This document shows, in pieces, positions 1-64,000 of a stretch of DNA of 64,000 nt. The position numbers and the translations under genes were made by a program. The stretch is from Candidatus Multivoradales bacterium (GTDB lineage Bacteria > Acidobacteriota > Thermoanaerobaculia > Multivoradales > JAHEKO01). The number at the start of each line of letters is the position of its first letter. The stretch's first letter is position 1. The notes under the pieces were generated by a model, which had not been told where the DNA came from, did not search any database, and saw only the letters and a list, made by a program, of their open reading frames with translations. Where the stretch lies: the NCBI GenBank assembly GCA_965223155.1, contig CBDCVR010000015.1:576001-640000 (forward strand), given 5' to 3'.

Positions 1-680
1 CTTCCTTCGCCCTGGTACTCGTGGCCAGCGCGGCCTGGGCCAAGCCTTCGGTCGGCGTCGCCGAGTTCCGCAACAAGACCCGCGCCGGGTGGTGGTACTC
101 GGGTGTGGGTTGGGATCTCGCCGACACTCTGACCAACGAACTCGCGGCCACGGGCTCGTTTACGGTAGTCGAGCGCGCCAAGCTCGAGCCCGTCCTGCGC
201 GAGCAGGATCTGGCGGACTACGGCCGGGTTCGCCCCGGAACCGGCGCTGCCATTGGCAAGCTCACCGGAGCCAAGTACCTGATCCTGGGCAGCCTTTCGG
301 CCTATGAGGAGAACGTCAAGGGAGGCCGCGGCGGCGTCGGCTACCGCGGCATTCGGCTCGGCGGCAAGAAGAACGAGGCCTATCTGGCGGTGGACCTTCG
401 GGTTGTCGACACGACCAGCGGTGAGATCGCCTTTACCCGCACGGTCGAAGCGCGCACCGGCGGCCGCGGCTTCAGCGTCGGCGTCTTCCGCGGCGGTTTC
501 GCGGGCAACCTGGGCAAGCACGAGAAGACTCCGGCGGGTAAAGCTATCCGCGCGGTGCTGGCCGAGGCGACCGACTACCTGGACTGCGTCATGGTGCGCC
601 AGGACTCGTGCACGGCCGAGTTCGACGCCAAGGAGCGCAAGCGGCGGGCGGGTCTCAAGGATTCGATCAAGCTCGACTGA
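1..680 (+). CDS. CsgG/HfaB-family exported protein (5' end outside window)
   Basis: ORF 21..680 stays open to the window edge (SFALVLVASAAWA, signal-peptide-like). F-x-VVER..L..EQ and GKLTGAKYLILGSLS / VDLRVVDTTSGEI patterns are typical of the CsgG fold. Confidence 0.75.
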   Translation, partial: SFALVLVASAAWAKPSVGVAEFRNKTRAGWWYSGVGWDLADTLTNELAATGSFTVVERAKLEPVLREQDLADYGRVRPGTGAAIGKLTGAKYLILGSLSAYEENVKGGRGGVGYRGIRLGGKKNEAYLAVDLRVVDTTSGEIAFTRTVEARTGGRGFSVGVFRGGFAGNLGKHEKTPAGKAIRAVLAEATDYLDCVMVRQDSCTAEFDAKERKRRAGLKDSIKLD

Positions 681-765
681 GCGCTTCGCAGCTTCCATGC
701 CCCAGGGGCGGCCGTAGCCGCGGCCGCCTCCGGTTTGCCTCGTCCCTCGGTGAGAGGCCGTTCTG

Positions 766-1578
766 GTGATCGTCAGCCGGCACGGCTCGGGGCTCGTCCT
801 CGTCACGCAGCCGGATCACGCGGCGCTTGCCGGCGCCCTGATGGCTCTGTGGCGCGCCGATGGCATGCCCGACCATCCCCGAAGGGACGACCTCGTCTTC
901 GCGGCCCGGGAGCACGACAATGGCTGGCAGGAGATCGACGCGGCGCCGCTCTTCGACCCTGCGAGCGGGCGGCCGACCTCCTTCGACCAAGTCCCGGAGG
1001 CCACCCGCCGCGAGCTCTGGGCCCGTGGCGTTCGCCGGTACGCCACGGAGCGCCCTTACGCCATGCGGCTCATTTGCCACCACGCGCGGGATATCTACCA
1101 GCGGCACCGCGAAGACCCTGCTTGGAGCGAGTTCTTCGCCGATCTCGAGACCTTCGAAGCCGAGCTACCGGATCCGGCGCGAGCCCCCGAGGCGGTGGCG
1201 GCTGACGCCTTGCTGCTGCGGACCGTGGATTCCCTGAGTCTGGCCGCCTGCGGTCACCGCGGCGGCTCGGGCGGCCGGCTCAGGGTGGTCGGCGGCGCGG
1301 GCGGCGACCACCAGGACGACCGAGGCGACCGGAAGCGAGGGGAACTCGCCGCTCGGATCCAGGATGACGCGGTGTGGCTGGACCCCTTTCCGCTGGCGGG
1401 CTCGACGACTCTCGAGGTCGCCTGCCGGCTCCTGCCGAAGCGGCACTACGCCTCGGCCAGGAGCTTCCGGGAAGCGCTCCTCGAAGCACCCTGGATTCGG
1501 CGTGCGATTCGCTGGCGCCGGCTCGTTTCCCCCTCCGCGCTGCCCGCGGAGCCACCAGATCGGCCTCCGATGCCGTGA
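766..1578 (+). CDS. DUF3891 family protein
   Basis: QPDHAALAG..W and HDNGW motifs characteristic of DUF3891. Confidence 0.7.
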   Translation: MIVSRHGSGLVLVTQPDHAALAGALMALWRADGMPDHPRRDDLVFAAREHDNGWQEIDAAPLFDPASGRPTSFDQVPEATRRELWARGVRRYATERPYAMRLICHHARDIYQRHREDPAWSEFFADLETFEAELPDPARAPEAVAADALLLRTVDSLSLAACGHRGGSGGRLRVVGGAGGDHQDDRGDRKRGELAARIQDDAVWLDPFPLAGSTTLEVACRLLPKRHYASARSFREALLEAPWIRRAIRWRRLVSPSALPAEPPDRPPMP

Positions 1579-1592
1579 TACCCTAGGGTCGA

Positions 1593-2147
1593 ATGTCCGC
1601 GCAAGATCGAGTAGAAGAAACCGCGCCCGAGCCGGAAGAGATCGCTCAGCGCGTCCTCGTTCCCTCCCCGATCGGGGTCATCGGCATCGAGTTGACGGGC
1701 GAAAATCTGACGAAAGTCGTGATCATTCCGCGCGGCAAGGAGCGCAAGTCCTTCGTGCCCTTCGGCGAGCTCAAGCGAGCCGACCGTTCGGAGTTCCTGG
1801 ACGAGGCCGTGGGCAGGTTTTCCGAGTACCTGGCGGGTGCGCGCAAGGGCATCGGCCTGGACTGGGACCTGGGGCCGTCGGGGGTCACCGGATTCCCCAA
1901 GCGCGTCTTGAAGGAGACCGCCAGAATTCCGTACGGCCGCACCCGGAGCTACCAACAGATCGCCGCGGCGGCGGGCAACGGCGGCGCCTACCGGCAGGTC
2001 CTCGCCGTACTCCAGGAGAATCCGATTCCGCTGGCCATCCCCTGCCACCGGGTCGTGACGGTCAAGTCGGGACCGGGAAGCTATGTCGCCGGCCCCAAAA
2101 AAAAGCTCTGGCTCCAGCGCCTGGAGCAGCGCGGCCTCACGGTCTAG
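1593..2147 (+). CDS. ogt: methylated-DNA--protein-cysteine S-methyltransferase
   Basis: IPYGRTRSY and NPIPLAIPCHRV active-site motif. Confidence 0.9.
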   Translation: MSAQDRVEETAPEPEEIAQRVLVPSPIGVIGIELTGENLTKVVIIPRGKERKSFVPFGELKRADRSEFLDEAVGRFSEYLAGARKGIGLDWDLGPSGVTGFPKRVLKETARIPYGRTRSYQQIAAAAGNGGAYRQVLAVLQENPIPLAIPCHRVVTVKSGPGSYVAGPKKKLWLQRLEQRGLTV

Positions 2148-2191
2148 ACACGGTCTAGACCGATCCGCTTGCCAGGTCTGAACGGCTCGGG

Positions 2192-3256
2192 CTAGCTCGC
2201 CTCCAGCGCCACCTCGACGCTGGCTTCCTCCCCGGCTTCGAGCCAGATCGTGCGCTCGACCGAATCGAATCCGGGGCGCACGACCTCGAGGACGTGCTCG
2301 CCAGGGCTGATGCTCAGCGGCGACCGCAGGCGCGAGAGCTCCCGGCCGGTTCCCAGGAAGCGGCCGTCCAGGTACACCGAAGCATCGAGCGGCTCGACCC
2401 GGAGCTCGACGCGAGCGGGTACCAACCGTTCGGCAAGCGGCTCCCGGTCATCCGGGTCACCACGCTCCCGGACCCGGATGTCCTCTTGATCGCGCTCATC
2501 ACGCTCATCACGCTCACGCGACCGGCTCCTGGCCACCAGCTCCTCCTGGTCGAAGACCGTCAGCTCCTCGGCCGGCACCGTCTCGCCCGGCACCAAGTCG
2601 AGCTCGACGTCGATCACCAGCCCGGCAAGCACGTTGATCTCCCGGCGCACGGTCTCGAAGCCCTGCCGCAAGAAGATCAGCTCGTGCCGGCCCTTTTCGA
2701 GCCAGAGGTGGCCGGGAAATCCGTCGAACTTGCCGGCCGTGCCAATGTACTGCCCATCTACCCAGACCTCGGTCTTCTTGGGTCGGACGTTCAGATCGAG
2801 GCCGCCGAATTCCTCATAGCCCCGCGACGGATAGTGCGAGTAGTAGATCGGGTACCAGTGGAAGTACGGGTTGTAGTAATAGCCCCCGTAGTAGCCGCCC
2901 CACACCCAGCCGAAGCCGCCATGGCGTCGGCGATGCCGATCACTGTCGGTCCTCGAGCGATCCCGGGAGCGCCGGGACCGGGTGACACTCGCGCCGCCAC
3001 GGCTGCCGCCCTGGCGGGTCGTGACCGTGCCGGAGCGGCCGGCGGTCGCGCCCCGGGCGGTTCCGTTGGGCGTGCGCGGCGCGGAAGCCGTCGTGCCCGA
3101 AGTCATCGGCCCGCCGCCGCGCGCGGCGGGAGTGCGGGTCTTGGGCGCATCCCCGGCAGCGCCGGCTGGCATCAGCAAGGCGGTCGCGCCGGCCAGAAGG
3201 CCCGCCATCACGGTTCGTTGTAGAAGACGTTTCGATCGATTGCAGACAGCTCTCAT
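2192..3256 (-). CDS. exported PEGA-domain protein
   Basis: Signal peptide, low-complexity G/R/T and Tyr-rich linker, two PEGA repeats (V-x-P..VWVDGQYIG; VEPLDASVYLDGRFLG). ATG at 3256 preceded by GGAGGAG. Confidence 0.8.
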   Translation of the reverse strand: MRAVCNRSKRLLQRTVMAGLLAGATALLMPAGAAGDAPKTRTPAARGGGPMTSGTTASAPRTPNGTARGATAGRSGTVTTRQGGSRGGASVTRSRRSRDRSRTDSDRHRRRHGGFGWVWGGYYGGYYYNPYFHWYPIYYSHYPSRGYEEFGGLDLNVRPKKTEVWVDGQYIGTAGKFDGFPGHLWLEKGRHELIFLRQGFETVRREINVLAGLVIDVELDLVPGETVPAEELTVFDQEELVARSRSRERDERDERDQEDIRVRERGDPDDREPLAERLVPARVELRVEPLDASVYLDGRFLGTGRELSRLRSPLSISPGEHVLEVVRPGFDSVERTIWLEAGEEASVEVALEAS

Positions 3257-3317
3257 TGGTTCTCCTCCGGCCTCCTCCGGCATTCTCCAGACACCGGGCC
3301 GTTACCTCTACCGAAAT

Positions 3318-3333
3318 TGCAAGGTCCAGACCA
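3318..3333 (-). promoter_or_regulatory. candidate sigma54 (-24/-12) promoter of the PEGA gene
   Basis: Minus strand TGGTCTGGACCTTGCA has GG-N10-GC spacing with TTGCA, about 60 nt upstream of the start. Lacks the CAC of the full consensus. Confidence 0.4.
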
Positions 3334-3410
3334 CCGGACACAGGCCCGGTCCGATACCTCGGCTGGCCGTCAGAACGGCCTGCTGAGGCCTCGGTGGCCG
3401 TCCACCGTCC

Positions 3411-4436
3411 TCAAACCGAGGCACCCGCCGTCCTGCTCTCGGGCTGCCGGTCCGTTTCGACTGTGACCGGCTGGGCGGTCGGCCTGGCCTCGAGCACGGT
3501 TCCCAGCTCGGCAAGGGCATCCCGCACCGCCGGTGTCGCGGCACCGGGCGAGAGGACGGCGACACAACCGCCACCGCCCGCGCCGCAAGCCTTGCCCCCC
3601 CAGGCACCAGCCCGGCGGGCGGCTTCGAGCATCGTTTCGATGCCGGGAGTCGCGATCCCCTCGGCCAGGCCTCGCCGCAGCTCCCACTCCCGTCCCATGA
3701 GCTCACCCACCGCCGGCAGATCGGACTCGCGAAGCGCCTGGGCCAGATCGGAGGCCACGCGCGCGAGGCCCTCAAAGCGCCGCACGATCTCGGGCTCGGC
3801 GCTCAAGCGGCCGCGGACCACGCTCCAGTTCTTGCCGGCCGAAAAGTGGCTCTTGCCCGTATAGGCAACCGTCAAACACGCGCCGAGAGCCTCCAGGTCC
3901 ACCGCCAGCCGTTCCACCCGCTCGCCTCCGATCTCGTGATGGATCGCCAGCGCGCCCCCGTACAGCGGCGGGAAGTGGTCCTGCCGACCGGTCGGCAGGC
4001 TCATGAGCCGGGCTTCGACATCGCGCGCGATCGCGCTGCGGGCGTCCGGACCCCGAACGTGCCCTCCGGCGGCCTCTTCAGCCGCGGCCAAGAACGCGAT
4101 GGCCAGAGACGAACTCGCGCCCAGCCCGCCGCCCCGGGGCGACTGGCTCGTGACATCGACACGCGCGGATGCCAGTTCGGTCTGCCGGACGAGATGACCG
4201 AAAAGGGCGGTCTCATTGTGCTCCAGCCACTCATCACTGGTCTCGACCGGAAAGCGTCCGCCGTCTTGCCGCAGCTCGAATCCGGACTCTCGGGAACGAA
4301 TCGTCACCGTGACCATCACCTCGATAGCCACGTTGACCGTGACCGCTCCCTCATGGAGCAAGCCCAGGGGCCAGATGTCGAGGGTCCCGCCGGCCAAGTC
4401 CACCCGGCAGGGAGCCCGCGCGGTGACGAGACTCAT
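3411..4436 (-). CDS. GHMP-family sugar kinase (HddA-like)
   Basis: RAPCRVDLAGG, PRGGGLGASSS (GHMP P-loop), GRQD and GKACGAGGGG motifs. Confidence 0.8.
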   Translation of the reverse strand: MSLVTARAPCRVDLAGGTLDIWPLGLLHEGAVTVNVAIEVMVTVTIRSRESGFELRQDGGRFPVETSDEWLEHNETALFGHLVRQTELASARVDVTSQSPRGGGLGASSSLAIAFLAAAEEAAGGHVRGPDARSAIARDVEARLMSLPTGRQDHFPPLYGGALAIHHEIGGERVERLAVDLEALGACLTVAYTGKSHFSAGKNWSVVRGRLSAEPEIVRRFEGLARVASDLAQALRESDLPAVGELMGREWELRRGLAEGIATPGIETMLEAARRAGAWGGKACGAGGGGCVAVLSPGAATPAVRDALAELGTVLEARPTAQPVTVETDRQPESRTAGASV

Positions 4437-5782
4437 CGCGAGCCGCTCTGCGGCGCGGGCTGAACCTCGCGGTTTAGAGCGGCAACGGCAACGCCTTCGA
4501 GGTCTCCGAAGTCCACCGGTCCGTCCTCGAAAAGGGAGCTTCGCATCCGCTCGCGCTGCGCCAGAAACTCCGGCAGCCGGTCCTGGGGCACTGGATCCGA
4601 AGGCACGCTCTTGAGCGACAACGGGTTGATCCAGCGTCCGTCGCGCTGCACGCGATAGTCGAGATGGGACGCGGTCGAGAGTCCCGTCGAGCCGACGTAG
4701 CCGATGACCTCCCCCTGGGCTACCCGCGCCCCCGAGCGAATGCCCTTCGCGTACCCTGACAGATGCAGATACGCCGTCAGGTACCCATTGGGATGTCGCA
4801 CCTTGACGGTCTTTCCTCCACCCCGATCCCAGCCGGCCGAGACCACGACTCCGTTTGCGGTCACTCGCACCGGCGTGCCCTTGGGCGCACCGTAGTCAAC
4901 GCCGTAGTGCGGACGGTATCGCTTCAGGATGGGATGAAACCGCCGATTGCTGAAGCGCGACGTAATCCGCGAATAGCGGAGCGGAGAGCGCAGGAACATC
5001 TTCCGCAGCGGTCGCCCCTCGGCATCATAGTAGGCCCCGTCCTCACCGAACCGGTAGGCCTCTAGGCGGCGTCCGGCATTGTCGTAAGCGACCGCCACGA
5101 TCTCGCCGAGCGAATCGCGCCGGCCATCCAGATAGTTCACCGTGTAGAGAATCCGGAAGCTGTCGTCGACCCGCAGATCCCGGGTGAAGTCCAGGTCCCA
5201 CTGGAAGACGTCCGCCATCAGCACCGCCAGGGCCGCCGGCCCGCCGGCCCTCTCGATCGAGCTTTCGAGCGCGCCCTCGAGCGTGCCCGCAACCGTCGCG
5301 GCCTTGACCGAGCGCCTGAAGGGCGTCCAGCTACCGGCCCAGCCCGCTTCCGTGTGATCGACCCGCGCCCGGCCGGACTTGGCGACCACCATCTCGAACG
5401 AGCGCACCTCGTCCTCGGGGCCGAAGGTCACGGCGTAGTTGTCGCCCGGCCGGATCCGGCGCGGATCTACCCAGGCGGAGAGTTCCTCCAGGAGGGCGTT
5501 CGCCTCAGCCGGCTCGAGTCCCAGGTCGGCCAGAACGCCTCCCAAAGTCTCGGCCGGAGCGAAGGTCAGCTCGACAGGAACCTGAGCGTCGGGCGCGACC
5601 GAGCTCGACAGCAGCCCATGGGCCTGGTGGAAGGGAATCGCCCGAGCTACAGGGTACGGCGACTCCGAGTAGGCGGTCAGCCGCCGCTGGGTCACCCAAA
5701 GCCCAACCGCGGCGAGCCCGAGAACGCCGATGGCGATCCAGGCGAGCCGGCGGCGGGATTCGCTTCGTCGCGTCTGCACCAA
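4433..5782 (-). CDS. M23 family peptidoglycan DD-endopeptidase (MepM/Csd3-like)
   Basis: N-terminal TM segment; HYGVD (HxxxD), YLHL and SHLDY zinc-site motifs; GYVGSTGLST. Confidence 0.9.
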   Translation of the reverse strand: MVQTRRSESRRRLAWIAIGVLGLAAVGLWVTQRRLTAYSESPYPVARAIPFHQAHGLLSSSVAPDAQVPVELTFAPAETLGGVLADLGLEPAEANALLEELSAWVDPRRIRPGDNYAVTFGPEDEVRSFEMVVAKSGRARVDHTEAGWAGSWTPFRRSVKAATVAGTLEGALESSIERAGGPAALAVLMADVFQWDLDFTRDLRVDDSFRILYTVNYLDGRRDSLGEIVAVAYDNAGRRLEAYRFGEDGAYYDAEGRPLRKMFLRSPLRYSRITSRFSNRRFHPILKRYRPHYGVDYGAPKGTPVRVTANGVVVSAGWDRGGGKTVKVRHPNGYLTAYLHLSGYAKGIRSGARVAQGEVIGYVGSTGLSTASHLDYRVQRDGRWINPLSLKSVPSDPVPQDRLPEFLAQRERMRSSLFEDGPVDFGDLEGVAVAALNREVQPAPQSGSR

Positions 5783-5911
5783 GAGCTCCGAGCCGGAAAA
5801 AACGGGGGGATCAAGCCGCCGTCGTGCGCCCCACCCAAGCTACGCTACCACAGGGTTCGAGCGACCCCATGGCTGCGGCCGTCCTTGTCAGCGAACTGCT
5901 ACCAGGGAGGG

Positions 5912-6400
5912 TTAGTCGTAGGCAGGGCCTAGGACCGAAGCCGGATCGGCGGGCAGCTTGCCGCGGAACGCCGCCGCGCCATCCTTGATCGCCAGCATGC
6001 TGGGAAGGTAGGTGATGCTGTGTTTTTTCGAGAACGAGCCCTCGGGGTCCAGGAGCACGCGGAGATCGCCCGCCTTGCCATTCAGAAAGGACTCGACGGC
6101 CTTCCGGTCTTCCTGGAAATTGACCAGATAGACGGCGGCCTTGCTCCCCCACTCCTTCTCGATCCGGGCGGCGCGGGCGACGATCCCGCGGCAGCGCGGC
6201 GACCAGGTCGCAAAGAAGATCAGGATCGCATCCTGGGGAAGATCGTCGGCTTCGAGCGCCGAACCGTCGAGTCGGGTCAGGGTCGAGGCGTCGAGAGCCG
6301 CGGCCGGCGCCGGCAGCACACCCAGGACGCCCAGGGCCAGCGCCAGAGCCAGGCTCCCGATCACGGCCCGTCCGGTCAAGAAACTTTTCGCTCTGTTCAT
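5912..6400 (-). CDS. exported TlpA-like thioredoxin-fold protein with SxxC active site
   Basis: Signal peptide, FFATWSPRC (TlpA FWAxWCxxC with the first Cys replaced by Ser, codon TCG), LLDPEG..YLP cis-Pro motif. Confidence 0.8.
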   Translation of the reverse strand: MNRAKSFLTGRAVIGSLALALALGVLGVLPAPAAALDASTLTRLDGSALEADDLPQDAILIFFATWSPRCRGIVARAARIEKEWGSKAAVYLVNFQEDRKAVESFLNGKAGDLRVLLDPEGSFSKKHSITYLPSMLAIKDGAAAFRGKLPADPASVLGPAYD

Positions 6401-6404
6401 GGCT

Positions 6405-6641
6405 CTACTCTCCGCTCTGTCGTGCGTGAAGGCTGGTCAAGATCCGTTGCCGGAGCGCGCTTGGTGCCCGGCGCCGGGTGCAACGCTTCCGAACCACGGT
6501 CACGAGACGCTTGGCGTATCCCGCCTGCCGCGCGCACTCCGGACAGATGGAGACGTGCTCCTCGAAGGAGACGAGCAGCTCGCCGTCCATCTCGTTGTCG
6601 GTGTACAGAAACACGACCTGTCTGACCTTGCGACAATCCAT
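6405..6641 (-). CDS. zinc-binding anti-sigma factor (ZAS, zf-HC2; RsrA/RshA-like)
   Basis: MDC....HVSICPEC (HxxxCxxC), directly downstream of an ECF sigma gene. Confidence 0.85.
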   Translation of the reverse strand: MDCRKVRQVVFLYTDNEMDGELLVSFEEHVSICPECARQAGYAKRLVTVVRKRCTRRRAPSALRQRILTSLHARQSGE

Positions 6642-6671
6642 GGCGTTTCTCGTCTTCGCCCGCCGTTCTCG

Positions 6672-7337
6672 TTAACGATTCGCCTTTTCGGGAAATTCCG
6701 CCTCGGCCGTGCCCGCTGCCACGGGCTCGTCCCCTCTCGAGCGCATCTTGGACGGCTCCCGGTCGCGCAGGTAGCCGTGCTCGGTGGCGTATTCCAGCAT
6801 CGCCGCCTCGAGCAGCTTGCGCCCGCGATAGAGCCGGCTCATGACCGTGCCCAGCGGCACCTCCAGGACCTCGGCGATCTCCTTGTACGAGAATCCCTCC
6901 AGATCGGCCAGGACCACCGCCATGCGGTAGTCCTCGGACAGCGAGTCCAGGGCCCGCTGGACGTCCTCGTCCAGCACGTCCTCGAGCAGCGATTCTTCGG
7001 GGCTCTTGACCCTCCCCGTGGCCTCATCCGTCAAGCGGGACTCGAGGCTCTCCTCGATGTCCGCGAAATCGCTCTCGGTGGGCCGCTTCTGGGCCTTCCG
7101 ATAGTTGTTGATGAAGGAGTTCTTCAGGATCCGAAAGAGCCAGGCCTTGAAGTTGGTCCCTTCCTGGAACTTGTCGTAGTAGCGGTAGGCCTTGAGGTAG
7201 GTTTCCTGCACCAGATCCTCGGCGTCCTGGCTGTTCCGAGTCATGCGATACGCCGTGTTGTACAGCGAATCCACGAAGGGCATGGCCGCCTCCTCGAAAT
7301 TCCAGCCGTGGGCGTGTGCTTGATCCTTGCTAGCCAT
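6672..7337 (-). CDS. ECF sigma-70 factor (SigR/SigH-like)
   Basis: [27 protein letters not shown] (region 2); [24 protein letters not shown] (region 4). Confidence 0.92.
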
Positions 7338-7394
7338 GATTCTCTCTCGAGCCTGATGGGCCCTGGATTTGGTCTCCGGGTCCTACTTCTCGAC

Positions 7395-7421
7395 TACGCA
7401 GGAACCATGCCATGAGGTTCC
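7395..7421 (-). promoter_or_regulatory. candidate ECF autoregulatory promoter
   Basis: Minus strand GGAAC-N18-CGTA, about 60 nt upstream of the sigma start. Resembles ECF -35 GGAAC / -10 CGT elements. Confidence 0.45.
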
Positions 7422-7442
7422 GGCCCATACCGGCTCGTACCC

Positions 7443-8909
7443 CTACGGTATAGCGAGGAGACTGTTCTTGGCGAACTCGACCAGGGGCTCGGGCAGGATG
7501 CCCAGAAGCAGCGTCACGATGGCACACATCGCGATGACGCCCATCAGCCCGGGAGCGTTGAGGGGCGCCGGGGTCTCTTCGGTGGCGTCCTTCAAGTACA
7601 TCTGGACGCCGATGCCGAGGTAGTAGTAGAGGGACACGGCGCTCATCAGGACGCCCACGACGGCCACCCAGATCCAGCCCGACTTGATCGCGGCCGCGAA
7701 GAGATAGATCTTGCCAAAGAAGCCGCCGGTCGGAGGAATGCCGGTCATCGCCAGCATGAAGAGCAGCATCATCGCCGCCAGCCACGGCGCCCGCTTGGCA
7801 AGGCCCGCGTAGTCCGAATAGCTTTCCCGGGCGTAGCCCTTGCGCTCCAGGACGATGACCACGGCGAAGGCACCGATGGTCATGAAGGTGTAGGCGCAGG
7901 CGTAGAAGAGAAGCGCCCAGAGGCCGTCCTCGGACACCGCGATCACACCCAGTAGAAGGTAGCCCGCGTGCGCGATCGAGCTGTAGGCCAGCATCCGCTT
8001 GACGTTCGACTGGGTCAGGGCGGCGAGGTTTCCCCAGACCATGGTCAGCACCGCCACGCCCGCGGTGATCCACTGCCAGTCCAGCCTCAGGTGCGGCAGG
8101 CCCTCGAACAGGATCCGGACCAGGATGGCGAACGACGCCGCTTTGGATGCCGTCGCCAGAAACGCGGTCACCGGGGTCGGGGCTCCGACGTAGACGTCCG
8201 GCGTCCAGACATGGAAGGGCACCGCCGCCACCTTGAAGAACAACCCCATCGCCAGAAGCAGCCACCCGGCCCCCAGAATCCGGTTGCCGGCGCCGAAGGC
8301 CATCGCCTCGGGCAGACTGGCCGCCACCTGATCGAGCTGGATCGAACCGGTGGCGCCGTAGACCAACGAGATTCCGTACAGCAGAATGCCGCTCGACAGC
8401 GCTCCGAGGACAAAGTACTTGAGCGCCGCCTCGTTCGAGCGCCGCTCGTGCTTGAAGAACCCGACCAGGATGTAGCTCGACAGGGCCATCAACTCGAGCG
8501 CGATCCAGATGGAAAGCAAGCTGTAGCCGCTGACCATAAAGAGCATTCCGGTCGCCGCCAGCAGGATGAGCGAGTAGAACTCGGCTGGCCGGTAGCCACC
8601 GTCGGTCAGGAAGCGCTCGGAGACGACCACGGTTAGAGCCGTGGCCACGAGAAAGAGCATCTTCCAGAAGAACGCGTACCCGTCCAGCACGAACATCCCC
8701 GCCAGGATCGTCTGCTGGGCCTCGGGCACGCCCTGGACGGTCACGAGTAGCACGGCGGTGATCGCCAGCGCCGCCAGCGCCGCCAGCGCGCACAGGCGGT
8801 AGCCGTTGCCACGCTTGACCGCGCCGCCGACGAGCAGCAGCATGCCTGCTACCGCCAGAAAGATCTCCGGCGCCAGCAGCAGGAATTCCTGGGGCTGAAT
8901 CGAGTCCAC
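7443..8909 (-). CDS. nuoN: NADH-quinone oxidoreductase subunit N
   Basis: EAALKYF, FKVAAVPFHVWTPDVY, KRMLAYSSIAH; last gene of the nuo operon. Confidence 0.95.
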   Translation of the reverse strand: MDSIQPQEFLLLAPEIFLAVAGMLLLVGGAVKRGNGYRLCALAALAALAITAVLLVTVQGVPEAQQTILAGMFVLDGYAFFWKMLFLVATALTVVVSERFLTDGGYRPAEFYSLILLAATGMLFMVSGYSLLSIWIALELMALSSYILVGFFKHERRSNEAALKYFVLGALSSGILLYGISLVYGATGSIQLDQVAASLPEAMAFGAGNRILGAGWLLLAMGLFFKVAAVPFHVWTPDVYVGAPTPVTAFLATASKAASFAILVRILFEGLPHLRLDWQWITAGVAVLTMVWGNLAALTQSNVKRMLAYSSIAHAGYLLLGVIAVSEDGLWALLFYACAYTFMTIGAFAVVIVLERKGYARESYSDYAGLAKRAPWLAAMMLLFMLAMTGIPPTGGFFGKIYLFAAAIKSGWIWVAVVGVLMSAVSLYYYLGIGVQMYLKDATEETPAPLNAPGLMGVIAMCAIVTLLLGILPEPLVEFAKNSLLAIP

Positions 8910-8910
8910 C

Positions 8911-10491
8911 CTAGTGAGCTCCAGCCTCGGCGTGCGTGGCCTCGTCGTTGACGGCTTCGGGCTGGCTGGCCTGAACGATGTCGACCACGTAGCCCACCGG
9001 CTTTTCCAGAATCCGGAAGAACGGGCGCGGATAGAGGCCGATCCAGAAGCACAGGATGACGAGCGGGATCAGATAGGCGAATTCGCGCTTGTTCAGATCC
9101 TCGAGCTCCTTGTTCTCGGGATTGTTGAGTGGTCCGAAAAAGACCCGCTGGTACATCCAGAGCATGTAGGCCGCGCCCAGGACGATGCCGATGGCGCCCA
9201 TGAGCGCCCACACCCAGTTGCGATTGAAGGCCCCGACCAGGATCGTGAACTCACCCACGAAGCCGTTCAAGGCTGGCAGACCGATCGAGGACATCGTGAT
9301 GATGAGGAAGATCGTCGCGAAGGCGGGCATGCGCGCCGAGATGCCTCCGTACTCCGCGATCATGCGCGTGTGGCGCCGTTCGTAGATGACGCCGACCAGG
9401 AGGAAGAGCGCGCCGGTCGAGATCCCGTGGTTGATCATCTGCAGAATGCTGCCGTTCAGTCCAGGACCGTTCAAGGCGAAAAGGCCGAGCATGACGAAGC
9501 CGAGGTGGCTCACCGACGAATAGGCGACGAGCTTCTTCATGTCTTTCTGGGCCATCGCCACCAGCGCCCCGTACAAGATCCCGATGATCGACAGCGCCGC
9601 CATCCAGGGCAGAAGCTCCCAGGTCGCGTCCGGCAGGATCGGCAAGGAGAAGCGCACGAAGCCGTAGGTGCCCATCTTCAGCAGAACGCCGGCCAGGATC
9701 ACGGAGCCCGCGGTCGGCGCTTCGACGTGAGCGTCGGGAAGCCAGGTGTGGAAGGGAAACATCGGCACCTTGATGGCGAACCCGACAAAGAACGCCAGGA
9801 AGATCCAGAACTGAAGATCCGGTGGAATGGCCTGGGCGATCTCGTGGAACTGCGGGATGAAGAAGCTCTTCTCGTTGGCCAGTCCATCCAGACCCAGGAG
9901 GCCGGTGGAGTTGTAGAAGTAGAGCGCCAGGATGCCGAGAAGCATCAGAACCGAGCCCACCAGGGTGTAGAGGAAGAACTTGATCGCCGCGTAGAGCTTG
10001 CGCGGTCCGCCCCAGATCCCGATCAGGAAGTACATCGGTACCAGCATGACTTCCCAGAAGACGTAGAACAGGAAGAAGTCCATCGCCATGAAGACACCCA
10101 GCATGCCGGTCTGAAGGAGCAGCATGAAAACGTAGTACTCCTTCTCCCGGGTCTCGATCGCCGACCAGGACGACAGGAAGGCCAGGACTCCCAGAAGAGT
10201 CGTCAGCAGAACCAGCAAGAGCGCGATGCCGTCGATGCCGAACTCGTAGCGAATCCCGAGACTCGAGATCCAGGAAGCGCTCTCGCGGAACTGGAAGAGA
10301 TCGCCGTCCCGCTCGAACGCGAACCAGAGCGGCAACGACACCAGAAAGTCGACCATGGCCACACCGGTGGCGAACCGGCGGATACCCCGCGCGCTCGAGC
10401 TCTTGAAGAAGAAGATCACCGCCAGAGCACCGGCAAGCGGTATGTAGCAGATGATGCTCAGAATCGGCAGAGAAGAAACCCAGTCGAACAT
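8911..10491 (-). CDS. nuoM: NADH-quinone oxidoreductase subunit M
   Basis: FYVFWEVMLVPMY, FAIKVPMFPFHTWLPDAHVEAP, KKLVAYSSVSH. Confidence 0.95.
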   Translation of the reverse strand: MFDWVSSLPILSIICYIPLAGALAVIFFFKSSSARGIRRFATGVAMVDFLVSLPLWFAFERDGDLFQFRESASWISSLGIRYEFGIDGIALLLVLLTTLLGVLAFLSSWSAIETREKEYYVFMLLLQTGMLGVFMAMDFFLFYVFWEVMLVPMYFLIGIWGGPRKLYAAIKFFLYTLVGSVLMLLGILALYFYNSTGLLGLDGLANEKSFFIPQFHEIAQAIPPDLQFWIFLAFFVGFAIKVPMFPFHTWLPDAHVEAPTAGSVILAGVLLKMGTYGFVRFSLPILPDATWELLPWMAALSIIGILYGALVAMAQKDMKKLVAYSSVSHLGFVMLGLFALNGPGLNGSILQMINHGISTGALFLLVGVIYERRHTRMIAEYGGISARMPAFATIFLIITMSSIGLPALNGFVGEFTILVGAFNRNWVWALMGAIGIVLGAAYMLWMYQRVFFGPLNNPENKELEDLNKREFAYLIPLVILCFWIGLYPRPFFRILEKPVGYVVDIVQASQPEAVNDEATHAEAGAH

Positions 10492-10525
10492 GCTCTAACT
10501 CCTAGGCGTAGGCTCGGACATCCGT

Positions 10526-12589
10526 CTAGCCCAGCCGCACGAACAGATAGAAGACACTCAAGATCAGCATTCCCACAGCGAGCACCATTGCGTACTGGGA
10601 AACCAGCCCGGTCTGAAGCGATCGGAAGAAGCGCGAGGCGAAGCTCATGACCGCGCCGGTCAGATTGACGAGCCCGTCCACGACGTACTTGTCGAAAAAA
10701 CCGGACAAGAGCGACACCCCCACGGTCACGTGCCGCGAGCCGTTGACCAGCACGCCGTCAATGAATCCGGCGTCGAAGCGAAAGAGGCTCCGGGCCGTCG
10801 CCCAGGCTCCGCGAACCACGGTGGCATCGTAGGCCTCATCCACCCAGTACTTGTTCTCGAGGGTTCGGTGAACGGCGGGGAAGCGTTCGGCCCAGCGCTG
10901 GCCCTCTTCCAGGCCCCGGTCCTTGTACAGCCGCCGGGCCAGGAAGATCCCGCCCAGCGCCACCGCCACCGACAGCGCCATCAACACCAGCTCCACCAGC
11001 ACCGGCGCGTGGTGGTGCTCGCCATGCCCCACGTCCGCCACCACCGGCTCCAGATAGTGCGCGAACACGTTCCAGTCGAACGAGCCCAGCTTCGGCAGGC
11101 CGATCCAGCCCGCAAGCACCGAGCCCACTGCCAGGATCGCCAGCGGCACCGTCATCACCCGCGGCGACTCGTGCAGGTGATGCCGCTGCTCGTCCGTGCC
11201 CCGGAACTCGCCCGAAAACGTCATGTAGATCAGCCGGAACATATAGAACGCCGTCAGCCCCGCGGTCACCAGACCCACCAGCCACAGCACCTTGTGCTCC
11301 CCGAAGACCGCCGCCAGGATCTGGTCCTTCGAGAAGAACCCGGCCAGGCCCGGCACCCCGGCGATCGCAAGCGCCCCCACCAGCATCGTCAGATACGTCA
11401 CCGGCAGCGCCTTCTTCAAGCCGCCCATCTTCGTCATGTCCTGCTCGCCGCTCATCGCGTGGATCACCGAGCCCGAGCCCAGAAACAGCAACGCCTTGAA
11501 GAACGCGTGCGTCCCCAGGTGGAACACCGCCGCCGTGTACGCGCCCACCCCCGCCGCCAGGAACATGTATCCGAGCTGCGACACCGTCGAGTACGCCAGG
11601 ACCTTCTTGATGTCCTTCTGCGCCAGGCCGATCGTGGCCGCGAACAGAGCCGTCAGCGCTCCGACTACCGCCACGAAGCCCGACACTCCGGGCGCGAGCT
11701 GGTAGAACGCGTTCGTGCGCACCACCATGTACACCCCGGCGGTCACCATCGTGGCCGCGTGGATCAGCGCCGAGACCGGCGTCGGGCCGGCCATCGCGTC
11801 CGGCAGCCACACGTAGAGCGGGATCTGGGCGCTCTTGCCCATCGCGCCCACAAAGAGACACAGGGCCACGAAGGCCGCGAACGACAGGCCCAGAAGATAG
11901 GGCTCGGTGACCGCGTGCGGGTCGGCCTCGACCGCCGAGAAGATCGTCCCGTAGTCGAGCGTCCCGAACCGGCTGGCCAGAGCGAACAGGCCCAAAAGAA
12001 ACGCGAAGTCCCCGATCCGGTTGACGATAAAGGCCTTCCGACCGGCGTAGGGCGGAAACTCTTCCTCGTAATAGAACCCGATCAAGAGATACGAGCACAG
12101 GCCCACCCCTTCCCAGCCCACGAAGGTCACCAGGAAGTTGTTGCCCAGGATCAAGAGCAGCATCGAGCCCATGAACAGGTTGAGGTACACGAAGTAGCGC
12201 TGGTACCCGCCCTCGTGCGCCATGTACCCGGCCGAGTAGACGTGGATCAGGAACCCCACGAACGTCACCACGAACAGCATCACCGACGACAGCGGATCCA
12301 GAAGGAAGCCCATCGGGATCTCGAGGCTCTTCCAGACCGACTCGCCGTGCCCGCCCCCTATCTCCATCCCACCGGCCGGCACCCACAGGTAGACGATCTT
12401 CTCGAAGGCCTCGCGACTGCCGCTCAGGAACTCGGCCAGGATGCCGAGGGAAAGCGCCAGTGCCGCCCCCACCGAGCCCAAGGCGATGGCATTGACCCCG
12501 GCCTTCGAGACCCGGTTGCGCAGCACCACGCCGTTGAGCAGAGCGCCCAAGAACGGCAGCACCGGAACCAGCCAGATGAGCTGCTTCAT
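10526..12589 (-). CDS. nuoL: NADH-quinone oxidoreductase subunit L
   Basis: GWEGVGLCSY, GKSAQIPLYVWLPDAMAGPTPVSALIHAATMV, HAFFKALLF. Confidence 0.95.
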   Translation of the reverse strand: MKQLIWLVPVLPFLGALLNGVVLRNRVSKAGVNAIALGSVGAALALSLGILAEFLSGSREAFEKIVYLWVPAGGMEIGGGHGESVWKSLEIPMGFLLDPLSSVMLFVVTFVGFLIHVYSAGYMAHEGGYQRYFVYLNLFMGSMLLLILGNNFLVTFVGWEGVGLCSYLLIGFYYEEEFPPYAGRKAFIVNRIGDFAFLLGLFALASRFGTLDYGTIFSAVEADPHAVTEPYLLGLSFAAFVALCLFVGAMGKSAQIPLYVWLPDAMAGPTPVSALIHAATMVTAGVYMVVRTNAFYQLAPGVSGFVAVVGALTALFAATIGLAQKDIKKVLAYSTVSQLGYMFLAAGVGAYTAAVFHLGTHAFFKALLFLGSGSVIHAMSGEQDMTKMGGLKKALPVTYLTMLVGALAIAGVPGLAGFFSKDQILAAVFGEHKVLWLVGLVTAGLTAFYMFRLIYMTFSGEFRGTDEQRHHLHESPRVMTVPLAILAVGSVLAGWIGLPKLGSFDWNVFAHYLEPVVADVGHGEHHHAPVLVELVLMALSVAVALGGIFLARRLYKDRGLEEGQRWAERFPAVHRTLENKYWVDEAYDATVVRGAWATARSLFRFDAGFIDGVLVNGSRHVTVGVSLLSGFFDKYVVDGLVNLTGAVMSFASRFFRSLQTGLVSQYAMVLAVGMLILSVFYLFVRLG

Positions 12590-12894
12590 CCTTCGAGCTC
12601 CGTGGCGCTATCCAGATGGGTCGTGCCGCGCAGGCGGAACAAGGCCAGCAGGATGCCGAGCCCGACCGCGGCCTCACCCGCGGCGACCGCGATCGTGAAG
12701 ATCGTGAAGATCTGGCCGGTCAGGTCGGCCAGTTGGTAGGAGAAGGCGATCAGGTTGAGGTTGACGGCGTTGAGCACCAGCTCGAGCGACATCAGGACCG
12801 TGATCATGTTGCGCCGCGTGAGAACACCGGTCAGCCCGATCGCGAAGAGCAAGAAGCTCACGATCAGATAGTGCTGGGTGGTGATCTCGAGCAA
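12586..12894 (-). CDS. nuoK: NADH-quinone oxidoreductase subunit K
   Basis: C-terminal part of ORF 12586..13443; TTG at 12894 after AGGA; RRN..LMSLELVLN and AVAAGEAAVGL. Confidence 0.9.
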   Translation of the reverse strand: MLEITTQHYLIVSFLLFAIGLTGVLTRRNMITVLMSLELVLNAVNLNLIAFSYQLADLTGQIFTIFTIAVAAGEAAVGLGILLALFRLRGTTHLDSATELEG

Positions 12895-12896
12895 GG

Positions 12897-13430
12897 CTAG
12901 TCCTTCCTCCCCAGCACCACCGCGCCGATCATCGCCACCAGCAGAAAGACCGAGACGATCTCGAAGGGCAAGAGGTAGTCGCGATAGAGGCTCCAGGCCA
13001 CGGCCTCGGTGTTGCCAACGACTTCGCCACCGACCGAAGTAAACGCCTCCGGCGAGCCGGCGGCGCCGCCCAGCTCCGCACCCAGAAACAGGGTCACGAA
13101 GACGCCGACCAGAAGCAGCGTAATCAGCACCGCCAGGCGAGCGTTGACGCCGAACATCGCGGTTTCTTGAAGCTGGTGCAGGTTGATCAGCATGATGACG
13201 AAGAGAAACAGGACCATGATGCCGCCGGCGTAGACGAACACCTGGACCACGGCCACGAATTCGGCGTGCCGGAGCAGGAACAAGGCGGCGACCGCCAGAA
13301 AGCTCACCAGGAGGGCGAACGCCCCGTACATGGGATTGCGCTGGGTGACGACACCCAGGGCTCCAAGAACCGCCACCGCGGCGAAGAAATAGAAGAGAAG
13401 CGCCGGCCCGTGGGCGGTCAGGAACTCCAA
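12897..13430 (-). CDS. nuoJ: NADH-quinone oxidoreductase subunit J
   Basis: AEFVAVVQVFVYAGGIMVLFLFVIML, PFEIVS; AGGAGG RBS before the TTG start. Confidence 0.93.
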   Translation of the reverse strand: MEFLTAHGPALLFYFFAAVAVLGALGVVTQRNPMYGAFALLVSFLAVAALFLLRHAEFVAVVQVFVYAGGIMVLFLFVIMLINLHQLQETAMFGVNARLAVLITLLLVGVFVTLFLGAELGGAAGSPEAFTSVGGEVVGNTEAVAWSLYRDYLLPFEIVSVFLLVAMIGAVVLGRKD

Positions 13431-13575
13431 GCGACCTCCTCAAGAGCCATAGCCGCCATCGAGCGCAAAGACGAGAAGCGATCGACGCTCGTCGCGCGCG
13501 CTGCAGGCAACGGGGAACCGACTCTGCGCCCTGATGAGCACGATGTGTGCTTCAGATCCTTCCACCCGAGCCGAC

Positions 13576-13618
13576 GACTCGCTGCGGCGTACTCAGAGTA
13601 CGCCGCAAGCGCGGAGTC
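13576..13618. repeat. palindromic hairpin in the nuoI-nuoJ spacer
   Basis: Perfect TGCGGCGTACTC-A-GAGTACGCCGCA (13583-13607), extendable to GACTC..GAGTC. Confidence 0.75.
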
Positions 13619-13656
13619 CGCGAGGACGGGGCAAGACGGCGTGCTATCCGCGTGCC

Positions 13657-14156
<500 letters not shown>

Positions 14157-14157
<1 letters not shown>

Positions 14158-15239
14158 CAGGTGAGCACCTTGACCAGGCCGGTGGCGAAAACGTTGACCA
14201 AAGACAGCGGGATCAGCCACTTCCAGCCCAGGTCCATCAGTTGATCGAACCGGTAGCGCGGGAACGTGCCGCGAAACCAGATGTAGACAAACAGAAAGCC
14301 GAAGAGCTTGACCGAGAACCAGATCAGGCCGACCACCCCCGGGGGCAAGAACGACAGCTCCAGAAAGGACAGAGCCTCGACGTTCGGGAACGGCCGCAGC
14401 CAGCCGCCGAAGAACAGAGTGACCGCCACCGACGAGATCACGATCATGTTGGCGTATTCGCCCAGGAAAAAGAGGGCGAAGCGCATGCCGGTGTACTCGG
14501 TGTGGAACCCGGCCACCAGCTCGGACTCGGCTTCGGGCAGATCGAAGGGATTGCGATTGGACTCGGCCACCCCGGCCACCATGAAGATGAAGAAGGCCAC
14601 GATCTGAGGCACCACGTACCAGACGCCCGCCGCGCGCTGGGCCTCGACGATGCCGGTCAGGGACAGGGTGCCCGCGAGCATGATCGGGCCCACCAGGGCG
14701 AATCCCTGGGGCACTTCGTAGGAGATCATCTGCGCCGCCGAGCGCAGCCCCCCCAGGAGCGAGAACTTGGAATTCGAGGCCCAGCCGCCGATGATGATGC
14801 CGTAGACCCCGATCGTCGCCATCGCCACCACAAAGAGGAGGCCGACGTTGACGTCGGTGATCACGAACGAGAGACGGCCGGCGTCGGCCGCCGGCGGCCC
14901 GAAGGGAATCACCGAGAAGATGATGAAGGCCGGCGCCACCACCAGGCAGGGAGCCAGGACGAACGCCCACTTGACCGCGCGGACAGGGATCACGTCTTCC
15001 TTGACCAGGAGCTTCATGATGTCCGCGATGGGCTGGAGCAGACCCCAGGGGCCGACCCGGTTGGGGCCGACCCGAACCTGCATGAAGCCCAGGATCTTGC
15101 GCTCGGCCAAGACCAGGTAGCTGATCAGAGGCAGAACGCCCAGAAACAAGAGGGCGGCGATCTTGAGCGCCGGCGACAGCGCGTAGTAGAAGAGCGTCGG
15201 GCCGAGGGCCTCGAGCGCGCCTGCGAGCGGAGCCGGCAT
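14157..15239 (-). CDS. nuoH: NADH-quinone oxidoreductase subunit H
   Basis: ERK..GFMQVRVGPNRVGP, PFDLPEAESELVAG, PRYRFDQL; ATG 15239 overlaps the nuoD stop. Confidence 0.95.
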
Positions 15240-16378
15240 CAGCGGTCGATCTCCCCCAAAACGATGTCCGCGGTGCCGATGATGGCGACCAGGTCGGCAA
15301 CCAACTGGCCGCGCGCGAGCTCCGGCACCGCCTGCATGTTCATGAACGAAGGCGCCCGCACGTGGCACCGGTAGGGCTTGGGCGTGCCGTCCCCGACGAG
15401 GTAGAACCCGATCTCGCCCTTGGGCCCTTCGATCGAGAAATAGGTCTCGCTGTCCTTGGGAGCCTTCAATACCCGCGGCCGCTTGGCCATGATCGCTCCC
15501 TCGGGCAAGGCGTCCAGGCACTGCTGGACGATCTTGACCGACTGGCGCATCTCTTCCATACGCACCAGATAGCGATCGTAGGTGTCGCCGTTGTAGGCCA
15601 CCGGCACCTCGAAGTCGACCTCGCCGTAGGCCTCGTAGGGGGCCGACTTGCGAATGTCCCAATCGATGCCGCTGGCGCGAAGCATCGGGCCGGTGACCCC
15701 GTACTCCTGGGCCACGTCCGGGTCGAGCACGCCGACCCCCACCGTCCGCTTCTTCCAGATGCGGTTGTTGGTCAGGAGCCCCTCGTACTCATCGACCTTC
15801 TCCGGAAAGGAGTCGATGAACTCGCGGCACCGGTCCGTCCAGCCCACCGTCAAGTCGTAGGGCTGTCCGCCCGGACGCATGCAGTTCAAGGTCAGCCGGG
15901 CGCCGCAGTACTCCTCGAAGAGATCCAGGATGACCTCACGCTCGCGGAAGCAGTAAAAGAACGGGGTCATGGCGCCGATGTCGATGGCGTGCGTCGCCAG
16001 CCACAGAAGATGACTGGAGATGCGCTGGAGCTCGCACAGGAGGGTCCGGATGTAGCGCGCCCGCGGCGGTGTCGTGAGCCCGATGAGCTTCTCGACCGCG
16101 CCCACGTAGGCCAGGTTGTTGGTCGCGGCCGCGACGTAGTCCATGCGATCCGTGTGTGGCACGTTCTGGAAGTACGGATGGAGCTCGAAGAGCTTCTCGG
16201 TGCCGCGATGGAGGTAGCCGATCACCGGATAGCAGTCGATGATGCGCTCGCCGTCGACCTTCAACTTGAGCCGCAGAACGCCGTGGGTCGAAGGATGCTG
16301 GGGCCCGAAATTGAGCTCCATCTCCTCGACGTCGAAGAGCGTCTCGGGCGGCTTGACGGTGGCGATGGGCTCGGTCAT
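15239..16378 (-). CDS. nuoD: NADH-quinone oxidoreductase subunit D
   Basis: NFGPQHPSTHGVLR, GYLHRGTEK, C-terminal GEIDR. Confidence 0.95.
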   Translation of the reverse strand: MTEPIATVKPPETLFDVEEMELNFGPQHPSTHGVLRLKLKVDGERIIDCYPVIGYLHRGTEKLFELHPYFQNVPHTDRMDYVAAATNNLAYVGAVEKLIGLTTPPRARYIRTLLCELQRISSHLLWLATHAIDIGAMTPFFYCFREREVILDLFEEYCGARLTLNCMRPGGQPYDLTVGWTDRCREFIDSFPEKVDEYEGLLTNNRIWKKRTVGVGVLDPDVAQEYGVTGPMLRASGIDWDIRKSAPYEAYGEVDFEVPVAYNGDTYDRYLVRMEEMRQSVKIVQQCLDALPEGAIMAKRPRVLKAPKDSETYFSIEGPKGEIGFYLVGDGTPKPYRCHVRAPSFMNMQAVPELARGQLVADLVAIIGTADIVLGEIDR

Positions 16379-17265
16379 GTGGACTCTCCAGCGGCTTCGT
16401 CCGGCGCGGTCTCGCCGCCGCCGGCCGCCTCCTCGGGAGCGGGCGGCTCGGGCGGTTTCCAGCCGGTGCCCGTGCCGGCCACCGGCCCCGCCTCGTCCTC
16501 GTAGTACTCGGGATAGATCGCCGCGCCCGTGTCGATGCCCTCGATGGGAAAGTCCTTTCTGAGCGGGAAGCCGTTGAATCCCTCCCAGAGCAGGATCCGG
16601 GTCATGTCGGGGTGCTCGGCGAAGCGCACGCCGTACATGTCGTAGATCTCGCGCTCGCACCAGTCGGCGCCCCGCCAGACCGGGATCACCGTGGGCACCT
16701 CGTCGCCCTCGCCCACCCGCACCTTGAGCCGCACCCGGCGGTTCTTGCCAACGCTGTAGAGGTGGTAGACGACCTCGAAGCGCTCGTCCTCGCGCTTGGG
16801 ATAGTCGACTCCGCAGATATCCACGAGCAGACCGAAGCCGTCCTCCTTCAACCGCTCGCACGCCGTCCGGATCCGGTCCCGGCGTACGTCGATCTCGAGC
16901 TCGTCGCCTCGCCGGCGCGCCTCGAGCACCGCCTCCGTGTCCTGTTCGATGAGTGCCGCGACCAACTCGTCACCGGCGGCATCCTCGACCGCCGGAGCGG
17001 CCGGATCCCGCTCCCACGGGGGCTTTGCGGCTTCCTCGGCCGCCTTCTTGGCCTTGGCCGCCGCCAGGGCCTTGGCCTTGGCTTCAGCTTTCGCCTTGGC
17101 GGCCGCGGCTTCGTCGGCAGCTTCTTTGGCGGCGGCTTCGGGCGCGGGCGAATCGCCGGAAGCAGCCTGGCCGGGACCCTCTTCGGGAACCGCCTCGTCC
17201 CGACTCTCCGAAACCTCGTCCGGAGTCTCGTCCGGAGCGTCGGGCTGCTTGGTGTCGTCGCTCAT
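16375..17265 (-). CDS. nuoC: NADH-quinone oxidoreductase subunit C with low-complexity N-terminal extension
   Basis: RFEVVYHL, WCEREIYDMYG..F..HPD, PLRKDFP. Confidence 0.9.
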   Translation of the reverse strand: MSDDTKQPDAPDETPDEVSESRDEAVPEEGPGQAASGDSPAPEAAAKEAADEAAAAKAKAEAKAKALAAAKAKKAAEEAAKPPWERDPAAPAVEDAAGDELVAALIEQDTEAVLEARRRGDELEIDVRRDRIRTACERLKEDGFGLLVDICGVDYPKREDERFEVVYHLYSVGKNRRVRLKVRVGEGDEVPTVIPVWRGADWCEREIYDMYGVRFAEHPDMTRILLWEGFNGFPLRKDFPIEGIDTGAAIYPEYYEDEAGPVAGTGTGWKPPEPPAPEEAAGGGETAPDEAAGEST

Positions 17266-17280
17266 CGAGGCTTCGGATTC

Positions 17281-17793
17281 CTAGGCCAGGGTCTGGCCCA
17301 CCAGCAGGCGCTCGTTCTTGGTGTCGACCACCGACATCCGGTCGATCTTGCGCTGCAGGTGGAGCAAGCCCCAGAGCAGCGCCTCGGGGCGAGGCGGGCA
17401 GCCCGGGACGTAGACGTCCACCGGGATCACGCGATCGACGCCCTGGGTCACGGCATAGGTTCGGTAGGGGCCGCCGCAGGTGGCGCAGGCGCCCATGGCG
17501 ATCGCCCACTTGGGCTCGGGCATCTGATCCCAAAGCCGGCGGACGATCGGCGCCATCTTCTCGGTCACCGTGCCGGCGACGATCATCAGGTCGCTCTGCC
17601 GCGGACTGGCGCGGAAGACCTCGGCTCCGAAGCGGGACATGTCATGGCGCGGATCCAGCACCGCCATCATCTCGATGGCGCAGCAGGCCAAGCCGAACTG
17701 CATGGGCCAGATCGCCGACCGGCGAGCCCAGTTGAAGATCTTGTCGTAGGTCGTGGTCAGGACGTTCGCGTTGACCTCGTCCCTTACGCCCAA
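17281..17793 (-). CDS. nuoB: NADH-quinone oxidoreductase subunit B
   Basis: [25 protein letters not shown]; TTG start overlapping the nuoA end, GGGGAG RBS. Confidence 0.93.
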
Positions 17794-18140
17794 TTCAAAG
17801 CTCCCCGCCGCCAGACGTAGACGTAGCCGATCACCAGGATTCCGAGAAACACCATCATCTCGATGAACCCGAAGAGCGCCAGACGGTCGAACATCACCGC
17901 CCACGGAAACAGAAAGATCGTCTCGACGTCGAAGATCACGAACAGCACGGCGATCAGGTAGTAGCGCACCGAAAACCGGTGGTCATGCGCCAAGCTGTCC
18001 GGCTCGTTGCCGCACTCGTAGGGCTCGCGGTTGGTGGTCCCCCGGCCGCCGTGCCGGAACAGCCGTGCCGCGATCAGCGACACCGCCAGAAACAGCGCCG
18101 CGATGACGGCGAAGACCAGTATGGGGAGGTAACTTTCCAT
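17784..18140 (-). CDS. nuoA: NADH-quinone oxidoreductase subunit A
   Basis: [27 protein letters not shown]; 118 aa from ATG 18140 (GTG 18158 is an alternative). Confidence 0.92.
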
Positions 18141-18212
18141 CCAAACTGCCGAGGTCACACAACGGTCGTTGGGGCCTGCGACTCGGCGTACGAAACTGCC
18201 CGGAGCGCCGTA

Positions 18213-18240
18213 ATTCTACCGATGGGCTCCACCCTGTCAA
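18213..18240 (-). promoter_or_regulatory. sigma70-type promoter of the nuo operon
   Basis: Minus strand TTGACA(18240-18235)-N16-TAGAAT(18218-18213), overlapping the stop of the upstream methyltransferase gene. Confidence 0.65.
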
Positions 18241-19364
18241 GAAACGGCGGAAGGCCCGATCAGGCTCTCTTCGAAGAGCTCCCGGCGGCCGGCCGAAGAC
18301 AGACCGCGAGACTGCACGAGCACCCGGATCTCCTCGCCCATGCCGTCCAGCCGCAGGAGCTCCATGGCGTCCAGCCGGGCCTGGTGGCGACTGTCTCCAT
18401 CACCCGCATTGGCCTCCTCGCCCGTACCCGCCTCGAGCTCCCGAAAAAGCCCGTTGGCCGCGAGCCAGGCGGCCTGCCGCGTCCAGGCCACGGTCTCGAG
18501 ACCCTCGGCCTCGCCGGCCTCGATCAGGGCCGAAAAGTCGACGTGCGCGGTCAGATCCTGGCGTCCGGCGTCGGCCAGAACGTTCCGATGGACGCGATGA
18601 CCGTAGTAGGAGGCCAGGGTACCGTGCCTACGAACCCGGGGATCGAAGAGGCTCTCGCGCTCAAAGCCGTAGTCGCAGGTCACCAGGAGACCGCGTTCGA
18701 GCTTGCGGGCCAGCTCCCGGTAGAGCGCGCCCCAGTCCGCGACGTCCGCGATCTGCCCCTCAACAAGCTCCGACCCGATCCGGGAAGCCAGCTCCGGCGG
18801 CGCCGGTCCGCCCTCCCGCCAGGCGAACGCACCATCCTGCCAGTCCACCAGAACCTCCCGGACCTCGCCGTCTCTCCAGAGCAGACGATCCACCGCCAGG
18901 GCGTCGAAGAGCTCGTAGGAGAAGACCAGACCCACGACGGGGGGCTCGACCTCGGCGAGGCGCTCGAGATACCGGACGCCCGGATCGGCGGGCGCGTTGT
19001 TCGAGGCAGCCGACGAAGCGGGCGGCAGTGCCCCGCCACCGCGCTCGACTCCTATCAGACGCCGGCCCGGAGCCGCCCCGGCCACGACGCCAAGGTGCCG
19101 GCCGGAGCCATAGCCGACCTCTAGATAGTCCGACGGCCGACCCAGCACCGAGTCCAACCGGCGGAGCAGGCCGGCCGTGGTCCTGCCGAAGAGGTCCGAG
19201 TAGCTCGAACCGGTGATGAAATCCGCACCTTTACCGATCGGGGAGACCGGCCCGGCGTAGTAGCCGCCCTCTCCGTACAGAGCTTCCTCCATGAACTCGG
19301 AAAAGCGGATCGGGCCATCACCCCGGATGCGCTCGCGGAGACGACCTTCGGGAGTCGAGGGCAT
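18237..19364 (-). CDS. SAM-dependent methyltransferase, NDUFAF7/MidA (DUF185) family
   Basis: GPIRFSEFMEEALY..GYY, GADFIT, EVGYGSG, ELFDAL, DYG, QDLTAHVDF motifs. Confidence 0.88.
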   Translation of the reverse strand: MPSTPEGRLRERIRGDGPIRFSEFMEEALYGEGGYYAGPVSPIGKGADFITGSSYSDLFGRTTAGLLRRLDSVLGRPSDYLEVGYGSGRHLGVVAGAAPGRRLIGVERGGGALPPASSAASNNAPADPGVRYLERLAEVEPPVVGLVFSYELFDALAVDRLLWRDGEVREVLVDWQDGAFAWREGGPAPPELASRIGSELVEGQIADVADWGALYRELARKLERGLLVTCDYGFERESLFDPRVRRHGTLASYYGHRVHRNVLADAGRQDLTAHVDFSALIEAGEAEGLETVAWTRQAAWLAANGLFRELEAGTGEEANAGDGDSRHQARLDAMELLRLDGMGEEIRVLVQSRGLSSAGRRELFEESLIGPSAVS

Positions 19365-19436
19365 CTCTCAAGTATCTCGCACAGAGCGAGCTGGAGAACG
19401 CCCACTCCGTGCCGACTGGCGGCGGCCGCAGGGCAT

Positions 19437-45329: not shown

Positions 45330-45580
45330 CACGAAGCCCCTCCGGCCAGCTCGATCTCGTAGTCCTCGACGATCGGGTTCGCGAGAAGCTTCGCGCTCAT
45401 CTCGGCCAGCGCCGCCCGCGCTTCCTCGGCCGACGCGGCCGCCAGCTCGAGCTCGAAGCTCCGGCCCGCGCGCACCTCCTCGACCGCTTCGAAACCCAGC
45501 CGGTGGAGGGCGTTGCGAATGGCCTTGCCCTGCGGGTCCAGGATCTCCTTACGCGGATACACCGTGACTCTAGCTCGCAT
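45329..45580 (-). CDS. purS: FGAM synthase subunit PurS
   Basis: ILDPQG..LLANPIVEDY, 83 aa. Confidence 0.93.
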   Translation of the reverse strand: MRARVTVYPRKEILDPQGKAIRNALHRLGFEAVEEVRAGRSFELELAAASAEEARAALAEMSAKLLANPIVEDYEIELAGGAS

Positions 45581-45622
45581 CTTCGATCTCCTGCCCGCTC
45601 CAAGCCCCGTTGCGCATCCGGC

Positions 45623-46438
45623 TCAGGCGGCGGTTTGCGAACCCACGGGAAACCACGCGGTGGGCTCGTGCTGGCGGCTGACGCGGATCTCGGCGGCGAG
45701 CCCGGCGCGGGCGACCACCTGGGCGATCGATTCCTCGGCCAGCATGGGTAGGTTGTTCGTGGTCGACAAGTGATAGAGCACCACCCAGCGCAGCCGATCG
45801 CTCAGGATCTGCTGGAGGGCTTGGGCGGCATCCTGGTTCGAAAGGTGCCCCCGCGCGCCGGCGATTCGCTTCTTGAGATGCCAGGGATAGGGGCCGCTCC
45901 GGAGCATCTCGAGATCGTGATTGGTCTCCAAGACCAGGGCGTCGAGATCCCGCAAGCGACGCCAGTCGCGCGTGCGCTCGCCCAGGTCGCCCACGATCCC
46001 GAGCCGTTGCCCGCGGAACTCCACCACCATGCCGATGGGCTCGCGGGCATCGTGCGGGATGGCGAAGGGCTCGAGCCGGAGACCCTTCAGCTCGACGTGT
46101 CGGCCGGCTTCCAGAACAAACGGCCTCGGTGCCGGCTCCTGAAGCCGCACCTTGGAAAGGGTCCCCCGGGTCGCATAGATCGGCACCGAGTGCCGCTTCG
46201 AGAATCGGGCCGCGCCACGGACGTGGTCGCCGTGCTCGTGGGTCAAGACCACGGCGTCGAAAGCGCGGTCCTCGATGCCCACCGCGTCCAAGCGCTTCTC
46301 GATCTCGCGGCATGAGAATCCGGCGTCCACCAGAATCCGGCCGTCGCCGGTATCCACCACGACGCAGTTGCCCGAGCTACCCGATCCCAGCACGCAAAAG
46401 CGCAGCTCGGAGTCATCGAAGGGCAGGCGTAGCTGCAT
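45623..46438 (-). CDS. MBL-fold metallo-hydrolase (YycJ/WalJ-like)
   Basis: LGSGSSGNC, THEHGDH, PHDAREP, ETNHD, GHLSN. Confidence 0.85.
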   Translation of the reverse strand: MQLRLPFDDSELRFCVLGSGSSGNCVVVDTGDGRILVDAGFSCREIEKRLDAVGIEDRAFDAVVLTHEHGDHVRGAARFSKRHSVPIYATRGTLSKVRLQEPAPRPFVLEAGRHVELKGLRLEPFAIPHDAREPIGMVVEFRGQRLGIVGDLGERTRDWRRLRDLDALVLETNHDLEMLRSGPYPWHLKKRIAGARGHLSNQDAAQALQQILSDRLRWVVLYHLSTTNNLPMLAEESIAQVVARAGLAAEIRVSRQHEPTAWFPVGSQTAA

Positions 46439-46457
46439 TCCCCGGGGTGCTCGCGTC

Positions 46458-47219
46458 CTAGAAGTCGTACGCCCGGCCCTGCTCCAAGAACGCCACCCGG
46501 GGATGGCCTAGGGCCTTGACCTCGCGGACGATGTTCTCGATACAGGGCGGCTTCAAGTGGTGGAGCAAGACTGGCACGTCGCGCTCCAGCTTGGCGACTT
46601 CGGCCTCCATCGTTTGCGGCGTCAGGTGGAGCGAGAGATCGGCGATGCGCTGCATCGAGTTCTCGAAGCTGGTGTCCAGAAACACCGCCTCGAGTCCCGG
46701 GGCGGCGTTGGCGATCTCCCACAGACGCACCGTGGGACCGGTGTCGCTCGACCACACCACCGAGGTGCCTTCGTGCTCGATGAGGTAGCCGAAGGTCGGC
46801 ACCAGATGGTCTACCGAAAAGGGGGTGAAGCGCACGCCCTTCAAGGTGAACGGCACCTCTTCCTCGATCTCGCGGAACCGGATCGAGGGCAGGAGGTTGT
46901 TGGGCAGCCGGGTGAAATCGGGCCAGGAGGCATTGTTGAAGAGATGCTTGCGGATCGAATAGGTCGTCGTGGCCGAGGCGTAGACGTCGATCGAAGTGCG
47001 CTCGCCGCCGTAGACGTTCTCGACGAAGAACGGCAGGGAGCTGGTGTGGTCCATGTGGGAATGGGTCAGGACCACCGATTCCACCTTGCGCTGCCGCTCG
47101 ATCGGCAAGGTCTGCGCCAGGGAACCGGCATCGAGCGCGATCGTCTCGTTGATCAGAAGACAGGTCAGTCGGCAGTGTACGCTTTCGCCGCCGTAGCTGC
47201 CGAGCACCTCGATGCGCAT
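46458..47219 (-). CDS. class II 3',5'-cyclic nucleotide phosphodiesterase-like MBL hydrolase
   Basis: MRIEVLGSYGG, LDAG, THSHMDH, HLFNNASWPDF, HLTP, HHLKP. Confidence 0.75.
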   Translation of the reverse strand: MRIEVLGSYGGESVHCRLTCLLINETIALDAGSLAQTLPIERQRKVESVVLTHSHMDHTSSLPFFVENVYGGERTSIDVYASATTTYSIRKHLFNNASWPDFTRLPNNLLPSIRFREIEEEVPFTLKGVRFTPFSVDHLVPTFGYLIEHEGTSVVWSSDTGPTVRLWEIANAAPGLEAVFLDTSFENSMQRIADLSLHLTPQTMEAEVAKLERDVPVLLHHLKPPCIENIVREVKALGHPRVAFLEQGRAYDF

Positions 47220-47374
47220 GGGCGCCGCCAGTCTACCCGGCCCGCACCTTGCCCACAACAAGAAACCTCAGCACAACCGAACGGAGAACTCGGATCGGGT
47301 TCCGATCCGGCTCGACCTGACCAAGCACGGCAACGACGGCCCCAACAGTCCCGCCCGAAAGGCGGCGACTCCCG

Positions 47375-50293
47375 CTAGAAGCGGCGCCCGACCCAGATCG
47401 AGGACTCGAAACCGTCGTCCGAGTCCTTGAAGTCCCAGCGCTTGGCGAAGTCCACGTTGACGTCGACCCCGAGGAAGCGCACCGTGAAACCGTAGCCGTA
47501 GCTCGACACCGCGTCCACCAGTCGATCCTCGTCGTCGGCAAACCGAAACGTCTGGAACTCGTCGAACCAGGCGCCGCCGATATCAAGGAACAGGATCGCC
47601 CGCACGCCGCCAAAGCGCACGATCGGCGTCGAGAGCTGGTCGAAGAACGGGAAGCGCAGCTCGAGGTTGGTGTAGAAGCCGTGGGTGCCCACGATCGAAC
47701 GGAAGTCGAACCCGCGCACCGTGTCCAGGCCGCCGAAATAGACCGGGCTGGGCGTGTTGCCATCGGTGGCAATGCCCACCGCCCGAAAGGCCAGATTCGA
47801 GCGCTTGGTCAGGGGCAGGTACTGGCGGAAGTCGAGGGAGGCCCGCTCCACCAGCGTGCCGCTGTCGTCCAGATCCGGCGCCCACAGGTAGCCGAGGTTC
47901 CAGCGCCGGCCCCCGACCGTGCCCCAGGGGCTCAGGACCGAGGTGTCACCGACCACCGAGGTCGAGATCAACGGAAAATCGTCGTCCACGGTGTCGATCG
48001 TGAGGAACCGATTGCCCTCTTCATCGACCCGCAGCACTTGCGCCAGGAACTCACGCATGACGTAGCCAGCGCCGATCTGGAAGCGGTGGGACACGTTCCA
48101 CGGGTAGACCACCGAGCCGATGACCCCGGTCTGGCTGAAAGCGGTGCGCCCACGCCGAAACAGACCCGAGCTCTCATCGACCGCGATGAAGAAGTCCCGA
48201 TCGTCGAAGAGGTGAACCTGCCACTGCCAGCGGTTGGAAAGATTCGAATAGATGACGTCGAAGTTCTGGAAGCTCTCGACCGACTGGAAGACTCCCAGGA
48301 TGCGGCGGTCGCCCATGAAGTCGGACATCTGGATGTAGGTCGTGCCCACGAAGGTCTGGTCGTCCGAGACTCCGACCGTGCCGCCCACGTCCTCGACGAA
48401 GAACCTGCGGCCGCCGAACTTGTCCTTGTTGCGCTCGTCGATCGCCACCTCGATGGCCGGCTCGAAGGACTCGAAGTTGGCGACGTCGACCGGCCCGGCC
48501 TCGAGGTCCTGGGTCGCCACTACCGGCAGCGGATCGGTCACCGGATCCTCCGGATCCAGAAGGTAGAGGTCGTGCCGGCCGCGCCAGAAGGCGGCAAAGA
48601 CCAGGCGCTCCTTGCCGTCTTCACCGGCCAGCACGGTGGGCTGGTAGCAGCCGGTCACGGCGTTGGTGTGCTGGCGCAGCTCCCCGGTGGCGAGCTCCAG
48701 GCTATAGATGTTGTTGACGCCGCCGCGATCCGAGGTGAAGTAGATGCGCTCGCCGCTGGGCGAATAGGTGGCGTCGGTCTCATTCGACTCGCCGTCGGTC
48801 AGGGGATAGCGAACGCCCGGGTTGTCGAGCTGGATCCGGAAGAGCTTGGCGTGGTCGCCCAGGACCGAGGTCACGACGATCGACTTGCCGTCGGGGGCAT
48901 AGGCAGGAGCCGCGTCGAAGATCTCGTCGTCCGTGATCTTGGCGACCGCCCCGCTCTCGACGTCGACTTGCCAGATGTCGAACTGGCCGTTGCGGTGCCC
49001 GCCGAAGGCGACGTGGCGGCCGTCCGGGCTCCAGGCCGGGGCGATCTGCTGATCGACCTCCATGGGAAGGACCTTGTCGATCTTGCCGCGCAGAACGTCC
49101 AGAAGCACCAGACTCCGGCCCTTCTGGCGGCGGGCGAAAAAGGCGACCCGGTCGCCCGAGGGTGAGAAGGCCAGATCCCGGCCCATCTTGCGCCCCATGG
49201 TCAGCTCCTGGGCGATGAAGTACTGGAACTCGGCGTCGTCGAAGCCCTTGGTCAGGTTGCGGATGACCTCGCGCTGGCGGGTGTCGTAGAGGACGATGTC
49301 CACCTGAGCCGAATTGGGACTGGAGAAGGCCGAGCCGTCGGTCGAGAACGCCACCAGAAGATCGCCCGAGGGCGACGCCACCGGCGAGGTCTGAACGCTC
49401 CGGGGGCCGGTTCCCTGGCGGAAGCGGCGGCCGAAGTCCCCCGGCTCGCCGGTCGAGATGAGCTCCGGCAGGTACTTCTTTCGCAGCCAGCGCCGGAAGT
49501 CGCCGTCGAAGTCCTCGGCGTCGATCGCGAAGGTGCGCTCGATCGCGCGCCCGACCCGGCCGCCCAGGGTGTTGCGGGTCTCGATGATGAAGTCACGCAC
49601 CCCTTCCTTGCCCCAGCGCTCTTCGATGAACTGGAAGACCGCCGAGCCGAACCGGTAGGCGAAAAAGCCGCCGAAGTCCGAAGTGACCGGGGGAATGTTG
49701 TCGTTGACCACGGCGTCGCGCAGATACATCTGCTCGCGCGCGCCCTCGTCGTGGGCCATGTAGCTGGCCAGTCCTTCCATGAACCAGGTCGGCGGCGACG
49801 AGGTCACTCCCTTGCTCAGGTTGGCCCCGAAGATCATGTGGTACTCGAAGATGTGGGTGAGCTCGTGCAGCAAGAGCTCGTAGAGCTCGGGACCCGGCAA
49901 GTCGATGGGTAGCACCATCCGGTTCCGAACCGGGCTGGCGAAGGCGCCGATCCCCTCGGGGATGAAGTTCAGGATGATGTTGGTCTGCTCGAAATCGGCG
50001 TGGGTCTCGTAGATGATGAGCGGCGTCGGCTCTTCGATCCTGTAGTTGAAGGCCTGCGAAAGCTCGTCGTAGGCGCTCTCGGCGTAGGAAACGATCTTGC
50101 CGAGCAGGTGCTCCTCGGAATCGTAGTAGTACACGTCGAAATGGGGGGCGTGGTAGATCTTCCAGTCGAAGTCCTCGTACCGGATCTTGTTCTTCCCGAA
50201 CTGGGCGCTCGCCGAGCCGGCCACGAGTACCGCCAGAACGACGGCGAGTCCGCGGGCGACAAGAGTCCTAGGGGCTTGCTGAAAAGCTCTCAT
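47375..50293 (-). CDS. Omp85/BamA-family outer membrane protein with N-terminal gluzincin-like peptidase domain and PD40 beta-propeller
   Basis: Signal peptide ending ASA-Q; HELTH..WFMEGLA; repeated PAWSPDG/YAPDG/YSPSG PD40 units; GG..VRGF and terminal Phe of Omp85 barrels. The nearest in-frame ATG (50293) lies inside the MITE terminal repeat. Confidence 0.85.
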   Translation of the reverse strand: MRAFQQAPRTLVARGLAVVLAVLVAGSASAQFGKNKIRYEDFDWKIYHAPHFDVYYYDSEEHLLGKIVSYAESAYDELSQAFNYRIEEPTPLIIYETHADFEQTNIILNFIPEGIGAFASPVRNRMVLPIDLPGPELYELLLHELTHIFEYHMIFGANLSKGVTSSPPTWFMEGLASYMAHDEGAREQMYLRDAVVNDNIPPVTSDFGGFFAYRFGSAVFQFIEERWGKEGVRDFIIETRNTLGGRVGRAIERTFAIDAEDFDGDFRRWLRKKYLPELISTGEPGDFGRRFRQGTGPRSVQTSPVASPSGDLLVAFSTDGSAFSSPNSAQVDIVLYDTRQREVIRNLTKGFDDAEFQYFIAQELTMGRKMGRDLAFSPSGDRVAFFARRQKGRSLVLLDVLRGKIDKVLPMEVDQQIAPAWSPDGRHVAFGGHRNGQFDIWQVDVESGAVAKITDDEIFDAAPAYAPDGKSIVVTSVLGDHAKLFRIQLDNPGVRYPLTDGESNETDATYSPSGERIYFTSDRGGVNNIYSLELATGELRQHTNAVTGCYQPTVLAGEDGKERLVFAAFWRGRHDLYLLDPEDPVTDPLPVVATQDLEAGPVDVANFESFEPAIEVAIDERNKDKFGGRRFFVEDVGGTVGVSDDQTFVGTTYIQMSDFMGDRRILGVFQSVESFQNFDVIYSNLSNRWQWQVHLFDDRDFFIAVDESSGLFRRGRTAFSQTGVIGSVVYPWNVSHRFQIGAGYVMREFLAQVLRVDEEGNRFLTIDTVDDDFPLISTSVVGDTSVLSPWGTVGGRRWNLGYLWAPDLDDSGTLVERASLDFRQYLPLTKRSNLAFRAVGIATDGNTPSPVYFGGLDTVRGFDFRSIVGTHGFYTNLELRFPFFDQLSTPIVRFGGVRAILFLDIGGAWFDEFQTFRFADDEDRLVDAVSSYGYGFTVRFLGVDVNVDFAKRWDFKDSDDGFESSIWVGRRF

Positions 50294-50546
50294 GGGTTGC
50301 GTTGCAAGCGCCGTGGCTGTCGCGGGCAGGCGGCGCGACGCAGGCCATGCTGTAGCTTCGTTGAGAAGCGCCAATGCCCCTGCGGCGGCCACGCCGCCGC
50401 AACCCGAAGGGCGGCAAGGGGTTGCGGCGCATCTTCGGCGTTGCTCGTCGTCAACGATGACACCGCATCGATTCCTTCTCGCGTCTGGAAGCTGCACCGT
50501 AAACCCTTGCCGCGCAACCTATGAAAGTTTTTCAGCAAGCCCCTAG
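50268..50546. mobile_element. miniature inverted-repeat transposable element (MITE)
   Basis: 34-bp terminal inverted repeats (50268-50301, 50513-50546; 31/34 identical), CTAG at both ends, internal long hairpin (about 50413-50512), no transposase; excision restores a continuous ORF. Confidence 0.85.
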
Positions 50547-50576
50547 ACAAACAACGCGACACGCGGCACCCCATTT

Positions 50577-51353
50577 CTAGTTGGTGAACAGAAGGCGCGA
50601 GGTTTCGACGCGCTTCTGACTGAACACGCCGGCGATGCGGTCTTCCAACGCGAACAGGTTTTCGAACATGCCGGTCAGCGGATCCACGCTCTCGCCGGCA
50701 AACTGCTTGAAGTCCTTGAAGTTGTCGGAGTAGAGACGCTCGCCACTGCGGCCGTCGAAGACTTCCATGACGATGTCGTACTCGAACCCGGTCTGCTCGA
50801 CCAGGACCTGCCGGTAGTAGGTGCGGCCGTCGTAGGGCGAGGTATAGGGCTCGGTCTTGTAGCCGCTCCGGTCCTGGACGTCGAAATCAAGGCTGCCCGA
50901 GAGGACGAGGTCGGCGCCGCTACGCTCGCCCACCACTCGCCAGAAGTCCCGGTTCCCGGACAGATCGGCGAAGTCGTAGGTCGGATAGTCGACCGGTCCC
51001 GAATCCACGAACTTGAGCCTGGTCCGCCGCTTGATCAAGCGCTTCAAGTAGCCCTCGAACTCTTCCTGCACGTTGACCCCGCGGCGCTGGATCGGCAGCT
51101 CGCCCTCCTGGGTCACGACCAGAAACGGAGCCAGCGTCACGCTCTCCTTGTCGGTCATGTCGATGCGCGAGCGCACCGGCACCTGAAACCGCACCTCGAC
51201 CGTGCCGGCGACCGCAATCGTGGACATCTCCGGTCCCCCGGCGAGGACGAGCCAGGCGACGGCGGGCGTCAGAACCGACCTAAGCGTCCCTCGAAGTCTC
51301 CCCGGTGTCGTCGCCATCGCCATCATCTCCTCGTACCTATCCAGCTCCTGCAA
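50577..51353 (-). CDS. exported hypothetical protein (possible CsgG/LpoB-like fold)
   Basis: ORF between the TPR and Omp85 genes; hydrophobic N-terminus; GADLVLSGSL and VFDGRSGE patterns; start uncertain. Confidence 0.65.
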   Translation of the reverse strand: MQELDRYEEMMAMATTPGRLRGTLRSVLTPAVAWLVLAGGPEMSTIAVAGTVEVRFQVPVRSRIDMTDKESVTLAPFLVVTQEGELPIQRRGVNVQEEFEGYLKRLIKRRTRLKFVDSGPVDYPTYDFADLSGNRDFWRVVGERSGADLVLSGSLDFDVQDRSGYKTEPYTSPYDGRTYYRQVLVEQTGFEYDIVMEVFDGRSGERLYSDNFKDFKQFAGESVDPLTGMFENLFALEDRIAGVFSQKRVETSRLLFTN

Positions 51354-51375
51354 GCAAACCCGAGACCGGCGCCGG

Positions 51376-51822
51376 CTAACCGTCGTCGGCGCCGGCCGGT
51401 TCGGAGGCCGCGACCTCAGCCGCAGCGTCCTCGCCGTCCTCAGCGGCTTCGGTGGGCTTCAGGGATTCGTAGAACTCCACGAACTGCGCGTAGTTCTTGC
51501 GCAGCTCGCGGTTGCCTTGGTCGGCCTTGAGCGCCTTGCGGTAGTACTCCAGCGCCTTGTCGAACTTGCCGATGGCTTCATAGGCCACCGCCATGTTGTT
51601 GAGCAGCCGGGCGTCTCCAGGACGTTCTTCCAGAACTCGGTTGAACCGGAACAGGGCTTCGTTCCAGAGGCCCCGCTTGGCCATCTGCACCCCGAATTCG
51701 AGCTGCGATCCGGTCCGATCTCGAGCCGCCTCGGCCGGAGCCGCCGCGAGCGCGCCCGCCAGCACGAGCGCAACGCCGGCCCCCCAAACGACTCCGCCAA
51801 CTGTTCGAACCTCGCGCTCCAT
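51376..51822 (-). CDS. exported tetratricopeptide repeat protein
   Basis: Signal peptide, then GLWNEALFRF..P..ARLLNNMAVAYEAIGKFDKALEYYRKAL TPR units. Confidence 0.8.
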   Translation of the reverse strand: MEREVRTVGGVVWGAGVALVLAGALAAAPAEAARDRTGSQLEFGVQMAKRGLWNEALFRFNRVLEERPGDARLLNNMAVAYEAIGKFDKALEYYRKALKADQGNRELRKNYAQFVEFYESLKPTEAAEDGEDAAAEVAASEPAGADDG

Positions 51823-51886
51823 TCTGGGCAATCGACACGACTCCTTGGGCTGAAAGCGATCGAAACCGTTCCCGATCCGATCGTCT

Positions 51887-51902
51887 AGCAAGAGACTCTC
51901 CA
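51887..51902 (-). promoter_or_regulatory. candidate sigma54 promoter of the TPR/Omp85 operon
   Basis: Minus strand TGGAGAGTCTCTTGCT (GG-N10-GC), 65 nt upstream of ATG 51822. A TATACT -10-like box also lies just upstream. Confidence 0.35.
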
Positions 51903-51994
51903 GCAGTATATACGAGCCCAATCCGGCACAGATTTGTCGAATTTCCGACCCGTATGAACACCAGATTGGCGGCCGGCGTCGCGTCTCCCGAGGC

Positions 51995-53437
51995 ATGGAG
52001 TCCGTGAGCGCCGATCCTGGTGCCACCGCCAAGCCCAAGGCCGAAGTTGGTACCCAAGCCAATGCCGAAGCCGATGCTGAAGCCGGCGCCCGCGCCAGCT
52101 CCGAGGCCAATCCGGACGGTGGTGCCCACCGAGAACCCAGCGGCAAAGCCGGCACCGCGCTCCCCGCCCCGGAGCCAGACCCCCAGGCGGGCGTTCTGCG
52201 GGACCCCATGCCCGAGCAGGTCAAGGCCGATCTCGCCATCGCCCTGAACGCCGCCGGCTGGGCCTCGCAGGAGCCCGTGTGCCGGCTGGCCTTGCGGCCC
52301 GAGCTCTGGTTCGCGACCGCCGGGCCGTCGCGCTGCACTCACCGCGCGCGCCGGCATGCCGCCCGAGCGTGCGGGGTCTCCGCCAAGCGCCTCAACAGGG
52401 CCCTGACCGTGGCGCGGAGCTACCATCGCCGCGCTCGGGCCGAGAGACGCCGGGCCCGTGATCTCGAAGTCGAAATCGTCACCTTCTGGGACGAGGGCTA
52501 CCCGGAGAGTCTGCGGGGTCTCGAGCTGCCGCCACCGGTGCTCTACGTCCGCGGCTCGATCGAGGCCGCCTCCCGTCTCTCGGTCTCGATCGTGGGCTCG
52601 CGGCGCGCCGACGCCTACGGCCTGGACGTGGCCGAGCGCTTCGCGGCCGAGCTCGCCGCCGTCGGACTCAACGTTGTCTCCGGGCTGGCCCTGGGGATCG
52701 ACTCGGCGGCCCACCGCGGTGCTCTCGCCCGCCGAACCTCCTTCGAAGACTCGGACGACCCCCTCCCGGCCGGTGCCGCCGGCCGGGATCGCTCCGGCAC
52801 CACAGTGGCGGTCTTGGGCTGCGGCATCGACGTCGACTACCCCAAGAGCAACCGGGCTCTCGCCCGCCGCATCGCCGAGCACGGCACCCTGATCTCGGAG
52901 TTCGCTCCCGGCACCCCGCCCCTGGCTCGAAACTTTCCGGTGCGCAATCGTCTGATCGCCGCTTTGGGACTGGGCACGCTGGTGGTCCGGGCAACGGCGC
53001 GCTCGGGTTCGCTCATCACCGCCGGCCTGGCGCTGGGGCTGGGGCGCCTGGTCTGGGCGGTCCCGGGCAACGTCTTCGACCCGCGCTCGGCCGGGCCCAA
53101 CACCCTGATTCGAGACGGCGCCCATCCGATCCAGTCGCCGAGCGACCTCGTCGAGACCCTGCCGGTCGCCGTACGGGAGGCGCTCGAGCTCGACCGGCCC
53201 CGCCGCGCCCAGCCCGAGCGCGAGGACCTGCGCCGGCTGGCGGGAATGTTTGAACCCGGCCGGACGTTGACCCAGCACGACCTCGTCCGCGCCAGCGGCC
53301 TGCCCATCGACCGGCTGCTGGGGCTTCTGACCGAGCTCGAGCTGGGCGGGTGGATCCGGCGCTTCGCGGGTCCGAGCTGGGCCCAAGCACCGGTCCTCCC
53401 CGGCGGCACCGGGGAGACGGAATCCACCGAGCGATGA
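51995..53437 (+). CDS. dprA: DNA-processing protein DprA (start may be 52208)
   Basis: YP..L....PPPVLYVRG, IVGSR, VVSGLALGIDSAAH, NFPVRNRLI, SGSLITA. Confidence 0.9.
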   Translation: MESVSADPGATAKPKAEVGTQANAEADAEAGARASSEANPDGGAHREPSGKAGTALPAPEPDPQAGVLRDPMPEQVKADLAIALNAAGWASQEPVCRLALRPELWFATAGPSRCTHRARRHAARACGVSAKRLNRALTVARSYHRRARAERRRARDLEVEIVTFWDEGYPESLRGLELPPPVLYVRGSIEAASRLSVSIVGSRRADAYGLDVAERFAAELAAVGLNVVSGLALGIDSAAHRGALARRTSFEDSDDPLPAGAAGRDRSGTTVAVLGCGIDVDYPKSNRALARRIAEHGTLISEFAPGTPPLARNFPVRNRLIAALGLGTLVVRATARSGSLITAGLALGLGRLVWAVPGNVFDPRSAGPNTLIRDGAHPIQSPSDLVETLPVAVREALELDRPRRAQPEREDLRRLAGMFEPGRTLTQHDLVRASGLPIDRLLGLLTELELGGWIRRFAGPSWAQAPVLPGGTGETESTER

Positions 53438-53544
53438 CTCGGGACGGTTCGGGGGTGCCGCGCGGGATTCGGCCCATGGCGTGGTTGCGGGCGTTTCGGG
53501 CGCGGTGGTAACGTCCGCCACCGCCCGGCGGCTGGTTTTCAAGA

Positions 53545-55821
53545 ATGGCCAAGAACCTCATCATCGTCGAGAGTCCGACCAAGACCCGGACGCTCAAGAA
53601 GTTCCTGGGAAAGGACTACGCGGTCGAGGCTTCGGTCGGCCACATCCGGGACCTGGAGAAGAAGAATCTCGGGATCGGCGAGAACTTCGAGCCCAACTAC
53701 CGGGTGCTGGACGCCAAGAAGGACGTCGTCAAGAAACTCAAGGCGGCGGCCAAGAAAGCCGATCTGATCTACCTCGCCCCCGATCCCGACCGCGAGGGCG
53801 AGGCCATCGCCTGGCACATCGCCGAGATCCTGGGACGCGAGACCGAGGCCATCCGCCGGGTCACCTTCAACGAGATCACCAAGCAGGCGGTGACCCGCGC
53901 GCTCGAGAGCCCGGGCGAGATCGACTACCGCAAGGTCGAGGCCCAGCAGGCACGCCGCATTCTGGACCGCCTGATGGGCTTCAAGCTCTCGCCTCTGCTC
54001 TGGGACAAGGTCAAGCGCGGCCTCTCGGCCGGGCGGGTGCAGTCGGTGGCGCTCAAGATGGTGTGCGAGCGGCAAGCCGAGATCGACGCCTTCCAGCCGG
54101 TCGAGTACTGGATCCTGACGGCCGAGCTCGAAGGCTCGGAGCCGCCCGCCTTCAGCGCCCGCCTGGCCAAGATCGACGGCAAGAAGGCCGAGGTCGGCGA
54201 CGGCGCCACCGCGACCGCGATCGTCGAAGCGCTCCAGGCCGGCGACTTCCGGATCCAGGAGGTCGTCCGCCGCGAGTCCAAACAGCGTCCGACGCCGCCC
54301 TTCATCACCAGCCGCCTCCAGCAGGAGGCCTCCCGCCGTTTCGGGTTCTCGGCCAAGCGCACCATGGGCGTCGCCCAGGGCCTGTACGAGGGCAAGGAGA
54401 TCGGGAGTCGCGGCGCCGTCGGCCTGATCACCTACATGCGCACCGACTCGACTCGGGTGGCGGGCGAGGCCCTGGCTGCGGTGCGAGACGTCATCGCCAC
54501 CACCTACGGCACCGACAAGCTGCCCGATAAGCCCAACACCTACCGTTCCAAGAAGGGCGCCCAAGACGCTCACGAAGCGATCCGGCCGACCACCTTCGAC
54601 TTGCCTCCGGCGGCCGTGGCCGGCTACTTGAAGCCCGAGGAGTTGAAGCTCTACGAGCTCATCTGGAACCGTTTCGTGGCCTCGCAGATGAAGCCGGCGG
54701 TCTTCGACGTCACGCGCGTCGACATCGCCAACGGGCCGTACCTTCTGCGCGCCAACGGCAAGGTCTTGAAGGATCCGGGATTCCTGAGCGTCTACCAGGA
54801 GGCCCGCGGCGAGACCGCCGAGAACCCGGAGGCCGAAGACGGCTTGCTGCCGAAGCTCACCGAGGGCGAGGCCCTGACTCTCAAGAAGCTCGATCCGGAA
54901 CAGAAGTTCACCAAGCCGCCGGCCCGCTACAGCGAAGCGACGCTCATCAAAGCGCTCGAGGAAAACGGCATCGGCCGGCCCTCGACCTACGCCTCGATCC
55001 TGGCGACGCTGGCCAACCGCGAGTACGTGGACCGCGTCGAGCGCCGCTTCCGGCCCACCGCCCTGGGCAAGGTAGTCAATCAGCTGCTTCAGGCCGGCTT
55101 CGCCGACATCATCAACGAGGGATATACCGCCCAGCTCGAACAGCAGCTCGACCGCATCGAAGACGGCAAGCTGGACTGGCGCGCGGCGCTCTCCGAGTTC
55201 GACGGCAAGTTCTCGAAGGATCTCGAAACGGCCGACAGCCAGATGCCCAACATCAAGAAGGAAGGCCTGCCAACGGACGAGACCTGCCCGGAGTGCAGCT
55301 CGCCACTGGTCATGCGATTCGGCCGCTACGGCGGCTTCCTGGGCTGCACCGGCTACCCCGATTGCAGCTACACCCGCGACCTCGAGACCCCCGAGGGCGA
55401 GGCTTCGGGCGAGAGCGAATCCGGCGAGACCGAGATCGAACCCTGCGAGAAGTGCGGCAAGCCGATGGCGCTCAAGCGCAGCCGTTACGGCACCTTCTAC
55501 GGCTGTACCGGCTACCCTGACTGCAAGAACATCCGCAAGACCGGTCCGGCCGCGGAACCGCCCAAGGGCACCGGCGTCGCCTGTCCCAAGTGCAGCGAAG
55601 GCGAGATCCAGGAGAAGCGCTCGCGGCGGGGCAAGATTTTCTACTCCTGCGGCCGCTATCCCAAGTGCGACTACGCTCTCTGGAAGAAGCCCGTGGCCAA
55701 GCCCTGCCCGGATTGCTCAGCTCCGCTGGTGGTCGAGAAGATCACCAAGCGCAAAGGCACCGAGCACGTGTGCGCCGACAAGGAGTGTGGCTGGTCCGAG
55801 GTGATCGAGCCGCCGGCCTGA
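53545..55821 (+). CDS. topA: DNA topoisomerase I
   Basis: IVESPTK, DPDREGEAI, SAGRVQS, ITYMRTDS, C-terminal zinc ribbons. Confidence 0.97.
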   Translation: MAKNLIIVESPTKTRTLKKFLGKDYAVEASVGHIRDLEKKNLGIGENFEPNYRVLDAKKDVVKKLKAAAKKADLIYLAPDPDREGEAIAWHIAEILGRETEAIRRVTFNEITKQAVTRALESPGEIDYRKVEAQQARRILDRLMGFKLSPLLWDKVKRGLSAGRVQSVALKMVCERQAEIDAFQPVEYWILTAELEGSEPPAFSARLAKIDGKKAEVGDGATATAIVEALQAGDFRIQEVVRRESKQRPTPPFITSRLQQEASRRFGFSAKRTMGVAQGLYEGKEIGSRGAVGLITYMRTDSTRVAGEALAAVRDVIATTYGTDKLPDKPNTYRSKKGAQDAHEAIRPTTFDLPPAAVAGYLKPEELKLYELIWNRFVASQMKPAVFDVTRVDIANGPYLLRANGKVLKDPGFLSVYQEARGETAENPEAEDGLLPKLTEGEALTLKKLDPEQKFTKPPARYSEATLIKALEENGIGRPSTYASILATLANREYVDRVERRFRPTALGKVVNQLLQAGFADIINEGYTAQLEQQLDRIEDGKLDWRAALSEFDGKFSKDLETADSQMPNIKKEGLPTDETCPECSSPLVMRFGRYGGFLGCTGYPDCSYTRDLETPEGEASGESESGETEIEPCEKCGKPMALKRSRYGTFYGCTGYPDCKNIRKTGPAAEPPKGTGVACPKCSEGEIQEKRSRRGKIFYSCGRYPKCDYALWKKPVAKPCPDCSAPLVVEKITKRKGTEHVCADKECGWSEVIEPPA

Positions 55822-55962
55822 GCGGATCTCGCGAGTCCCATCCGGAGTCCGCGGTACCAAGCCGCACCGGCGCCGACGGCTCGCGGGCCGCTCCTTGTCT
55901 CTCCTGGTGCGGCCGCCGGTCTTGGCCCCGGCTGCGGTTTCTTCCCTTCCTATAATGACCGC

Positions 55963-57393
55963 ATGACGCCGAAGGCTCTGGATCCGGTCACTGTCGTGGG
56001 CGGCGGGCTCGCGGGCTCCGAGTGCGCCTTCCAGCTCGCCGAGCGGGGCCTGCCGGTGCGGCTCGTCGAGATGCGGCCGGAGCGCTCGACGCCGGCTCAT
56101 AAGACCGGCGATCTGGCGGAGCTCGTATGCAGCAACTCCCTGCGCAGCGACGACCCGCACCATGCCGCCGGGCTCTTGAAGCGGGAGATGGAAGGCCTGG
56201 GCTCGCTCATCGTCGCCGCCGCCCGCGAAGCGGCGGTACCGGCCGGTGCGGCGCTCGCCGTGGACCGCGTGCGCTTCGCCCAAACCGTGACCGCGCGGCT
56301 CCGGGACCACCCCCGCATCGAGATTGTCACTGGGGAGGTCGAGGCGATTCCGGCCGGCGACGCCGTTCTCGCCACCGGCCCGCTGACCTCGCCAACCCTG
56401 TCCGAGGCCCTGGCGGCGCTTCTAGGCGGAGACCACCTCTACTTCTACGATTCGATCGCACCCATCGTCGAGGCCGACAGTCTCGACTCCTCCAAGCTCT
56501 TTGCCGGCTCCCGTTGGGGCAAGGGCGATGGCGCCGATTATCTCAACGCGCCGATGAGCCGGGACGAGTACCGGACCTTCCATCGGGCGGTGCTCGACGC
56601 CGAAGTCGTACCCCTCCACGACTTCGAAAGCGAGCTCTTCTTCGAAGGCTGCCTGCCGATCGAGGAGCTGGCCCGCCGCGGCGTCGATACCCTGCGCTTC
56701 GGCCCGATGAAGCCGGTCGGGCTGACCGCGCCCGACGGCTCGCGGCCCTACGCCGTGGTCCAGCTCCGTCAGGAGGATCTGGCGCGATCCCAGTACAACC
56801 TGGTGGGATTCCAGTCGCGCATGACCTGGGGCGAGCAAAAGCGCGTGTTGCGCACCATTCCGGGCCTCGCCAGCGCCCGCTTCACCCGCTTGGGGCAGGT
56901 GCACCGAAATACCTTCGTCAACGCACCGCTGCATTTGAACCGCTTCTACCGGCTTCGGGGCCGGCCACGCGTGCGCCTTGCCGGCCAGATTACCGGCGTC
57001 GAGGGGTACCTCGAGTCGGCTGCGTCCGGACTCATGGTGGCCGTCTACCTGGCGCTCGAGCGTTCCGGGACCGGACCGGCGCCGGTACCGGCGACCACCG
57101 CTCTCGGCGCCCTGGCCCGCCACCTGATCGAGTCCCGTCCGGAGCGATTTCAGCCGGCCAACATCAACTTTGGCCTCTTTCCAGAGCTCGCCGAGACCAC
57201 CGGCAAGGTCAAGCGCCAGGAGCGCCGGCGGCTTCTCGCCGAGCGTGCCCGGCGTGATCTCGAAGCCTGGGCGGAGGCTCACGGCGTGCCCTGCGCCTGG
57301 CCGGCGGCCACCATACGCTCGCCGACTCCCGCCCGGGCCGAGTCCGCGGCGGCAAACGCTCCAACCCCGGCCGCGACCCCAGCTCGTGCGTAA
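55963..57393 (+). CDS. trmFO: FAD/folate-dependent tRNA (uracil-54) methyltransferase
   Basis: VVGGGLAGSE, ELVCSNS, FEGCLPIE, GPMKPVGL, AGQITGVEGY. Confidence 0.95.
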   Translation: MTPKALDPVTVVGGGLAGSECAFQLAERGLPVRLVEMRPERSTPAHKTGDLAELVCSNSLRSDDPHHAAGLLKREMEGLGSLIVAAAREAAVPAGAALAVDRVRFAQTVTARLRDHPRIEIVTGEVEAIPAGDAVLATGPLTSPTLSEALAALLGGDHLYFYDSIAPIVEADSLDSSKLFAGSRWGKGDGADYLNAPMSRDEYRTFHRAVLDAEVVPLHDFESELFFEGCLPIEELARRGVDTLRFGPMKPVGLTAPDGSRPYAVVQLRQEDLARSQYNLVGFQSRMTWGEQKRVLRTIPGLASARFTRLGQVHRNTFVNAPLHLNRFYRLRGRPRVRLAGQITGVEGYLESAASGLMVAVYLALERSGTGPAPVPATTALGALARHLIESRPERFQPANINFGLFPELAETTGKVKRQERRRLLAERARRDLEAWAEAHGVPCAWPAATIRSPTPARAESAAANAPTPAATPARA

Positions 57394-58372
57394 GCTGATC
57401 GAGCGCTACCTCGAGCACCTGGGCGCGGAGCGCAATCTCTCGCCGCATACGCTTCGTGCCTATCGGAGCGATCTCGAAGGCTTTCTGGACTTCCTGTCCG
57501 GAGACTTCCTCGCCAAGAAGGCCGAGACGGTGCGGCCGCGCGAGGTCGACCCGCTCGCCGTTCGCTCGTTTCTGGCGTCGCTCGCCAGCCGGGGCACGAG
57601 CCGCCAGAGCCAGGCGCGGGCGCTCGCCGCGGTGCGCGGCGCCTTCCGCTTCGCCTGTCGCGAAGGGGCTCTCGAAAGCAATCCGGCGGCTTCGGTGCGC
57701 ACTCCCAAGCAGCCCAAGAAGTTGCCCCGTCATCTACGCCCCGGGGAGATCGAAACGCTCCTCGAAGCGGTCGACGGCACCAAGCCCCTGGACCTGCGCG
57801 ACCGCGCCATCCTGGAGCTGCTCTACGCCTCGGGCCTGCGCGTTGGCGAGCTGGTGTCCCTCGACTGGGACAACCTGGACCTCGGCGGGCGGGTGCTGAG
57901 GGTCCTCGGCAAGGGCGGCAAGGAACGCATGGTCCCGTTCGGCAAAGAGGCGGCATCGGCGCTCGCGAGCTGGCGTACGGCCGCGCCCGAGCTCGGCGGC
58001 GGCGAGGCGGCGTCCGGAAACGAGGCGGAAAGCGGCGACCCGGTGTTTCTCAACTACCGCGGCGGGCGGCTCTCAGCCCGCTCGGTGCGGCGCATTCTGG
58101 ACCGGCGGGTGACCGAAGCCGCCCTCGCCGCCGGCGTGCATCCTCATACCCTGCGCCACACCTTCGCCACCCATCTCCTGGAAGGCGGCGCCGATCTGCG
58201 CTCGATCCAGGAGCTTCTGGGCCACAGCTCGCTGTCCACGACCCAGCGCTATACCCATCTCGAGCTCGAGCGCCTGCTCGAGGTCCATCGCGCGAGCCAT
58301 CCGCGCGCGCGCCGAGGGCGGTCCGACGGCGCCGAACCGGCCGCGGCGGGCGACGGAGACTCGGGCCGGTGA
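57386..58372 (+). CDS. xerC: tyrosine recombinase XerC
   Basis: SPHTLRAY, ELLYASGLRVGE, GKGGKER, HTLRHTFATH, LGH..TTQRY; conserved position between trmFO and hslV. Confidence 0.9.
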   Translation: MRKLIERYLEHLGAERNLSPHTLRAYRSDLEGFLDFLSGDFLAKKAETVRPREVDPLAVRSFLASLASRGTSRQSQARALAAVRGAFRFACREGALESNPAASVRTPKQPKKLPRHLRPGEIETLLEAVDGTKPLDLRDRAILELLYASGLRVGELVSLDWDNLDLGGRVLRVLGKGGKERMVPFGKEAASALASWRTAAPELGGGEAASGNEAESGDPVFLNYRGGRLSARSVRRILDRRVTEAALAAGVHPHTLRHTFATHLLEGGADLRSIQELLGHSSLSTTQRYTHLELERLLEVHRASHPRARRGRSDGAEPAAAGDGDSGR

Positions 58373-58923
58373 GCCCTGACGGCGGCCAGGCGGCCCGGAT
58401 CTTCACCTGCGCCGCCACCGGCACGGTGGCCGCCGGCCGGCGCCGGCTGGGCACGCTCTTCGGCGGCCTGATCGGCGCTCTCCTGATAGCAGCGATCTTT
58501 GCCCTCGGAACCCGCCAGCCCCTGGCCGGCGGCCTGGCCTTCGTTCTGGCCTTCGGCGTCTTCATCGTCTTCGGCATGAGCCGCGAGTTGAACGTTACCG
58601 AGATCCGCCTGGAGCCGGGCCGGCTGTCGGTCCTCATGCGCCGCGCGATCCGCCGGCTCGCCCTCGACAACACGAGGGCGCGCCGGCTCAACGAGGACGA
58701 GATCGAGCATCTCGAGAGCTTGACCGCACTCGGCAGCTTCGTCGCCGGCTCGGGCGGTTTCGACTCCCACCGGCTCGGTGAGTTCGACCTCTACGCGACC
58801 CGTTTCGACCATGCGGTCCTCGTCGAGAGCGACGATGGCCGGCTCATCGTGACCCCGGACGAGCCCGACCGGTTCGTGGCCGCGATTCACGAGGCGGCGA
58901 ATAGTACAATCCCCCCCTCGTGA
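58369..58923 (+). CDS. membrane protein with bacterial PH-like domain
   Basis: Two TM helices, then GSGGF..LGEFDLYAT..AVLV...LIVTPDEPDRFV; GTGA overlaps at both ends. Confidence 0.65.
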   Translation: MSPDGGQAARIFTCAATGTVAAGRRRLGTLFGGLIGALLIAAIFALGTRQPLAGGLAFVLAFGVFIVFGMSRELNVTEIRLEPGRLSVLMRRAIRRLALDNTRARRLNEDEIEHLESLTALGSFVAGSGGFDSHRLGEFDLYATRFDHAVLVESDDGRLIVTPDEPDRFVAAIHEAANSTIPPS

Positions 58924-59453
58924 GCGACCTCGCGGCTACGACCGTCCTGCTCGTCCGGCGCGACGGCGACGTCTGTCTCGTATCGGATGGTCAGGTGACC
59001 CTCCAGAACACCGTGCTCAAGGCCACGGCCAGCAAGGTCAAGCGGGCGGGCAAGGGCAAGGTGCTGGTGGGCTTCGCCGGTGGCGCCGCCGACGGGCTGG
59101 CGCTGTTTACCCGTTTCGAGGGCAAGCTGGACGAGTTCCAGGGCAACCTGGAGCGGGCGGTGGTCGAGCTGGCCAAGGATTGGAGAACCGATCGGGCCCT
59201 GCGCCAGCTCCAGGCACAGATGATCGTCGCCGGCAAGGAGGTCAGCTTCCTGGTGTCGGGCAACGGCGACCTCATGCAGCCGGACGAGGGGCTTCTGGCG
59301 ATCGGCTCCGGCGCCAATTTCGCCCTGGCGGCGGCGCGGGCGCTTCTCAAGCACACCGATCTACCCGCCCGGAGCGTCGCCGAAGAGGCGATGACGGTGG
59401 CCGCCGACATCTGCATCTACACCAACCACAACCTGACGATCGAGGAGCTCTAG
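58920..59453 (+). CDS. hslV: ATP-dependent protease subunit HslV
   Basis: TT.L..DGQVT, GFAGGAAD, AIGSG, ICIYTN. Confidence 0.95.
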   Translation: MSDLAATTVLLVRRDGDVCLVSDGQVTLQNTVLKATASKVKRAGKGKVLVGFAGGAADGLALFTRFEGKLDEFQGNLERAVVELAKDWRTDRALRQLQAQMIVAGKEVSFLVSGNGDLMQPDEGLLAIGSGANFALAAARALLKHTDLPARSVAEEAMTVAADICIYTNHNLTIEEL

Positions 59454-59456
59454 GCG

Positions 59457-60845
59457 GTGACGCCTGAACCTTCCGAGCGCGCCGAAGAGGCGGCGCCCGA
59501 AGAAGAAGCCGGCCGGCTGGAAGACTCGCCGCCGCGCGAGATCGTGGCGCAACTCGACAAGTTCGTGGTCGGGCAGCACGCGGCCAAGCGGTCGGTGGCG
59601 ATCGCGCTGCGCAATCGCTGGCGCCGCCAGCAGCTCCCGGACGAGGTGGCCGAAGAGATTCTGCCCAAGAACATCCTGATGATCGGCCCCACGGGCGTGG
59701 GCAAGACCGAGATCGCCCGCCGTCTCGCGCGGCTCGCGAACGCGCCGTTTCTCAAGATCGAAGCGAGCAAGTTCACCGAGGTGGGCTACGTCGGCCGGGA
59801 CGTCGAGTCCATGATCCGGGACCTGGCCGAGGTGGCGGTGGCCATGGTGCGCGAGGAGCGGCGCGAGTCAGTGCGCGAAAGCGCCCGCAAGCGCGCCGAG
59901 GATCGCTTGCTGGAGCTCTTGATCCCGGCACGCGCGCCTTCGCCGGAGGCCGAGCCGGTGACCGATTTCTCCTCCACGGTCGAGAAATTCCGCAACAAGC
60001 TCCGAGCCGGATCGCTCGACGAGCGCACCGTCGAGGTGGATGTCGAAGACAGCTCGTTTCCTAGCTTCGAGATGTTCACGCCGCAGGGCGTCGAGGAAGT
60101 CGGCATCAACTTGAAGGAGATGATGCCGGGCTTTTTCGGCAAGCGCCGCAAGCAGCGCATGAGCGTTCGCGAGGCGCGCGAGATCCTGGAAGTCCAGGAG
60201 GCCGAGAAGCTCATCGACAAACAGCAGGTCAGCCGCGAGGCCCGGCGCCGGGTCGAACAGGGCGGCATCCTGTTCCTGGACGAGATCGACAAGATCGCCG
60301 GCGGTGAGTCCAAGCAAGGCCCGGACGTATCGCGTGAAGGCGTCCAGCGCGATCTCTTGCCGGTGGTGGAGGGCTCGACCGTCGCCACCAAGTACGGTCC
60401 GGTCAAGACCGACCACATCCTGTTCATCGCCGCCGGCGCCTTCCACGTCGCCAAGCCCTCGGATCTGATTCCCGAGCTCCAAGGCCGATTTCCCATTCGG
60501 GTGGAGCTCGAGGCCCTCACCGAGGACGACTTCGTGCGCATTCTGACCGAGCCCGAGAACGCGCTGACCAAGCAGTACCAGGCGCTGCTCTCGACCGAAT
60601 CGGTGACCCTCGACTTCCGGGACGACGCCGTGCGCGAGCTGGCGCGCCTTGCCGTCGAGGTCAACGACTCCACCGAGAACATCGGCGCCCGCCGTCTGGC
60701 AACCCTGCTCGAGCGCCTGCTCGACGAAGTCTCCTTCGAAGCTCCCGACATGGGGGGCGTCACCGTAACCATCGACGAGGGCTACGTGCGCCGCGCGCTC
60801 GCCGGCCTCGTCGAGGACCAGGACCTGAGCCGTTATGTTCTCTGA
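59457..60845 (+). CDS. hslU: ATP-dependent protease ATPase subunit HslU
   Basis: [55 protein letters not shown]. Confidence 0.97.
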
Positions 60846-62196
60846 CCGTACCCGCGTCGCCCTTTCGATCCTCGCCCTGGCCCTGCCGGCCTCAGGCTGT
60901 GGCCACAAGGCTCCACCGGTGCCGCCGCCGCTCAAGAATCCGGCGAACACCACTGATTTGACGGTGCTCCAGCGCGGGGAAACCGCGGCTCTCGCGTTTA
61001 CCTATCCCCAGACCACGGTTAGCGGCCTACCGATGGCCGAGCTCGAAAAGGTCGAGATCTGGAAGCTGCGTAAGCCGGCGCCGCCGCCTCTCGCCTCGGC
61101 GCTGGACGAAGGGGAACCGGAAGACGGCGCACCAGAGACCGAGGCCACGACGGGCTCGGCCGCCGCCGAAGACGCCGGGGCCGACTCCGAAACCGCCGCC
61201 ACCGCGGACGAGCCGGATGAATCCGAGGCCGACTCATCGGCGGCCGGAGACGAGACCGATGCGAGGGCTTCCCGCACTTCCGCCAGGGACGCGGACGATG
61301 AGGATGAGGACAAGGACGACGCGCCACCGCAGCGGACCCTGGAGCAGGTGGCGGCCGTAGACGCCCTCGAGTTTTCCTCCACGGCGGCCCTGGTCGAGAC
61401 CCTGGACGGCGAGGAGCTCGACAACGCGATCCAGGGCTCAAAGCTCTACTTCCTGGTCGAGCTCGAAGAACCCAGCCACGAGAAGTGGGCGTACACCTTT
61501 GCGGTCAAGACCTTCGGCCCTGGCGGCATCGCCTCGCGCTTCTCCAACCTGGTGACTCTGGTACAGCGCCGGCCGCCGCCGGCGCCCGAGGATTTCGCGG
61601 TCGAGGCCGAGGCCGGCGGGATCCGCATCTCCTGGCGCGCGCCGGAGGCCCCGGACACGGTTGAGGAAGACGCGGAAGACGAGGAGGACGACGACAAGCC
61701 CTCCGATCGTGGGTTCCGCGTCTACCGCCGCTCCGCCGCCAGCCGGAGCTACGCCGAGCCGTTGGCGCGGCTGACCGAGGACGCCGAAGAGCACTTCGAT
61801 CGCTCGGCGGTCTTTGGCGAGCGCTACGTCTACGCGGTCACCGCCGTGGCCCAGAAGAACCCTACGGTCGAAAGCTTCTTTGCCGGCGAGCGCGAGGTCG
61901 AATACTCGGACCGCTTCGCGCCCGCGACCCCCAAGAACCTCATCGCGCTGGCCCAGGAGGGGCGGGTGCGGCTGCTCTGGGACGCGGGGCCCGAGCGCGA
62001 TCTGGCTGGTTACGTGATCTTCCGCCGCCAGGGCGATGCCGAATTCTTGCGCCTCAACGAGCAGCCCGTGCTGGCTTCGGAGTACAACGACCGAACGGTC
62101 GCCGCGAGCACGACCTTCGAGTACCGGGTCGCTGCCGTGGACGAGGTCGGCAACATGAGCGAGCCGTCGGCTCCAGTCGTCGCCCGCGTGCCGTAG
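60835..62196 (+). CDS. lipoprotein with fibronectin type III domains
   Basis: Lipobox-like ASG-C followed by GHKAPPVPP; FN3 patterns (P.P..L.A....V.L.W, Y.VYR, Y.Y.V.AV); two acidic insertions. Confidence 0.8.
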
Positions 62197-62203
62197 TCGT
62201 GCC

Positions 62204-63070
62204 GTGACCCGCTTCTTCAAGGTCTCGGGTGGTGGCAACGACTTCCTCGCCCTGATCGAGCCCGAGGCCGACCTTTCGCCCGAGAGCATCCGGGCGCTGT
62301 GCACACGCGGCCTCTCGGTGGGCGCGGACGGGGTCTTCTCGATCGCCCGGGAGGGTGACGCGGTGCGCATGCGCTACGCCAACGCCGACGGCAGGCCCGC
62401 CGACCTTTGCCTCAACGGCGCCCGCTGCGCGGCCCAGCTTGCCTTCCACCTCGGCTGGGCCGAGGATCGCCTGCGGCTCGAGACCGGCGCCGGCCCGATC
62501 GAAGCTTCCCGCCACGGCGAAAGCGCCACTCGCCTGAGCTTCGCGCACACCTCGGGGCCACCCAAGGAGTTGTCCCTGGAGGCGGGCGGGCGCGCCGTCT
62601 CGGGACACCACGTCACGGTCGGGGTGCCCCACTTGGTAACCGAGCACACGGGGCCGATCGGAGACGCTCCGGTGGCTGTCCTGGGGCCGATCCTGCGCGC
62701 GCACGCGGCCCTGGCTCCGGCCGGCGCCAACGTCAACTTCGTCGTGTTCCGCGATCGGCGGAGCTTCCAGATCCGAACCTTCGAGCGCGGCGTCGAAGCC
62801 GAGACTCTGGCCTGCGGCACCGGGGTCCTGGCCGCGACCGCGGCCGGCCTGGCGCTCGACAGGATCGATCTTCCGGTCCGTGCCGAGACCCTGGGCGGTT
62901 TTGCCTTCGAGGTGGACTTCCGGGACGAGCCCGGTTCCGACATGGGCGCGGACAGAGCCGCTGGCACCTGGGTTCTGACCGGTGACGCGCGCTTGGTGGC
63001 GAGCGGCTCTCTCGAGCCGGGCGCGCTCGAGCTGCCGGAGCCTTCCGGCTGGCTCGCCGGCACCGGCTAG
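62204..63070 (+). CDS. dapF: diaminopimelate epimerase
   Basis: GGGNDF, VGADG, NADG..DLCLNGARC, VGVPH, ANVNF, ERGVEAETLACGTG. Confidence 0.9.
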   Translation: MTRFFKVSGGGNDFLALIEPEADLSPESIRALCTRGLSVGADGVFSIAREGDAVRMRYANADGRPADLCLNGARCAAQLAFHLGWAEDRLRLETGAGPIEASRHGESATRLSFAHTSGPPKELSLEAGGRAVSGHHVTVGVPHLVTEHTGPIGDAPVAVLGPILRAHAALAPAGANVNFVVFRDRRSFQIRTFERGVEAETLACGTGVLAATAAGLALDRIDLPVRAETLGGFAFEVDFRDEPGSDMGADRAAGTWVLTGDARLVASGSLEPGALELPEPSGWLAGTG

Positions 63071-63156
63071 GGCCGTACCGGCGGCCAGCGCAGGCGCGGA
63101 CAGGGCCGCAAGCGTCCCCGATCGGCCACGGGGGCACATGCTAAGCTCCGCGCCCG

Positions 63157-64000
63157 ATGGGCAAGGCTTTTCTCCCGGTCGCCGAGCAACTGGCGCTCCT
63201 CCGGCGCGGCTCCGTCGACCTGGTGGACGAAGAGCAGCTCACCCACAAGCTGGAGCGCTCGGCCGCAAGCGGCGAGCCGCTGACCGTCAAGGTCGGCTTC
63301 GACCCCTCGGCGCCCGATCTCCACCTGGGTCATTCGGTCCTGCTGCGCAAGATGAAGCACTTCCAGGACCTGGGGCACCGCGTAGTCTTTGTAATCGGCG
63401 ACTTCACCGCCCTCATCGGCGACCCCACCGGCAAGAAGACCACCCGGCCCCAGCTCTCGGCCGAGGAGATCGCCGCCAATCAGAAGACCTACGAAGAGCA
63501 GGTCTTCAAGATCCTGGACCGCGACAAGATCGTCGTCGACCACAACAGTCGCTGGCTCCTCGAGCTGGGTTCGGTGGGCATGGTCCGGCTGGCCGGCCGC
63601 TACACCTTGGCGCGCATGATGGAGCGCGACGACTTCCGCACGCGCTTTCGCGACGGCCAACCGATCTCGATTCACGAGCTGCTCTACCCGCTGGCCCAGG
63701 GCTACGACTCGGTCGCCCTGAAAGCCGACGTCGAGCTGGGAGGCACCGATCAACTCTTCAACCTCCTGGTGGGCCGTGACCTGATGCGCGAGGAAGGGCT
63801 GGAGCCCCAGGTGGTGCTGACCACACCGCTTCTGGTCGGCCTCGACGGCGTCGACAAGATGTCGAAAAGCCTCGGCAACGCCATCGGCCTGGCCGAGAGC
63901 GCGGCCGAGATTTTTGGCAAGACCATGTCGATTCCGGACGACCTGATGTGGGACTGGTGGCTGCTCCTGACCGACGAGGCCGAAGAGGCGATCGCCGATC
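63157..64000 (+). CDS. tyrS: tyrosine--tRNA ligase (3' end outside window)
   Basis: Translated from ATG 63157: [42 protein letters not shown]. Confidence 0.95.

Follow-up and report, generated by a model that had tools for sequence, protein, structure and literature searches.

The locus and its genes

The window analysed here is a stretch of 64,000 nucleotides from Candidatus Multivoradales bacterium (phylum Acidobacteriota), and the features described below are collected in Table 1. The largest is a minus-strand gene for an outer-membrane protein with a peptidase-like part, a PD40 beta-propeller and an Omp85 domain. Its Pfam matches are to PD40 (2.8e-19), Omp85 (1.7e-06) and ShlB, together with a weak match to Peptidase_MA_2 that lies under the cut-off. 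The C-terminal barrel scores 28.3 bits with PF01103 (cut-off 24) and 24.3 bits with PF03865 (cut-off 22.7), placing the protein in the Omp85 superfamily. The gene occurs as a single copy here and is present in 40 of the 41 genomes of the order that were searched. The upstream operon gene matches no Pfam family; its C-terminus (ending ...LFTN before the stop) is conserved, and it lies directly 5' of the orthologs in relatives. No sigma-70-like promoter was found on either strand from 50150 to 51500.

For the Omp85 gene, dN/dS is 0.22-0.25 in pairs that include the source genome, compared with 0.10-0.17 among congeners, and for the upstream gene, taken as a control, 0.11-0.15 compared with 0.05-0.09; dS is 0.9-1.4, which is near saturation and makes the comparison blunt. 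Since the control gene shifts likewise, no relaxation specific to the Omp85 gene is indicated.

Table 1. Features at the interrupted gene (positions of the window)
Feature	Position	Strand	Remarks
Peptidase-like / PD40 beta-propeller / Omp85 gene	47375..50293	-	972 codons, no internal stop
Rebuilt signal peptide (predicted), 30 residues	50204..50293	-	9 residues from the repeat, then native hydrophobic core and ASA-Q cleavage site
Class-1 MITE	50268..50546	.	279 bp with its two CTAG ends; adds 275 bp net
CTAG, target-site duplication, copy one	50268..50271	.	read from the sequence
Left terminal inverted repeat	50268..50308	.	the downstream repeat in the mRNA; bears an outward ATG
Frame from the old start across the MITE	50290..50562	-	90 codons and stop TGA 50292-50290
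ATG in the downstream repeat	50291..50293	-	shares the gene's frame; forms ATGA (50293-50290) with the TGA
Alternative in-frame GTG inside the MITE	50495..50497	-	would add 68 residues ahead of the signal peptide; -4.3 kcal/mol
Right terminal inverted repeat	50506..50546	.	mirrored outward ATG at 50521, plus strand
CTAG, target-site duplication, copy two	50543..50546	.	ancestral reading xCT-AGx, as TCT AGG
Ancestral start GTG of the outer-membrane protein gene	50560..50562	-	now opens the 90-codon frame through the MITE
Ribosome-binding site of the old start, GGGGTG	50567..50572	-	duplex -6.0 kcal/mol, best of the candidate starts here
Upstream operon gene, 258 aa	50577..51353	-	stop 14 nt ahead of the old start

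Structure of the inserted element

An inverted-repeat search gave arms of 41 nt each, 88% complementary, with 197 nt between them. The sequence-only reading had described a 279-bp element with CTAG ends, which stands, and repeats of 34 bp, which turn out to be the better-matching outer part of these arms; its outward ATG in the right repeat, equivalent to that in the left one, is likewise present. Inverted repeats, a CTAG duplication, small size, the lack of a transposase gene, occurrence at many unrelated sites and an autonomous IS partner identify the element as a MITE. The predicted fold of its strand has -167.7 kcal/mol, with z = -10.15 relative to 200 shuffled sequences, and no known RNA family matches it at gathering score, the best hit reaching 23 bits where the threshold is 49.4. 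As had been noted, the insertion length is not a multiple of three: the 275 nt added equal 2 mod 3.

Both junctions are bridged with zero differences in contigs of four public runs (three samples, one study), so that an assembly error peculiar to one data set is ruled out. A look for RNA runs returned none. No contig joint in the four runs skips the MITE; contigs are prone to lose rare variants, so that some heterogeneity at the site is conceivable. Within the element a single joint was seen, from 50402 to 50514, and its loose ends match flanking sequence of another copy, at C15:811626. The same copy ends in 33 nt identical to the right repeat, and differences between the left and right repeats are thus subfamily variants and not decay; dating of the insertion by these mismatches was dropped for that reason.

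The repeat family and its IS5 partner

That the element is multi-copy is borne out by 12 matches to it in its own genome; 22 of the 61 related genomes carry copies too, and two copies are full-length, with 77-80% identity. The end motif CTAGGGGCTTGCTGAA, counted as the 16-nt repeat end with at most one mismatch in 45 genomes of the taxonomic family, has 93 occurrences in 16 of them, and the reversed control has one.

The MITE ends match those of IS5-family elements of 1.17-1.32 kb in three relatives (G051, G043 and G015). The autonomous copies in G051, G043 (eight ends) and G015 begin with CTAG followed by GAGCTTGCTGAAAAAC, and CTAG stands on both flanks, at seven of the seven ends printed. 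Their transposases match DUF772 (1.6e-26 and 3.3e-27) and DDE_Tnp_1 (5.3e-08 and 1.5e-09). An N-terminal DUF772 followed by DDE_Tnp_1, and a 4-bp duplication of the YTAR type (CTAG), assign the partner to the IS5 family, for which a DDE transposase and a 4-bp duplication with the consensus YTAR, most often CTAG, are described in the relevant passages of PMC5493358. Such partners, with matching ends and CTAG flanks, indicate that the target-site duplication is CTAG, which settles a choice between CTAG and TA that had been left open along with the mobilising element. The partner resembles IS5 of Escherichia coli, as described there, in its DDE transposase and CTAG duplication. The IS copies and the MITE have only about the outer 22 nt in common, the core being unrelated to subterminal IS sequence and found also with a second kind of repeat.

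A cognate transposase was not found in the source genome. Its resident 802-bp IS5-family element (five identical copies) was set aside because its ends, GGGCCTGTTAACAC, are only loosely like those of the MITE. A mobiliser of the IS630/Tc1 type, using TA within CTAG, was rejected as well, with no DDE_3 match in the genome and the matching elements of relatives being of the IS5 type.

The ancestral start and the empty sites

All 19 orthologous junctions inspected lack both an insertion and, within 400 nt, the repeat motif, and in each of the 19 orthologs a start preceded by a ribosome-binding site stands 28-42 codons ahead of a conserved FGKNK motif. The orthologous site is therefore empty in 19 of 19 relatives, which are too diverged to display the empty CTAG itself. 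When the MITE is excised, the junction aligns colinearly with four congeners, in agreement with the earlier placement of the element in the n-region of a signal peptide. An empty site was thus found at the orthologous junctions, but no empty allele in the public-run contigs. Metagenomes gave no close strain: for the N-terminal 299 aa the nearest relative is only 74% identical, too distant to serve as an allele.

Two ancestral starts had been offered, and GTG 50562 is the one retained. Two of the four congeners have the same first nine bases (GTG TCG CGT), and in all four a ribosome-binding site lies just ahead of the start; the other candidate, ATG 50574, falls inside the ribosome-binding site and scores +1.5 kcal/mol. 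With GTG 50562 as the start, the MITE directly follows codon 6 of the signal peptide. Taken together, the comparisons with relatives show the insertion, at a CTAG in the signal-peptide region of a conserved Omp85 gene, of a non-autonomous MITE evidently derived from an IS5-family element. The insertion separates the gene from its start codon and puts it out of frame; the remaining 972 codons are intact.

Reading frames and initiation signals

The frame from the old start has TGA 50292-50290 as its sole stop between 50620 and 50200. Over the same interval the frame of the gene has stops at 50545 and 50521, and the third frame has four. The old-start frame was therefore correctly read as crossing the MITE without a stop and ending on the new start as ATGA, just as the ATG of the left repeat is in frame with the long ORF ending at 47375. 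Counted from ATG 50574, the ORF (50290..50574) is 94 aa long; it has no Pfam match and is absent as a protein from the public collection. The chance of an open stretch of 82 codons before the ATGA at 63% G+C is about 0.1 by a base-composition estimate, so the geometry may be luck.

Ribosome-binding scores are duplexes with an anti-Shine-Dalgarno tail taken from general knowledge, a pattern search having failed to find the 16S 3' end in the assembly. By this measure the old start alone has a usable ribosome-binding site. It is weaker than the sites of all 19 orthologs (-7.5 to -12.8 kcal/mol), and this weakness, a point against coupling, could stem equally from decay once function was lost or from a difference between lineages. 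ATG 50293 has no ribosome-binding site (-1.7 kcal/mol) and is paired in the terminal stem of a predicted hairpin (-155.5 kcal/mol, z = -9.05). It is the start given in the public annotation, for a protein of 972 aa.

In the translation from ATG 50293 a basic n-region, a hydrophobic core and an A-x-A motif are visible by eye. Ortholog signal peptides end in A-x-A followed by Q-F/Y, which the cleavage motif here matches, and the distance to FGKNK is 31 codons, within the range of the orthologs.

A proposed restart at the repeat-borne ATG

The best explanation of the whole, to which we give a probability of about one half, is that a MITE insertion was followed by rescue of the Omp85 gene through coupling of termination and restart. 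The restart at ATG 50293 is itself plausible but unproven; it is suggested by the ATGA overlap and by the difference in initiation strength between the upstream frame and the downstream one (-6.0 vs -1.7 kcal/mol). Ribosomes would load at the old ribosome-binding site and GTG 50562, possibly passed on from the upstream gene, and would translate the 90-codon frame, melting the long hairpin of the two repeats. After termination at the TGA, some of them would begin again at the ATG that overlaps it and that lacks its own ribosome-binding site. The expected product would carry nine repeat-encoded residues, two of them arginines, ahead of the native core and cleavage site. These foreign residues would leave with the signal peptide, so that the mature protein would be unchanged, which would explain how an insertion of this sort can be tolerated at this position.

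A point against the model is that restarts lacking a ribosome-binding site tend to be inefficient. Translational coupling at overlapping stop and start codons is well known in operons, for example at trpB-trpA. The case here resembles that type in its ATGA overlap and in a downstream start that lacks a ribosome-binding site and lies in a structure that an upstream ribosome would open. It differs in that the overlap was made by transposition and that the upstream frame is an accidental read of 90 codons through a MITE.

It is possible, if somewhat unlikely, that the insertion simply inactivated the gene, that the ATG and its ATGA overlap are coincidental, and that the organism can do without the gene where it lives or is grown; if restart fails, the locus is just a recent, ordinary knockout of an outer-membrane protein that is conserved but dispensable. 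A null allele of this kind accords with the parting of the native start from the gene body and the shift of frame, with a replacement ATG that is buried in a very stable stem and lacks a ribosome-binding site, and with the weak old site; moreover, with no cognate transposase left in the genome, the MITE is not removable by excision. Neither an empty-site allele nor a close strain was found by which the insertion could be dated, and since it is undated, a very recent null allele would be just as likely to show an intact ORF and a normal dN/dS. Against inactivation stand the 972 codons with neither stop nor frameshift, the lack of a rise in dN/dS relative to the neighbouring gene, the retention of the gene in nearly all genomes of the order with no second copy here, and the fact that the insertion hit the one place where a replacement start leaves the mature protein unchanged.

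The gene might also be expressed by other routes than coupling. Initiation at ATG 50293 independent of upstream translation, by standby binding or otherwise without a ribosome-binding site, once the hairpin opens transiently or is cleaved by an RNase, would suit both the public annotation and the normal length of the signal peptide. We regard it as improbable, given the poor score of this ATG, whereas all 19 orthologous starts have strong sites, and its pairing in the terminal stem. Very improbable is initiation at GTG 50497, which opens the longest ORF (1040 aa) and has AAGG 11 nt upstream, but which would place the start of the hydrophobic core near residue 78, unlike any of the 19 orthologs. 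This GTG lies, moreover, within the hairpin, where it would be traversed by ribosomes in the old-start frame, and the resulting protein is absent from the public collection.

The repeat ATG across the family

The sequence-only reading had gone further and suggested that the family acts as a portable restart cassette. This finds little support, as an outward ATG is present in 10 of the 93 repeat ends examined, the family consensus reading ...CCCTCGTGGG, and the ATGA geometry depends on copy length, which in 12 full copies of relatives is 0, 1 and 2 mod 3 in 3, 5 and 4 cases. The in-frame ATG belongs to the repeat variant found in the source genome, and the ATGA geometry is a coincidence of copy length, not a designed cassette.

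Near gene 5' ends, a related point raised in that reading, the repeat ATG is in frame in all three cases where an ATG-bearing end abuts an outward-reading gene 5' end: the Omp85 gene and an EamA gene of the source genome, and an NTP_transf_5 gene in G046. Three out of three is weak evidence: within a coding region CTAG can be read only as CTA-G or xCT-AGx, so that the prior for being in frame is about one half in each. In the EamA and NTP_transf_5 genes the element is closely followed by another start, a GTG at a distance of 10 nt in one and a TTG in the other, so that use of the repeat ATG is not required there.

The EamA-gene ortholog of G001 and the G046 NTP_transf_5 gene have the stop/start overlap GTGNCTAG, which contains CTAG, and the G022 ortholog of the latter has a shorter one, GTGTAGTGG. 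As CTAG is natural in such overlaps, the MITE may tend to land on gene starts. A doubtful extension, which we consider unlikely, is that a MITE sublineage with ATGA in both repeats and the xCT-AGx reading lands on gene starts, its replacement ATG, fed by the displaced native start, making decapitating insertions survivable. If so, the variant repeat would be an adaptation or exaptation that widens the range of tolerated insertion sites.

Comparison with known elements

A search of full texts turned up no description of a MITE that sits in a signal peptide and couples a stop to a start. Start codons contributed by repeat ends are already known, and the arrangement here has partial precedent in MITEAba12 of Acinetobacter baumannii; in some of its copies, outward-reading repeat nucleotides supply the first four residues (MQQS) of the adjoining coding sequence, according to the passages on it in PMC6382973. 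Like the MITE described here, MITEAba12 derives from an IS, is non-autonomous and bears start codons at its termini; unlike it, MITEAba12 is 113 bp long, folds weakly and belongs to another IS lineage, IS5 going unmentioned in that paper, whose passages on MITEAba12 also describe no insertion into a signal peptide and no stop/start overlap with the frame of a displaced start (PMC6382973). The Neisseria REP2 repeat, also dispersed, likewise provides downstream ORFs with a fused translation start, but as portrayed in the corresponding part of PMC3184786 it has its own promoter and ribosome-binding site and sits 5' of genes. The MITE here brings an ATG only and would need ribosomes from the displaced native start. 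Rickettsia palindromic elements are likewise palindromic mobile repeats tolerated in coding regions; in the account drawn on from PMC10969869 they are read in frame as internal peptides, whereas here the frame is shifted and a restart would be needed.

If the restart works, an insertion that removed a start was repaired naturally by the transposon's own end, with the displaced start and its ribosome-binding site now serving to load ribosomes, and the locus would show how the ends of mobile elements rewire translation starts in operons. Gene callers annotate the repeat ATG as the start, and the insertion is thereby hidden.

Insertion site and ancestral start

The interrupted gene encodes PD40 repeats and an Omp85/ShlB barrel, with a weak Peptidase_MA_2 signal under the cut-off. 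Its N-terminal 299 residues have one match in this genome, and a match in 40 of the 41 genomes searched across the order, a tally that takes in the unpublished genome G005; the sole miss is a 61%-complete genome. In the 19 best orthologous junctions, all of which were inspected, a short spacer and then a strong ribosome-binding site (-7.5 to -12.8 kcal/mol) come after the same upstream gene (ending ...LFTN and a stop), and the start codon, GTG or TTG, lies 28–42 codons upstream of a conserved FGKNK motif. None of these 19 junctions has a repeat motif within 400 nt.

In all four congeners GAGGAGAGCGG stands immediately upstream of a GTG start. The gene opens with GTG TCG CG in the congeners G003 and G004, as the window does at 50562, and with GTG TTG CG in the other two, and once 275 nt are removed the aligned junction is colinear with all four. 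Together, these openings and the restored junction identify GTG 50562 as the ancestral start. It is one of the two candidates originally proposed; the other, ATG 50574, falls inside the ribosome-binding site and is itself without one (+1.5 kcal/mol). The target CTAG once read TCT AGG, codons 6 and 7 (MSRCLS/RTLVARG...), and it is close to certain that an IS5-derived MITE was inserted after codon 6.

The inverted-repeat arms of the element are 41 nt long (88%), both outer ends being CTAG, and its predicted folding energies on the two strands are -167.7 and -155.5 kcal/mol, with z = -10.15 and -9.05 relative to shuffles. The frame from GTG 50562 (or ATG 50574) meets one stop only between 50620 and 50200, the TGA at 50292–50290, and this overlaps, as ATGA, an ATG at 50293–50291 in the downstream repeat that is in frame with the interrupted gene. 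Every element of the first observation, from repeats and CTAG ends to the overlap, is confirmed. Contigs from four public runs, covering three samples of one study, bridge both junctions with zero differences, and no empty-site allele was found in them.

Features of the insertion locus and of two parallel cases. Start codons are ranked by duplex energy with an anti-Shine-Dalgarno tail whose sequence was assumed rather than derived from this genome.
Feature	Position	Strand	Energy (kcal/mol)
Upstream gene, 258 aa	stop TAG 50579-50577	minus	
Spacer, 14 nt	between the upstream TAG and GTG 50562	minus	
Displaced native start and five further codons	GTG 50562, directly before the element	minus	-6.0
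MITE, 279 bp	50546 down to 50268	minus (as read)	
In-frame start	GTG 50497	minus	-4.3
In-frame start	GTG 50392	minus	-3.2
In-frame start	TTG 50374	minus	-3.1
In-frame start in the downstream repeat	ATG 50293	minus	-1.7
Remainder of the long ORF	past the element to 47375	minus	
Class-1 copy, 161 bp, this genome, on the upstream gene's stop and codons 2-3 of an EamA transporter gene	C14:501375-501535 (locus L003 1501-1661)		
Element copy at an NTP_transf_5 gene, related genome G046	locus L133 1184-1328		

Possible expression of the interrupted gene

Four in-frame starts follow the last stop in the gene's frame, namely the last four start codons of the table, and ATG 50293 lies within the terminal stem of the predicted hairpin. 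The best-supported route to a product, a plausible one, would begin with ribosomes loading at the old ribosome-binding site and GTG 50562. They would read 90 codons through the element and terminate at TGA 50292–50290, where a fraction would re-initiate on the overlapping ATG. The resulting protein would start with nine repeat-encoded residues, two of them arginines, followed by the native hydrophobic core and ASA/Q. As ortholog signal peptides all end in A-x-A followed by Q-F/Y, the mature protein would be expected to stay unchanged. The probability that such coupled restart keeps the gene alive is put at about 0.5. The public annotation also starts at ATG 50293 (972-aa protein), a gene caller's choice without evidential weight.

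Alternatively, the insertion may have knocked the gene out, leaving a recent null allele. The 972 codons contain no stop. With dS near saturation in the pairs, dN/dS for the interrupted gene (746 codons) is 0.22–0.25 in comparisons with this genome and 0.10–0.17 among the four congeners. The same shift is seen in the upstream gene (215 codons), 0.11–0.15 versus 0.05–0.09, so that the shift is a property of the lineage, not of the interrupted gene. Because of that near-saturation, and because the insertion is not datable, a recent knockout has some room, and is regarded as somewhat unlikely. At the displaced start, the ribosome-binding site (50567–50572, minus strand) reads GGGGTG, compared with GAGGAG in the four congeners, and at -6.0 kcal/mol is weaker than that of every one of the 19 orthologs, which could represent decay.

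Start codons in the terminal repeats

The idea that the family as a whole is a portable translation re-start cassette is not borne out. Among 93 ends of class 1, the kind to which the window element belongs (60 fetched loci and this genome), an outward-reading ATG occurs at the canonical place in 10, six of them in this genome and four in the relatives G046, G043 and G061; the consensus there, ...CCCTCGTGGG, has no start codon. The net lengths of 12 full copies in relatives are spread over 0, 1 and 2 modulo 3 (3, 5 and 4 copies), so the ATGA hand-over is particular to the window copy. The earlier interpretation is partly supported: the MITE insertion in the signal peptide stands, and the family-wide start codon falls.

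Of the ten ATG-bearing ends, one is located where a contig ends, six look onto short frames (17–86 codons), and three are next to an outward-reading gene at its 5' end. By open frames and third-position G+C, an inward-reading gene turns its 3' end towards four of the six, with the other two ambiguous. The other three, at the window gene, the EamA gene and the NTP_transf_5 gene, are all in frame. Since CTAG within coding sequence can be read only as CTA-G or xCT-AGx, this has a chance probability of about one in eight, and is suggestive and no more. A cassette confined to a sublineage is rated improbable.

In the congener G001 the start of the EamA ortholog overlaps the upstream stop as GTGACTAG, and in G003 the overlap is shorter (GTGAGTAG). 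The ancestral GTG position, as deduced from G001, reads GGG in this genome, and a further GTG lies 10 nt beyond the element. At the NTP_transf_5 gene, the old GTG is just past the element in the same frame, with one TAA six codons upstream of the repeat ATG.

Repeat ends of MITEAba12 are described as carrying start codons that give a neighbouring gene its first residues (PMC6382973), and in-frame MITE fusions in Rickettsia are described as common (PMC10969869). Start codons supplied by repeat ends are already known, while literature searches found no report of a MITE in a signal peptide with its repeat ATG overlapping the stop codon of the frame from the displaced native start.

Element family and mobiliser

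About a dozen stretches of this genome are related to the window element, and the 279-bp query has matches in 22 of 61 related genomes. Full-length class-1 copies occur in two other genera (80% and 77% identity). With up to one mismatch allowed, 16 of the 45 genomes of the taxonomic family contain 93 occurrences of the 16-nt end motif, compared with one for the reversed control. By their ends the related stretches are of two kinds, class 1 starting CTAGGGGCTTGCTGAA and class 2 starting CTAGCAGCCCGTGGTGGAAGTC, with a homologous core of ~225 bp in common. Copies with class-2 ends and this core lie outside the window at C14:850226-850503, C15:1245625-1245904 and C15:426363-426594; the same core is thus combined with two different types of end.

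The end motif also bounds units of 1.17–1.32 kb in the relatives G051, G043 (eight near-identical ends) and G015, with CTAG outside all seven of the ends inspected. The transposase encoded by these units has DUF772 and DDE_Tnp_1 domains. The IS5-family type member is described as duplicating YTAR, most often CTAG (PMC5493358), and these autonomous units belong to that family. The target-site duplication and mobiliser, previously left open, are thereby settled as CTAG and an IS5-type element. IS and MITE differ in all but the outer ~22 nt. The cognate transposase with matching ends, present in these three relatives, was not found in this genome (98.66% complete) by a protein query or a DUF772 family search. 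An IS630-type mobiliser is rejected, as no IS630-type transposase was found in the genome.

A different IS5-family IS of ~802 bp, with ends GGGCCTGTTAACAC and (C)TAG flanks, is present in five identical copies (C13:132061, C13:354038, C13:884600, C13:1025592, C15:879920) and encodes the sole DDE_Tnp_1 transposase found in the genome. At 312-3567 of locus L091 (G051:C38), an IS5-type IS (312-1493) is followed by an APH-family phosphotransferase gene, a 2OG-Fe dioxygenase gene and a second right-end copy (one base different in the outer 16 nt). These 3.26 kb, bounded by repeats and CTAG, may together form a passenger-carrying transposon.

In an alignment of window 50268-50546 with five copies from four genera (six sequences only, not independent), the three-way fold of the core is preserved. 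Of 104 predicted pairs, 34 show changes on both sides with the pair kept in at least one sequence, including pairs of an internal arm outside the terminal repeats. Copies from other genera are 77–80% identical, versus 64–76% for the host protein. The pattern fits either horizontal spread of the element or constraint on it.

Solo repeat units of 25–26 nt, bounded by CTAG or CTAA, occur at C15:17952-17977 and in loci L107, L137, L144, L146 and L147, and are possibly excision footprints or abortive insertions. The unit in L137 (G046) is in frame at the 5' end of an ORF, with the N-terminus ...ALQQAPKARKAVIPAAG, and its frame is that of the three other 5'-end cases.
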